From assembly GCA_010405405.1 (NCBI GenBank), contig MU004232.1, positions 1,073,481 through 1,137,480 of the forward strand: a DNA stretch of 64,000 nt, in the 5' to 3' direction. The DNA is from Microthyrium microscopicum. Taxonomy: Eukaryota. Positions 1-64,000 of this stretch are shown one piece after another. The position numbers and the translations under genes are program-made. Positions within the stretch are counted from its first letter, which is position 1. Each line of letters starts with the position of its first letter. The notes below the pieces were generated by a model. That model searched no databases. It saw only the letters and a list, made by a program, of their open reading frames with translations, and was not told the origin of the DNA.

Positions 1-2362
1 GTTGATAGGAGTAACACAGCCTCGCAGAGTTGCAGCTGTGAGTATGGCCAAGCGAGTCGGTGATGAACTGGGCGACTCTGGAAATCGAGTTGCTCATCAA
101 ATCCGATTCGATACTACAGTGGGCAAGAAGACTGCAGTAAAGTTCATGACAGATGGAGTGCTGCTTCGAGAGTTGTCACAAGACCTGTCATTGAAGAAAT
201 ACTCTGCTATAATCATCGACGAGGCCCATGAAAGAACAGTCAATACCGATATCTTGATCAGTTTGATGAGCAGGTGTATCAAAGCACGAAAGCAGTTGGC
301 GGAAAAGAAATCGAAGCTATATACGCCTCTTAAGCTTATTATCATGTCCGCTACCCTTCGAGTGTCCGATTTCAGAGAAAACAAACGACTTTTCGACGAG
401 CCGCCACCTTTAGTTGAAGCAGAAGGACGACAGTTCGAGGTGTCTCCGCATTGGGCGCGCAGAACTTATCCCGACTTCCTTGAAGAAGCATTCAAAAAGC
501 TATCAAGGGGCCATCGAAAACTACCACCAGGTGGAATATTGGTATTCCTGACTGGGCAAAATGAAATTCGAACCTTGATGAAACGACTCAAAGAAGAGTT
601 TCCTGCAGCTCAACGAACAGACCAGTCTGGCCCACAAGTCGTAATCAATCCATCAGAGATGGTTATTGAAAACGATGATATGGACATGACAGACATGCCA
701 TACATCGTTGATGAGGATAATATTCCCATTGACTGCGAGAGCGACGACGAGAGCGATGTAGAGATTGAAGGGTTGGATGATCCGGATGATGAGTTTAAAG
801 TCGAGGGCGAAGAGCCTTCGACTGAACTGCTGAATTTTCATGTTCTTCCACTATACTCTCAGCTTCCTTCCAAGGAGCAGCTCAAGGTTTTCGAAGCAGT
901 GCCAGAAGGATCTCGGTTGATTGTTTTGGCTACCAACGTGGCAGAAACAAGTTTGACTATTCCAGGAATTCGATATGTTTTCGACAGTGGCCGAGTCAAG
1001 GAGCGAAAATGGGACAGAGCAGGCGTACAAACCTTTGAAACTACTTGGGTCAGCAAAGCCAGTGCTGATCAACGAATGGGGCGTGCTGGTCGTACTGGTC
1101 CTGGCCATTGCTATCGACTGTATTCGTCAGCCATCTACGAGACTTTTCAAGATTTTGCAGAGCCAGAGATCTTTCGATCCCCGCTCGAAGGTGTGGTGCT
1201 TCAGCTCAAATCGTTTGGTATTCAGAAAGTGGAAAACTTTCCTTTTCCAACACCACCCGAAGCTATAAATCTTGTCAAGGCTGAGTCTTTGCTTTCGCAT
1301 CTAGGAGCACTGGACTCACACAAACGTATCACTAGCTTAGGGAAGGAGTTGCAGAACTACCCATTGAGCCCTCGGTTCGCACAGATGCTTCGGCTTGGGC
1401 AAGTATACAAATGTGTTGAGTTCATGATCGCAACAGTCGCCGCTTTGGATGTTCCAGAGATTCTCATCCCTCAAAGCCTACTAGGCCTCCAAAGCTATTC
1501 TAACGAAGAGCCTCTCTCACTTGCAGAAGAAGAGCTGAAGTCAGAGCGACAAAAAGCATACGGAAACGCCCAAAAACGTCTCTCACGTCTCAGCGACGCC
1601 AGCGACGCAATCAAACTCCTAGCAGCAGTTCTAGAATACAACAAAGCCGACGACCCAGAAACGCTATGCGAAGACTACTTTCTTCGCAGCAAAGCGCTCA
1701 AAGAAGTCAACCAGCTCCGCGAACAACTCACCGGCATCGTTAAAATGCTCCAGCCCAACACCCTCGGCTCCTTTCGTCCTAAACTACATACGCCCTCTAC
1801 CAAAGAAGTTGAGATTATCCGCCAGATCATCGCAGCTGGTTTCATTGACCAAGTCGCTATCCGTGCAGATTGCTTGCCTAGTCCGCCCGACTTTGAGAGG
1901 AAACCGAAACGAGCGATAGATGTACCCTATCGGACTCTCATCCCTTCCTTCGAAACTGCATCCGGCCAAATTGAGGAGGACCGTTCTGTGTTTTTGCATC
2001 CGTCTTCACTTCTATCTCGACTGAGTATGGCGAAGTTGCCACGTTTCATTGTGTATCATCGTCTTCAACGCTCGCAGAATAAAAGTGGTGCGGCGGCGAA
2101 AACACGTATGCATCCGCTTACGCCCGTCAATGCTTCGCAACTTGCTACGCTGGCACGCGGAACATCACTGCTTAGTGTGAGTAAGCCCATGGGGAAGGTC
2201 GCTTCATTGCCAAGCGTTGATGGTCGCGAAAGACGCCAATGTGCAGTGACAGTCAGCCTTGTTGGCCGGCAGGGGGATGTAGGTTGGCCTTTGGCAACGA
2301 AGGAAGTGGTACAGAAGCGCGAGCCTAAGGAAGGATGGGTCGTGGAGAAGTATCTTGCATAA
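1..2362 (+). CDS. DHR1: DEAH-box RNA helicase Dhr1/DHX37-like (5' end outside window)
   Basis: 786-aa ORF with TQPRRVAA, DEAHER, MSAT, LATNVAETSLTIPGI and QRMGRAGR motifs; acidic insertion before RecA2 and WVSKASADQR fit the Dhr1/DHX37 subfamily. Confidence 0.88.
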   Translation, partial: LIGVTQPRRVAAVSMAKRVGDELGDSGNRVAHQIRFDTTVGKKTAVKFMTDGVLLRELSQDLSLKKYSAIIIDEAHERTVNTDILISLMSRCIKARKQLAEKKSKLYTPLKLIIMSATLRVSDFRENKRLFDEPPPLVEAEGRQFEVSPHWARRTYPDFLEEAFKKLSRGHRKLPPGGILVFLTGQNEIRTLMKRLKEEFPAAQRTDQSGPQVVINPSEMVIENDDMDMTDMPYIVDEDNIPIDCESDDESDVEIEGLDDPDDEFKVEGEEPSTELLNFHVLPLYSQLPSKEQLKVFEAVPEGSRLIVLATNVAETSLTIPGIRYVFDSGRVKERKWDRAGVQTFETTWVSKASADQRMGRAGRTGPGHCYRLYSSAIYETFQDFAEPEIFRSPLEGVVLQLKSFGIQKVENFPFPTPPEAINLVKAESLLSHLGALDSHKRITSLGKELQNYPLSPRFAQMLRLGQVYKCVEFMIATVAALDVPEILIPQSLLGLQSYSNEEPLSLAEEELKSERQKAYGNAQKRLSRLSDASDAIKLLAAVLEYNKADDPETLCEDYFLRSKALKEVNQLREQLTGIVKMLQPNTLGSFRPKLHTPSTKEVEIIRQIIAAGFIDQVAIRADCLPSPPDFERKPKRAIDVPYRTLIPSFETASGQIEEDRSVFLHPSSLLSRLSMAKLPRFIVYHRLQRSQNKSGAAAKTRMHPLTPVNASQLATLARGTSLLSVSKPMGKVASLPSVDGRERRQCAVTVSLVGRQGDVGWPLATKEVVQKREPKEGWVVEKYLA

Positions 2363-2807
2363 GGCGTGTGTTGTCTGCTTTGGGCTGTTGCATGTAAGGG
2401 TGGCTGCATATGGTGAATGATGCAGATGAAGATTCCCTTGATGAGCTGGAATGGGAAAATCGACAGAGACGGTATAATGACAATATCTGGCAACTCCTTG
2501 TGGCAAACATTGATTCGAATTCTTTGATCCCGAACACGAATCCTGCAACGCGCATGAGAAGAAATGTTCTAGAACATCTTCGGAGCCCACGTTTGATGCA
2601 ACACTATATAAAGAAAGGACCTGAAGAACTATTTCAGCTTGATACTCAGTGCTTCAGCCCATCTTATAAAATATTATCATCCTGCTCCCTTCCCTTCGTT
2701 GCCACAGGCTCACATGCCTGGATCAAAACCTCGTCATTTGCTTCGCTGGTCCAACCAGCACCACCCTTTCTATCATTCAATAACCTCGCCAACTCCAATA
2801 CCACAAA

Positions 2808-4181
2808 CTGGAAATATCAAGCACCAAAATCGTAGAGATCTCTAAAACCATCACTCCATACTCCATCTCACCTGCTCGCAAATTTCGCCACTGGACATGG
2901 TACCGGCTCTTCATTGTATACCGAGCCATATTTGGCGTGATATTCGGCTTGAATATCATTGCCTTGGGCCTGGTCCTGGCGCTCGAAAGACCTTGGAAAG
3001 CCAAAGACTTCACGTTCAATTGGCTACCATTGTTCATAGTCACCAACTTCTTCTGTGGCACCTTGATTCGGAATGAGCACTTCATCAACCTTCTCTTCAA
3101 AGCGGTACTTCAGACCCCGAGATCAACTCCTCTCTGGATTCGCAAGCGAGTGGCTCACGTCCATCACTATGGAGGCTTTCACAGCGGATGCCATACAGCA
3201 GCAGCGATCTGGTTTCTGCTGTTCTTGATCTGCAGTTGGAAACAACCTGGATTGAGGAATGATCTAATCAAGGCTGTCCTAGCCGTTACAACAACCGCCT
3301 TCTTTCTCCAGGTTGTGATCATCATTTTTGCATACCCTGTTCTACGGCGTTCATGCCACGATGCTTTCGAAATCAGCCATCGTCAAGGTGGATGGGCAAT
3401 TCTCATACTCCTTTGGATCCTGTTTAGTCTCTTGGTATGCGAAAAACGGAGAACAACCACAACCTCTACGCATAGTCTGGTCTTAACAAATGCAGTGTTC
3501 TGGCTTCAATTGGGTACGACCGCACTTGTCATCTATCCCTGGACTCGTAAGCGACTACATAAAGTCTCCCACGAACGGCTCTCAGACCATGCCAGCAGAA
3601 TACACTTCACCTCTAAACACCGATACTCAGGTGGAGCTGCTATCAAAATCGGCAAATCAGTCCTCAACGAGTATCACGCATTTGCAATCATTCCAGTCTC
3701 GGACAACAAAACTGGTTTCTCGATACTCGTATCAAACGCAGGAAATTGGACCCGCTCTTTAATCCAGAATCCACCAGAAAAACTATGGCTCCGCGAACTT
3801 CCAGTATACGGCGTAATTACAGTCGCACGTCTCTTCAGCTCCGTTCTCCTCGTCACAACAGGTGCTGGAATAGGACCCTGTCTGGGTCTGCTCATAGAGC
3901 ATCCAGATCTTGACGTGAAAGTCCTTTGGTATGCCCGAGATCCCGTGTCTACATATGGATCGGAGATCGTGGATATGGTGAAGAAAGCTGACGAAGAGGC
4001 CTCAATTATTGATACTTCTGTCCATGGACGCCTGGACATTGTGCAGATGGCAGTGAAGAGGTTTCACGAGTCAAAGGCGGAAGCGGTGGTGGTTATCTCG
4101 AATAAGAAGGTCATTGACGAGGTTGTGTTTGAGATGTCGAAGCTGGGGATACCTTGTTATGGTCCTATATTTGATTCCTGA
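2808..4181 (+). CDS. TmpA-like integral membrane flavin/NAD(P)-binding oxidoreductase; start codon unresolved (candidate CTG at 2808)
   Basis: Several hydrophobic segments with HHYGGFHSG and FEISHR, then EYHAFA, NAGNWT, TTGAGIGP and terminal YGPIFDS. Frame is open from a TAA near 2781; first in-frame ATG only at 3975. Confidence 0.75.
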   Translation: MEISSTKIVEISKTITPYSISPARKFRHWTWYRLFIVYRAIFGVIFGLNIIALGLVLALERPWKAKDFTFNWLPLFIVTNFFCGTLIRNEHFINLLFKAVLQTPRSTPLWIRKRVAHVHHYGGFHSGCHTAAAIWFLLFLICSWKQPGLRNDLIKAVLAVTTTAFFLQVVIIIFAYPVLRRSCHDAFEISHRQGGWAILILLWILFSLLVCEKRRTTTTSTHSLVLTNAVFWLQLGTTALVIYPWTRKRLHKVSHERLSDHASRIHFTSKHRYSGGAAIKIGKSVLNEYHAFAIIPVSDNKTGFSILVSNAGNWTRSLIQNPPEKLWLRELPVYGVITVARLFSSVLLVTTGAGIGPCLGLLIEHPDLDVKVLWYARDPVSTYGSEIVDMVKKADEEASIIDTSVHGRLDIVQMAVKRFHESKAEAVVVISNKKVIDEVVFEMSKLGIPCYGPIFDS

Positions 4182-5368
4182 TATTTGAGCACGGTGATAA
4201 CCGTACCTAAGCTTTCAATCGAGTTTCAATACCACTATGAAGAGTGTCGGGTGTGGTTCCTGCTGTCAATGACTAAAAACCCTCATCTGGAAATTATTCA
4301 TCTTCAGATTTTGTCACTTTAACCACATCGCTCAAATAGGAACTTCTTTCCTAGTCTTATCATGAAAAGTTTTCAAAGCTATCGGAAATTTCAGCTGGGA
4401 TGAGTCTTAAATCCCATTTCTAGTCATGCTTCCCCTTTATCTCCACAGATTATCGGTCCAAGTGTCGAAAATATCACGAAGACTTTGATAGCAACCAGCG
4501 GGAGCGGGCCGATGGCGCGGAATTAAAAGTCACCCATTGAGTCACTTCTGTGCGTTTCTCGCATCTCGATATCCATATTTCAGAACATGTGAACCCAACT
4601 GTTTTCTCCCTGTTTTAAAAACTGGAGTATAGAAAATGGTATTTTCATTACTACCACAGGGGTGAATGGGGTCCAAGCCTCCATTTCAGCCTGATGGCGA
4701 CTGTGGCATTGAATTATGTAGCCTTATGATTGGAATTCTAACCTTCCATAAACTATTGATATCTCTTAGTATAACATCCATGATATTGTACCTATGGCAG
4801 AATGTATACAGCGGATTAGTCGGTGACTGCCCGTTAATGAAGAAAATATGCAACCGATCTCGCTCCAAGCAAAAACCACAAGCTGTCTCCAGACCCAAGT
4901 ACTGCGATATCATTGGCTGAATGCTTCCATTGCACGACACTGAGTCGAAATCGCCTTTGATCTACGCTAAAGGCCATTGGAAAGCGCCGATTCGGTCACT
5001 TATACCCAGTCTATTCCCGAACGATTTTATTTGAATCCGGACGTTTGACGGTGTATTTGTATAGGTTGATGTCGCTGTTGGACGAGGAGTGTTTGAAGCC
5101 AGTATTCTTGTTCTCAAAATTTGAGCGATTCAACTTTGGTAAGCTTTCCTATAAAAATTACATTCAGACACTGAAAGTATTGTTGGCTCCCATCAGAGCT
5201 GATGGTAATCTTCGTATCGCGTGCTGCTGCTTGACGTCTGTGGAAATGCTCCACAGTAATCTTTCAAAGGCTATATAGAAGTATGCTGGCTACTACTATC
5301 ATACCGTTCCAGGAAGAGCCAGTATCGTCTTGCTAATAGTCCATTGCAGGTCGCTCCTGCTGCCCACA

Positions 5369-8300
5369 ATGGCTACTGGAAAGTACTCCGAGAAGGGCGT
5401 TCCTTTCCATCACTCCTCAACCCCTTCACTTCACGAACACGACGCCGAAAAGTCTGAGGACATCGAGCGTCAGCTCTCTCACGGTCATGATTCAGAGATG
5501 TCCAAGAATGGCACTCATGGTAAGAATTCCGCGTGTCAAATCACATATCCTGACGAAAACCAATGGAACCAACAACGTCGCATTTCCCATCGCATGCGAT
5601 GGCTCCCAAGGAAGGCGTTCCTAATTGAGTGCTATGGATCCCACTAGATGCGATGGACCTTTTACAATTTCAGCCGGGAAGGATCAGAGAGTCCTTCAAA
5701 GCGTGTTGGTTCTGTCCGTCATCTCATACTGACTAATTTCAGGTGCTGCCAATACTGACGGCGCCGATCTGCGGCCAATCCATAGTCGAATATCCGCCAT
5801 GGAAGTGGTTACCACGGAGGATCCCTATCGCGAATCCGGCGACGAGATCTATGACAAGTTTTCTTCGAAGCAGAAATGGTAAGTCTTCATCGTATGCCGA
5901 TATTTTGTGTTGGTACCATATCGTGTTATGGCTCCCACAGCACTCGATGGCTGCCATGAAACGCGATGGGATTTCGTGCTGAACGGGTTGAATGGTCTAC
6001 TTCAAAAGAACATTGGCCCCGATCGCATTTGCTGACAGATTTTAGGGTCATGACTGCCGTTCTTTCATATTGTGGCTTCTTGGCTCCAATATCTTCCACA
6101 ACCATATTGTCAGCAGTGCCAGAAGTAGCAGCCGACTTTCACACTTCAGGAACCATAATAGCTGTCTCGAATGCCTTGTATCTCATATTCATGGGACTAA
6201 GCCGTGAGTTCATAATCTGATCCTCCGTATCGAGTGATCCCGTCTGACATAGTGAAGCACTCTTTTGGGGACCCGTGGGCCAGATCTATGGTCGTCGATG
6301 GCCGTGCTTAGTGTCATTGTTGCTCTTCTTCGCCTTCTCCCTAGGAACCGCCCTCTCACCTAATCTCGCCTCCTTCTTCATTTTCCGCGTTCTTACGGCG
6401 TTCCAAGGAACCAGCTTGCTCATCATTGGGGCAAGCTGCATTGGCGACATCTTCAAGCCAGTAGCAAGGGCCACAGCTCTAGGCTGGTTTCTTTCCGGAA
6501 CGCTCGTCGGACCAGCATTCGGCCCCTTTGCTGGCGGTTGCATCATAACATATCGAACCTGGCGGGACATCTTCTGGTTGCAAACCGCTCTTGCCGGTGC
6601 AGGTGTCGTCCTCGTGTTTTTCTTCCTAAAAGAGACCATTCACTACAAGAAATCCACCGAGCTCAAGGGCCTGACGCCCAAGGCATATGCCAAACAGTAC
6701 TGGGTAATATTGCCCCCTACAAAGACACAATATCTTGGTGCTATTGGAAACGCTGCCCATGCTAGTGGTGGCTGCCAGCGCATTGGATGGCTCCCATACG
6801 ATGTGTTCCTGATCGAGTGCTGTGGTTGCCATCGAATGCGGTGGGTGTTTTATGGTTCCACGCCGAGGAGACAAAATGGGTTTTCGCAGCGTGTTAGATC
6901 TGGAGGTAGCCTTATGCTAACAAATTCCAGGAATGGTCCAACCCATGGCGTGTCGTCCGCCTCTTTCGCTATCCGAATCTTATAATAGTCAGCGTGGCAA
7001 GTAGCAGTCTTGTTTTTAACATGTATTCCGCGCTCACGCCGATTCGATACATCCTGAATCCACGGTAAGATTTCCTCGTGCCAAAGCACTTTTTTTGAAG
7101 GCATACGACGAGACCAAAATCCATATCATCTCCCATGGTATTCGATGGCTTTCATAGAATGCGTTCCTGATCGACTGCTATGGCTCCCATCACACTCGAT
7201 AACTCTCCCTTGATAAAACCATTTTGTAATCTTGCACTGACAAAGTAAAGGTTTCATCTAACGACCCCGATGCAATCTGGCTTTATCTACCTGGCTCCAG
7301 GCGCAGGATATCTGCTTGGTACTACCATGGGCGGCCGGTGGGCTGATCGGACGGTCAGACGCTGGATAGCGAAGAGAGGTCATCGGGTTCCAGAAGGTAG
7401 GCTTTTTGAGAATTGCTGTGTCCTTTCGCTCACTTTTGTCTCCAGATCGGCTCCACAGTGCTCTTCCGTTTATGGGAGGCGTTATTCCAGGTAAGGTTTA
7501 CTTGTGCAAAGGATTTTGTATTGATACCATCGCGTGTCATGGCTCCCATAGCACTTCATGGTCGCCTAACCTGCGATGGGATTTCGTGCTCGAAAGCCAA
7601 ATGGTCTTTCCAGCGTGTTGCGCCTGATTGCCACGTTATACTAACGTACTCCAGCGGCCATGTTGGTCTACGGATGGTGTGTCCAAACAGAGTCAGGTGG
7701 CATTGCAGTACCAGTTGTGGCGCTCTTCGTGCAAGGTGTTGCGCAACTCTTCTGCTTTCCGTGTCTGAATGTCTACTGCCTGGTAAGATTTTCCTCGGCC
7801 AAACTACATTTCTTGACGACATCCGATGAAATCAAAAGACATGGTACTCCCATCGTATTCGATGGCTGCCATAGAGGGTGCTTCGTATCGATTGCTATGG
7901 CTCCCATCACACTCGATAACGCTAACAGATTTCAGGACGTGATGCAAGGCCGCAGCAGCGAGGTTGTTGGTAAGTCTCTCCTGCCCCAGTTTCCTTCCAA
8001 TTTCCTAATGTTTGTAGCGGGCAATTACGCAGTCAGGTATTTCTTCGGCGCGATTGGCACAGCAGCTGTCCTTCCAGCTATCCAGAAGATTGGTCCGGGA
8101 GGATTTTCTACTATCTCTGCAGGTTTCCTGTTTGCTGCTACTGGTTTGGTGTACTTGACGGCGAGGTTTGGCAAAGGATGGAGAGAGAAGATCGATAGTG
8201 ATAGAGCTGTGAGAGAGGTAAGATTCACGCCGAAACTGGTGGAGGCTACCAGCACATTCGATGGCTCCCATAACGTTCGTTTCTGATCGAGTGTTATGGT

Positions 8301-8438
8301 ACCCATTGAATGTGATGGGCATTGTTCCGTCTACCACGAAGAGACAAGATGGTCTGTTCAATGTGTGCTGGCTTTGTAGTTGTGGTTTATACTGACAAAT
8401 CCTAGGCTGGGGAGACTGCTCAGGTTGCCGCGTCTTGA
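5369..8438 (+). CDS. MFS DHA1-type (Qdr/Dtr1-like) transporter, 11 exons
   Basis: Introns 5520-5742, 5879-6045, 6204-6257, 6704-6930, 7065-7250, 7397-7445, 7491-7654, 7783-7935, 7970-8017, 8218-8405 are all GT-AG with branch sites; splicing gives one open frame with GPVGQIYGRR, GDIFKPVARATALG, GPAFGPFAGG, WRDIFW, PEDRL. Confidence 0.88.
5587..5656 (+). repeat. Intronic palindromic element, 70-nt type (intron 1)
   Basis: CCATCGCATGCGATGG-CTC-CCAAGGAAGGCGTTCCTAATTGAGTGCTATGG-ATC-CCACTAGATGCGATGG. Confidence 0.9.
5916..5969 (+). repeat. Intronic palindromic element, three-unit type (intron 2)
   Basis: CCATATCGTGTTATGG-CTC-CCACAGCACTCGATGG-CTG-CCATGAAACGCGATGG; 19-nt period. Confidence 0.9.
6775..6844 (+). 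repeat. Intronic palindromic element, 70-nt type (intron 4)
   Basis: CCAGCGCATTGGATGG-CTC-CCATACGATGTGTTCCTGATCGAGTGCTGTGG-TTG-CCATCGAATGCGGTGG; an extra degenerate unit lies just upstream. Confidence 0.9.
7133..7202 (+). repeat. Intronic palindromic element, 70-nt type (intron 5)
   Basis: CCATGGTATTCGATGG-CTT-TCATAGAATGCGTTCCTGATCGACTGCTATGG-CTC-CCATCACACTCGATAA. Confidence 0.9.
7527..7579 (+). repeat. Intronic palindromic element, three-unit type (intron 7)
   Basis: CCATCGCGTGTCATGG-CTC-CCATAGCACTTCATGG-TCG-CCTAACCTGCGATGG, followed by GATTTCGTGCT as in intron 2. Confidence 0.9.
7850..7919 (+). repeat. Intronic palindromic element, 70-nt type (intron 8)
   Basis: CCATCGTATTCGATGG-CTG-CCATAGAGGGTGCTTCGTATCGATTGCTATGG-CTC-CCATCACACTCGATAA. 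Confidence 0.9.
8249..8318 (+). repeat. Intronic palindromic element, 70-nt type (intron 10)
   Basis: CCAGCACATTCGATGG-CTC-CCATAACGTTCGTTTCTGATCGAGTGTTATGG-TAC-CCATTGAATGTGATGG. Confidence 0.9.
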
Positions 8439-8723
8439 TGATGTTCTTGTTTGTTATATGCTTCCGTTCTCTTTTGAATATTTTTTTGGTGGGTACTGTT
8501 TGGGATACTCGTACCTCAGACACCTAGGCAAGTAATGGTAGTTTATTGACACGAGGCCTAGAAGATCCTACAAGTTATTACCAAGTGTATTGTATTAAGA
8601 CTTACTTCCACTTGAATACACCCTATATATGTCTACGCTTCGGCAAGCGCCTTTTATAGTCTGCAAAGCTATCGTACACCCATAAACCAACCACCCCTAC
8701 GCCATGCAATGTAATATACCTAT

Positions 8724-9433
8724 TTAGACAACACGTTTGACCTGGAATAGCCACACCCGTTAGCCAAGCCCATTCACTACCTCAACAGCACACTCATTCT
8801 CACCTCAAAGAAGCGCTTGATCCACCACACCTGAAACGCGCCATTGCCAACTAAGATAATCAGCTGGAACAGACTCCACCACTTAACGCGCGCGTTTGTG
8901 CTCTCCGCCGTATTTCGATGCGTGCGTTCGCGCACTACAATGTATCCTTGCTCGTCCTTCACTTGCGCCATCAATTCGCTGAGATGTCGAACTTCTTGAT
9001 CGAGTGGGTCGGCAGGCGCTTCGTGCTCGGGAACATAGACAATACCGTGAACGTTGAAGGAGACTTCTTTGCTGTTGGCGCTCCAGTGCTCGTTGCTGAA
9101 ACAGTAGATGTATTTGCCGTCTTGGGAGGCTGTGAAGGAGTGGTCGCCGTATTGGACGGAACGTTCGTGGAATTGGTAGCCGCCAGAGGGATTTGTTACC
9201 TGAACGGGTTGTTAGTTTGGCGTGGGAGATAAAGCGGCTAGGTAGTTTACCCAGAAGTCAATGTCGAGGTTACCGCTGCCGCCAAATTCGCGGTCGCCGA
9301 CTTGGAAGGTTACGGTCATCTTGTCGTCGGAGTGGAGTTGTTCGTGGAAGCATTCTCGCGAATGTGCCTTGAGTTGGATGTTATGGGCGGCGGCAAGGCC
9401 TAGAAAGGAGAAGAGGAGCGGTAACAGCAACAT
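8724..9433 (-). CDS. EMP24: p24/GOLD-domain cargo receptor Emp24 (2 introns)
   Basis: Signal peptide MLLLPLLFSFLGLAAA, ECFHEQL, RERTHRNTAESTNARVKWWS, TM segment, C-terminal FFEVKRVV. Confidence 0.92.
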
Positions 9434-9807
9434 GATGATGGTATGGTGGGTGTAGAAGCTTCGCGATGGGGAGAAGATGGAGGATAAATAAAGTTGACAC
9501 TTTTCGATGCGATGCGATGCCCCTTGAACGCACGGACCATCATCATGATCTCGTCTTGAGATTAGACGCCATTGGCTCATACATGGCTAAGTATTGTTAT
9601 TGTTTTATTTGAAAGTCTTGCCATAAGTATTTACTAGACTTGTGAGATTACTTTGGGGAGTTTTTTTTTAAAAGAGAGACCGAATTGTGATTTGTACAAG
9701 TTAGAGAAACTGACAATGCTCTGTGCTTTCATTCGAATATGACCATAGTTCTATACCTCACATATCTGATGCTATCAAACGGGCTTAATGCAGTCATTAC
9801 ATCGTTC

Positions 9808-12800
9808 CTATACTACCTCTTCACTATCGATAGCGGCCAAGCGACAAGGCTCTACCGCAGTCCAAACTCTCCGACCTCTCGCCGTAACCAAATCATCCAG
9901 CTCCATCTCTTTCTCTTCATCATCATCTCCGGCGCGCACTTCATCCTCCGCAGGCTTCGTCTCTTCCACACTAGCCCCAATCTCAAACTCGCCAGCACAT
10001 AACGCCCTTATCGGCAACTCCACCATCTGTACTCCGCCGGGCTGAAGTACTGCCACTGGACGTTGCAATGCGCCCGTCCATGCCAGTCGCTTGCTGATGT
10101 CCAGGGCAATTTCACGCGGCTGGTCAGCTAAGCTCGGGCGTAATCGTAGCATGGCATAAACTTTCTGTGGCGAGCGGTTACGTAGTACGATACGGAGGGT
10201 GACAAACTCATCCGTGCTAATTTGGAAGGTGCGCTCGCCTACTTGGCTGACAGTATTGCCAAGTGCGGAAAATGAGAAGCTGACGTCTGGCAACCGGAGC
10301 GTGTTTACCATGCGAGGACTTAGGCGAATGCTACGTAAATCAATGAGGCCGCTGCGACCAGATTTGCTGGAGCCGTCGAGGGTTTCGCTCCAGTGGCCGG
10401 TGATTCCTTGGAGGAGCGCTTCACGAAACCAGAAAGTTTCGCGTGCGGCTTGTTCAATGCCAGGAGAGATGCGGCCGGTGGAGACGACGAATTGTCGTTG
10501 ATGAGCCGGGGAGAGCGGTTTAATGCGTCGATGGGGGTCTGCGATATGGATCTTGGGGAGGAGGAATAGTTGGCGGGAGATTTGCCCTGGCTGGATAGAG
10601 TCCGTGGCTTCGCCAAGGCTGTTCATGGAGCCTTGCGCTATATCTTGAGAGCTGGCGAGGCTGACTTGTAGAGGGGAAGGCCAATTGTTCCTGAGATCTA
10701 AGAGCATTAGACAATACTCATCTGCTCCTTTCAGCTCTTTGAGTGTAGAGGCGATGTGAGAGATATGACGACCGCCAGTACTTGGGGTCGAGCTGCTGGA
10801 CATTTCGGGGGAGAGTTTGTTTTGAAGTGTTTCCCATACAAAGTCTTTGGACAGGTTGACAATCTCAAGGCGGTGAACTAAAATGCTGGCATTGACCGTG
10901 ATGGAGATTGGAAACGTGACTTGTCTAGTATAAAAGCTCTGCTCATCTTTAGTGTGAGGTTTGCTCATATTGGCGTAATCGAATTGTATCGAAGCAGAAC
11001 TCAATCCTGCTTTCGCCAGTATTTCGAACTGGAAAGTAGCCGAAGAGTTGGGAGGTATGGAGGTTGGTTGACCAGGAAGAATTGTGAGAGCGGGCAATTT
11101 TGTCAGCTGATATTCAATCTCATACATGTCGGCAGGAGAGATTCCTTTTTGAAGCAATGCATCTTGCATGGCGTCAGCAGCGGTGTCTCGAAAGGAGATA
11201 TGCAGGAAGTCCGCGGGAACAGTGGATGAGGTATTTTGAATGGTCACCGATACTACAGTCTTTTCGCCCTCAAGCAGCATGACTGAAGAGCCAGGTATTG
11301 ACGACTCCGAGACTAATAGAGTTGGCTGATCTGGAATGACATTGAGCGGGATTGTCGCAGGTACTGGGAAGGATCTTTTCGGTCTTTCATTCACAGCCTC
11401 GCCTAGAGACTGTTCCGACAATGGTCGAGAATCGGGTCTTGACGATCTGAAGAGCCCAATGCCTTTGACTTTGATATCCGCGTCTGGTGTCCACGGTTCG
11501 CTAAAAACAGGGAATAGGCGTTCCCTACACCCTTTGACTTTGATAAAGCACCCGTATACATTTACGAGTCCCTCTTCAGGAATAGTGCCAATGAGGGAAA
11601 AGCTTTGGGTACGATAAGGTTTCAAGAAGAAGTTATGCTTGCTGATATCGAGATCGATATCCTCAGCCACCAGTCGCAGAGATTCTATCTCTACTTCAAA
11701 CTCATAAGGATTCTGTAGCGATACAACAAACTCTCTTTCCTCACCGGCTGCGAGTAGATTCGGTAGAGTGGTCGATGTTTGCTTGTCGAGGAATGGATTG
11801 TGGATGAAAGGATCTCTCTTCTCTGGAGCTTCAGCCTTTGCCTTGCCAAGATCTGATCGCTTGTGAGGTCGTAAAACAATTGATGCTGATGAGTCAAGTA
11901 GGTAGAACCCTCGAACGAGAAATTCATCCCAGTATTCAGCTTCGATATCATTTCGTCCTGCCGCTTTGGCTTCTGCAACGGTTCTGAATATGTTGCTTGC
12001 CAGATGCACCTGTTCTTCGCGCGAAAGGTTTACGAGAATGTCGCTGGTTTCCGCGCTAGGCGCTATGCCAGGACCAGCCGTCCTCAGTAAAGTGGAGCTG
12101 TAGTGAAGAATACCATGGTAGTCAGGCAGGGCCTCGCATAGTTGTATGCAAGCGCGAAGCACGTCGGCTTTGATATTGATGTTGCCAAATGATCGAAGAA
12201 CAAAGTTTCCAACTAGCTGTTCTGGTAGGTGTTTGTCTTTATATGTGGATCCATTTGTGAGGCCATTCTGGAGAAACTCGTGGCCTACCGATCGTGTCCA
12301 CTTTGCTTCAGGAATGCCATAAACATGGCAGATAACATTGAGTACATCTTCTACACCTGTCTCGAGTTCCCACTCTGGAACATCACCTGCTCGAGCAATG
12401 GCAGAGAGCCCGGCTGACGGGTGTATACCTGCTTCTGCGGCTCCCGCCATCTTAGCCTGTAAAAGACCAGGTATTAGAACTGCCAGAAAATCTTTCATGA
12501 TCATTGCCTTTTTACGCTGCATTCCCAAGGTTGAGAAGACAGACGCTACACCAGCCAACACCATAGCGTGATCTACTGGAGATAGGTTCATGGTCTCTGC
12601 AGGGGCAAGTAAGGCCCGCCCTAGTATATTCGAGATCTCCCTTCTTGAGGGATAGATACCCAGCCTAGTCAGAGACAGATCCGAGAAAACTGGAAGAGGT
12701 GATCCGGTTACCAGATGTGTAAGGCCCTCTGAGGTCAATAAGCCTCCGGAAACATTGATTACAGAAAGCAGTTTAGCGAGTCGAATTGTACACTCTGAAA

Positions 12801-14205
12801 AGACTAGTTGAGGAACAACATCGCCGGATAATGAAGAAGCAGCCCGGCTGTATATGCTCTGAATCAAATTGGTCATGCTAGGTAGCAAGCTACTAAGCAT
12901 CTTGAAGTGAGTCGTCTTCGCTTGGGGAGTGCTGAATGGAGCAAATGTTATCTCCAATCTGAGGTCCAAATCTCCATTTGTACCGTTTTTGGATGCTGTA
13001 GTAATCTCCGTGCTGGGATAGCACACCGGTGGAACCGGAAACTCTAGACCTGTCCACGCAAGAAGTAGCATGCTGAGTGCCATTAACTCAAGAGCTTTGG
13101 CATGCCACATATGATCACTGAATGATCTGGCTCGAAGTGCACTTTCATTGCACTCTCGCAAGGCTTCATCCCATCGCCCAGCCATTAGGTGAATGGAGGC
13201 CATCACTACACCCACTCGACCTTTACCTTTGTTGCGTGTCTTTTCCGAAAAAGAGTCAGATCCAAACCCGTGAACAGAAACGCGGTCTTTACTGCCATCT
13301 CGTGATGGCATTAAAGATCCAGGTCTTTTTCGTAGCCGGTCAACGGGATTCGGACTCGGACGGATTGGTGGGGATCCACCCATTTCTTCAAACGTCTTTG
13401 CTGGATTTCTGGCTTGTCCAGAGGCATCTGACAAGGCTAGATCTGAGCCATTCTTTGATGGAAATACAGGCATGGACATTCGATGCAAATCCTTATCGAC
13501 GGCGGGGGACTGCGACCTTGACCGGTCACCGGCCATAGAGCTGGTTCTACTCAGAGATGGAGATTCATCCGTGTGCCATTGGGGCTGTAGAGTCTGCGCC
13601 TCTGGAACTGTAGGCGATATGATGGATGGTAGGGCCGCGATTGACTTGGAGTAACTATTGAGTTCTATACAAACAGCAACAGCAAGTCTACGAAGGCAAC
13701 TTTCTAGGTAGGAAGTGCACTCAGGGCCCTGTGGGATAACAATTACATCGTCGCCCGGCTCAGCTCTCTCAATGGTACCGGGTTCGTCAAAGAGAAAGAT
13801 ACGGTGCAGTAGCATGGTTGGATATTGATCACGGACTGAGTCCATGAGGTCTCGAAACTGCTCCTTCCTTTGGCGGGCCGATTCTTTGAGTTCGGAAACG
13901 TCGTCCTGGGAGGTGTATTCTGAGGCATCACCAATACCAATGACCAGCATCGATTCCCGAAAAAGCTCAAAGGGTGCCAGATTTGAATGGGAGTCTGATA
14001 TTGTTGATAGATTAAAGTCAAAAAACATCATCCCTCCTCTAATGGCAGGCGAAGTGGCGTCCTGATCATTTTGAAGTGGAACAGCTGTGTTTTGTATCAA
14101 GTGGGCGTGGAATTCGAGGAATCTAGCTCGCTTGATCCGGCCAACTGGCAGGACCAAAGCGCGCACCCTCGCCGGCGCGAAGGGTGATAGAGGATCGGCT
14201 GACAT
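9808..14205 (-). CDS. TRS120: TRAPPII subunit Trs120 (hypercellular HypA-like)
   Basis: 1465-aa ORF beginning DPLSPFAPARVRALVLPVG, with DHMWHAKALE, EYWDEFLVRG, PFIHNPF, LQNPYEFEVEIESL. Confidence 0.9.
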   Translation of the reverse strand: MSADPLSPFAPARVRALVLPVGRIKRARFLEFHAHLIQNTAVPLQNDQDATSPAIRGGMMFFDFNLSTISDSHSNLAPFELFRESMLVIGIGDASEYTSQDDVSELKESARQRKEQFRDLMDSVRDQYPTMLLHRIFLFDEPGTIERAEPGDDVIVIPQGPECTSYLESCLRRLAVAVCIELNSYSKSIAALPSIISPTVPEAQTLQPQWHTDESPSLSRTSSMAGDRSRSQSPAVDKDLHRMSMPVFPSKNGSDLALSDASGQARNPAKTFEEMGGSPPIRPSPNPVDRLRKRPGSLMPSRDGSKDRVSVHGFGSDSFSEKTRNKGKGRVGVVMASIHLMAGRWDEALRECNESALRARSFSDHMWHAKALELMALSMLLLAWTGLEFPVPPVCYPSTEITTASKNGTNGDLDLRLEITFAPFSTPQAKTTHFKMLSSLLPSMTNLIQSIYSRAASSLSGDVVPQLVFSECTIRLAKLLSVINVSGGLLTSEGLTHLVTGSPLPVFSDLSLTRLGIYPSRREISNILGRALLAPAETMNLSPVDHAMVLAGVASVFSTLGMQRKKAMIMKDFLAVLIPGLLQAKMAGAAEAGIHPSAGLSAIARAGDVPEWELETGVEDVLNVICHVYGIPEAKWTRSVGHEFLQNGLTNGSTYKDKHLPEQLVGNFVLRSFGNINIKADVLRACIQLCEALPDYHGILHYSSTLLRTAGPGIAPSAETSDILVNLSREEQVHLASNIFRTVAEAKAAGRNDIEAEYWDEFLVRGFYLLDSSASIVLRPHKRSDLGKAKAEAPEKRDPFIHNPFLDKQTSTTLPNLLAAGEEREFVVSLQNPYEFEVEIESLRLVAEDIDLDISKHNFFLKPYRTQSFSLIGTIPEEGLVNVYGCFIKVKGCRERLFPVFSEPWTPDADIKVKGIGLFRSSRPDSRPLSEQSLGEAVNERPKRSFPVPATIPLNVIPDQPTLLVSESSIPGSSVMLLEGEKTVVSVTIQNTSSTVPADFLHISFRDTAADAMQDALLQKGISPADMYEIEYQLTKLPALTILPGQPTSIPPNSSATFQFEILAKAGLSSASIQFDYANMSKPHTKDEQSFYTRQVTFPISITVNASILVHRLEIVNLSKDFVWETLQNKLSPEMSSSSTPSTGGRHISHIASTLKELKGADEYCLMLLDLRNNWPSPLQVSLASSQDIAQGSMNSLGEATDSIQPGQISRQLFLLPKIHIADPHRRIKPLSPAHQRQFVVSTGRISPGIEQAARETFWFREALLQGITGHWSETLDGSSKSGRSGLIDLRSIRLSPRMVNTLRLPDVSFSFSALGNTVSQVGERTFQISTDEFVTLRIVLRNRSPQKVYAMLRLRPSLADQPREIALDISKRLAWTGALQRPVAVLQPGGVQMVELPIRALCAGEFEIGASVEETKPAEDEVRAGDDDEEKEMELDDLVTARGRRVWTAVEPCRLAAIDSEEVV

Positions 14206-14914
14206 GGCGACATTATCATGCTCGTCGTCAAAAACTCCAATTCATTATTTTTCTTAGGAGAGGTTCCAACAGGGGTGTGAGATATGTTCAGTCGTCCTTG
14301 TCGCTAGGCTTCAGAACTCGTCGCATCTCCAAGCTCTTACAGTATGGATTGGCGCCAGTCGCTTGGGATCGGGTTCAAGCCAGAAAGGTTACAGCTTCGC
14401 TAAAATGGGTAATTTTCACCTTGTCTTGTTGTTGAGATGTTTATGGAGTTGAAAGTGAGATGCACCATGCGCCATGCCTTTCTGAATCCGATAAATCGCC
14501 TATTGGCTACTCAAATTACCCCTGGCTCTAGCACGGCTGCATAATAATCGGTTCCGCCCTTGTGCTCTTTTGCCGTTTGCGATACCTTGCAAAACCATCC
14601 CCATTTTTCCTACATGGCATTCTTATGTGTGTGAGTTGATGGTTTTCGACTGATTAACAGATGAGAAATATACAAGTTAAGGTCTGCTTCTTACGCAGAT
14701 TGATACTGTAGAGCAAGCTAAATCAATGGGTCGGCTATTTTGCGCAGTACTTTTCCTAGTGCCTCGGCGGCCTCGCGACGTCACTTGTAGAGTCTAGGCC
14801 CCTGCTTTATCGCACCGCTATCTCAATTGCCCACCGCTACATCCCTTTCTGTGAGCTATATATCTACCCGTTAGCCCTTCGAGACTCTCCCATGGACTAG
14901 ACTTGAACAAAGAT

Positions 14915-15610
14915 ATGGGGCAAGCCAGCTCCAAGAAGATCACTGCCCAGGATGACGCCATCCTGTCTATGAAGATCCAGCGAGACAAGCTACAGCAGTA
15001 CCAAAAGAAGATAAAACATGTTACCGCACGAGAGACTGAGGTTGCAAAAGAGTGCTTGCGCCGAGGGGACAAGAAGAAGGCACTGGTTGCGCTGAGGAGA
15101 AAGAAATACCAGGAATCTTTATTAGCCAAGACGGACGCACAACTCGAACAGCTCGAGATCCTGGTCAATGATGTTGAGTTTGCGCGGGTCCAGAAAGATG
15201 TCATGTATGGCTTGCAACAAGGAACTTCAGTATTGAAACAAATACATCGAGAGATGGGCGGTGTAGAGGGTGTAGAGAAGCTCTTGGCTGACAATGAGGA
15301 AGCAAGGCTTTATCAGAAGGTATTATCCACACAGAGCCCAAATCTGGCACCTTCGCTAACCCTGTATCAGGAGGTTAACGATCTACTCGCTGGTCGCATG
15401 TCCAATCAGGACGAGGACGAAGTAGAGGATGAACTTGAAGCACTCGAACGAGAAATGAACCCTATCAAAGACGAACCTATCTCCCATCCCGAACTTCCAG
15501 ACGCACCCGCACAAGAGCCCGAACGCAGGGAAAGCCAGAAAGAAAGATGGGAACGACGCGCACGAGAACAGAGAGAACAGAGAGAACCACAAGAGCCACT
15601 ACTTGCATGA
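14915..15610 (+). CDS. VPS20: ESCRT-III subunit Vps20/CHMP6
   Basis: Myristoylation-type start MGQASSKKITAQDDAILSMKIQRDKL, Snf7 coiled coil, acidic tail; probable intron 15320-15370. Confidence 0.92.
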   Translation: MGQASSKKITAQDDAILSMKIQRDKLQQYQKKIKHVTARETEVAKECLRRGDKKKALVALRRKKYQESLLAKTDAQLEQLEILVNDVEFARVQKDVMYGLQQGTSVLKQIHREMGGVEGVEKLLADNEEARLYQKVLSTQSPNLAPSLTLYQEVNDLLAGRMSNQDEDEVEDELEALEREMNPIKDEPISHPELPDAPAQEPERRESQKERWERRAREQREQREPQEPLLA

Positions 15611-15791
15611 GCATACGAAGCATTGTTTTATTTGCATGGCGGCCATCATACCCAGAATACGCACAGTTGGCTATTATTTTCTTCAACTATGGAAGAAGCA
15701 CGTCAAGTTTGAATTATAAACACAATACCCAATCAAGATTTTGTCCAGACATCATTTACGCTACCTAATACTCCAATGAATTCATAACGAT

Positions 15792-17745
15792 CTACACAAT
15801 TCCTCGGCGCAAGAATTTGGTTGGAATGTCCACATACTTGGCCCGAATGTATTCCATGACATTCTTTCCAAGTCCATCGTATGTGCTGCTGGCGTTGTAA
15901 CTTCTGTCAAGATGATCGTGGAGAACATAGTGAACTGCTTTGATACCTGGGATTTCAAACCGTCCCACGAGCTTTCCATTGTACTCTGGTCCTAGGAGTG
16001 CCTTCATCTTGGGGATCGTCATAAGGGATCTCAGCCAATCCCACTCATCGTCGCTGCGAACGAAGAAGCCCAAGTTTGCATCAGACGCCTTGTCTCCTGA
16101 GCGACCAAGGACAACCCAGCCTAGAGGTCCTCGGACAACGGGACCGAACGAATCCAGAGCAACAGGCTCTTTCGTCTCGTAAGACCATTGTCGTGTCTCG
16201 TAAAGCCTGACTGATGGGGATGGTGGAATGTCGATGACTTGATTCGATTCGAGCAGATTGACTTGATGGCGAACGACTGCCTGAGGAATCAATGCAGCCC
16301 AGTATTCGAAGAATTCCTTTCCAGCACTTTGTCGCAGATCATTTTCGATTGTTGCTCCAGGGCAGCTTTGCAAAAAGTTTTCCAAACACCAGCGGTTGAA
16401 GCCAGGAATCTCCATGGTGTCCTTGACCACCAATGAACGCTCCTTGGTTTGAGCGAATACGCGATACTCGGCTGTAGCAAAGTTCTGATTCTCAGGATCT
16501 GGTTGCGAATATCCTACAATCTGGAAGTCTAACACTGAGAACTTCTTTGCGTTTTCGCCCATGGAGTACAAGACTTGCTTCTTCGTCCATTCAGCCTTTT
16601 GCTCGATGTCTAGACCGCAGAGATAGTAGGAGATTTGTGCTTGGTATCCGCCGCTTGCTGTGATTCCGACTCTTGTTGTGGTTGGTGGTGGGTTGCCTTT
16701 GATGCCCGTTACTAGCACTCGGTCCTTGCCTTCCTGGGTCATCTTAATTCCTTCAAGAACAGCAACAACGTCTGAGCCGTAGTATTGCGGTCCTTGAATT
16801 TCGTACAGGAGTTGTGACGCCACCGTTCCAACTGAGATCTGGTTCTATGTTAGCATATGATGGCTGTTGATAATTTCTCAGGACTTACTTCACCACCCGT
16901 GCCTGGCTCCTTTATGATAGCAACGGATCCGTCCGGGAATATCTCAGCAATTGGGAACCCAAGGTTTTCGCAACCCTCGAACAAAGTCTTAAATCCGGAG
17001 TAATAACCACCGCAAACATAAGACGAGCACTCAATGAGATGTCCCGCGACAAGCGATCCAGCCATCTGATCAAAGTCTGTATCACGGTTCCAGCCGTGCC
17101 ACCACATAGCAGCTCCAATCGTAGGAGCGGCATCCGCAACACGTCCACAGATGACAATGTCCGCACCGTTTTTGAACGCCTCAGCAATACCCGCACCACC
17201 AAGATAACATCTGGGACCTATCAGCTCTCCGAACACGGGTAGACGTCGTCAAATACTCACTGCGCCGCAACAGGCTCAAAACCCCAATCCTTCAACTCTC
17301 CGCCAAAGCACGTATTCTCAAATTTCTCTCCCTTCGCCAACATTCCATTCACCGTCTCCATAACATCATCACCCGCAATCCACGCCACCTTCAACGTGCT
17401 CTTCTGCTCCTTGATCAATCTTTGGATCTCTTTCGCCAGCTTCTCTGTGTCACTAGCGCCCGCATTCACTGCAACCTTGATGCCCTTCTCTTGAATCAAC
17501 GGGAGCGCGGGTGAGAATGTGGCGAGAAAGGACGGGTCGTAGAGACCGATGCGGTCTTCGTCAGAGATGCCTTTGGCTTTGGACTCGGCTTTGGCCGCGC
17601 CGTGCCAGCCCATTGTGCATTCGGACATCCAGTCGCCAACAATAACGTCGACATCGCATTTTGCCATGGACAGGATGGAGCGTTGGCGGTCGGTGAAACC
17701 ACCGGAGCAGCCGGCAATCCGGATGGGGCGGTTTATTGATGGCAT
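15792..17745 (-). CDS. DUF1446/AtuA (acyclic terpene utilisation family) protein, 2 introns
   Basis: IRIAGCSGGFTDR, VAVNAG, YLGGAGIAEAF..GADIVICGRVADA, AGHLIECS, QLLYEIQG, GRSGDK across three ORF segments joined by GT-AG introns. Confidence 0.88.
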
Positions 17746-18480
17746 ATTGTGCTGTTGTTTGGTGGTTATGTGGTTGGTATATGAGTTATATGGATGAGGT
17801 GGAAACAGCAGTCAAGCTTTCCAAGGTTATTCTTGTGAGGTTGTGATTTTTGAAATGTAAAAACTTGTATTCTTGAGACTATTACATTCACTGGGACTTC
17901 TACATATATATCTAACTCAGGCGGGTATATCGGCAGCTTTGTGAAGTTCCTGTGACCGCGAATGCTGGGCTTTTCTGGTGGGGAAATCGCAAAAGGACCT
18001 CCAGACCTGTTGTTGGATAAGGAGTACCTTTAAAGAAGAGGTGTCGTGATTGTTTTTGAGACTTCTAGACTAGCGAATGGGCATTAGAGTTTCCTACATG
18101 GCGGAAAACGATTACCAGTCACATGCGACATCGCCACATTCATTGTGCAATCGGCCAAACAACGCTGACATCGGGCTTGTAATGACTCTAGGCAGCTTGG
18201 TTTACATTGTTATGGGAGGCCTCTGCTCGAAGTATTGCTTCGCCATTTGCAGGTGTTCTTGGACACGGTCTGGCAAAGGCCCAGCCAAGGAGCAACAAGA
18301 AGATCGGGATAATTCACTATCTCTCAGAGGCTTATGGGAGATCACTTTGCAAGAAATTCTCCTAGCGCCAAAGCTCTTGATCTCCGTATGATCAACTCGA
18401 GTCCTGAAAATTCGTTATCATGAGTGATGAGATGGAAAATCTTCAACAGTGCAGTCACGAAGGTTGGACTGTGAACGACA

Positions 18481-18493
18481 CGGAGGATGCCGA
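18481..18493. promoter_or_regulatory. Candidate Zn2Cys6 site CGG-N6-CCGA
   Basis: CGG-AGGATG-CCGA in the divergent region between the AtuA-like and THI5-like genes. Confidence 0.35.
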
Positions 18494-18971
18494 GCAACTC
18501 AACTACCACCTGAAGTTGAGTACTCCGTTCCTCAATCTATCTGGAAATGCTTGAGCCAATCAGAAAGGCAATGGATCGGCATGCATTGCATAATTTCTAG
18601 CCTTGTTAGGTCTAGGAATAATCCGACAGTTGGCTGTTGATGATTGAGAATGCATTAGCTACACCATGTTCCGAAGCTTCGCAATATCCCGATAGACCCT
18701 TGGAGTACATGAGCCTTGTGGATAACACCGAATTCCATCACGAGAAAAATTACTTCGCGACTCTCCGATGACAAACAGAAACCCTATTAACAAGAGAGTA
18801 TTTAAATGGCCTGGAAGCAGCTTTTGACATAATTCATATCCATCTAGCATCACAGTACTACTATACAGCATACTACAACACCAAGCTTCTATCTCATTAC
18901 CTTAACTTGTCTCGAAGGCTGAATCATTTTGAACAAAACTACTACTTCAAGTCCTCGAACTCATCTACACG

Positions 18972-19931
18972 ATGGGTGACTACGCAGGCAACACTACCAA
19001 TGGAACCGAGAAAACTCTCGAACCTTTCCACATGACAGCCACCGGCTACAACCTCAACTACCTCCCAGAATACATTGCCTCAAGACACGGCTTCTTCAAA
19101 GAGCAAGGCCTCGATGTAACGGTCAACATCCCATCCCCCTGGGACGGTGTCCTCGACTCCCTCCACGACAACTCTGCCATCATGGCCCTCGGCGGCATCT
19201 GGGTGCCCTCCATGTACAAGAAGAACAACGTCCAAGACTACACAGTCTTCGGGCAAATCGCCAACCGCTGCCCTCTCGCTGTCCTACGACGTACCAGCAG
19301 CGAACCCTTCAAAGTTACCGACTTTGCCAAATCTACAGTCCTCATGAAGGGTATTGGCGGTGCTAGTGCAGGTCTCTTCTTCAAGATGTTTTTGCGCGAG
19401 AACGATATCGATGTTGGCGCTGTCACCTACGTACAAGATCTCGATGGCAAGATGCTGGGCGATTTGTTCCAGGGCGGTATGGGAGATTATTTTGTTACAG
19501 ATAATTTGTCTGCGCTTGCAATGGTGGCGCGCAATCCAAAAGTCAGCATTGCCATCTCGATGGTCACGCAGGGGAATATTCCCTGGTCCGTATACTACCG
19601 CGAGACAGCGACCATCACACCAGAAGTGCTGGAGAAGTCACAGCGATTCTTCACTGCGCTGGAGAAGGGCATTGCTTGGGTCATGGAGCGTGATGCTGAA
19701 ACATATCGGGATGAACTTGCAGAGCTGTTTCCAAATGTGCCAGTCGATGTGGCGATCAAAGTTACCAATGGCTTCCGTCGGGATAGCATGTGGACATCCA
19801 CTAGTGTGTGTCCTCAAGGATTTGCCCGCTGGCAGAAGGGCCTTGCGCTTGCTGGTCTTTATCCAGAGCCATTGGACTACAAGTATATGGTCAATGATGG
19901 ACCCGCGTCTGCGGCACGAGCTACAAAATAG
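18972..19931 (+). CDS. NMT1/THI5-like (SsuA/TauA-type solute-binding fold) protein, intronless
   Basis: 319-aa ORF; YLPEYIASRHGFFKEQGLDV resembles the N-terminal signature of ABC nitrate/sulfonate/THI5-type binding proteins; no signal peptide and no CCCxC motif. Confidence 0.72.
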   Translation: MGDYAGNTTNGTEKTLEPFHMTATGYNLNYLPEYIASRHGFFKEQGLDVTVNIPSPWDGVLDSLHDNSAIMALGGIWVPSMYKKNNVQDYTVFGQIANRCPLAVLRRTSSEPFKVTDFAKSTVLMKGIGGASAGLFFKMFLRENDIDVGAVTYVQDLDGKMLGDLFQGGMGDYFVTDNLSALAMVARNPKVSIAISMVTQGNIPWSVYYRETATITPEVLEKSQRFFTALEKGIAWVMERDAETYRDELAELFPNVPVDVAIKVTNGFRRDSMWTSTSVCPQGFARWQKGLALAGLYPEPLDYKYMVNDGPASAARATK

Positions 19932-20429
19932 AGGCCTTGTTTTGGCTGTTGGTTAGTATCTTTGATAACAAAGGCATGGATTGGGAGTTAAGCATATCGG
20001 TATTTACGTAGGTAGACATTGAATTTCATCTTGCATCTCTTAAAGCTCAAATTTCAAATTCTCAATTGATCAGTTAGTACCTGTTAACACGTCTTTCAGA
20101 GACAAGCTTCATACTAATGTACACTACGCCATAGAATATCTATTAATGTAAATTCTGGCCCTCCGCATACTGAGCAGTCAGTGCTTCTCAATCCAAGGAG
20201 GTGGACAATGAGTGAAGTGACCTACAACGACGAAGAGTAAAAAAAAACAATTGTAGCTTTCTCGGCACTGTAAAAGAGTCACGCTTACAGCTCAGATATC
20301 GTCAATGTAAGAGTTGGAGACTAAGATCAAAAGAAGGAATTGTTCATAGCATTATTTTCATTATCTGCTTACGCCAATCCAGAATATGACAGAGTATGCG
20401 TAGCGGCCATTAGTATTGAATGCAATGAA

Positions 20430-22638
20430 TCATAACGCAGTCTGATACCAAAACTCGCTCCCATCATTCGCAGTTGCACTAAAATCCATAGTCTGAAAAT
20501 CAGGCCACTGAGCAGCCGAACTCAACATCTCACTAAACGCATCCGTCGACAACATATTAGGCATGTCGTTGAAATTGAACTCGCTCGCAACGGGTATGCC
20601 ATCTTTCGCTGGCTGTAGCTCACGGAATATATCTTCCATCTGCTTCTCGAAATCTACCCGATTCTGCTGTTTCTCCTCAGCGTTCTGCGTGACTAGCCAG
20701 TCTACGGTGGCTGATGAGAGTGTGTCGAATGCATCTCGACAGCCGGTGGCGCCTGGGAAGCTTTCGGATAATGCGGCCAAAGTCGACGCACACGAGTTAA
20801 GGGTAGATATGCTTTTCGACACTGGGTTTTGATCGCGAATTTCTTTGGAGAGCCAGAGGCCGTATATTACTCCTAGGCCGGCCATGAAGAGTTGGTGGGT
20901 GGATTTCCACAATACGTCGACTTTTCCTTCGCGTTGTAGTATTTTGATGCTTGCTATCAGGTTGCATGCGGCGTCAAATGAGGCTATGAACTCTTCGGCC
21001 GATGTGTGAATGACTGTAGCGCTGGGTCTGTAAAGTTGGAGAATTGCATTATTGTAGATTGCATCCCAATAAGCCTGCTGAGCAAATATTGAAGAGGGGT
21101 GTGATTGTTCTAGCGGTGGGATGCTATGATACCATTCCCTCAAACGAGGCAGAATGTCATTGATCCAAGCGGCGTAGTCTGTTCGAGGATAGGCAATCTT
21201 TGGCGACCAGGCTTGATTGTGTTGTACGTGTTTGATTTCAGACTCCAGCTTGGACATGTGGAATAAGTGGTTGTGAGCTTCTTGATGGTGGATATCGTAT
21301 TCGTTCGTTTGACTGTCGTGAGATTCACGAGATATCATTCGTGGATCCGGAAGTGGAACCGCGATACTCTCGTCGATGATACCGAAAGGTCGGCCTAGAG
21401 TTATGCAAAGAACACGGTCAAATTGGTAAGCAGACCACCATAGCCGCCGGCGGATATGCAGCATGTTTCGTTCCATGTTCAGGTTTTGATCTTCTGTTTC
21501 CCAGTGAAGTCCCATATCGATGCAAACACGCAGTGCAGTGCCTGTCAAATGCCAAAGACTCCCTTGGGAAGGAAAGAGAGCTACAAATTGAGCTAGCAGA
21601 AGAATAGGACGCAGAGTCTCTATATCATTCCTGGAGTATGCGAAGACCTTCTCTATCCAGACAAGAGCCGAGCGGAAGCATCCTTCGCTTTGCGTAGGTC
21701 GGCCTCCAGATGGATTGGGTACATCAAAGAGGGCAATTGCGAGAATCAGATAGGTCGTGAAAATATCTATCTCCACTACACGACCTTCAGGGGCTGTTCG
21801 GCCGGTTGCATGGCAGTATGCACTGTCAAAGGCTTCTACAGCTTCTGAACGTTCCAGAATTGGTAAATGAGGTGTACGATACTGAAAGTAAACATCAAGC
21901 AGATGTTCCGCAGCTTGGCGTGGAGGTAGAGAGGCTTGAGACGTAGGGTATGATGATGAAGGCTCCTGAGGCCGTTTTTTGGAGGTTAGGGAAGCTATTG
22001 GAAGTGAATCTATCCGGATTGCTGCCATTACTAGTCTGGCGAGCGTAATGCCACTGCTTTGTCCTAAAAAGCGTGGTTGTCTTGAAGGTTCAACGACGAC
22101 GTTTTTGACACTTTTGATCAGATCTTGAAAATGAGTAGTACTTTCTTCTGAACCTGTTGGGCTTTGTCCCGTTCTGGTTGGGGACAATGGATCAATGGAA
22201 GATGTTGCCTCTAAGTTGTATGAATTTGTCTGAAGACGAGTCCGGAGTTCTTGGTTTTCGAGAGACAGCTTCTCAACCTGGGCTTCAAGATTGGAAACAT
22301 AGTTGCGAGGTATCTGTCGATACTTTAGTGATATATATCAAGCAGCGACTGTTTGAGTTTACCTCAGCCTGTTTACCCGAGTGGTAGGTAAGACACAGCA
22401 CATGGGCACTTTCACAATTGGAGCAATTCGGATATTTCAGATCACACTGCGCGTGAAGCCGATCAGTAAACTTTGGAAGAATGCGGGAGGGATAGTATTA
22501 TTACTTTCTGCTTTCTCCGACGACATCTGTGGATTTGTTAGTATCGTATAGCCTAGTTGATTATGCAACTCACCTTTGGCAGGCAGTGACCCCCTTCGCC
22601 AGCCGCTGATTTCCACGCGACGAAGTAGGCGACTGCAT
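20430..22638 (-). CDS. Zn2Cys6 transcription factor with fungal-specific TF domain (Ppr1/UaY-like)
   Basis: Spliced N-terminus ACQR|CRRRKQK|CDLKYPNCSNCESAHVLC; FLGQSSGITLARLV; DMGLH, RRRLWWSAYQFDR, LGRPFGI. Confidence 0.88.
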
Positions 22639-22759
22639 CTACACTACAGACTGGCTATCGGAAGAAGCCAAAGCTTTGGGTTGAGGATACGATAATACTA
22701 GGCGTATGGTAGGGCTGTAGTTGGAAAACGGAAAAAGGCGCTCAGTCAATCGCTGGTGG

Positions 22760-22773
22760 TCGGAAAAGACCGA
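22760..22773. promoter_or_regulatory. Candidate Ppr1/UaY-type site TCGG-N6-CCGA
   Basis: TCGG-AAAAGA-CCGA about 120 bp upstream of the TF start codon. Confidence 0.5.
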
Positions 22774-23586
22774 TAAATAGGCAACCCGCAGGTCACGGCA
22801 GATCAAGCCCAGTACAAGCTTGTAGACACTCATGCGAACCCAACTCTCAAGCAATGGGTTCTTAGCTTCGACGATCTTGACCATGATCAATGGATTCTTG
22901 CAATATTTACAGAGTTTTGAGCAATATGACTGGCTGTCGCCGTGCAAAGATAAGGACAACGACTACTCGAGGGTCCAGCCAGCAAGGAATCGACAAGCTA
23001 CGGGGCAACTCGTTCTAATTCTTCCTACCGCAAAACCGGCCCATCCCCAAAATCGTGTATATCGTAGGGTGCGTAGTCTAGTAAACTGTGGCCAACCCGC
23101 CTTTCAGAAATAGTGCTGGTAAGTAGTGGTAGCTTGATAGGAGGTAGTATGAGGGATCGAGAATGCTCCCGTATACTGGTAGAGGCTAAGATTTAATGGA
23201 CTTCGCGGCCTTTGCCATTGGTCTTTAACAATGTTTCTTATCGCAATGCTTTTTTCGGAATAGAGCCGCGCCCCACACTTTTTCCAACCAGTCCAGCAGT
23301 CACGCCAGACGGCCAGTTCTCCTTCTAGAATCCAACCTCACCCTCGCTTTCCTCCCATCCTTCGGCAACTTCCCACACTCAACACCAATCAGACCAGCCA
23401 GCCCGCAACAACGACCCTGCATAATCTTGGATTCTTCCTTACAACCCAGAGCCATGGTGTCGATGCTAGTAGGTAGTTGTATACTACAAGCGCTAACATC
23501 CGAAAACAACCTCTAGCAATGGCTAAAACCGAGATTCTGGCACGCTCCCATCGACAAAAGCATCAGCCTAGCCATCTTGAGTTAGG

Positions 23587-23600
23587 TCGGCTTTGTCCGA
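23587..23600. promoter_or_regulatory. Candidate Ppr1/UaY-type site TCGG-N6-CCGA
   Basis: (G)TCGG-CTTTGT-CCGA(C) about 280 bp upstream of the permease ATG. Confidence 0.55.
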
Positions 23601-23878
23601 CAAGATGAATTCCGATATCCAGGATTCAACCTCTCACGCTGATCTTATCGTGCAATCATGGATGCAATGCGAGATGTATATGCTATTGCCATAGTTGCCA
23701 CGAGTTGAGACTGGCTAGATGGATCCTAGAGAAGATCTTGAAGTCTATAAGTATACCGATGCACTCTCAACAAGAATTTTAATATCCAAACACTTCTCAT
23801 CAAACAGGCAATCGTTGTCATATCTTATATCTTCAAATTATATCTCTAGTCCACTTGTTTCAAGTGCCAGCTATTGCT

Positions 23879-25447
23879 ATGGAAAAAGCACTTTCAACCG
23901 AGAAGGCTCCCATGGACTTCAACGATAAGCAACCTATCGAAGATCAAGCCTACGAGATCAGAGGCGAAGTCATCGAAATCGACCCAAAACTAGAAGCAAA
24001 TGCCCGAAGAAAGTTCGATCTCTATGTCTTACCCGTCTCCGTGATATTTCTTGTCTTGTCCAGTCTCGACAGAAACAATGTAAGTTGGAGTCCTTTTCAA
24101 CACACTACCTTTTCTAACATATTCTTAGCTTGGAAATGCTCGAGTTTTCGGCTTCGATAGAGATCTCAAGCTTACTGGAAACCAATTCGGCAACATCAAC
24201 ACCTTGTCAAGCGTCATGACTATCCTTTTTGAACTTCCATGGGTTCTAGCCGTCAAGCGATGGGGAGCCAATAAAGCTATCGGAACCGCATTTGTACTCT
24301 GGAGTGCCTGCACTATTGGAACTGCCTTTGTCCAAAACTATGGTCAAGTCATCGCCGTCCGTATGATTCTGAATGCCGCCGAAGCTGGACTCGCTCAGGG
24401 CTTTGCCTTCTTGTTTTCCACTATTTACCCACGAGAGCTAGCAGGAAAGCGTATAATGACTACAAATCTCGCTCAATGTATCTCCGGCGCTTTCGGTGGC
24501 CTATTTGCCTATGGTGTCCAACAAATGGGTGATAGAGCTGGACTTGCTGCATGGCGATGGCTGTTCATCATCGAATTTCTCATCACTGTCCTCATTGGAG
24601 GCATTGGCTGGATCTTCCTACCCAAATCAGCGGAAACAGCCTGGTTTTTGAACGCCGAAGAGAAAGAAACCATGCGCCTTAAGAAAATGCGAGATACAGC
24701 GCTGAGAGGAACCGACAAGTTTGACAAGAAGTGGATCAAGATCGCACTCACTGATCCCTTCGTCTGGATGCTAGGCACAGCTTTCTTCACTTCTTCCGTC
24801 GCTATCAATGGATTCGGAGTTTTCCTTCCAACAATCATCTCGGGCATGGGATACGCCTCAATACAGGTCAACTACTTGACAATCCCTGTGTATGTTCTCG
24901 GTGCTGCCTCTCTCTGCCTTCAAGTCTACTTCTCCGACAAGTTGCGAAAGCGAGGTCTCGTCATCATGGCCTGCTGTGTTCCAGTCGCTGTTGGCTATCT
25001 TATCTGTGTTGGAACAGCCAATCCTCACGCTGGATACGCTGGCATGTTCATTCTAGTTATTGGTAAGTTCCCGTGAATCATCTCTGAACAACATTATCTA
25101 ACAATCGAACAGGTCTATACCCAATCTCTACGCTCGCTGTTACCTGGATCACTACCAATCTTTCGCCAGATACCAAGCGCTCAATTGGCATGCCCATTGC
25201 CTACTCTCTTGCCAACGTCTCAAACGTCGTCTCTTCACAGCTATACCCAGATCAACAAGGTCCTCGTTACCAACAGGGCAATGGTATCTCAGCTGGCCTA
25301 ACAATTGTGGCTGGGTTTCTTTATGGTACTTGCTGGCTCTTGCTCCGAAAGCGAAACGCAAAGAAGGCCAAGCTGCTCGCCGAGGGAGCCACCACCAACG
25401 GCCTCGAGGGTGATCAAAGTCTAGAGGCGGGCATGTACATTCTATGA
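23879..25447 (+). CDS. MFS anion:cation symporter (Dal5/Tna1 family) permease, 2 introns
   Basis: RRKFDLYVLP, LDRNN|LGNA, SGAFGGLFAYG, AWRWLFIIE, FLP..AETAWFL, SDKLRKRG, PRY; introns about 24080-24128 and 25063-25112. Confidence 0.9.
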
Positions 25448-26338
25448 ACAGACCCATTTAATGACCTACGAGAGTCAAAACGAGTATTATATCACAGGCA
25501 CAATGTTCATCGGGGCGGCAAGGACATAATGCCAATTGCCGCAAGCGTTGAGGAGTTTCTTTTTGGGAGGCAGCGTTCTTTCTGAACAAAAACATAGACA
25601 TATTTTCTATTATCCATCCAATCAATATCATTAATCATAACCCATCCCATACTCGCTCTAAGGCTGCAAACTCATTCTTTCACGGCGCCGAGCCCCAGCC
25701 TCGGACTCCGAGCAGTCTTAGGTCAATGTAATACCAATATCAGATATCTCGAATCATAACACAGATCAACCTGCTCACATGTGTAATCTTAGGTCTTCAA
25801 CAATGTATGCCATCCCTGGAAGCCATACTGAAATGTCAGGCCATCTCGGTATCCGCTGCACCATCGTCCGGATTATACTCCGTTCACTGCCATATTGCAA
25901 GGCAAGTTACTCCTAACAAAACACGTTTCGTATCAACAGCGACGGGCCTATCCGTAAGGATCCGCATTTAGCGGCGCGTTATACTAATTACCCCAGAAAT
26001 CACCATGTCGTGGCTGGACCAGACAATGGTCCAAGAACACCAAAGGCCATAGCTCCCAGCAGCGATACTCCTAATTGAAAGCTCCATTTTGTATCATAAT
26101 CTTGCTGCCTAGTATCAGCGAAAGTGACGTGATCTTTCAGAGGCTTTTGTGTGGCCTCGAGTATAGTCCTAAGCTTTGGATTGGACACAAGTCGTTACTC
26201 GTGACAACCGGTCGACCATCAATGGAAGTATAAAGACTACACCAAGGGCCTCGAAAGAAGACTTTCAGTTCACAGCCATCTCATCTAGCATAACATTATT
26301 CCAATCTTCCAGACTTACCCCACATATCATTTGACATC

Positions 26339-26930
26339 ATGGTTCTCTTCAACATCCTCTTCCCGTCCCCCCCAGCGGGCCAAACCCCTGCCCCAGAAAA
26401 GGTGAACTTCTTTCAAAGAACTTAATGTTCCATGCATGGCTAACGTCACCAGATGCAAGACATCTTTGCGTATCAAGAGAAGATTGCCAAAGAAGGCAAA
26501 TTGATCTGGGCTGAACGTACGTAGAGCCCTCCACTCTCCACCTGATCTAGACCTTATACATGTACTAAATCCCCCTTCTCCAGGGCTCCACGACGCCGCC
26601 AAAGAGTCCGCACGCATCCACATCGATGGCTCTGGCAACTCCACCGTCGAAAACGGTCCATTTGACGGCCCCAGCCTAGGCGGCTATGCAGTAATTGATG
26701 TCGCCGACCTTAACGAGGCCATTGCCCTCGTCAAAGACTTCCCATCCGGCTTTCCAAGCACCACTGTCGAGATCCGTCGTGTTATAGATATCAATGACAT
26801 TCCTGCCCCTGATGCCGTCAAGGCTAAGGCGAAGGCGCTTCGGTGAGTTCGATTTGCAATTATAGGACTGGTTCATACTGATGACTCTAGTGAACTCATG
26901 GCTGCCAATGCTAAGAAGCTTCATGCTTAG
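26339..26930 (+). CDS. YCII-related (DGPF-type) small protein, 3 introns; missing from the ORF track
   Basis: Spliced translation MVLFNILFPSPPAGQTPAPEK|MQDIFAYQEKIAKEGKLIWAE|GLHDAAKESARI...VENGPFDGPSLGGYAVIDVADLNEAIALVKDFP...VEIRRV; TATA-like GTATAAA at about 26228. Confidence 0.78.
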
Positions 26931-27482
26931 ACTTTAGGTCTGGAAAAAGCACCTAGCGAGGTGAATTAAAAAGTGAGAGTTACTGATACTCCTGTATCTA
27001 TGAGTGTAAATAGCACAGAGCTAGAAATATGAATTACCATAAAGCTCGAAAACTTCTGTATTTGATCTGCTAAATGAATCATTTTTGCGATTTCTCCATG
27101 AAGCCACATGGAGATTCCGATGTATGAAAACTGGATGAAACTCCAGCGGCTGTCAATGAAGGATGTATCTCTTGAACATAGTTCTAACTGCTCCAAGGCA
27201 AAGTTTGGAGACTAGGTCCTTACCTGGCGATGTGCCAGATTCCTCAACAGATTAGGCCAGGGAACCTCGGGTATCCACGCACACTACCACACAGCTTGAC
27301 AGCTTAACAATAAGACCCTGCATATCTTCCCGATTCGTGCTCGCGTGTTGACTATTTAGATTAAAGAATGCTACCTACCTAGAGGGGACCACAGGCAAGA
27401 TTTGTAGATATCATTGGAAGTAAAACGGCGGTATGTCAACATTTTCAGCATTCAATAACAACTCACATTCTTATCCACCACA

Positions 27483-29072
27483 ATGACGAAGGATCCGGAG
27501 TCTCCAAGCTCGAAACCAGTATTATATGTTCCAAGTGCAACCTCTCTATCCGATATCTATCCAGACGATGCGCTTCCATCGCAAAGAGCAAGATGGGAGG
27601 AGCTCTTCGCCAAATTCGCCCAAGAGTATGGACACGCCGCGGACTTTGTATCAAGAAGCCCAGGAAGAGTCAACCTAATCGGTGAACATATTGATTATTC
27701 TCTCTATCAGGTTCTTCCTATGGCGATAACTTTCGACTCTTTGGTTGCCGTAGCTGTACATCCACCACCAAATGGTTCCACCTCTAACATACGCATCGCC
27801 AATGTTGATACATCAAGATTTCCAACCAGAACGTTTGAGGTCCCAGTCAAGGGCGACATCGATATCGACACCACTGCCCATGAATGGACCAACTACTTCA
27901 AAGCCGGACTCAACGGCGCTTTCCAACTTCTTCGAAAGCTCAACGCAGATTTCGTACCAGTCGGAATGGATGTCGTTGTCAGTGGCTCAGTTCCAACCGG
28001 AAGCGGGCTCTCCAGCAGTACAGCTTTTGTCTGCGCAAGCGCCCTGGCCGTCATGGTCGCCAACGGCGTACAACACATTGACAAAAACGACCTCTGTGAG
28101 CTCACCATAATCTCTGAGCGCGGAATAGGAGTCAACTCAGGTGGGATGGACCAAGTCGCCTCAGTCTTCTCGCTCCGCGGAAGCGCTACATATATCAGCT
28201 TTGTGCCAAAACTCGTCGTCGAGCCTCTCCAGTTCCCAGCAACGGATCCAGAATTGACGTTCATCATAACGCAAAGCTATGTTGAGTCTCTCAAAGCCGT
28301 CACCGCGCCAATGTACTACAACATCCGCGTTACGGAATGTTCGTTGGCTGCTGCAGTGCTAGCAAAAGCATTAGGACTACCAGAGTTACCTTTGGATACA
28401 TCGCCGCTGAAAATCAGTTTGAGGGGCTTTCAAAATACTTACTTCCAGACACAACATGGCATACCCGATAATTACGAAATCAGCCACGCCGAATTTGAAA
28501 GTCAGCTGGAACAACTGGTCGCGCTGGTGGAAAAACACCTGCCCAAGGACGGCTACACGCGGGAAGAAATAGCTGATATCCTCGATATCTCAAAATCAGC
28601 ACTTGACGAACGATACTTCGCGCGGATTGCAGTAAAGACCGATCAACTCAAATTGCGTCAACGGGCTTTACATGTATACGGCGAAGCTCTTCGCGTAGTC
28701 AAATTCAAAACCAAGCTCTCATCACACCAGCCTTCTGCTTCTTCTGGTGATGCATTACTCCAGGAGCTAGGAACATTAATGAATAATGCGCAACACTCGA
28801 ACAAGGAGCTATATGAATGTAGCTGCGCGGAGCTCGATGAAATTTGCCAGATCGCAAGGGAAGCTGGTGCATATGGAAGCCGACTCACTGGTGCGGGATG
28901 GGGAGGCTGTTGCGTGCATTTGGTGCCCAAGGACAAGCTTGGTCAGGTGAAGCAGGCTTTGGAGGAGAGGTATTACCGGAAGAGGTGGCCGGACATGTCG
29001 GATCAGAAGTTGAGTGATGCTGTTGTTGTTAGTGAGCCTGGTAGTGGGAGCTATGTATATCGCAAGTCCTGA
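27483..29072 (+). CDS. GAL1: Galactokinase
   Basis: GRVNLIGEHIDY, PTGSGLSSS, GGMDQ, YECSC, GSRLTGAGWGGC; intronless. Confidence 0.95.
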   Translation: MTKDPESPSSKPVLYVPSATSLSDIYPDDALPSQRARWEELFAKFAQEYGHAADFVSRSPGRVNLIGEHIDYSLYQVLPMAITFDSLVAVAVHPPPNGSTSNIRIANVDTSRFPTRTFEVPVKGDIDIDTTAHEWTNYFKAGLNGAFQLLRKLNADFVPVGMDVVVSGSVPTGSGLSSSTAFVCASALAVMVANGVQHIDKNDLCELTIISERGIGVNSGGMDQVASVFSLRGSATYISFVPKLVVEPLQFPATDPELTFIITQSYVESLKAVTAPMYYNIRVTECSLAAAVLAKALGLPELPLDTSPLKISLRGFQNTYFQTQHGIPDNYEISHAEFESQLEQLVALVEKHLPKDGYTREEIADILDISKSALDERYFARIAVKTDQLKLRQRALHVYGEALRVVKFKTKLSSHQPSASSGDALLQELGTLMNNAQHSNKELYECSCAELDEICQIAREAGAYGSRLTGAGWGGCCVHLVPKDKLGQVKQALEERYYRKRWPDMSDQKLSDAVVVSEPGSGSYVYRKS

Positions 29073-29371
29073 GAAATTCCAGTAGAATACACAGAGCATA
29101 AGCGGTAGGTATCTGTTCTTAAGGTACCTGACTGGTGCTGTCATGGAGCATTGTACCTATCATAATTTATGAAATTCTGGGCATGGCGTCGTGTTTGACG
29201 TTCGATTATGATTAATGATAGAATTAGAATAATAATCATTACAACGTCGAATAGAAGGTCCGGCAGATACTTAGCATCGAAGGGTTAAACTTTAGAGCAC
29301 ATCATACTCTCGGTCCGTCTCAGCATCAGACTCTGACTTCTCCGATTGAATGTCAGTCCAACAACCCTCAT

Positions 29372-29535
29372 CTGTTCCTTGGTGTTCAAAAAGCTATTCA
29401 TCAACTGGACTATCCATATCGGCCTCGCTCATTTCCTCATGTTCAGAATGCTAGTCATCGAGTGGACTATCCATATCACCCTGGTTTGTTTCCTCATGTT
29501 CAGAAGGCTATTCATCGCCAGGATAACCCATATCG
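29372..29535. repeat. About three tandem 57-bp repeats overlapping the ATG18 stop codon
   Basis: CTA(T/G)TCATC recurs at 29394, 29451, 29508; TGGACTATCCATATC and TTTCCTCATGTTCAGAA each occur twice. Confidence 0.85.
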
Positions 29536-31054
29536 CTCTTTTGATCCAACACACTAAAATTTGTTATTATCAATCCTGATTTAGAAGGGGTAATGAACTT
29601 ACGAGTACTGCTTTTCCAAAACACCCTCGCCCCCGCTCTCCAGAGATAGTGTGTAGACCAAAAACTGGCCTTCACTCGTTACCACCATCAACTGTGGATG
29701 GGCCCCACTCATCGCGACAACGCTTTTGACGGGACTTGTGCCTGGCCCACCCAGCTGTCCTCGTGCTAGGCGCGGTACTTTGACCCACGCAAAGTCTCGT
29801 GCGGGCTCCCACATTTCTGTGACAGAGCTTGGGAGGTAGCCGCCGACGCGTGCAGCTAACGAGAGGCCAACGTTCTGTGAGGTCCGCCGGATCATGCTAG
29901 CCAAGGTGTTTGATGCTGGTCTTGGTGGTGGGGATGGATCATGAGTCGGTGTTCCCATGTCATCGTCGCTATTTGAGCCACTACGATCTAAGCCTGATGA
30001 GAATGATTCGCTGCGTCGTCGCGAAACTGCGTCTGGTGTAGTTGGGCTAGCTGGTTCGGGGGGCGAGACACTACTTCCCGCCTGCCGGGACGAAGATTGC
30101 TGGGCTACGAGCTTAAAGATGTGGATGGTTTCGGTGGCAGAGGACACAGCGAGAAGAGTGGAGGCGGCATTAAAGGACATGCAGTAGATCTGGGCAGGTA
30201 GGGACCCACGTCGAAAATGGAAAAGGCGTTCTCCAGACGGAATGCTGAAGACACGGATAATAGTTCCTTTCTCTGAAGCTGTGGCGAGCATGGTGCCGGA
30301 ATTGTTGATGGCGAGGGAGCCAAGGGTGGTCTGGTGGGCTTCAATGACGTTAACGGATTCTATCTTGTTGGTATCATATATGAGGACTTCGCCTGTGGTT
30401 GGGGGAAGGAAGTTGCCGGTGGGTGGTGCGTGGGCTGGTTGGTTATAGGATGATACTGACTGCTTGGATGGTTGTGGAAATGCCATAAAGTTGTTATCTG
30501 AATTCGGCGAGAGTGCACAGAGGCCTTGACATGGTTAGGTAAGTTGTTTCGTTTTTTGCGGAACTTACCATGAGGATTTGGTGAGGTCTCAACTGTACTA
30601 AGGAGCTTCATGTTACTCATGTCATAGATATAGATGGCGTCTTCGAGTACAACCACTAAGCGCTTTCGATTCATGCGAACTGCCAATATTTTCATTGGAA
30701 ACGTGAGTTCGCATATGGTAGTGTTTTTCTAACTCTCCGTCAGGCCACCATTTAGTTCCATGCAGTCGATATACAAACCTTCGTATTAAGAATTCGGAGC
30801 AGACGTGGTGATAATATCAGAGCAACAAGTGAAGTGGAAAAGAGCATTTCCATGATCGATACATCTCCTTCTTCGTTACCATAGTAGACACTGAAAGGCT
30901 CTGTTGTGTAGAGCTTGAAACCTTTGGACGAACCTTGTTATGCCAGTTAGCTAAATCTCTGACAAAGTAGAATGATAGTCTCACCTACTCCCAACAGGGA
31001 GTTGTCCTGGTTGAAAGTCACAAAGTTCAACGCCATCCCCCGAGTATTGCTCAT
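29508..31054 (-). CDS. ATG18: Autophagy PROPPIN Atg18 (WD40), multi-exon
   Basis: [47 protein letters not shown] lipid-binding motif, [11 protein letters not shown]; last exon ends [18 protein letters not shown]. Confidence 0.93.
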
Positions 31055-31621
31055 CAGTGAGCGATCAAACTTTGATTCACAGCTAGAGTAGACTACGAGA
31101 GGCCGCTCTCAGAGCTTGATAGACGTCTCAGAAGGGCAGCTAGATCCTCAGGTGGTTCTTGGACAGTGGAACGAAGGCTTTTGTGTATAGATGCCTAGCG
31201 GGTGGTTGAACGGGTAAAGTAGTATGAGATCAGAAGAATAATGAAGATGGGAGGAGAATAGCCAATGTATGTCAGAAATCAAGATGTCTCTCTTGGGGAA
31301 AGATGTTGGTGACAGTGGCACCTGCCTGGTCTTAACTTAGCTGCATGTGGTGGAGAAAGGAGGAAGCTGCCTCTGGTTGGTGGGGAAAGTGTAAGGAACC
31401 ATGTAAGGATACATACATCGCCCCCATTCTCTAACATCGCCCCTTCATGTCCCGACAGGCAGCAAGCAAACAGCTTTAGTCCCATTCTGATGTTTGCTTT
31501 ACTTAGTACATACATAGGTACTAGTATATATACAATGCTCCCCCGAAAATGAGCGCATGACATATCATAAGCAATCTGGCTTGTCGCTACAAATAACTCA
31601 CACTAAGGAACCACTACAGTC

Positions 31622-34600
31622 ATGTCTAGCAAGAGCAAGGAACACCAAGATGAAGTCGCAACCATCAACACCAACTCGTATAGCATCGTGTCCAAGAGAA
31701 GCGTTGAAAAGCTTTATTTTCCAGACGAGCAGTCATTTCTGGAAGCGTTTGTCCCCCATTTTAGGCGCCGCGCTCCTCTGATCAATCGAGGCTACTGGCT
31801 GAGGATGAAAGCCATCGAATATGCGGTAGAAGAATTTCTGAACGCGCCGACGGACAGACCCAAGGCTGTGATCAACCTTGGCTGCGGATATGACCCATTG
31901 CCATTCCGTATGCGTCAAAAGGGCTTGGGCAACGACGTTCTATTTGTTGATGTCGATTACATGGATCTCGTTCAACGCAAAGTTAAAATTGTCTTAGAGA
32001 ATCCCAAGTTTGGCCCATACATTTCTTCCAACAGGGAAATATGTAACGATGGCAAGCCAGTAGTGCTGCGTTCGGCTCAATACTGTGCTGTCGGTATAGA
32101 CCTTGGAGATGTTACCGCCTTATCCGATGTTTTCACGCGACTTGTTCCAGTAACCAAGCATGATATTCTCTTCGTCGCTGAGGTTTCCATCACTTACATG
32201 CCGCTTACTAAAGCAAATGAGTTGATCAGCTGGACGGCTACCTTTGAGCGGAGCAAATTCTGTGTCCTTGAGCAGTACTTGCCTGATGGACCTGAGCACC
32301 CCTTTGCGAGGACAATGCTTAATCACTTTGCAAAACAATCCGCTCCCATTCAGTCTGTTTCCAAATATCAGTCTCTTGAAGACCATAGATCACGTTTTAT
32401 GTCCCAGGGATACATGAATGTCACAGCTGATAGTCTATGGCATTTTTGGGAAGATCCAAGCAAACTCAGTTTGGCAGAAAAGACATATTTGGACACTGTG
32501 GAACCGTTTGACGAATGGGAAGAATTCATCCTTTTTGCTAGTCACTACTTCGTACTAGTAGCATCTAACAAGGTAATGGACACCTCGCGTCTCTCCAAGC
32601 CTTCGCCTGATGTTGTGGCTTCAAATATCGCAAAAGGACTCGAAGACCAATCGCTCGCATCACGGCGAGGTGCTTTCCTACTTTCTACGCACTTATCAAT
32701 AGATGATAAATTCTTGTCATCGAGCTCAGAAAAGATGAAAATAGTCACTTTCCAGAACTCTGCTTCCGCTCGAAGATTTGGGAGAGCGGTAAGTTTACCC
32801 TTCAAATCGGTTGCTGTTCTTGGTGGGATTCACGACTCTTCAACTTCCGAGTTCTACTCTACAGGAGTTCCATGTCACTTGCCTCTTATGCCTCGAGATA
32901 TTGTCGCTGGACACACAGTAACTAAACTGGGAGAAGGTTCGTTCTTGCTGGTCGGGGGACGATCTTCTCCATCAAAGGCTTCCTCATCTTGTTATCTCTT
33001 CGAGCCTCTTAGTAAAGCTTGGGTTCAGGTTCATGATATCAAACCAGCAAGGTATAGACACAATGCTGTCCCAATTATAGAAGGCTCCACTCGAGGTGAG
33101 TCTATGATCCTCTTTACTATCGCCGCTATATTTGAAAAGTTTGGGCGAAGCAAAGACCGGATGCTAACTACTGATTAGGTGTTCTCGTATTTGGTGGTCG
33201 TACTAGTACTGGTGAAGTGCTTGCAGATTGGCAACTGTGGTTGGATGGCTATGGCTGGTTCCATCTGAATCCCACAATGAATCACTTCATGTCTCTGCCA
33301 TCGAGGGACACCAGTTCACAAGGCCGATTCGCCGCCTCAATGCTCGCCACTGGAGCCGGTTCGGGAATCCTTATGGGCGGCCTAGACCAAGACAGCAGAA
33401 TCTGCCGCCATTCATTGAGGTGGACCGTAAAATTTGGCTCCACCGAGGAACAAGTACTCAAATACGGAGATCGTTTCCATTGGGGCCAAGTCGATATCAA
33501 CCTGGTAGTTCCCGATGCCGATGATAGGCATAGTCTACGAGCAAGAGTAGGAGCAAACCTCGTACAATCACATATTGGCCCACTTCTCATTGGAGGCGTC
33601 GCTCCAGAGGTTATTCCAAGCGCTTTAGAGGTTCTGAAGCTTGGAAAGGATGGATTCGACACGCGTGTCTCGATGTTTCCAACAAGCGGATCACCTCGTC
33701 CTTTACTTGTTGGAATAAGCGCAATCGATGTCGATCCTTATAACATTATTATCACTGGTGGTGGAGCTGTGTGTTTTTCATTTGGCGCATGTCTAAACAG
33801 CCATTGGTATCAGTTACACATTGACTCTGGAGTTGATTCTCCAGAGCCCTTGGAATTGCGCCAATTGAGCGACAAGGAGCTGTTGGTAGAATCAACTAAA
33901 AAGAAGACGGAACACACGTGGCAGCTCGTTCCAAAATATTGTATTCATGAATACCAGGCCGACAAGCTCACAGGTCTTTCGACTCCGGTATCCGAAAGCC
34001 TTGAACCTTGTGTCTTACGGGGTATGGATTTTGGACCTTGTTGCCAAAAATGGGATCTGGAATATCTGGAAAACAACATTGGTGTTGACACCAAATTGTC
34101 TATTCACAAGGGAACCTCTCGGAATCTGCTATTTCACCCCACGAAGAATTTTGTCTATGAGGTACAAACATTTAGCGAGTTCAAGAAAGAACTGGAAGCT
34201 CAATCCCATGTATACCTCCGATCATTAGCCCAAGTATCTCCTTTCCAGCAAGCAGCTTACTTGAGCCGCGATTTTCCAGATATCGCCAACGACTTTCAAA
34301 TCCCTCCAACTCTCAACGATCTCTTCAATCTCTCCTCACGTATTCACTCCTCCGTCCTAAGAATATCAGGGGACGTCGCAGTCTGGCTCCACTACGACGT
34401 CATGTCTAACTTCCTGTTCCAAGTCAGAGGATGCAAAACCGTCACACTTTTCTCTCCGACAGAAGCCACAGCGCTTGGCTTCGCTCCCGGGGCAACAGTG
34501 TCCACTCTACCCATCGAGACCATTGAGGCAAGAGCCTCGCCGAGTCCCACAGGACATGAGGTTCAGCAAGATTCTTCTTGTAATACGGTGACACTACATC

Positions 34601-35049
34601 CAGGGGACGTGCTCTTCATTCCCAGGTTTTGGCTTCATGCTACTCGACCTGCTGAGAGTAACCCGGAACCTTCTGTTGCTGTGAATGTGTTTTGGAGGGA
34701 TTTGCCACTTGCTGCATACGCGGCGGGACGCGATGTGTACGGGAGTCGGGACCTTGCAGTTTATGAGAATGGTCGCACTGCTGTTAAGCGTATTGCCGAT
34801 CATTTTAAGAAAGACTTGGGAAAAGATCCTGGCTTGTCTGGGCAGGATCTTGTCAGATTTCTGAGGGAGAAAAGAAAGCATAGTGGAACGGCTAATCACA
34901 AGAGTTGGAAAGAGTGCGAAAAGCTGAAGCAAAAGTTTGTGTCACTGCCAGACGATGTCGGCGCTTTCTATCTGCCTCGTCTTGCCCAGGAGCTTGAGCA
35001 GATATTGCAAGATATCAAACCTCATGAAAGCACTCCCGGGTCGCAATAA
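31622..35049 (+). CDS. PPM2: tRNA wybutosine-synthesis methyltransferase Ppm2/Tyw4 (LCM + Kelch) fused to a JmjC domain
   Basis: SIVSKRSVE, INRGYWLR, NLGCGYD, EPFDEWEE, Kelch-like GG repeats, GGGAVCFSFG, JmjC WLHYD...WLH; intron 33096-33178. Confidence 0.9.
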
Positions 35050-35698
35050 GTCACTATAACATTAAACAATCACCAACTTCGCATTCACTGTCAGAACCTA
35101 TGGATGCAAGCTTTGCGCTCTCGCCAGAACTTCATTTTGACCATTTCGACCATGAGATGTAGTTATTCCAATGACGAAATCTGGTGTCTGGACTTCATAC
35201 CACGTCAACCTGGTAAATCTGGGTTCTTTGTGGACCTAGCGGCATGATGCTTTTAAGGCAGGTACACGATGAGGAAGAAAATTTATGTCAACTCGCCATG
35301 TTCATAGCCGCAAGTGCGTGCCTTAAGTTACATGGTCTAGCTTGAGTGGACATTATGACTTTGTGTTCTCTTGGTTGAAAATCCTTCCAATCATTGACTT
35401 GCCTACAAATGCTGCGTAGCCATCTCAGGAACGGCACAATGGACATGATCAGTGCGTTGACAAGATTCTTCACCATGGCCATCCCTTACAACATGTTCAC
35501 ACGATGCAAATGGAGTAGTTGGAAAGCCAGAAAACGAGTATCACAGCATCAACGAGCATGCAGATTCCTCCTTTGTTCAAAATGCATATGTGAGCTTCGC
35601 GAATACGGGCGAATCTGAACAAATTACAGGAATTTTGCGGCATGTCGTTTGTATGGAAGATGTTAGCCATCAATCTTCATGGAAGAACGATGACAACT

Positions 35699-35910
35699 CA
35701 ACCGATGGACAAAATGACTGGCGTGCCCCAATCACGTCCAATGGCTCCCACCAACGCTTTCAAACAGCACATACTATAATTTCCATCAAAATCCATCGAT
35801 AGAGGTGGAACAAACGTAGTCCCTGGGAAATAAAGCACTCGATAACAAAGCGTGGCAGATGGAGCCATAGAAGTCGATGGGAGCACGCCAGTTATTTTGT
35901 CCTTCGGTTG
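35699..35910. mobile_element. MITE-like element with about 60-bp imperfect terminal inverted repeats
   Basis: Left CAACCGATGGACAAAATGACTGGCGTGC versus reverse complement of right end CAACCGAAGGACAAAATAACTGGCGTGC; flanked by direct repeat ACAACT (35693-35698, 35911-35916); non-coding. Confidence 0.72.
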
Positions 35911-36555
35911 ACAACTTTATCTGCTATCTTCATTCTCTTTGAGAGCGACGAAAACCTCGAGCCGGTGATCAATCAGGCACCAGGTGCCGATAAGTAGTGG
36001 AACCGTCGCTAGCGAGCTGCATCTGCCTTCGATTTTGCATCAACTTTTTTGTTACACGACATAATTGAAAATGCTTGATTTTCAGATTGCCATGACTGGC
36101 AGTGGATCTTCAGATAGAAACACTTCGCTCGTGCTTCAACAACGTCAAAAGTGGCTGCTATATGGATCCTACACGTTTTCAAACGCCTCCAGGCAGCGAA
36201 CATATGAAACACTACACAGTACGATCACTACAGAAACTACTTCGTGTTGTCTGTATGTTTTCTGAACTACAAATGTCGTTGTATAGGCGACACGGCTAAG
36301 AACATGGCAGCCTGAGGACATATCTCCACATCTGCCGTTGATATAATGCTCAATCCGTACACTCACAGCTCGTGCTACTTCTCTGTGGCAATATCGGACG
36401 TCAACAAAGATAAACAAATTAGCATTATCCTGGCTAGACCTTAAACAGTGATCATTGAGGCCTCACCCACAGCATTATGGCATATAAGACGCCGGCTGTC
36501 TTTCAAATCTTGGCATCATATTGCTCGCAGTGATTTTGTCTCTCCTTTAGATTCG

Positions 36556-38712
36556 ATGTTCTCTTACAGGTGTTTGATCACTTCACTCAGCATACTTAAT
36601 TCCTTACCTCTCGTTCTATCCGCTGGATGGGCATCCCCCGAGTATCCAGCTGAACTTCTCTTCAATAGACCATTACCCATTCCACCCGTTAAGACTCCTC
36701 TCTACACGTTCACGAACAATGAAACAGGTGCACGGCTCGACTACTATGAAGTCCAAATCACTCCTTTCACCAAAACACAATACCCCAACCTTGGTCCGGC
36801 TCAGTTCATAGGATACGATGGCATGTTTCCAGGTCAGTTAACTCACAACCACCTCTGGCAAAGTCAGCTAACAAAATCCAGGTCCGACATTCAAAGCCTG
36901 TCAAGGTCGAGAATCAATCGTTCGTTTCATCAACGTGGCAAGCACATTGACGAGCTCAGTTCATCTTCATGGTTCCTATACTCGAGCTCCCTTTGACGGA
37001 TACGCCGATGACAAGATCCGTATTGGAGAGTACAAGGACTACTACTATCCCAACAAACAAAGTGCTCGCACTCTACATTACCACGATCATGTGGCCGATC
37101 ACACTGCTAAGAATGTTTACTATGGTCAGACAGGGATGTATATCATCGAGGACCCCGAAGAGCAGGCCCTCGGACTACCGAAGGGTAACTACGACATACC
37201 ATTGGCCATCATGGCTCGTCAGTATACCAGCAATGGCTCACTGTATGATCCAGAAGCCAATGGGGAGATCAGAAATCTATATGGTGACGTGAATGAAGTG
37301 TAAGTCTCTCATGTTGAGATGACCATGATCCCCTAACAGTTTTTATAGGAACGGACAGCCCTGGCCGTATCTCCAGGTTGAGCCTCGAAAGTATCGATTC
37401 CGTATTCTAGACTTGGGTATAAGTCGAACATATCTGCTGTATTTGACCGCAGATCAACAGCAAAGCCAAAGGATCAACATGACCATCGTAGGTTCAGATG
37501 CTGGACTTCTCGCATATCCAGTATCCACACAAGATCTTGGTATTTCTGTGGGGGAGCGATGGGAAGTCATTGTTGATTTTGCTCCTTTCAAGGGGCAAAA
37601 TGTCACTATGATGAATGTCCAAGGGATTGATCCTAGCTCTGATTATAATAGCACGGATAAAGTCATGCGTAAGTAGAGACTTTCTTTGGCTTTGAAGGGG
37701 GCGACTCTAACTTATTCAACGTAGGTTTCGTTGTCGGAAACACTGTAAAAAATGATGAAAACAACGGACCAATTCCCCAGAAGCTTCGCGAAGTGCCCTT
37801 CCCACCGAACAACAGTGTCGATGATCGGGAATTTCTGTTTGCCCTTGAAGGTGGAGAGTGGAAAATCAACGGCGTCACTTGGTAAGTTTCCGAGGATATA
37901 TTTCGCTTTATCACTAACACTGAGACAGGTCTGATATTCGAGAGCGACTCCTTGCCAGCCCCAAGCGAGGCTCTATCGAATCATGGACGTTCAGAAACGG
38001 AGACAGAGACGCGTGAGTCGAATAACACTCCCTTTCCTCAATAAACACTAACCTAATTTCTAGGTCACATCCGATCCACACCCACCTCATCGACTTTCAA
38101 GTAATATCCCGAACCAGTAGCTTCCGAGGCGTCCTGCCATATGAAGCCGCCGCTTTGAAAGATGTCGTTTGGCTAGCCCCTGGCGAAACTGTCCGTATGC
38201 TTGCGCGCTTCTCTCCCTGGCCAGGCGTATATATGTTTCACTGCCACAATCTGATCCACGAGGTATGTTCTCGACATTTTGTTAGTCTTGTACTAATCAT
38301 TATAAAGGACCATCAGATGCTGGTGGAGTTCAACGTCACCCAAGTCGAGGGTCTTGATCTTAATGAAACTGAGCTGTTCATCGACCCACTCGACCCACAA
38401 TATCGGCCGGTTGGGTATTCTGCAAGCGATCTTTCTGCTCGTATTGGTTCGTTTAGTCGAGAGGCTATCCGAGGCAAGGTGTCATTTTTGTTGACGAAGC
38501 ATGCTTATGGTACGTTTTGCTCCCGCTGCAATCTTCACTTATTCAGATCTTTCTATTGACACGTTATAGGAGATGTGAACAAAGTCGACGAGGCCCTCGA
38601 TGCCTATTGGCATACCAAGGCACAAGGAGAAGAAGCAGGATCAAGTGAACCGTCTGCTCTTCAGCGTCGCAACCTGTTAAATGGTTGGACCAATCGAATT
38701 AAGCAAGTGTAA
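36556..38712 (+). CDS. Secreted multicopper oxidase, bilirubin oxidase/CotA-like, multi-exon
   Basis: Signal peptide; copper motifs HLHG, YHDH, HPIHTH, HCHNLIHEDHQM; NGQPWPYLQVEPRKYRFR. Confidence 0.9.
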
Positions 38713-38809
38713 TAACCCTTTCTGGAGGCTTTCTCTTTCAAAACACTCGATTTTGATACTTCAAGCTCTTTGAAGCGAATTGAATTTGAAATCTACTCAA
38801 TCATTTCTG

Positions 38810-39463
38810 TCATGAAATAAGTTCCAGACGATGACCATCCGCAACTTTGACAAGATGGAAGCTCGCCCATCCAGCTCGTGGCCAATCAACCTTGCCCTCA
38901 CCTGTCACATAGTCGCGAGTATCTCCATGTCCTACTAGCACAATATCTCTCCTTTCACCACCTTGGGCCTTGTATTTTTCCACTAGACTCGCTAAGTGAT
39001 TCCGAACCGCTTTCCCTCGCTCTGCCACCGTTTCCTCAGTATCAGCATAGAAACCTTCCTTCAGCATCCAAGTATCACTGAGCTCGGAAAAGTCCAGTCC
39101 AGCAAATTCTTTTTCCAGAATCTCGCGTTTAGATCCAACGTTACATGGCATGCCATTCGTTGGTTGAACTTGCTGATATATTTCAAATTGTGCTCCATTT
39201 TCGATGCCAGAAGCACCTCCTATTCTTGGTGATGTTCTATCAAGGATGTGACTGAATCCTCCCAGGGCTGTTTGAATAGTCCGCCGCAGAGGTGAAGTTA
39301 GAATGACTGCAACTTGATCGTGATAAGGGAATTTCTCTGCTAGTTCGGATATTTGTTGTTCTCCAAGAGCTGTTAGGGGTGGATCGTGCTGGGAACGGTC
39401 ATGTGTAACATTATGTTCCGACTGAGCATGGCGTACAAGATGAATTCTTGGTTCCATCTTCAA
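38810..39463 (-). CDS. Histidine phosphatase (phosphoglycerate mutase-like) protein
   Basis: HLVRHAQSEHN, LTALGEQQ, TSPLRRTIQT, VLVGHG. Confidence 0.88.
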   Translation of the reverse strand: MKMEPRIHLVRHAQSEHNVTHDRSQHDPPLTALGEQQISELAEKFPYHDQVAVILTSPLRRTIQTALGGFSHILDRTSPRIGGASGIENGAQFEIYQQVQPTNGMPCNVGSKREILEKEFAGLDFSELSDTWMLKEGFYADTEETVAERGKAVRNHLASLVEKYKAQGGERRDIVLVGHGDTRDYVTGEGKVDWPRAGWASFHLVKVADGHRLELIS

Positions 39464-40158
39464 TCCTTCTTGATTATGGATTCAGGTATTTTGCCTTTTT
39501 AGCGTCGCTTGTTTTGAAGTCGTCGTGAAGAGTACTCAGTTCGATTTGTATTTGAACTTGATGGCAATATTGGTTTTTGCGGTTGTAATTACTTCTATGA
39601 CAATTGTTGGAAAATGTTGTTTCAAGACTAAGATATAGCCTCAGAAGCAGCCGACCTCGCACCCCGAGCTGGCCGAGAGCGAGCCATGCAGACTAACGAC
39701 TTCCCTTGACTCCTGAGGGCAATTATTACTAAGCGATGGTCGCTACAACCATGAAAGCTTCTTGTCAACAACAACATACGATTTTCCCGCAGACAATTAA
39801 CCAGCTCGCCGTTCATTGATCGCGGGAATTATGGGCCATACTCATAGCATGCAATATCACAATTGCCAACGACAGACTCAGCCTGATAGAAATCTAAAGC
39901 ATATGTGAACCGCCAATCATAATCAAGAATGAGGAGGTGGCGCACGCCCCAATGGTCTGATATGGAACTACACTACTTAAAGCAGTTCTTAGCGAGCAGT
40001 ATTGTTGCATGCAGATACGAAGCAATCTTCTCCTCATTTCAGCCGACTGGTTCCTTTCTGAAGCTTTTGAGATACTCCCGGAGAAAATGCAAGGCCTTGT
40101 ACACCTCGAATTTAGGATGTGCCGTCGCCTCTGATAAGTCCATACACCAGCATCCATA

Positions 40159-43100
40159 ATGGATCCCCTATCCATTGTCAGCACTTCTCTTGCAATCTCA
40201 AAGCTTTGTGTGACGGTCGGCTGGGAATTAAAGACCTTCATTCAAGAAGCAAAGCAAGTTGGAAAGGGAATAGAGGCTCTCTATCAAGATGTACGCGGAT
40301 TCGAAACGATTCTGGACCAGCTGAAGGACATTTTTCAGGACCCCAAGGTGGGCACATCTCTCGATGGCGAAACGGGACATATCGGGAATCATTGGCGGGA
40401 TCTTCATTCGACCCTAGAAGATGCTGAAGAAACCCTTCAAGGCCTAGAGGCTACTGTTACGAAAATTAACAAGAGTAGTTCCATGCTAGACTTGACTCGG
40501 AAACATATACGATTGAAGGGATCCGCGGGAGAGATCTCGGTATATCAACAACGGATCAGGTCATACAAAGATACTATACAAGTATCCCTTCAAACAACCA
40601 TGCTGTAAGTAAAAGAAATCGGATTGTCCATATAAGCTAATTGGCATATTAGATGGTATCAGGTTTCTGCTAAGCAGTCATCCGATGTAGTGATTCCCGC
40701 ATTGGATGAGGTTCAGGCCGCTATCAGGAGCTTGGGATTGGATATGAATTCTCGTCTTGCTGCTATAGAAGACAATATGAAATCAGAACCATCGACTGGC
40801 CCAAGTGAGGACACTGACCAATCCTCGAGCCAAGAACAAGCAGAGGTAATCAAGAATATGAGAAACTGCCTGAGATCTGCAGCAACTGTAGTATCGTCCG
40901 CATCAACTGTTTATGTGCGCCGGCCTGGCAAGGACTATGAAACAGTTTACGGTTCGGACTTTGGAGATGTCTTTCCTCCTGAGCCTAGCGATATCATGCT
41001 AGACTGGATGTGAGTTGATCTCGTATAAGAACATTCCTCGTCATCTTGTTTGATATGCCCAATTGCTATTCTGCCAAAAATATTTTGCAGTAGAGATGCT
41101 TATCAGAGGACTTCAGCCGACCTTACTACTGCTGTGATTATATTTGCTAACAGACTTACAGTGAAACCAACAAAATCGCAGAAAATGAACAGGATTCTCC
41201 TGAAAATACCCCCTTGGCCGCGGCGACTCTGGAGAGTCACAGTACTCTTCTAGCACCCGCGGGTGAGTGGGATTCTGATGAAGAAGAAGAACTAGAGTTC
41301 ATCCAAGCTCTCTACCAGCAGGCACTAAGCAAACTTGATTCAGACCAATCAGTTGAAGCTGAAAGTTATCTTCAAAATTGCTTGCAACGCTTGTCACAAG
41401 AACAGTGGCCTCAGGGGATACCCGCATCGCTCAACTCTCTGCGAATTGATACAATGAGTGCTTTGATATCCATCTTCATTGCACAGAAGAAATGGTATGT
41501 TCTCTCATTCTCAGTCCGTCTATTGACTTTGATGCCATGGCCGCATTGAAGAGAGCTAAGAAGTGTTCCCAAACATGTATATGCTATATGCTAGCACGTG
41601 TCCTGCTACCCTAAAGTGCTTTTTCCTCCCCGAAGTGCGATTTGGTCTTGATTTATGGCACGAGATGCAAAGCCTTGTCTTTTCACCAGAAGGGCAATGG
41701 TACATAGTGTACTTCATATGGTCCACTGGTTCTCATGGCCCTCTCGAGTACTCTCATCGCTAACCATCGCTAGGGATGAAGCTCAAAAATTGCTGAAAAC
41801 AAAAATTGCAATCACTGCTTCATATCGCGAAGGCCGATATGATCAAAGTGTGCTCACTGATACGCTACTACTGTCAAAAGTGCTCAGGGACAAGGGTGAT
41901 CTTTCTGAGGCGCGTCTATATGGCAGACGAGCGTACAAGAGTTTTAAAAAACAAAAGCCATCGAATCGAGAAAACTGCATTGCTGCCTTGGAAAACCTCA
42001 TTCAAATATCCGACTTGGGCTCGCAACCGCGGGACGCAGACGCCTATCGAGCTGTACTTGACCATCACTATCTTTCTCGACCAGAAGTTAGGTCAAGCAG
42101 CGCAGGTGTCACAGGTGTTGAAAACACTAACAAAGCTCGAGTTGATGATCCATTCTCAGACCTCGGTTTCGATGATAGTACCATCACTTTGGGGTCTTCA
42201 CAAAGTCCGTCAAGCATGCGAGAAGGATATAAGCCTGCGGACCCACCGCACGATTGGGATACTGTATTCAAGACAGTTGATAAGGACCTTTCTGGCACAC
42301 CACCCACAGATGTCAAAAGTATAGAGTCCTCAGCCAAGACCGACGTAGGAGAGATGTTGAATGGTCTTGATTTTGATGACAATACTATTGATTTGGACTC
42401 CTCACGCTTCCAACCAGAAACCCAGCCACAGATTCAACGAGACTTATCTGGAACTCGGCGACGCACTATGAATTCTGGAGCTGATTCTGCCATTGACGAT
42501 CCAGAAGCTAGCCGTCGTGAACCGGTATCTACGAGATATCCACAAAGCCCCACGTAAGTGCGCCCTCTTCGAACAATCGATCATCATCCAATGTAATCAC
42601 ACTTCTTGTTCCGTCCTCGTTCAATGACCGCGTAGTGCTCTATGATTGACGCGAAGTTCGACGGGAAACTACCATAGAGTCATCATGCTATCTTGTCAGC
42701 GCTTGTTAGCTCGCCGAGACGAAGACAGTGCTAATTCATACCCTCACACTAAAAAGTCTTAGACAGGCACCCTCGCAACCTCAACAATCTCCTCACGAAC
42801 ACGCAGAAGAGGAAGAGAACATTCTCGTGGGAGGTGAAGAAGAGGAAAATATTCCTGCTCAAAATACTCAACAAGCTTACGAGATCACCCTGGTCCAAGC
42901 CGGTGAAACCATTGAAAACGGAGGCAAAAGGATTGTGGCTATCGCAATTCATCCGGCTAGTACCTTAATTGCCGTTGCAACAGATAATGGTGACATCAAA
43001 ATCTGGGACCGGTACACGCTGGGCGCATTACCTATCGCTAAAATCAAGCACAAGCTCGTAATAGGTATCTCTGTGCCTGCTACATTTCTTGCTTTCTCAC

Positions 43101-44127
43101 CAGATGGGAACTATTTGGCTACCGCAAGTAACGATGATCTCGTTGTGATGCTGTGGAATGTTACAACCTGGAAAGTGGCACATAAAATTAACGACCTCTG
43201 GTTCGATGTTCAAAGTTTAGCTTTTTCGACCACTGGCTCACACCTTGCATTTTCGGACCGTAGAAGAATCATAATATGGGACGTCAAAAAAGCTACTCGA
43301 TTACATACCGTAGCCATCAAGATGGCCAAGAGTATGGTCTTTGCAGCGGCCAGACACAACCCTCGCTCACTGAGTGATGGCCTCTTGGCTGCAACGGTGT
43401 CAGAAATATACCTTATACGCAACGGGTCGTACACCCGAATATGGAGCTTCCTTGCAAACACTGAAATCGGCATCATATCAATAGCAGTCTCGCCTGATAG
43501 CAGCATGATGGCATGCCTAAAACTTTGTCGACCCATGCTCTCCAATAATCGTATCGAGCTATACCGTGGAGTACTAGTATTCGATTTACTGGAAAGTCCA
43601 GCTCTCCAACAGAGCAGACTCAAAAATTGGCGGGAAGATATCACAGGCTCTGGCTCTCTATTAGCTGATTCAAAGAGGGGAGACCTGGCATTTTCACCTA
43701 AATTCCATGGTCTGATAGTAGCTAACATTAGAGACGAAGGTGTGGTCGAGTTTCATCCGCTGGATTCTAAAGGCTCAGAAAAGACAACAACAAAGATATC
43801 GGCAAAGCTGGATACAAAGTCTACAATGACTAGGCTGGTAGTTGCTTCAGACGGAACACTCGTGACGACACATGATGATGGCAGCATTAGGTGCTACACT
43901 CAACCAGATGGCATATTCGCAGGAACTCCTTCAAGCAGTGAGCATGATGATCCAATTTTGAAACAATTGTGTGGCATGGGATATCCACGCGACCTTGCGC
44001 AGACTGCCTTGGAAAAGGTTGACTACAACATTCAGAGAGTAAGTGGTCAATTATGAAACTTCTACACTTGACCTCATGGCTGACTTGGGCTTAGGCTGCG
44101 GAATACTTGGATACTCTACTGAAATAA
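40159..44127 (+). CDS. Multi-exon protein: fungal STAND N-terminal-like helical domain, TPR-like region, WD40-like repeats, C-terminal UBA
   Basis: MDPLSIVSTSLAI start; LAFSPDGNYLATAS and IKIWD WD40-like motifs; DDPILKQLCGMGYPRDLAQTALEKVDYNIQR|AAEYL UBA. Joining the segments into one gene is inferred from GT-AG introns. Confidence 0.65.
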
Positions 44128-44524
44128 GAAGGCCACAGAGCTGGCTAGAAGGTGTACGAGATTCGGAACAGAAGATGAACCTCAGAAGATCCACCACTTT
44201 CAGTACGCTGCCTTCATGAGCAAGTGCGGAACCTTATCAAGCTTCCAACTTCAATATTGGCATATTGAGTACACAACAACGCACTAAGCATCTCCAAGAC
44301 CTCGATTAATGTAAAGTCCACAGCGCCTGTTAGCTCCATGCTTAGAAATCTTATCCACCATTATCTTGTCATTACATATGTGTTCGTGCTGAATTCTGAA
44401 AGATCAGCTTGCTAGTCCTCGAGCTTGCCTACAGTCCGAAAAGCACTCACATATAGGGTTATTCTCCTTCCGGTTTATACAGTAAGTCGAACATCCAACT
44501 TTCGAGCTAAAATAGTTCAATGTC

Positions 44525-45913
44525 TCAGACCGTTTGCTCAGGAACAGGCTCTTCAATTTCGCCTGGTCCTCTGGGCAAAGTGTTAGCATCGTATTTCGAC
44601 CACTGCCTCCAAACTTCGGGATGTTTCGACTTGTATTCTTCGACGTAAGCATCTAAGATAAAGCTCTCTGGCGAGTTATCATTGTTCTGAATCAATCTCG
44701 AAATTGAAAAGGCCGATAGACAAACCACAGTGGACACAACGTAGATGATGAAATTGGTTCGACTATCGCTTCCCTGCGCGTCAGTATCTAGCTTACGTGT
44801 CCATATGAAGGCAAAGTAAAGCCCAAAGCCGATAATCAATGTGAAAAGGGATGTAGACAAGAGCAATTGAGGCGCTGATATAGTGATGACTGCAGCCACG
44901 CTAGGAGTGAAGCATCGTCTCATTAAAGCCGAGTGTGCGCGTCCGGGATCTTCATATGAATCATCCTCATAATCGGCAGGGTCACCTATGACCTGTCAGT
45001 GCCAGCTTTAAGCAATTGTTGTCAACCGGCCAAGAACAAGGCCGCTACTATGCTCCTGTTCCACGTGCTGTAGAAGACTACAACGTGACATGAGAGTTAT
45101 AATCAGAGCTCGGGCTATCGTGAGGGGATATGACCTGTCATCTTGCTGCAACGTAAAGTGAAATCCTTACCTAGCATTGAATCGCTCCTAACAAAAACTG
45201 CTGTGAGTTGGGTTTGGGGGTTCACCGATAGCATTTTCCCTCGAATCCAGCTTCTGATTTGACTCCCTTTCAACAGTCGCCCAAGAATTCTGTGTTGTGT
45301 GGTGGCGTAATAGACTGCTACAAGTGATGATATCAAGCTAACGAGCAGAAAGGCCCGAGCAGTCCAGTGAGCCTGGCTCAATTTGTCCAGAGAGAGCCCA
45401 GTAATTGCAATCTGGGCTACAATGGCTGACTAGAAAACGTTATTGGAAGGAAAGAGGCAGCAGTAAGTCCAGGTAGGACAATGATCAAGATATTAGCGCA
45501 AGAGCTGAACGTCAAAATTGGTTGTGAATTGGGACTTCGCTGTTGCAAGTAGTACACTAGGGTAGATTTTTGTGACCTATTACCAACTGCTCTTCAAGTT
45601 GCGAGCAGAAAGTATACCAAGAATGGGGATCTTGAAGTATTGACGTTTTGAAAGGAAGATCGATCACACTTACTGCAACAGATAGCATAGTGCATTCTTC
45701 TTGAACTGCCTTCCTATAATCCAATGCATCGTTGTCGTCTAGAGTCCCCAGGATCTCTGCCTGTATCCGCCAAGTAGAGCGACTTCCAAACAGATACAAT
45801 ACAACTCCCGCGGGTCCATATAGATATATAAGGCTGACAGGCGCGAGTACTGCGCCGGCGGCAATCTGTATTACTACTGACGCGACTGACAGCACGCTGA
45901 ATGGGTCTGCCAT
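44525..45913 (-). CDS. Uncharacterised multi-pass membrane protein, multi-exon
   Basis: Hydrophobic ORF segments (MADPFSVLSV..., AHWTARAFLLVSL..., SAPQLLL...GFGLYFAFIW) separated by GT-AG introns. Confidence 0.65.
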
Positions 45914-46382
45914 ATTGCTCTCTGAGCATTCGAAGTTTTGTCTGGCTTGATGAGTGCAAGTAGTCTCGGGCAACGTGAGCTTGTAAGTTTCCTAAGGATA
46001 TAAGCGGACTTTGACCAAGGCGGAGAAACAAAAAGGCGAAGAGCGTACTGGTAGTGGGGGCCAAAAGCCGTATGCATTCGAAAACACAGCAACCTGCAGT
46101 TGGCGTCCAGTGCCTGGGGAGGAAATCCAGCCGATAAACAAACCAGAATCGACAAGGTTGTGAAGTAGTTTCATGACCTGATTCACCAAACATAGAGTAG
46201 ATACTGTCAAAGATGGGTTCTAGAACACTCGTGGCTGTCACTGAGATTGCATAGCACCAAATGCAACCACATTTGAAGGGTTGGGATTGCAGATGTAATG
46301 TCAAAGCTAACACATCTCCCAAGCATGGAGCTCAGAAGTACCCTTTCATGTACTTCTACTTTCGGTACGATGAGCCGGCCCA

Positions 46383-49300
46383 TCATGTGATCAACTTAGT
46401 CGGATCCCAGATATCAACACTCTCACCCACCCAGAACCGACTCTTTCCCTTCCCTCTCTTCGCTTTCTTTCCACCCTCCACCGCCACAGTCTGATTCAAC
46501 CGAATCAACACACGACTCGCGCTCGCCAACGCTCTAACCAGCTCCGGCATATACCCCGTCTTCAGAAACGCGTCCCGTAGCCCCTTATTTTCAGGCTCTG
46601 CGACCACATTCGCCAGCTCGAGGGCCGGCACGAGCACTTCGGCACCAAGATACGAAGCTGCGAAGATACGTGCGCTCAGGTACGCGAGCAGCATGGGCGG
46701 TAGGTAGAGGTGCCGGATTGCGGTGGTGTGATGGGCATTAGCAGGGTCAGGAGAGTGTGTGAGAATTGGGTGCAGAATGGGGTCTATTGAGGTAGTGAGG
46801 TCTTCGAGGAGTTTGGTGAGTTCTTTGCGATGCTCAGGGGTGCTGTAAGGGATTAGTAAATGATAGAGAGAGCATGGAGAGGGAATGGGCTTACAAGTCT
46901 GGGGATTTGATGATCATGTCTTCGAATTCGCGCCAATAGGCGAGTTGTTCGAGGGCGAGGCATAGCTTTTGCATTTCGAAATAAGGGCGAGCGTGGCTGC
47001 GCAACAGGTCGAGTTCGAATTGGTCTTTTTCTGCTAGTGGCGCTTCAGAGAAGGTAGGTTCATCATTCATTTGTCGTGAGCTTGCTCGTGTGGATCGGCG
47101 GAGTTGTTGTTGCTGAGGTTGTTCCATTTGGCGAACCTCCAACTTTGGATCAAAGATATCGACTGCCTTGCCAACGACCTGTGGAGACTTTTTCAATGAA
47201 ACCACCTTGTATGGAAGGTCTTTTACCAGCTGCAGCGCACCGTTGAACATGCCAGAGAGTAAGAAAACACGCATCGCGTAGCTGAGGCCATAAAATGTTT
47301 CCTCCCAGTCCGAGTTAACGTACAAGTACCACTCGACGCTACGAACCATTCGATCCTCCTCGAAACTTAGTTGCCCGGGACCGAACTCGCGTCTTATACG
47401 AAATCCCGGCCAACGAGCATCTTTAGTATCTTCCAGCAAATTATACCGCGGAAGGGGATGCCAGTCTTCATTCAGAAATCCAATCAAACTTGCCGAATAC
47501 AGATATTGCTGGATAACCACGCGAGGAAGATTTACTTTGATGCTTTCGAGGAGTGTGACAAGTCGTTCCTGTTCGCTATAATCTTCAATATCCACCAGGA
47601 TGATAGCGAGGGTACGCTCCCGTGTCTCAACGGAGAGAAGCATGGCATAGATAGGTATGGCCTCAAGCTTTCGTTGCGATCTCAGATAGTCAATGTATGC
47701 AATGATGACATACTCCATGGCTTCAAAGTCGAAAGGAAGAGGAAACGGGTAGCCGACGTACTCGTATATTGCATAAATATGTATCATGATTCGAATGGCA
47801 TCAATATCTTTGGCAAGACACTGGTATCGTTTGTCGTAAGGATAGCTGGGGAGTGGAGGCATTAGTCGGGTGGAAGAATCACCTTGATTTGCTCGCTCAG
47901 CAATGATGAGGCCGACATGGGTGATTAAAATGTGAAAGTCGTTGGCGATAAGACTGGCCTGGATGGCCTTGATGGGATCGGAGGCATCGCCAAGTGCACT
48001 AGGGTGATTGATGATTCTGTAAATGTAGTCGGTTGTGTCTGCCTCTAGATCCTCGGGTGATATCGTGGAAGCTAAGGCTGGAAATTTTTGGGCCACAAGA
48101 TTGTTGAAGCGCTCTGGATACAATTGGTGAAGATAGTCTTCGTATGACCGGAGCAGAAGAGCGTTGTATCGAACGAATAAGAGGTCGTCGAAGGAAGCGC
48201 ACACAGGGTCGACGGATTTGATATCGCCGGCAAGGATGCCATACACTGCTCGCTGATATTGATCCATCCCAATATGCCGCGCAGCAGCTAAGCACATTCG
48301 TCGCCAAAGCATACCTGCTTGAGGACCAGCCAGACCAGATCGAGATTGTTGATCGTCGCAGGCCGCACCAAAAGAGGCAGCACGCCAGCCCTCACCACGT
48401 TCTTCGCACCACTCTTTGATTTCTTGCCAGCGCATACCGCGACGCAGCATGGCAAAGCATGTAAGCCACAGAGCTCGATCCTGAAGGGCATCCGACTTTT
48501 CTAGACTTCGACCCTGTCTAACCACTGCGTCGGGATCCAGTTGAGTGACCAAGGGCTCTGTATTTTCAGATGTTCGAAGTGTGGCTGAATCCAGAGGAGC
48601 GTCAATTCCACGACGACGCTTCTCACCCTTGATGCGCTCACGAGTGTTGAGAAACCCTGATGTCCATGTACCCTGATCAGTGCCAGCGCTTTCAGCGAGT
48701 TCTGCTATGATAGCGTCAATGCTAGAGCTTTCACGACCAGCACATTTTTCGAGCCATTCTAGAACAGCTTTCTTTTCTCGCGCGCTAGTATTCTCCAGGA
48801 GAAATCGTTCCCATAGCTCTGCATCTGGTGTAAACTCGTGCGCGACACCGCGACCGATCAGAAAGCCTTGGATGGAATCATTAACGTCCCCTCCATCCGG
48901 TAATGGTGCGGGCTTGCGAACGTTCAAAAGGCCAGTCAAAAGCTCCCATGTGCTCAATTCTGCTTGGGCTTTTCTCAGCTCTTTCTTGCTTGGTTCCTCC
49001 ATTGTCTCTGTTGCAGTCGTGGCCTCGAAGCCTAAGGAGGAGCGGTGGGATTGGCGGTTTACACCTTTTATTCGACCTCTCCATGATTTGGTCAAGGAAT
49101 TGTTGATATCAGGGTTGCTCTGCTCTGTATTTTGTACGACCTCATCGGCAATATCTTTGAGCCCTTCTAAGAGACCGATAGCCGCCCTGTGTCCTATTAG
49201 CTATTGCACAAATTTAACCGCATACCATTACAAGTTGTAGTAAAATAGATAGCGCATAGCTATCACATTCATTACTGCGAACACGTTCGACAATATTGCT

Positions 49301-49748
49301 ATATTCAAATATCGTAATGAACTTACTTGTAACGGACGAGGTGAAAGTGAGCATGGTCATGAGGATCCTCTTGTAAACCATTGTAAACCTCGACTTCCAT
49401 GGCATCGACGAACTCGGCTGCTCGATCGACTTGATAGCTAGATGAATCTGACATTTCAGGAGGTAATTGTAAGAGGCTCGCGATGCCAAAGACTGAGGTT
49501 CCGAGGGAAGATGGGGATTGGTATCCGTCGAAGGAAGCGTTGTGGGACTAGAGAGGATTGTGAGTGGAGTTCTAAAATTAAAATAGTCAGACTGAATATT
49601 GAGCTCACATTCACTTGTTCCCAGCTGTCCTGGCGCCGGCTAGGAGCCTATATTTTCTTGAGGTTAGCAATGGGAGCTTCGAGCTGGGAGAGTGAAGACC
49701 AACACGCCGGGGTGGACCATAAGTCCGCTGGGGGTGGCCTGTAGCCAT
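46383..49748 (-). CDS. NUP84: Nucleoporin Nup84/Nup107 (5' exons approximate)
   Basis: ELSTWELL, VLEWLE, LVTQLDPDAVVRQ, EGWRAAS, LWRRMC, YQRAVYGILAG; C-terminal exon LRDAFLKTGYMPELV...DIW. Confidence 0.88.
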
Positions 49749-51389
49749 GTTGTTGGGTATTTAAGGTTGTCGCATGCTCTATTTGAATGGCGAAGAGAAG
49801 ACAAATGGAAGAGAAACGCGTAGATGAGGGTGATGTTGGTTGTCGCGAGAAGTTTTGTGGTGGAGTTGAATGTTGTTGGTGCAGAATCAAGCAATTGCAG
49901 TTCAGAAGATGGACAACGAATGGACAGGGATCACTGGTCAAGCAGGGGTGAGGCTGAGCTTGTGCATTTACAGCCTAGTTACATCTAGCGTGCCAAGCCT
50001 CTGCCACTCCCAACATTAAAACTTGCGACTCTGAAAATCTTCTCCTCCTCTTTTTCTTCTCATTGAATAACAGGCAACCATTAGAGTCTCGCTTCAGACT
50101 GATCAGTGTTTGTAGGGTCCTTGTGACTTTTTGCGTGCTCAAGGTTGTCTAAGAGCAAAAACTCCCATCTCGAAATCCTCCTTCTAGCTCCTTGTGGGCT
50201 CTGCGAAATGAGATATCGTCGGGGTGTGACATTTCTGATCCCATCGATACCACTAATATCACGAACCTTGAGCTCTTTGTTGCATCTTCAGTCTATTCAT
50301 TTATCAACTGATGATTACGCCGATATGTATCATGTTCATATACCTAAGCAAAGAAGCTTTGGGGCAGCTGACACTCTTGCCATCATCCCCATGTCGCTTG
50401 TAGAACTCATCACAGCATTCATAGAGAGCGTCAATCTACTGGTTGTCAATAGTAGTAATGCTACGAGGAGCAGTCAACAAACCAGTTTCTGACATTTGTC
50501 CTCGCGATATCCGCTTCTCTGCAGACAAGCTTACAACAATCAGACTCAATATCCCTAGTATATAAAAGCAAACTTACATTGAATTGCACATGCTCGAGGA
50601 TGGCAAGGGGGATCGTGCCTGAGATCTTGCTCTATGTTATTGCCCTTCAAGACGTTAGCTTTGAGCATTCCAGAACTAGTGTATCCAGCAGTGAATACCA
50701 TGCTGATTTGTTGCACTCTTCAGATGCTGTCTGCTCAACTACTGCTGTTCAGATGCTGGCAGAGCTTGAGAGCAAGTTAATGGTACAAAGAAGCTGGATT
50801 TGTCAGACAACTGAGATTCTGAAGCAATTGATGAAGGCAATTCGACGGATTCGAACGTACAAACACCAAGGACAGAAAGAATGAGGACGTTGATGACAGT
50901 ATGAGCAGTAATGAGGAAGTGACGATCAGATGGATGTCTTCCCAAGGGGGCAAGAGCGCAATGCAGCTGATTGGCTGAGTTGCCACTAAGGCGGCCCCAG
51001 TATTTAATGCCCCTCTGCCTCCACGACAAGCACATCTCGCCATCTTCAATCTTGTTCCTCTCCACTTCATCTTCTCTTCGCTACGTAAACCGAGTCTTTC
51101 AGGTAAAACATACATCTCTCGCGATCCGCCTTGTTTATACAATTAACTCATCACAAACACAGATCATCTGCCCTTCGCCATTATCAAGGCAGCTTGAGCC
51201 TGACAACTTTCCACCCCACAAGTTCATCTACCTAATTTCCCTTGTACGTTACCAGTCATGGCTTCTCGAGATTTGCCTATGCATCCAGCCTCCCAAAAGC
51301 CAAAATCGGAGCTAACCGAGACTTCTTCTTCTAGCATCAAACCTCCTCCTCAAACCACCCAAGTCCTTCCACTTAGAACCACAAAGGCA

Positions 51390-51733
51390 ATGTCAGACCA
51401 AGAACAAGGCACACCAGGCCAAAAGGCCGAAGGCTCATCTGAGCATCTCAACATCAAAGTCACCGACAACACCAACGAGGTCTTCTTCAAGATCAAAAAG
51501 ACAACCGAGCTGCGCAAACTCATGGGCGCGTTCTGCGACCGCCAAGGCAAGGCTGTGGGCTCATGTCGCTTCATGTTCGATGGCGACCGCGTACAGCCTG
51601 AGGACACACCAGACCAGGTAGGTAGAGCCAAACGGGCACTGGAGTTTCGATTGCTAATGAATGACTTCAGCTCGGAATGAACGATGGTGATGTGTTGGAG
51701 GTCTACCAGGAACAGATCGGAGGCTGTCGTTGA
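51390..51733 (+). CDS. SMT3: SUMO (Smt3) precursor
   Basis: EHLNIKVTDNTNEVFFKIKKTT...RFMFDG; intron 51618-51670; ends EQIGG-CR-stop. The upstream in-frame ATG at 51258 lies in a probable 5'UTR intron (GTACGT at 51244 to TAG at about 51334). Confidence 0.95.
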
Positions 51734-52481
51734 AAGTCGCCGCGAACTCTTCCACAAAATTTGGCATTCGGGAATCACTAGACACCATATTTGGGTGCCT
51801 TTTTCGGATGGCCATATACTCAACATGTTTTAGGAATTGGGGTCGATCATATTGATCCACCGGTCGACCATCATGAAGAAATGCGAAACCATATGTTCTA
51901 TATCTTGTATTGCGCGTAGTATGTGTTATCTTTCCTTGTCATCCTGGAACAAGTCGCTCCTCAGGCTTCGGGCACCTTCGGGCATCTTTAGGCCTTTTCA
52001 ACTCCTATTACGACTAGAGGATCTCTGGATTTCAAGGAATGAATTGAGTATTGTGGAATATATGATTCCATGTCTAATATTTACATCTCAGCCAAGTGTT
52101 TGTAGCCACTTGATGCAGTCTAAGAACTCCAAAGAACACCAAACCGCTACCCAGAGCCCGTCAAAGTAGTAAAATCATCCCAACACAAAAAACACATATC
52201 TCACTCCATGACATCTAAAAATCTAGGGACATGAAACCCCCCCTTGAAGACAAAGAAACCCCTCTCGCCTCCTCCATGCTTTCCCTTCGTCCCAGAAGGA
52301 AGAAGACTGTAAAAAAAATAAAAACATTACGTTTAAATTAGCCTCGGACACGCCACCGCTTTGGCGTCGGGCTTTTATTAGCTTGTGTTGTATTGCTAAC
52401 AAATATGCTCGCAGAATCGAATAAAAAAACCGTTGGTTTGAAAAAGGCGTTTGTGGATAGAAGGTGTGTATGTGTGTATTT

Positions 52482-54938
52482 TCATATCCAGATAAACGCC
52501 GCAACAAAAATGAAGATGGTAAAGAGTGTCATGACCGTATACTCCATCTCATACCAATTCCGCTTCCTGCCAAACGCCGTCTTCTTACTACTCTCCTTTG
52601 GATGTGCCACCAGCGTCTTTGGATCGCGGTCCAAGAGCTCATCACGTGGAGGCACAGTTGGTGGATCGATGGCGTAGTTTATCGGCACCCAGAATGCACT
52701 GCATACCATGATCCAGCTAACTGGTGGCCAGAACGCGTGCGTCAATAGGCAGCGCAGCCGGTCGTTCCAGTTGTAGTTCTCAAAAGCACATTTTGAGGTG
52801 GAGAGGGTGGCGGCGGAGAGACAGAAGTAGACGTACACGATGTGGTACCAGGCCATGTAGTTGAAGATGATTACGCGGACGCGCGTCCAGACGCCGGCGC
52901 GGAGGACTTTGTCGCGCTCGTTGAGGTCGGAGCCGAGGGAGCCGGTGGGTTTGAATGCTTGGGTTTGGCCGCCGAGCCATTTTGGTAGGATGAATGTGCG
53001 GAGCAGGGTGAGGGCGATGTAGGGCGACATCCAGAAGTGGGCGCGCGTACTGTTTTGCCCGACTGAGTAGCCGGCGGGCAGCGAGATGATGAGTTCGGTG
53101 ATACGGTTGGATAGTAGGGCGGCGAAGCAGAGACGGATGAGCCAGCGCAGCTGGTTGTCGTTTGCGTAGGCGACGAGGGGTTTGCCGGTGGAGAGGACGA
53201 TGGGGAGGGAGAGGAGGGAGACGATGGTGAAGATGTTGAAGACGGCGAGGATGGCGTAGATGAAGCCGGAGAGCCGTTGGAAAAATGTCATGCGGGCGAT
53301 GCCTTCGCCGTATAGGCAGAATTTTAGCTTGATGGCGGTGTCGACGGTGCCGATGGCCCAGCGGGTGCGTTGCTTTAGATGCCCGCCGAAATCTTCGGGG
53401 ACGGTGCCGAATTGCAGAGGTTCGTGGACGAAGGCGGTCTTCCATCCTTTGCCTAGCATGAGGGTTGAGGTGGCTACGTCTTCGGCCAGAGATCCGAGTG
53501 GGAACCAGCCGATTTCTTCGAGTGCTTCGCGGCGGAGTACGTAGCCGGAGCCGGTGCACCAGGCGACGCCGAGAGCATCCTTAATGCCTTCGAGAACGTG
53601 CACGAAAAAGTCGAGAGATTGCGAGAGAGGATCTTCCTTGGGCGTGTTGTAGAAGAGCTGGGGTGGGCAAGCAAGAGCCATGCGTTCTTCAACAAGCATG
53701 TGTGGCATGAGAGCCCGCAGCCAGTGCCGTTCGGGAATCATATCAGCGTCAAGGGCAGCGGCAAACTGTGCGGCGCCGCCGGGCATGTGTCTGACTTCTT
53801 CAAAGCCATAGTTGAGGTTACCAGCTTTGAAGTGATGGGGCTTGCCGGGAATCTTCTCGCGGGAGCGGTAGTACAGGTTCGGCCACATGGTTTCGCGAAG
53901 CTTCTCGCACTCGTCTTCGAGGTCCGTGTCCCGGCCGTCGTCGAGAACGATAACGCGGAAACGGTCCATTGGGTAGTCAATGTCGCAGGCTCCGCGAACG
54001 GTGTCGAGAACGAGGTCGGTGTCTTCTTTGCAGCAGGTCACGAATACGTCGACTGCTGGAACGTCGTTACCAGTCAACCTGAGTTGCGGCCGTTGTCTTG
54101 GCTTGAAGATGAACATGGTCATGAAGAGATGAAGCATGGTGGGAATGGCGACTGTGAGTTCTACAATGACGAAGATCCATGATAACCAGTATATCTTGTG
54201 GTCGAGTCTCTGGGCATTGACAGTGCAGTACATCCGTGCAGCAAAGTAGATCCAGTAGCCAGACATGGAGAAGAAAATCCAAATAGGGGAAGTGTTGAAA
54301 ATCCATCTTTTCCACCTGGGCATGTGGTCTACATCGTCTCGTTTCGCGGTTTGTATGATGGAACCATCTTGTAACCAGTTTCTGGCAAATATGGCAGAGG
54401 AGGATTTGTCCGAGTTTGGATCGATTCCAAGCACTCGTTGAGATTTCTATAACAAGTTAGAATTCTCTCCTGAATGTGATCAATTGACCGGAAAACAATA
54501 ACTTACATTAGGAGAAGGGGTTTGTAATTGTTGCTTGAGTAGATCGAGTTCACTTCCTAACCGGCTGGGAGAGACAGGGGATTGATAGCCGGGTGGAGGA
54601 GATTGAGTCTGATATGGCGAATGTATTAAATTAGTATGTGAATTGTAGCGACTGTCGTGTGCTACGCTGGTGTTTATGCTGTCGGGGTATATTTCGGAAT
54701 TTGTTCTTGAATCGTATTGTCCTGATCGTGACATGCCCGGTCGAGGAAAGTATTGTGAGCCGTATTGTGAACCATACGGAGAATCTTGAGGGTTTCCTTG
54801 AAAACCAAACTCGAAATGCGTGCCTCTGACATTTTCGGGATGGCCATCTCTCGATTGACTTGGCTCTGGAGGTTGGACTGTGACAGCAATGTTTGGATAT
54901 GAAGGCGTTTGGCCTCCATATTGCTGATTGTAACTCAT
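52482..54938 (-). CDS. Processive GT2 glycosyltransferase, cellulose-synthase-like (1 intron)
   Basis: VDVFVT, VLDDG, KAGNLN, DAD, CTGSG, LAED and QRTRW (QxxRW) motifs, with multiple TM helices. Confidence 0.9.
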
Positions 54939-56086
54939 GTTTTGAAGGTGGTACGGGTTTTAGCAAGGCATGAATAGTGGTAGTGATGGGCGAATTAGTC
55001 GAAATAGTAGATAGTTGTAGAATCACAAGAAAGTAAACAAACGAAGGAGAAGTATAAAACGAAAGACTTCCTGAAGCAATTCCGGGGAGGATAAGAGATG
55101 TTCAGGGAAGAAGGTGTATTTTGGGGGTTGGTAGGAGTGAGGATCTCAAGACAATGTACCAAGCGAAGGACAGGCAAAGACAAGCAACAGGCAGAACGGG
55201 GCCAGGATGGGTAATTGAGAGATTATGAGGCAGGCGAGCACTCGGCCATTCAGGTCGCGTGAAACAAGAGTACATGTCTGTAGCGCCACCAAGCCAGCAT
55301 GAGCCTAAAGGATGAGCTTAAAGGAGGCTGGCGACTGATATCGAGCAGGCCAGAAAATCGCCAAATCCATCATGGTGGATCCCCGACCAGTGCACCGCAA
55401 GGGGGACAGGCTCAGCAAGCAAAGAGAACAACATCTTTGAATCCACTGGACATGGATTATCAAAAGGCTTGTTCGGGAGAGGCGTTGACGATTTTACCTT
55501 CATCAAACTTGTTAAAGCGTGCATGTAGACCAACCTACCGTCAGATCCATTAATTCAACAGTTCGCCGTTGATGCAATTTGCTTTCTTTATCGCTCCTGA
55601 GCCAGTGCAGTTTTTACCCGCTGCTACTATTTTTCATTGAATTACTTACTGGATCCTATTTCTGACTCCTATAATCCGGATCCCACAACTTACTAGGCCT
55701 GGCAATATTGGGATTTTATTCTGATTTCTGGATCAAATCAAAAGCGCAGTATTTCCGCAATCCCTGAATTCAGGGGCTGGATTGGGATAGCAACACTAAG
55801 CACTTTAACTCACCTTTCTCCCCAACAACACACCAAACACAACACTACAGAGTGCAGACTGTACACACAGCAACAACACTAAACCACCCACAACTCCACT
55901 GCAAGTACACATAGCCTGCATATCCCCACCACGGCAACCGCAAATCTCTAGAATCTCTCTACCAACGAACTTTCAACAGTTGATCTGTTTGCGCTTTGCA
56001 TTTATCGACGTCGCTTCCATCCGGATTCCGGATTATCTATCGCATCTTTCACCCAGCCTTTTGTTTTATCCCAGTTATTCGTCATC

Positions 56087-58971
56087 ATGGTTTTCAAAAC
56101 TCTATTTTCCGGATCGTTCTTTTTTGTGCCCATCGCGGTGACGTTTGGAGTTTACTTTGGAGTTGAGCACCAAAACATTATGCAAGTTATCCAGGGAAAG
56201 ATACCTGATGGAGCAATACTACCTGGACAACCAAAACCACCCGCAGTCATCACGACTGAGCAGTATTGTATGGATACCACTGGAGCACGACCATATCCGG
56301 GACGATATATTTGTCAGTTCACCACTTTTTTACTTTCCTGTTTGTTACCTGTACCGCCTTGCTTTCCTATCGCATACGACATGTCTGACCACACTGCCCG
56401 AATCCTGTTGCTCCATTGTCACCAGCACCTTGCATCATGTACCCAGGCGATCAGTAGCAAGAAGTGCAGTCGTTTTGCGCAGATGCAACCCTCTGAGGTT
56501 CCGCAAAACGATTCGCGCTTCTTACCGCTCGCCTACGGAGTCACGAAGCCATCTTTCAATATCCCACGCGAACCAGCGAAATTTGCAGACAAAAGAATGG
56601 GCCAGGAGAAAGATTCTAGGCAAGCCTATCAAGAGATAGCAGCACTTTCCCCTGTCCTTCTCCTGGCGCGCGGACTCGTGCACACACCCTGTCCCTGCGC
56701 CACATGCCACTAGGCTGCCTGCAAATGATTCTCGCAATCTCGGCAGGCCAGTTGAGATGGTGATGATTGGTCCAATTCTTTGATTCTTTTGATTCAGTTG
56801 CTGCAACTCTGGCCTTGCCGGCGACGATGCTCAGCTCCAGCGAGCCGCTGCTTTCGTTGCGCCAGATCTGCCTTCTTTGGTTGATCCTCGAGGGTTTCTT
56901 TGCAAGTCGCACGACGCGGTGTCCGTTGAGATTCTCGGCTTGGCGATTTGCCCAACTGCTTTCCCACGCGTCCTGTGGAGGTCTCGGACCTTGTAGGACA
57001 AGTGAAAAGTGGTTCGGGGATCGGCCATCCTTCGCAGATGCCAGCAATATCTGGAGAGAATTATTGAACATGGCTATTCTTAGCACTGTATGATTCTAGA
57101 ACACCATATGGTATGTCTTCAACTCTTTGGAGTTTGGAGGTAGCCGGTGTGTACTCCGGAGAAGGTTGCATGAGCCGCGTCGATTGCATAGAGCTTGCCT
57201 TACCAATGCAGGGCAGGTGCAGATGCGCGACGATAGTGGGCCGTAGCTGCCTTTTGGTATTGGTGTTGGCGATGCAAGCTTCGCGGCTCTTTTTGACTTT
57301 CGAGATTTGAACCTGCCGCTTTGAGCTCTCCACCACACCACTCCAAACCCTCTCAATTTACCCAACTTCCTCAACACCAAGAACACCATGACACAAAGCA
57401 CTATCGACTCAACCCCAAAATTCCCCCCTCGTTGATGGCTATAATCAGTTTGATTATTCCCACAACAAATCCTTCCAATACCCCCCCAGTTGCACTCAAA
57501 TTCTCCCAAATCACACATTCCCCATTTTCATTTACCGTTGCACTACTGGTCGGCTGCCAGTGGCTGCTGATGGCTTTATTCTGCGGATTTTAGGCCTTTC
57601 CCGCCGACTGCCGATATCTAAGAATCATGGTCTATCAATTGTGGCTTGCTCAAAGTCGAGGTTGACGCGTTCACTTTTGCCATTTCTGCATTTCAAACTT
57701 TTTGCCCATCAATTCAACCTTTCTTCGGATCCTCCACCTTCCCCCCCCTCTTTGGAGAGTCTGAGCCTCAAGCCGTTGGCTATTATTGCCTTAGTGCATA
57801 TCCCACGCTTCCAACCTTACCTCTTTGCTATTAGCTGCATGAAATATTACTGACCCTTGTTTGACAGTCAATCCCAACCAATGGAATCCTATAGCTGGAG
57901 GAGCTCTTTGCATGAGTGTAAGTTCAGCCTGCTTCAGCTTCGTATCCCCATGATTCTTCCATCAGGTTTTACTCCATGTAATCCTCCATATTGCTGGCTG
58001 TGTGACCGTTTTCAGTCAAAACAGCCACCACAGCCGATCCCGCACCTTTAATCCTTATCTTTCTTTTTTGTCGCTCGCCACGTTGTCGCCCTCGAATTTC
58101 AATATGGCCTCATGATATTGCTGCATGCTTGCTCGCGTGACATCATTTCCTTGATCGCTATTATCATGTTTTTGAAACCTCGACAAACTTATTTCCGCTA
58201 CAAACGAAACAAACATCTATGCAAGAAGCTAACTGTCGTGCTCAAAGGTTACAACTGATCCAAAGACCCCTGCACAATCACATTATGCCTCCAACTTCTC
58301 GGCAACATGGGGTTTCCCTCAAGGCGATGTCAAGCTTCCTGTGCATGCTTTCCCCAATGCCTTGCTTGCCGACACCTCGCTTCCCGTTCAGCTATCCAGC
58401 CTCAAATCTCTGCCCATAGACTTGTCATGGAACTACGATGTAGGAAGTACGTCAACCAAAACGCTTGACCTGAACGGCCTACTAGCAAACAACTTGAATG
58501 CCAATGTCTGCGTGGATATCTTCTTAGATGACGATAAAACCGAAGCAGCAAGTCCATCAAAAGCCAGCCACGAAATCATGGTGTGGTTTGGCCAGATTGG
58601 TCTGGCAACACAACCTCTTGGTACCCCAGTAACACCTGCTGTACCAATGTCCATAAACGGAACTGACTTGTAAGTTTTTGCCCTCTAAAATCTTTCACGA
58701 TTTGTGTATCCTAACCAACTCCAGTACCCTGTATTATGGCCAAAATCCCACTGCCAACAGCCAGTCATCGTTCACATGGGTAGCAGACAAGAACACTACT
58801 TCATTCACTGGCGACCTTATGCCATTAGTCACTGCATTAACCACGCAAACCGATGGTCCGAATGTAGCTTCCTACATCGGCTACTATGCCTTTGGTAGCG
58901 AAACCTACTATGCTGCTTCTAACATGACATTTACCGTGTCAAAACTGGACATTGACATTAACACTAAATAG
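56087..58971 (+). CDS. GH12 endoglucanase-like protein with N-terminal hydrophobic anchor; introns 56313-57867, 57918-58247, 58670-58724
   Basis: Spliced frame GRYI-F|NPNQWNPIAGGALCMS|VTTD...VHAFPNA...ANVCVDIF...HEIMVW...FGSETYY retains both candidate catalytic Glu residues. Confidence 0.82.
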
Positions 58972-60430
58972 TAGGTAGCCATATATCATGACTTTGGCGT
59001 CCCGGCTTTGGAAATCATGGCTCGGCAGGTCGTCGTTGCCCAGTACATACATACATACCTAGTATAGACATATGACGCAGAGCATTCTCTGCTGTAATGA
59101 TAATCATTCAATACATCTCCAGTATCCGTGTATCTGTCTGCCAATCATCGCCTAGCCACTGAAGTCGTCATTCTCGTCACGCCAAGTCTAGCTCACGATA
59201 GGTGCCCGCACTTCACTCCAGAGAATAGCATACCAAATTCCCCAGTGCTTGCTTTTGCTTTGGACAGATATATGCTCTGCAATGCAGTCCGGACTTTACA
59301 CACCCCGCAACTGTACGAGTATGGAACGCTGGTATCGAGATCATCCATCACACGATTACGATAGCTTCTATAAAGCATACGCAATCTGATATATCGCGAA
59401 CGTCAATTGTACGACTGTAGAGGCAGGTAGTGCTTCTCAAGATGATGCAGCAAACACATAACCACACCGCTCCAATGACCCTCCTTCTAACCCATCACCC
59501 TCTACATACAACTCACAACCGCCTAAGCCCAAACCAACTGCGCATTATCCCAGAACAAAGCCCCTTCCACCAACACCACCACGAGAATTCAATATCCGCC
59601 AATACCACCATACACGTTCCCAAGCCATTCATCCATACTACAAAGCAAGCACAAAAGCCATCAAACGTGGCCATCCGCCGCCCGAAACTACCTCGTTCTC
59701 GTCCACCTTCTTCTGCAGAACTAGTTTGGCTTCCCGGCGGTCTAGTTAGATTCCCGGTGGTCATACACTGTGTAACGGACTTTCTGCCTGGTGCCGATTT
59801 GTGTGACCTTGTACAGACGCTCGAGCTGGGTTAGTCTGGACCTGGCTCGTGGGTTCGATGGCTGGTTGTGCCGGGTTTGATGTGGAGACGGGTATGGTTT
59901 GGTTTGGGGGATGGTGGCTGGTGGCTGGGTATGGTGTATGTAGTGATACTGGTTGAATTTGGTGGTCTGGTGGTGTGGGATTGTAGAGTTGATGTTTTGT
60001 GGATTGGTGATGGGGTGGTGATTGGGTTTATGGACCGAGAAGGGGTTGTCGTGGGAGATATAGGCTGTTCAGAGTCCATAGAAATCCTACTGTGAGTTAT
60101 TTGAGTTTTAGACTAAGTATATAATCTGTTGGAATTCAGTCATGTCATATTAGTCTTCTCTTCCTGACATTTCACTTCTGATACCTCTCCTCGCCTCCAT
60201 GAACATAGCTGGATGACCGGTCATCAGATGCAGCCAATTGCATGTTGCATGACTGAATGCCGCATGCATGAACTCGAAGACTTCACTAGGTGACTGGTTA
60301 TCATCGCTCTTATTTTCAGTCTAACAACGTCATGCTAGCAACGAATCCTTCCCACAGTAGCTGTCTCTTTAACTTCTTGATAACAGGTCCTCCATCGTAT
60401 ACTTAACAAAAGAATGCACTAATAGTCACA

Positions 60431-61930
60431 ATGGCCCTCCTCTTGAAAGCAGAAAGAATCTTGTGCGACCGGAATTTTGATAGTCTATGGTTCGATCTTA
60501 GTCAGTATGCGGTTGAGCTGGCTCTTCTAGGAGAAATCGACCTTTCTCGACATTTGGTCTCCCTCCTTTTCACTAGTGGAGCAATGAGGCCATACTCGAG
60601 ACCTACCTTTGGTGGACTTACTTTCGCTTGGAATCAGACTCAAGATTGGCCGCAAGGTCTACTAGAGGAGGCAAGTTCTGAAGCCGTCATTGAAGAACTC
60701 AGGGAACAGTATAGAACAAGCACGTTGTATAATTTGCAAAAGTTGCAGAATCCGCCACCTTCTGGGGACGATAAAGTTTTGGAAATGTGCGTGGCCCATT
60801 TTCAAGGACGCTGGAAGAAGCATTACCAGGTTGGGACGTGGAGAAATGAGGAGGATGTCAAGCAACTGCTAGTCCGGGCTCTTGAACTGTCACTTCAGAT
60901 CAGTGAGGGTATACCGCCTTCAAGTGCCGATATTCAGGACAAGCAGGGTACGGAAAACAAAGACGGGATGGACCAGGATAGGAGCAGGATTAAAGTCGCC
61001 GATCTTGACGATATCAGCTCCGACATTCTTCGTCGCTTAGCTGCAGGTTGGAACTACCACGGCCAGCAGATATATCTTTCGGAAGCCGAACACCTATGGC
61101 CATACTATATGAAAGGTCTCCTCGCAGATGCCATGCAGATCAGTCAAGAGACAGTGCGAACTAGAGGAAAAGCTGTTATCAACGCATTCTCCAAGCGTCT
61201 TCGAGAAGGTCGCAAGGCTATCTTGGACGGCAAGAGCATCAAAGAATTGCTTGAAATTGGCAGTCATAACACCATCTCTGGCCCTGGTCTTGCCACTTGG
61301 GCAGAAAATGCGGTTGAACCGCCAGAAACATTATTTCGAGAACCGGCAACGATAGATGAGATCGCCAAGTTGGAAGAACGGCTCAATATACAATTACCAG
61401 AGGAATACAAGGAATTCCTCCTGATCAGCAACGGATTTGGTGGTATCTTCAACGGCTTTTTCAATTCTGCAGCATTATTCTCTGTAGACGAGGTCAAATG
61501 GAACTACGAAAAATACTTCCGGCTCCCCGTAGAAGTCTTGAATCTACCTTATGAAATTCAAGATCTAGCCGACAAAATCTACGTACGGGAAGAGACTTTT
61601 CCGGAGAGAAAGCAGGCGTTGCCACTTTTTGACCGCGTTTTGGAAATTGGTCATGAAGGTAGGGATAATGTCTGGCTTGTACAGCCTTATCTGTTTGAGC
61701 AAGCAAAGGCGGCGTATCAGCAGATGTATGACAGAGCAGACGCGGGACAAAAATATATCATTGAGAGAGCCATGGAAGGGGTTGCTGGAAGTAAAGAAGA
61801 TTTTGAGAAGATGGAATGGGCTGTTATTACTTGGGCGTCTGGCAGTTCTGCTAATATGGTTGGGTATGGGGGATTTAGGAGATACCTTCAGGATTCAATT
61901 GAAGATAGTTCTGAGGTTAAGTATGTCTGA
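60431..61930 (+). CDS. SMI1/KNR4 (SUKH) domain-containing protein
   Basis: 499-aa intronless ORF with PATIDEIAKLEERLNIQLPEEYKEFLLISNGF. Confidence 0.8.
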   Translation: MALLLKAERILCDRNFDSLWFDLSQYAVELALLGEIDLSRHLVSLLFTSGAMRPYSRPTFGGLTFAWNQTQDWPQGLLEEASSEAVIEELREQYRTSTLYNLQKLQNPPPSGDDKVLEMCVAHFQGRWKKHYQVGTWRNEEDVKQLLVRALELSLQISEGIPPSSADIQDKQGTENKDGMDQDRSRIKVADLDDISSDILRRLAAGWNYHGQQIYLSEAEHLWPYYMKGLLADAMQISQETVRTRGKAVINAFSKRLREGRKAILDGKSIKELLEIGSHNTISGPGLATWAENAVEPPETLFREPATIDEIAKLEERLNIQLPEEYKEFLLISNGFGGIFNGFFNSAALFSVDEVKWNYEKYFRLPVEVLNLPYEIQDLADKIYVREETFPERKQALPLFDRVLEIGHEGRDNVWLVQPYLFEQAKAAYQQMYDRADAGQKYIIERAMEGVAGSKEDFEKMEWAVITWASGSSANMVGYGGFRRYLQDSIEDSSEVKYV

Positions 61931-62315
61931 GATCGGATAAAGATGGCTACGGTGGTAGATATGCTACGAGCCTTCGTGTTAGAGCCTATTCGATGATACT
62001 GTTCACCAAACGGGTAGACCATTGTGTCAAAATATCAGATACCAACAAGTGGAGACTGTGTTCTAGCAAAAAGACGTATTTCATGGAAGAAGGGGTCATA
62101 TCTTCATGTGAAATCAACCTCTACCTAGGTAGGTAGGTACTTCTCATGGTTATCTTTTGTTGTGAAGTCCAAGAAATATACCTTATTAGAATAGCATTTA
62201 CAGATGTCACAACCCGTGCTATGAAAAGATATAAGAAGCTCAAAACTCCTTGTGAGTTCATTAGTTCGCAACCGGTTGACAGATTCAACACATATCCTCT
62301 AACACAAACTGAAAC

Positions 62316-62576
62316 ATGTGCTTTGTGCGCGGGAAATGTTACAAATGTGGACATCCATATGACCCATCCAACTATATTGACTTCTGTGATACTGCGGCTA
62401 TGAATATGGCCCCATGTGAGTATCCTAAACCGACTCAGGGTACAGTGGATGAGCTTTGTGCCTATTGTAAGCACAATAACCCTTATGTACGGCCTCACGC
62501 TGACACGTTACTTCAAGGTGCAATGGACACTGTACCATTCCGCTATTACAACCATTTGAGGCTTTCGGATATATGA
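62316..62576 (+). CDS. Small Cys-rich hypothetical protein
   Basis: MCFVRGKCYKCGH...FC...PC...CAYC; N-terminal pattern shared with 63738-63965. Confidence 0.55.
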   Translation: MCFVRGKCYKCGHPYDPSNYIDFCDTAAMNMAPCEYPKPTQGTVDELCAYCKHNNPYVRPHADTLLQGAMDTVPFRYYNHLRLSDI

Positions 62577-63174
62577 TATTCAAAGAAGCTTTCATCTGAC
62601 AAATTGTTGGCTATGGCGCAGTGACTAAAAAGAAATCTGTGCGGTAAACAAACGGCATTAAAATCACTACTAAATCCTCCACTCTGTTTGTTTGTTCTAA
62701 GAAGATGGAGGCTTTGTCTCAGACTAGTATGTGTGATAGGACCTTATTATGATGTTTATTTCCAATACCACAAGCACCTTATTTTACTACCGTTTGTTCC
62801 ATGGTTTGGGCGTGTGGCGTTGCAGTGACGTTCGTCTCAGCTTTGAAAAGATGCAATACTTAACCTACCAGACACTGCAAGGTACCTAATCGCTTGGAGT
62901 CTATCAAAAGCTATATACATCCCATAGCTTCTGCCGGAATGGTTGCGCGAATGAAAAAAAGACTTAGTACTTTCGTCAAACTTCCCAGGAGCACAACATA
63001 AAGTAAGCATTAATATCAAGAGCAGAATGTGCATCCATCAAAGATCATGTTTCTCTTGTGGTCATTATCTGAGCTGGCCATGTCTTTGCTGCTCTTGATT
63101 GTCGGTGCCAGAGTTTAGGTCTACAGTTTGCAGCAAACAAATCCTATTGCTCTCCATACCTAGGTAGGTACCTA

Positions 63175-63396
63175 CCATAGCGCGCGAGGGGGAGTTTTGC
63201 AAATGATCATAGGGGAATCTTAGGCAAGAACGAATCACTTTAGCATGTTATGATCGTTTTTATTCTTCTTAATTATGCTTTAATCATTATAACGACAATG
63301 TCTACATAACTGCAATCGGCAAAGGGGAAGAAATTGTAGATTTGTGTACCAAATCATCATATGAGGATTTCTATAACTCCCCCCTCCACGCTATGG
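63175..63396. mobile_element. MITE-like element with TA flanks
   Basis: TA|CCATAGCGCGCGAGGGGGGAGTT ... AACTCCCCCCTCCACGCTATGG|TA; about 23-bp imperfect TIRs around an AT-rich core. Confidence 0.6.
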
Positions 63397-63737
63397 TAGT
63401 TGATTGATGTCATCAAATTCACGATACCAGACCTTTATATGATCTCCATGTGATAGCACCCCTCAGTGGTCAAAGTTTCAAACGATGGTGAAGAGTAAGA
63501 GCTGAATGTTATCGCCGCCGTATGATCCAACCAAGTAAAATTGGCAGATCATTCTATAAGCTCCTTGGGATCCATATCACCACCACTGTTACGAATGTGG
63601 CGTACGAATTGTGAACAGCACAGCTTAAAAAGTATTTAAAACGCGTATCTCCTTGATATATTCCCACTTATACCTTTCTCACAATTTGCAACAGAGCAAG
63701 AAATTGATATATAAGCAATATCATTGACGAATATAAG

Positions 63738-63965
63738 ATGTGTCAATACATAGGAAAACTCTACGCATGTGGACACATCATCCCCGAGGTTGATGTATAT
63801 GGGAATCAGCTTGCAAGCTTATTCTTTCCCTGCCAGCTAGCTATTCAAACCGGAGTATTCTGCAGTAAGCCGCAAACTACTCAAGGAGCTTCAAATTGGA
63901 GCTGTCAGAAACCAGAGTGTGTGAACATTGGATCGCATGTTGAGCCAGCCTGGAAGTTTAGATAA
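63738..63965 (+). CDS. Small Cys-rich hypothetical protein
   Basis: MCQYIGKLYACGH...PC...FC...CQKPEC; AT-rich TATA-like sequence upstream. Confidence 0.55.
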   Translation: MCQYIGKLYACGHIIPEVDVYGNQLASLFFPCQLAIQTGVFCSKPQTTQGASNWSCQKPECVNIGSHVEPAWKFR

Positions 63966-64000
63966 TCTATTGACCTTGCAGTCAAACACTTGAGCACCGG

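Follow-up and report, generated by a model that had tools for sequence, protein, structure and literature searches.

Diverged copies of a hairpin-bearing intron in a fungal MFS transporter gene: a candidate case of intron multiplication within one gene

The origin of new spliceosomal introns is a long-standing open question. The best-documented routes of intron gain are dispersed families of introners or introner-like elements (ILEs) and transposon insertions; to our knowledge, intron transposition by reverse splicing has so far been largely hypothetical. ILEs of Dothideomycete fungi are reportedly the subject of van der Burgt 2012, and transposon-derived introners are said to have been treated in Huff 2016.

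According to the available parts of the published accounts, ILEs number in the tens to hundreds and lie in genes unrelated to each other, and a search with their profile more than doubles the family (Collemare 2013, PMC3609843; Collemare 2015, PMC4457414); they are about twice as long as regular introns, have lower free energy and occupy gained positions, and their copies decay in both sequence and length (PMC3609843). The fungal same-gene intron duplications (SGDs) described there are of normal intron length and folding energy, with no more than 16 members per species, and for the half of them that come without exon duplication the authors suggest transposition of the intron within the same transcript (PMC3609843). 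The internally symmetrical sister (stw)introns described from Hypoxylaceae (Fekete 2021, PMC8469720) are reported to carry inverted repeats of 45-55 nt at both intron termini and to include many donor-split twin introns in dozens of genes, the finding of two copies in each of three genes being taken to mean non-random insertion; a role of the hairpin in protecting or positioning the excised RNA is put forward there. Transposon-derived introners are covered by Gozashti 2022 (PMC9860276) and Gozashti 2025 (PMC12130899), the latter with a screening rule, as given in the available text, of at least four copies in genes of different paralogy groups, by which one-gene families are discarded.

In the window, that is, the whole 64-kb stretch of DNA that was analysed, we rebuilt the model of one MFS transporter gene, the features of which are as follows.

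5369..8438, + strand: MFS transporter gene, coding part (536 aa, 11 coding exons, 10 coding introns)
5139..5349, + strand: I0, 5'UTR intron (211 nt; GT..AG joint in a contig of run X1)
5520..5742, + strand: I1, family intron of full-length type (223 nt, phase 1; profile match E 5e-58)
5879..6045, + strand: I2, family intron of short-core type (167 nt, phase 2; RNA joint)
6204..6257, + strand: I3, short unrelated intron (54 nt; RNA joint; z <2 versus the family)
6704..6930, + strand: I4, family intron of full-length type (227 nt, phase 0; RNA joint)
7065..7250, + strand: I5, family intron (186 nt, phase 2; RNA joint)
7397..7445, + strand: I6, short unrelated intron (49 nt; RNA joint; z <2 versus all others)
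7491..7654, + strand: I7, family intron of short-core type (164 nt, phase 1; excised in public model P0001)
7783..7935, + strand: I8, family intron (153 nt, phase 0; excised in P0001)
7970..8017, + strand: I9, short unrelated intron at an old, shared position (48 nt; RNA joint)
8218..8405, + strand: I10, family intron with a deletion in the 5' leader (188 nt, phase 0; RNA joint)

The spliced frame is open throughout, from the ATG at 5369 to the stop codon at 8436-8438, exon 4 matches Pfam MFS_1 (E 7e-23), and residues 28-467 of the public protein P0001 are 100% identical to residues 97-536 of our model, with I3-I10 excised identically in both. The rebuilt model matches the two size classes given in the preliminary description, in that the seven family introns measure 153-227 nt and are about 3-4 times longer than I3, I6 and I9 of the same gene (48-54 nt). 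The signals GTAAG/GTAAT..CTRAC..YAG are present in all eight element-bearing introns (I0 and the seven long ones), for example as GTAAGA..CTGAC..CAG in I1, and since each copy is furnished with a donor (GTAAG), branch point (CTRAC) and acceptor (YAG) of its own, the spliceosome removes it. Exact GT..AG joints for 8 of the 11 introns occur in contigs of one public run (X1), the RNA label of which is a guess and in which 6 of the 8 joints have a shorter side of just 27-30 nt; they comprise five of the eight element-bearing introns (I0, I2, I4, I5 and I10) together with the short I3, I6 and I9. Thus, among the long introns predicted at the outset, the junctions of I2, I4, I5 and I10 are borne out by RNA, while no joint is listed in run X1 for I1, I7 or I8. 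A contig over 5349-5879 retains I1, one 1400-nt contig retains I8 with I9 and I10 spliced, and unspliced forms of I0, I2, I4 and I5 are found alongside the spliced ones; I8 comprises 51 codons, in frame and free of stop codons.

The seven long introns (I1, I2, I4, I5, I7, I8 and I10) align end to end (alignment A1). With the splice-signal ends trimmed, all 21 pairs among them reach z 3.6-38.9 (100 shuffles), whereas every pair involving I3, I6 or I9 stays below z 2 in the same test. Homology spans the region from the 5' splice site to the branch point and ends at the exon borders (alignment A1, self-blastn): matches to the family profile run from model position 1 to 224, blastn pairs begin no more than 1 nt from the donor (e.g., 7064-7206 versus 7782-7923), and leader and trailer, not the core alone, are common to the copies (repeat families D2, D3 and D5). 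By self-blastn, identity amounts to 81% over 79 nt between I2 and I7, 75% over 118 nt between I4 and I10, and 79% over 144 nt between I5 and I8. The nearest relative of each intron lies in the same gene, with K2P distances of 0.30 for I5-I8, 0.39 for I4-I10 and 0.46 for I2-I7, and the range of 0.3-0.75 among the copies indicates that they are old and do not stem from a recent burst. The strings described earlier as shared are in place, namely, the common start of I5 and I8 together with ATGGCTCCCATCACACTCGATAAC, GCGATGGGATTTCGTGCT in I2 and I7, AGCGTGTT in I1, I4 and I7, and GAGACAA.ATGG in I4 and I10. Self-blastn of the window gave only intron-intron pairs in this gene and no exon-exon similarity, which upholds the statement that the flanking exons are not repeats of each other; moreover, the distances within related pairs are irregular (sites at aa 96/405, 342/448 and 297/526), and the protein is colinear with homologs of normal length and lacks internal repeats. 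At the level of sequence comparison, these results establish the seven introns as diverged copies of one ancestral intron of ~225 nt, built of a 5' splice site with a ~65-nt leader, a ~77-nt internal imperfect hairpin in which CCAT and ATGG blocks alternate, a ~60-nt trailer, and a branch point with 3' splice site. What was copied was the entire intron, delimited by its splice sites, rather than only the hairpin or a stretch that also took in exon sequence.

An internal imperfect hairpin, about 60-77 nt in size, is present in each long intron, with its core at the following positions.

8246..8322, + strand: hairpin core of I10 (repeat family D1)
5584-5660, + strand: matching core of I1
5913-5972, + strand: matching core of I2
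6772-6848, + strand: matching core of I4
7130-7206, + strand: matching core of I5
7524-7583, + strand: matching core of I7
7847-7923, + strand: matching core of I8

The hairpin of I10 is the best kept, with a predicted fold of -36.3 kcal/mol (z -6.86) that none of 200 shuffles equals; the core z values are -6.9, -3.5, -2.9, -2.5 and -2.4, with -1.3 for I1 and -1.1 for I5, and those of the whole introns lie between -0.6 and -2.9 (versus mononucleotide shuffles). In the consensus the hairpin has 19 pairs, with 86% of cells paired. The inverted repeat occupies columns 72-141 of the 231 alignment columns, the palindrome lying 65-70 nt inside the intron, and the leader and the trailer, about 65 nt and about 60-85 nt long, respectively, have no mutual complementarity, only the internal core being paired. 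Conservation is highest in the stems, with a mean pairwise identity of 0.78 versus 0.50 in the leader and 0.52 in the trailer (Mann-Whitney p 3.5e-8), a contrast that may partly be inflated by the alignment quality of the core. Covariation is non-significant (81 of 500 shuffles reach the score; RNAalifold covariation term +1.98), and there is no match in Rfam.

Intron positions were compared in 52 homologous fungal loci from metagenomes, which fall into 34 clusters at 95% identity, by tblastn with the 536-aa model; the loci are 44-72% identical to the model and may not be orthologs, and an HSP break or an insertion of at least 8 aa was called as an intron. Among the covering loci, none has an intron at the sites of I2 (0/45), I4 (0/48), I5 (0/47), I7 (0/44) or I8 (0/43). 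Coverage is thin at the sites of I1 (20 loci) and I10 (3 loci); at the former, the exon-1 and exon-2 motifs lie within a single uninterrupted frame in the homologs. In L001, the closest locus, the alignment is unbroken over aa 38-387; contigs of 86, 89 and 565 kb are among the continuous loci, which marks these as genomic DNA. At the position of I9, by comparison, the HSP breaks at aa 459 in about 15 loci, and in the six of these that were inspected the intervening stretch starts with GT (GC in L028) in the context GTT G|GT, as in I9, so that the phase of I9 is the same in the inspected loci. The mapping proposed to tell gain at new positions from invasion of existing introns hence gives new sites for I2, I4, I5, I7 and I8 (0 introns in 43-48 loci each) and an old one for I9. 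Judged from the aligned loci, the copies occupy sites at which every sampled homolog runs through without a break, the position of I9 being old, and the family introns are very probably whole-intron paralogs gained at new positions.

The insertions are seamless. We found no target-site duplications, the longest word shared by an intron's own junctions being 3-5 nt compared with a mean of 3.9 nt for mismatched junctions, and the two ends of the introns carry no inverted repeats, the inverted repeat being internal; the 5' exon ends in G at 8 of 8 borders, and the 3' exon starts with G at 7 of 8. An nhmmer profile of the seven introns detected no further full-length copy in the 64 kb, which hold about 20 other genes, and the family has no match in 252 kb of homolog loci. 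Nor is the motif scattered. In the window, CCAT-N8-ATGG is found 13 times where 1.09 are expected (0 of 100 shuffles reach 13), 9 of these 13 copies lie within 5190-8318, and GGCTCCCA is found 11 times in the window, of which 8 are in the MFS transporter gene. The claim that all seven long introns carry CCAT-N8-ATGG needs amending, as six have it exactly and I4 has one-mismatch versions only. The sole other nhmmer match in the window is weak (35811-35909, E 8.7e-5) and falls within the following element.

35698..35911, no strand assigned: MITE-like intergenic palindrome (214 nt), ~100 nt of which are weakly similar to the intron family

It lies between a JmjC/LCM gene and a multicopper oxidase gene; its ~60-nt arms pair, CAAC flanks it on both sides, and the 241-nt stretch 35690-35930 spanning it has a predicted fold of -105 kcal/mol. 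Positions 39-138 of the family profile align to its left arm from the terminus (E 8.7e-5).

Compared with the described systems, the family shares with ILEs, as far as the available accounts go, whole-intron homology, canonical splice signals, extra length, a predicted hairpin, gained positions, decaying copies and the lack of target-site duplications, as well as the fungal class, by the NCBI name of the 100%-identical protein. It differs in that every full-length copy within the 64-kb window lies in one gene, that this gene has seven or eight copies as against at most two in the available reports, and that the copies have stayed long despite their age (K2P 0.3-0.75). In the strict sense, the label "introner-like" requires many copies in unrelated genes, whereas the copies here are known from one gene in 64 kb. 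With SGDs, as partially documented, the family has in common that similar introns are confined to one gene (here, within the 64-kb window), and it departs from them in having 7-8 members in a single gene, 3-4 times the normal length and a conserved hairpin; unlike in the segmental subtype, the exon flanks are not duplicated (self-blastn). Like the Hypoxylaceae (stw)introns in the accessible description, the copies have proliferated into new positions seamlessly, with inverted-repeat symmetry and no flanking duplications, but here the palindrome is internal, leader and trailer are asymmetric, and the copies are in one gene. Similarity that reaches both intron borders and leaves out the exons is also a trait of transposon-derived introners in the excerpted literature, and the palindromic, MITE-like part suggests a transposon ancestor; in contrast to such introners, terminal inverted repeats and target-site duplications are lacking, and copies in the window are in one gene as opposed to four or more unrelated ones. 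The published screen gives zero introner families for the species that bears the NCBI name of the 100%-identical protein (PMC12130899), and since its filter demands at least four paralogy groups as well as blast similarity, this zero is a weak negative.

Taken as a whole, the reading that one intron was copied repeatedly within one gene is rather probable, and the idea of such a spread, put forward in the preliminary description, is sustained by the whole-intron homology, the new positions, the RNA joints and the lack of scattered copies. We consider it unlikely that the introns belong instead to a genome-wide family of ILE or transposon type by which this gene was repeatedly struck, for instance, through local hopping of a MITE-like DNA element of which only sense, spliceable insertions into exons survive. 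Introns 3-4 times the length of the short ones, with a hairpin and at new positions, are what the accessible part of PMC3609843 describes for ILEs, a weakly related palindrome with 4-nt flanking repeats is present elsewhere in the window, and the evidence for locality covers the 64-kb window, not the whole genome. However, the 64 kb with their about 20 genes contain no other full-length copy, the repeated unit ends at splice sites with the palindrome 65-70 nt inside, target-site duplications are absent, the published screen (in its available part) counts no introner family for the species, each copy has its nearest relative in the same gene, and the fungal reports, as far as available, give at most two family members per gene. 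If the family did extend genome-wide, the case would come down to an ordinary ILE family with an unusual hotspot in this gene, in a Dothideomycete lineage for which none is listed. That a MITE or another repeat was secondarily inserted into seven pre-existing, unrelated introns is very improbable: the similarity takes in the leader from the donor on as well as the trailer as far as the branch point, five of the sites have no intron in any homolog, the cores lack flanking target-site duplications, and all copies, non-palindromic flanks included, share one orientation, against which stand the resemblance of the palindromic core to the intergenic MITE-like element and the occurrence of such cases in three other fungi (PMC3609843, available part).

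Slighter still is the probability of an intragenic segmental duplication that included exon sequence, or of gene conversion homogenising pre-existing introns. Segmental duplication accounts for half of the published same-gene intron duplications (PMC3609843, available part), but here it is already contradicted by the lack of exon-exon similarity in self-blastn and disfavored by the colinear, repeat-free protein and the irregular spacing of related pairs, and gene conversion would still require introns at positions absent from every homolog. Of a different kind is the proposal, the second one raised in the preliminary description, that the CCAT/ATGG hairpin is a selected cis-element, acting in intron retention, long-intron splicing or small RNAs, which would explain why the copies persist and is compatible with copying by descent. 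We regard it as somewhat unlikely, given that covariation is non-significant, that the cores of I1 (z -1.3) and I5 (z -1.1) fold no better than shuffles, that Rfam has no match and that the stem/flank contrast may be inflated by alignment quality. It does agree with stems at 0.78 identity versus about 0.51 in the flanks among copies at K2P 0.3-0.75, with a length of 153-227 nt that has been kept where ILEs shrink towards normal (PMC3609843, available part), with the retention of I1 and I8 in contigs and the coexistence of spliced and unspliced I0, I2, I4 and I5, and with the in-frame, stop-free I8.

Repeated copying of one intron within its gene could have followed an RNA-mediated path in cis, to which we give tentative credence, close to an even balance and slightly short of it: (i) the excised intron RNA would enter, by reverse splicing, either a further G|G site in the same transcript or the transcribed DNA of the same locus; (ii) reverse transcription and fixation by recombination would follow; and (iii) several rounds would have occurred, in which the full-length type (I1, I4 and I10) came earliest, a later type without the hairpin apex was copied again (I2 and I7), and so was another later type with a shortened trailer (I5 and I8). 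Such a path faces the objection that cDNA-mediated recombination is expected to remove neighbouring introns, yet eleven introns coexist in the gene. A DNA-level origin is also conceivable, as a core that is palindromic suggests the involvement of a DNA transposon at some stage of the family's history; the hairpin would probably have come from a MITE-like palindromic transposon entering the founder intron, and it may have been retained for folding out the middle of unusually long introns or for stabilising the excised RNA. Whole-intron copies, uninterrupted sites in homologs and the lack of exon or target-site duplications form the pattern predicted by the reverse-splicing model, one that is hard to obtain by DNA transposition. 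A more specific version, possible though rather doubtful, is a spliceosomal intron propagating in cis, the hairpin-stabilised excised RNA of which reverse-splices into its own gene, so that seven to eight copies accumulate while the rest of the genome has none and the hairpin serves as a module for copying, for long-intron splicing, or for both. If copying within the gene is the right reading, the gene would preserve a rare natural example of an intron that multiplied within its host gene, and would point to a possible blind spot, as introner screens that require several unrelated genes, as described in the available text, would miss such cases. At this locus, older and younger copies that share a conserved hairpin also form a natural series on which one can study what the hairpin does for splicing, for the stability of the excised RNA and for copying.

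The 5'UTR intron I0 is an addition to the gene model, having been missed in the preliminary description. On its own it has no significant match to the family profile (E 0.39). It holds TGGCTCCCATCAGAGCTGATGG and a stretch like I8, against which it scores z 6.4, compared with 0.9-3.6 against the other six long introns; on this resemblance, I0 contains a fragment of the element and is probably a degenerate eighth member of the family.

The observation in the preliminary description, seven related introns inside one MFS transporter gene, is real, and its main inference, that a single intron spread repeatedly within this gene, is supported by the analysis. Each statement of that description was borne out. 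The gene and its 5'UTR intron are located as follows:

5369-8438, plus strand: MFS transporter gene, 536 aa, open spliced frame
5139-5349, plus strand: I0, the eleventh intron, in the 5'UTR, from contigs of sequencing run X1

Exon 4 gives the Pfam MFS_1 match (E 7e-23), and the 10 coding introns (I1 to I10) fall into the two size classes originally described, a long one of 153-227 nt (I1, I2, I4, I5, I7, I8, and I10) and a short one of 48-54 nt (I3, 54 nt; I6, 49 nt; I9, 48 nt). All seven long introns could be aligned end to end (alignment A1), and the nhmmer profile built from them matched each over model positions 1-224 or nearly so, with E values of 5e-58 to 7e-31. After trimming of the outermost 8 nt (5') and 25 nt (3'), all pairs within the long class kept scores of z 3.6-38.9; trimmed pairs including I3, I6, or I9 remained below z 2 throughout. 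The similarity does extend past the core, as had been noted, since a leader and a trailer are common to the copies. CCAT-N8-ATGG was observed 13 times in the window, compared with an expectation of 1.09, and nine of these copies fall in the transporter gene region; of the 11 copies of GGCTCCCA in the window, 8 are within the gene. As an eighth relative, I0 is weak (z 6.4 versus I8 but only 0.9-3.6 versus the other six long introns). Three subtypes can be told apart: (i) full length, comprising I1, I4, and I10 (part of the leader is deleted in I10); (ii) without the hairpin apex, comprising I2 and I7 (81% identity across 79 nt); and (iii) with a shortened trailer, comprising I5 and I8 (79% identity across 144 nt). 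The K2P distances are large (I5-I8, 0.30; I4-I10, 0.39; I2-I7, 0.46; most remaining pairs, 0.5-0.75), so the intron family is old.

Splicing was evaluated in X1, the only sequencing run found, whose label as RNA is guessed. Exact GT..AG joints are present in its contigs for I0, I2, I3, I4, I5, I6, I9, and I10, the shorter side of six of these eight joints being just 27-30 nt, and contigs with I0, I2, I4, and I5 unspliced are present as well. The family junctions, for which confirmation by RNA had been proposed, are thus seen in X1 at I2, I4, I5, and I10, and at I0, and no joint is listed among the X1 contigs for I1, I7, or I8. I1 is retained in a contig covering 5349-5879; the I7 bin 7494-7607 is without cover, hence the status of the I7 joint is not readable from this run; and a 1,400-nt contig, beginning at 7650 and continuing past 8500, keeps I8 and has I9 and I10 spliced. 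I8 (7783-7935) is 153 nt long, in frame, and free of stop codons, so that retention places 51 residues between YCL and DVMQ. I7 and I8 are nonetheless both left out of the public protein model, P0001, and all homologs read continuously through the two sites. The assignment of I1 as a putative intron rests on its full-length family membership, frame continuity, and weak N-terminal homolog motifs in one frame. An emp24/p24 gene on the minus strand (8780-9586) is convergent with the transporter gene and starts about 340 nt beyond the transporter stop codon; since the 1,400-nt contig extends past 8500, transcripts of the two genes may overlap at their 3' ends.

P0001 (467 aa) is the sole database protein with 100% identity, labeled by NCBI as a Microthyrium microscopicum transporter; this species is a Dothideomycete. 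Its residues 28-467 equal residues 97-536 of the 536-aa model, and therefore I3 to I10 are removed identically in the public model. Its first 27 residues are read from within I2, with a start at 5966, the last 80 nt of I2 (5966-6045) being treated as coding. In the homologs, the motif GDEIYDKF..K..TAVLS spans the I2 site, which argues for the longer N terminus; the RNA joints and the homolog alignments likewise back a length of 536 aa, with two upstream exons that P0001 lacks.

The positions of the introns were mapped by tblastn of the 536-aa protein against 52 homologous, possibly not orthologous, fungal loci on metagenome contigs; these loci group into 34 clusters at the 95% identity level and are 44-72% identical in exon 4.

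Homolog loci with uninterrupted tblastn alignment across each intron site
I1 site: 20 loci
I2 site: 45 loci
I3 site: 46 loci
I4 site: 48 loci
I5 site: 47 loci
I6 site: 44 loci
I7 site: 44 loci
I8 site: 43 loci
I10 site: 3 loci

At the sites of I1 to I8 and I10, an HSP break or an insertion of at least 8 aa was found by tblastn in none of the 52 loci. The I9 position (aa 459) coincides with an HSP break in approximately 15 loci, and in the six inspected the intervening stretch begins at the same point of the GTT G|GT codon context, so the homolog intron has the phase of I9. The 52-locus mapping therefore places the family introns at positions absent from the sampled relatives, with coverage of 20 loci at I1 and 3 at I10, and indicates that I9 is ancestral. 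Introns carried by homologs (loci L021-L051) near aa 164, 218, 226-240, 320, and 365 have no counterpart in the transporter gene, and many other homologs are intronless over their full protein length, some contigs being as long as 565 kb; given these differences, the intron map of the transporter family is very fluid. At the sites of the short introns I3 (6204-6257) and I6 (7397-7445), an intron was seen in 0/46 and 0/44 homolog loci, respectively, only the I9 position being shared. I3 and I6 could be either fully decayed family members or separate gains.

Several routes could, in principle, produce related introns within one gene. Segmental duplication would have copied exon sequence along with the introns, and it is ruled out because exon-exon similarity is absent, in agreement with the earlier statement that the flanking exons are not repeats of each other. 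It is very unlikely that a repeat was inserted secondarily into old introns, since the similarity extends as far as the donor and branch point and the positions of the family introns are themselves new. Target-site duplications were sought at the intron junctions and none was found: the 5' and 3' junctions of the same intron have common words of 3-5 nt, and mismatched pairs of junctions have an average of 3.9 nt. G ends 8 of the 8 upstream exons and begins 7 of the 8 downstream exons, and the intron phases are mixed. Taken together, these features indicate that the copied unit was set by the splice sites, which, in turn, points to an RNA intermediate. We infer a copying path in which an excised intron would be reverse-spliced into a new site and then reverse-transcribed, the new copy being fixed via recombination.

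The consensus order of the copied intron is a donor, GTAAGATTTCC, with a leader, an internal imperfect hairpin, and a trailer with AGCGTGTTGG, followed by TTATACTGAC-N-YAG. RNAalifold placed a 19-pair hairpin at columns 72-141 of the 231 alignment columns, with 86% of cells paired. The fold z-scores of the hairpin core form a graded decay series across the seven introns (I10, -6.9; I4, -3.5; I7, -2.9; I8, -2.5; I2, -2.4; I1, -1.3; I5, -1.1); when folded whole, five of the seven did not exceed shuffled sequences in stability (z -0.6 to -1.2). Conservation within the introns is highest in the stem columns (P = 3.5e-8 versus flanks), with a mean pairwise identity of 0.78, followed by splice ends (0.66), loop and inter-stem columns (0.62), trailer (0.52), and leader (0.50). 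Compensatory change in the stems was not significant: the values observed were reached by 42/500 and 81/500 shuffles, and RNAalifold gave a covariation term of +1.98. An Rfam search of 5000-8600 with E up to 1 returned 0 matches, and thus no known snoRNA or other RNA family was recognized in these introns.

Within the window, the nearest relative of every family intron is another intron of the same gene, and the profile detected no further full-length copy in the 64 kb, the rest of which holds about 20 ordinary genes, mostly long uninterrupted frames (e.g., the 1,477-aa Trs120 ORF). Nor did the profile match anywhere in the homolog loci (252 kb searched). When the open translation of I8 served as a protein query for copies read through in ORF calls, none of the 3 candidates had E up to 10, a result that has no bearing on copy number. 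In Dataset S1 of PMC12130899, the species is named with 0 introner families, and file 11 contains an entry "Microthyrium 1"; as outlined in that source, the pipeline retains only families with at least four members in different paralogy groups, and a one-gene family would therefore be dropped.

Going by the features given in PMC3609843, the introns resemble the introner-like elements of Dothideomycetes in length, predicted hairpin, gained positions, and seamless insertion, but differ in that high copy number in unrelated genes defines the latter, whereas here a single gene within the window is involved. The same-gene duplications in that source are likewise confined to one gene, as here within the 64-kb window, but are rare and of normal length and energy. 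The symmetrical sister introns of Hypoxylaceae, as presented in PMC8469720, share the symmetry, the seamless gain, and the lack of duplications; their repeats, however, are terminal and their copies are spread over many genes. The fungal reports consulted give at most two family members per gene, and no report of seven or eight in one gene appeared in the limited literature collection searched.

A possible source of the hairpin lies elsewhere in the window:

35698-35911, intergenic, with the LCM/Kelch/JmjC gene on one side and the multicopper oxidase gene on the other: palindromic MITE-like element, 214 nt

Its mutually pairing arms are about 60 nt long, CAAC is present at both flanks, and a folding energy of -105 kcal/mol was obtained for 35690-35930, a 241-nt stretch that includes the element. 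The intron profile matched the palindrome over model positions 39-138, from the palindrome's own terminus (E 8.7e-5). Pairwise local alignments were clearly above shuffles for I5 (z 6.8) and I8 (z 6.3) and reached z 3.9 or less for the remaining long introns; the profile match alone extends the relationship over a longer stretch. In the 252 kb covering the homolog loci, the sole match to the palindrome was 14 nt long and is attributed to chance. We read the similarity as weak but genuine evidence that a MITE-like element supplied the founder intron's hairpin. Since the leader and trailer lie outside this element yet are common to the copies, the intron, not the transposon, is the unit that was multiplied. 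The window also contains a tandem-like direct repeat of 95 nt (29383-29534; 80% identity, offset 57 nt) beside a PROPPIN/WD40 gene.

Follow-up and report, generated by a model that had tools for sequence, protein, structure and literature searches.

The 70-nt hairpins located in introns of an MFS transporter gene of the Dothideomycete Microthyrium microscopicum very probably represent the best-conserved central part of an introner-like element (ILE) family, of which seven copies reside in this single gene. [quoted passage not shown] Few other cases allow spliceosomal introns to be followed as they arise, and the way in which ascomycete ILEs move is unsettled. All positions refer to the window, i.e., the whole stretch of 64,000 nucleotides that was analyzed.

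The transporter gene and its seven long introns

From exon 3 on, the gene model corresponds to the annotated 467-aa protein P0122 with concordant introns 3-10, and seven orthologues could be aligned gap-free across all ten junctions of the model. The products of this gene and of its neighbors match M. microscopicum proteins at 99-100%. Seven of the introns are long (153-227 nt) and three are short (48-54 nt). Splice joints originate from X5 contigs, which were treated as RNA because of their intron-less joints, their RNA status being a guess. The following features were considered:

5369..8438, plus strand: MFS transporter gene; ATG at 5369, stop at 8438; 11 exons, 10 GT..AG introns, 536 codons
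5139..5349, plus strand: possible degenerate eighth copy in a putative 5'-UTR intron, based on sequence features and a weak HMM match (E 0.31)
5520..5742, plus strand: intron 1, ILE copy, 223 nt; core 5587-5656, MFE -22.5, z -1.70
5879..6045, plus strand: intron 2, short-core ILE variant, 167 nt; 54-nt core 5916-5969; X5 joint
6204..6257, plus strand: intron 3, ordinary short intron, 54 nt; from the gene model, outside the ILE family, no ILE HMM match; X5 joint
6704..6930, plus strand: intron 4, ILE copy, 227 nt; core 6775-6844, MFE -34.4, z -4.26; X5 joint
7065..7250, plus strand: intron 5, ILE copy, 186 nt; core 7133-7202 with degenerate outer arm, MFE -15.9, z -0.94; X5 joint
7397..7445, plus strand: intron 6, ordinary short intron, 49 nt; from the gene model; X5 joint
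7491..7654, plus strand: intron 7, short-core ILE variant, 164 nt; 53-nt core 7527-7579; intron in the P0122 annotation
7783..7935, plus strand: intron 8, ILE copy of 153 nt with a 3' truncation; core 7850-7919; intron in the P0122 annotation
7970..8017, plus strand: intron 9, ordinary 48-nt intron whose position is old and shared; from the gene model; X5 joint
8218..8405, plus strand: intron 10, ILE copy, 188 nt, with a deletion near the 5' end; core 8249-8318, MFE -34.7, z -6.68; X5 joint
35699..35910, minus strand: MITE-like intergenic ILE relative, 212 bp, with terminal inverted repeats of approximately 50 nt and the flanking direct repeat ACAACT

The seven long introns are alignable end to end, with homology from the 5' splice site to the branch point. 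The boundary of the repeat family coincides with the base before GT, the homology runs to the AG, and the 3' ends have ACTGACAAAT..YAG in common. Mean column identity amounts to 83% for the core (70 columns, five copies) vs. 60% for the whole introns; the core of the five copies is free of indels, while many occur in the flanks. Introns 2 and 7 carry a shorter version of the core element with the layout 16+3+16+3+16. The closest pairs within the gene are introns 5/8 (84% identity), 2/7 (81%) and 4/10 (77%). Allowing for at most one mismatch, ATGGCTCCCAT was found 12 times in the window, compared to an expectation of 1.54 and a maximum of six in 100 shuffles, and ten of these 12 matches fall within 5183-8271. 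Screening of the rest of the 64-kb window with the ILE profile yielded nothing below E 0.2 except 35811-35910. The putative eighth copy begins with GTAAGCTTTCC (ILE consensus GTAAGATTTCC), contains TGGCTCCCATCAGAGCTGATGG and ends with CTAAT ... CAG; an X5 contig spans 5111-5378 unspliced.

Removal of all seven ILE introns is required to restore the conserved protein, and without splicing of intron 1 in particular, exon 2 would not be connected to the conserved DIE(K/R)Q motif of exon 1. GT..AG joints in X5 skip exactly introns 2, 3, 4, 5, 6, 9 and 10, including four of the seven ILE introns with skips of 167 (intron 2), 227 (intron 4), 186 (intron 5) and 188 nt (intron 10). Among the X5 joints listed, none was recorded for introns 1, 7 and 8, and one X5 contig from which introns 9 and 10 have been spliced out still contains intron 8. 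The gene combines three old short introns with seven family introns at varied stages of decay, namely full hairpins, a degenerate outer arm as well as 5' and 3' truncations, and exact removal still takes place for four or more of these seven.

The gene was compared with 80 homologous loci from metagenomes, representing a mixture of orthologues and paralogues of 45-68% identity with intron positions determined by tblastn. No intron was observed within three residues of ILE positions 1, 2, 4, 5, 7 and 10 in 37, 71, 70, 64, 60 and 8 covering loci, respectively. For position 8, one of 57 loci features a nearby intron, which is offset by 5 nt in the upstream direction, differs in phase and shows no sequence relationship; this case is comparable to the 'parallel gains within 15 bp' reported previously (PMC4457414). 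Hence, no exactly matching ILE intron position was found in the 80 loci (8-71 covering each site), and neither the ILE profiles nor the element at 35.8 kb yielded a match in them. For the short intron 9, on the other hand, an intron within three residues is present in nine of 51 covering loci, and in one of these (L053) position and phase appeared identical by eye. The homologous loci contain 1.5 introns on average and five at most, vs. ten in the M. microscopicum gene, and many of their introns measure approximately 45-60 nt.

Two other origins of the repeated introns were considered and rejected. Segmental duplication was discarded since the exons flanking the introns are not repeated. Insertion of a transposon into older introns was discarded since homology extends as far as the splice sites on either side and none of the homologues compared has an intron at the exact positions. 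The same two features set the family apart from the repetitive elements reported inside pre-existing introns of Rhytidhysteron, Fusarium graminearum and Sclerotinia (PMC3609843), with which it shares the presence of a repeated sequence inside introns.

The closest known counterparts are the ILEs known in Dothideomycetes (Collemare et al. 2015, PMC4457414), which have been characterized as longer than regular introns, lower in predicted free energy, carrying compensatory mutations and subject to decay in sequence and length (Collemare et al. 2013, PMC3609843). Compared by description, the family corresponds to these elements in that complete spliceosomal introns bearing canonical signals recur at further loci. 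Both are two to four times as long as regular introns (here 153-227 vs. 48-54 nt), are predicted to fold stably with some compensatory changes, have decayed in sequence as well as in length, occupy intron positions that other fungi lack, and occur in the same fungal class. Core pairwise identity among the window copies of approximately 62-84% is far below that of the near-identical (98-99%) active ILE families; it fits a decayed family such as the one described in D. septosporum (PMC4457414). Further differences were noted: seven copies occur in one gene, whereas PMC4457414 stresses genes with two, an intergenic relative is present that has inverted termini and a flanking duplication, and M. 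microscopicum is not among the host species named in the texts compared. No paper mentioning both this species and introners was found in the literature full texts searched.

The intergenic relative and the route of insertion

Based on the core identities, the deletion near the 5' end of intron 10 and the shortened 3' ends of introns 5 and 8, the family appears to be old and decaying. ILEs of Dothideomycetes were reportedly treated by van der Burgt et al. in 2012, and RNA-mediated insertion is the usual reading of ascomycete ILEs. Insertion of the present family was most likely RNA-mediated as well, by reverse splicing at G|G sites, although a DNA-transposon origin may also come into consideration.

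The latter alternative arises from the intergenic element at 35699-35910, approximately 27 kb from the transporter gene. It was detected with the ILE profile by nhmmer at E 6.2e-5, compared to E 0.19 for the best decoy (reversed window), and when used as query it matches intron 10 over approximately 135 nt (E 0.0015). Its inverted arms are 82% complementary, the predicted fold reaches an MFE of -101.8 (z -8.66), and a perfect 6-bp repeat, ACAACT, flanks it on both sides. The existence of such a relative, bearing terminal inverted repeats within a flanking duplication, is at odds with the view that ascomycete ILEs spread through RNA only.

According to one version of this alternative, the family is basically a DNA transposon, either a miniature inverted-repeat element or a short intron combined with such an element, the hairpin is a vestige of the inverted repeats and the cluster results from local hopping. 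Cut-and-paste transposons are known for local reinsertion, which counts in its favor, as do the inverted termini and perfect flanking repeat of the intergenic relative and its homology to the ILEs over 100-135 nt. Moreover, neither strand is favored for pairing, as would be expected of a DNA palindrome. In other organisms, the majority of the introner families that could be classified go back to inverted-repeat DNA transposons (PMC12130899). However, the unit of homology is the intron itself, including approximately 37 nt upstream of the point at which similarity to the 35.8-kb element starts. Terminal inverted repeats are absent from the intronic copies, the palindrome being internal and 31-71 nt away from the 5' splice site rather than at the intron ends. 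The exon/intron boundaries show only 1-4 nt of variable microhomology, and a constant-length target-site duplication was looked for at the boundaries of the seven intronic copies and not found. Furthermore, ascomycete introner families are reported as the exception having neither inverted termini nor flanking duplications (PMC9860276). The single relative seen could also represent a secondary inverted duplication of an ILE fragment. A basically transposon-type family is regarded as improbable.

A second version is somewhat better placed, but still rather unlikely. It would imply that the ILE family and a true DNA transposon featuring inverted termini have a common ancestor, that 35699-35910 is the mobile DNA form, that the intron form corresponds to this element enclosed by splice-signal sequence of approximately 37 nt on the 5' side and 19 nt on the 3' side, and that the 70-nt hairpin is a foldback remnant. 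If true, ascomycete ILEs would be no RNA-only exception among introners, and the seven packed copies would reflect local reinsertion. The transposon-like relative 27 kb away offers a concrete route to testing a DNA-transposon origin of a fungal ILE family.

Two further groups of multiplied introns were compared with the family. Inverted-repeat transposon introners of Micromonas, Aureococcus, dinoflagellates and others (PMC9860276, PMC12130899) are likewise non-autonomous, hairpin-forming, multi-copy and intron-creating. Their inverted termini and flanking duplication were found here at the 35.8-kb relative, whereas the intronic copies lack terminal inverted repeats and a constant flanking duplication. 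The internally symmetrical sister (stw)introns of the Hypoxylaceae (PMC8469720) are also proliferated fungal introns with long inverted repeats, possible double-stranded intron RNA and seamless integration at new positions without flanking duplications. Their inverted repeats of 45-55 nt are located at the intron termini and many of them are nested twins, whereas the introns of the present family are simple, with an internal palindrome; moreover, they belong to a fungal class different from that of M. microscopicum.

Structure of the hairpin core and its possible function

An earlier sequence-only reading of the window had described five length-invariant hairpins with the layout 16+3+32+3+16. 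These were recovered as five gap-free 70-nt copies in introns 1, 4, 5, 8 and 10, and the gap-free alignment extends over 77 nt, with 65-84% identity to the intron-5 copy. The 3x3 internal loop proposed for all copies is present in five out of five, and the intron 10 core indeed forms an inner 12-bp helix with two G-U pairs as well as a paired outer arm. Poor pairing of the outer arms in introns 5 and 8 was also confirmed (core MFE -15.9 and -25.1, respectively). The paired exchange noted between introns 4 and 10 corresponds to alignment columns 6/65, which are GC in four copies and AU in one. While this G-C/A-U exchange holds, the general description of the arms as co-varying was overstated, since only three of 28 pairs show double-sided changes, a number reached in 75 of 500 shuffles.

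Regarding folding energies, sense-strand z values do not exceed -2.58 for the cores of five of the seven family introns (2, 4, 7, 8 and 10), and for introns 1 and 5 core folding is not superior to that of shuffles. For the seven core folds, the sense strand performed better in four cases and the antisense strand in two, with one being equal; the intron 7 core, for example, folds at -27.9 in antisense vs. -20.9 in sense orientation. Whole ILE introns show -0.20 to -0.33 kcal/mol per nt vs. -0.004 to -0.13 for the short introns, which differ from them in length. Compared to dinucleotide shuffles, whole-intron z values on the sense strand are weak (-0.48 to -2.75), and those on the antisense strand are similar. 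Several introns do share a hairpin-forming sequence, and folding of this sequence within the pre-mRNA is plausible.

A functional RNA under selection, acting as a splicing regulator, as a ligand- or protein-binding site or as a small-RNA precursor, had been proposed for this hairpin. Some features agree with this proposal: the core is the best-conserved part of the introns and, in five copies, free of indels between indel-rich flanks, pairing within the inner helix is higher in sense (80.0%) than in antisense orientation (61.7%), and intron 8, with its degenerate outer arm, is the one retained in the RNA-like contig. However, the expected covariation was not significant; on the sense strand, 77.9% of the alignment cells are paired and the score was reached by 207 of 500 shuffles, with five sequences providing low power. 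Sense-strand specificity was not observed either, given that 75.7% of the cells are paired on the antisense strand and the score was reached by 68 of 500 shuffles (five sequences), and for the outer helix pairing is even higher in antisense (86.3%) than in sense orientation (76.3%). Non-significant covariation and about equal antisense pairing are the outcomes that the sequence-only reading itself had named as speaking against its proposal. No Rfam match was obtained at E up to 1 for 4500-9500 on both strands. Furthermore, the same element occurs on many other contigs and a relative in an intergenic spacer, and the intron 1 and 5 cores fold at shuffle level. Homologous genes manage without these introns, which argues that the gene needs no such element. 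A dedicated regulatory, binding or precursor function is accordingly unsupported and regarded as very improbable; as a regulatory-RNA candidate the hairpin is ordinary and already explained by a known kind of mobile intron. The alternative offered by the sequence-only reading, phased DNA sites for a dimeric protein, would be conceivable only in the sense of a vestige of transposon inverted repeats.

For an ILE family, the palindromic core would have been inherited from the founding element rather than selected for a regulatory role in this gene. Approximately 100-170 additional nt are probably looped out by the foldback in the pre-mRNA, and the distance from the 5' splice site to the branch point would thereby come close to that in this fungus's normal 50-nt introns. 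It is proposed that, by shortening the effective distance in this way, the foldback keeps such long introns spliceable. The locus represents a convenient substrate for asking whether the foldback is needed to splice over-long introns.

Copies elsewhere in the genome

Within the 64-kb window, no ILE copy was found in other genes, and seven are located in one 3-kb gene. This clustering is not what scattered genome-wide insertion predicts. Copies outside the window do exist: dozens of partial copies with 80-84% identity (search floor 80%) were detected on other contigs of the same genome. That the copies arose by duplication within the same gene only, through reinsertion into its own transcript or recombination and without any genome-wide family, can be dismissed almost entirely, since, despite seven or eight copies in this gene, none in the window's other genes and the three closest pairs inside it, these matches on other contigs are as close as the within-gene pairs and the exons adjoining the introns are not duplicated.

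Two loose contig ends just upstream of other copies contain 5' splice sites of their own, with GGTAAGT and GGTAATATCC. A 22-base degenerate pattern fitting all five cores gave no matches in metagenomes. In the genome run X1, 40 of 43 contig pieces match only part of the stretch, as partial core matches. Matches of separate X1 contigs are confined to 5582-5672, 6775-6857 or 7798-7876, and each of them carries 13-19 differences. At position 6822, which is covered by approximately 16 contigs, summed depth amounts to 1658.6 vs. 100.5 for the single whole-gene contig.

Introner-like features of the long introns

The five hairpin copies are located in introns 1, 4, 5, 8 and 10 of a gene for a transporter of the major facilitator type (MFS):

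5369 (ATG) to 8438 (end of stop codon), + strand: MFS transporter gene, 11 exons, 536 codons

Exon 4 is 100% identical to P0122, a Microthyrium microscopicum protein of 467 amino acids annotated as 'MFS general substrate transporter', and the product of a neighbouring gene shows 99% identity to another M. microscopicum protein. The window accordingly stems from this Dothideomycete or from a strain very close to it. The gene model equals P0122 from exon 3 through the gene end, P0122 starting at an ATG within intron 2 (5879-6045). Seven orthologues cover exons 1 and 2 (GDEIYDKF..., DIE(K/R)Q) and are gap-free across 10/10 junctions; together with a spliced contig they support a longer protein of 536 amino acids from 5369.

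Introns of this gene fall into two size classes, namely 48–54 nt (n = 3; introns 3, 6, 9) and 153–227 nt (n = 7; introns 1, 2, 4, 5, 7, 8, 10). The seven long introns are alignable over their full length, so that the 70-nt hairpin forms just the central part of a longer repeated unit. Introns 1, 5 and 8 have 61 nt in common, beginning one base 5' of GT (repeat family D3), and the long introns share 3' ends of the type ACTGACAAAT..YAG. A profile of all seven gave no other match below E 0.2 in the 64 kb except 35811-35910, and none in other genes of the window; a search against Rfam gave no match.

The long introns show features of introner-like elements (ILEs), which are described as complete spliceosomal introns present in many copies, about twice the length of regular introns; their predicted free energy is lower, and they carry compensatory mutations (PMC3609843). 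ILEs were found in Dothideomycetes (PMC4457414), and their sequence and length are reported to decay until they resemble ordinary introns (PMC3609843). Near-identity of copies is the sole ILE feature missing from the window introns, so the family is read as probably old and decayed. A search of article full texts, as distinct from the species lists of two large surveys (PMC9860276, PMC12130899), found no paper naming Microthyrium microscopicum with introners. The family is a further case of an already known element type.

Pairing within the hairpin cores

The cores themselves were described correctly by the sequence-only reading: the five 70-nt copies lie where it had placed them and align without gaps (65–84% identity to the intron-5 copy), with a 16+3+32+3+16 layout. 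Folding and column pairing likewise bore out the 12-bp inner helix of intron 10 including two G-U pairs, and the 3x3 loop. They also confirmed that a G-C pair in intron 4 is replaced by A-U in intron 10 and that the outer arms of introns 5 and 8 pair poorly. Introns 2 and 7 contain a shorter variant consisting of three 16-nt CCAT...ATGG modules (family D5). Allowing at most one mismatch, 12 instances of the motif ATGGCTCCCAT were counted across the window vs. 1.54 expected.

The proposed co-variation of the arms was not significant: its score in the five-copy alignment (sense strand) was reached by 207/500 shuffles; three pairs changed on both sides, a number matched in 75/500 shuffles. Under the proposed structure, 77.9% of cells are paired in sense and 75.7% in antisense, the inner helix being better paired in sense (80.0% vs. 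61.7%) and the outer helix in antisense (86.3% vs. 76.3%). Taking the seven cores singly, folding is stronger on the sense strand in introns 2, 4, 8 and 10 and on the antisense strand in introns 1 and 7, intron 5 being equal. Folding energies of whole long introns lie between -0.20 and -0.33 kcal/mol per nt vs. -0.004 to -0.13 for short introns; z-scores of the long introns relative to shuffles are modest and similar for both strands. The palindrome is thus real, but these covariation, strand and shuffle results give no evidence for its maintenance as a sense-strand RNA structure, and the regulatory-RNA interpretation is unsupported. The indel-free core beside indel-rich flanks is a soft hint at some constraint.

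Splicing and probable gain of the introns

Introns were mapped approximately with tblastn in 80 metagenomic MFS loci (45–68% identity), which are homologues of unproven orthology. These loci have 1.5 introns on average (maximum 5) vs. 10 in the window gene.

Loci with an intron at most three residues from the window intron, among the loci covering that position
Intron 1, ILE: 0/37
Intron 2, ILE: 0/71
Intron 3, short: 1/76
Intron 4, ILE: 0/70
Intron 5, ILE: 0/64
Intron 6, short: 0/62
Intron 7, ILE: 0/60
Intron 8, ILE: 1/57 (L051)
Intron 9, short: 9/51
Intron 10, ILE: 0/8

Position and phase of intron 9 are identical in the homologous locus L053. The L051 intron (L051 4204-4298) is 95 nt long, lies 5 nt upstream of the intron-8 position in a different phase and showed no similarity to the ILE family; it is a near-coincident, independent intron. 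The same pattern was reported for ILE insertions at most 15 bp from regular introns of other fungi (PMC4457414).

In run X5, taken as RNA by guess, GT..AG joints exactly skip introns 2, 3, 4, 5, 6, 9 and 10; none was seen for introns 1, 7 and 8 among the joints listed. Unspliced pieces are also present for introns 1, 4, 5 and 8, and one contig retains intron 8, yet splices the neighbouring introns 9 and 10. Intron 8 (7783-7935) comprises 153 nt, a multiple of three, lacks an in-frame stop, and its retention would add 51 codons.

At all seven long introns (7/7) the last base of the upstream exon is G, and at 6/7 the downstream exon begins with G. The founding element probably had terminal splice signals and a central foldback, and copies of it would have inserted at G|G positions in transcribed genes. 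Insertion probably proceeded by reverse splicing and then reverse transcription, the favoured mechanism for ascomycete ILEs (PMC3609843; PMC9860276). In the pre-mRNA, the foldback probably loops out most of the extra length, and the 5' splice site and branch point would thereby approach the spacing of normal 50-nt introns. Intron structure is known to bring donor and branch point together in yeast. Retention of intron 8, which has a degenerate outer arm, while its neighbours are spliced agrees with looping-out and proves nothing.

Relatives outside the transporter gene

Public contigs were compared with window positions 5000-8600 at 80% likeness. The genome-type run X1 yielded 43 matching pieces, one representing the whole stretch and 40 being partial fits located on the cores; those at 5582-5672, 6775-6857 and 7798-7876 have 13–19 differences each. 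Summed depth at 6822 was 1658.6 vs. 100.5 for the single gene-bearing contig, corresponding to approximately 16 contigs. Two loose ends immediately upstream of other-contig copies carry their own GGTAAGT and GGTAATATCC. Therefore, the ILE family is dispersed, and at least some copies outside the gene are probably introns also. Simple copying within the gene does not account for the seven-copy cluster, since other-contig copies resemble the window copies (80–84% identity) no less than the best within-gene pairs resemble each other (77–84%).

A possible long intron in the 5' UTR (5139-5349), perhaps an eighth copy, begins with GTAAGCTTTCC and ends in CTAAT ... CAG. It has one CCAT...ATGG module and a weak family match, and is unspliced in the sole covering contig.

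One relative was detected between genes:

35699-35910, - strand: intergenic element, 212 bp, inverted termini of about 50 nt, 82% complementary

Its predicted folding energy is -101.8 kcal/mol (z -8.66), and a copy of the direct repeat ACAACT borders it at either end. It matched the ILE profile at E 6.2e-5 (best decoy match 0.19) and, as query, intron 10 over about 135 nt. It is homologous to the ILE introns and resembles a miniature inverted-repeat transposon. PMC9860276 reports that ascomycete introner families have neither inverted termini nor flanking duplications, so this one element offers a lead to an origin from a DNA transposon. Alternatively, it may have arisen secondarily, by inverted duplication of part of an ILE. 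Clustering and the transposon-like relative add a little to an otherwise modest finding.

A second foldback at 63172-63399, with 40-nt arms (78% complementary, 148 nt apart) and termini CTACCATAGCG.../...CGCTATGGTAG, had no other copy within the window. Moreover, a 57-nt unit occurs in three tandem copies (63–81% identity) at 29383-29553, directly upstream of a long opposite-strand ORF.
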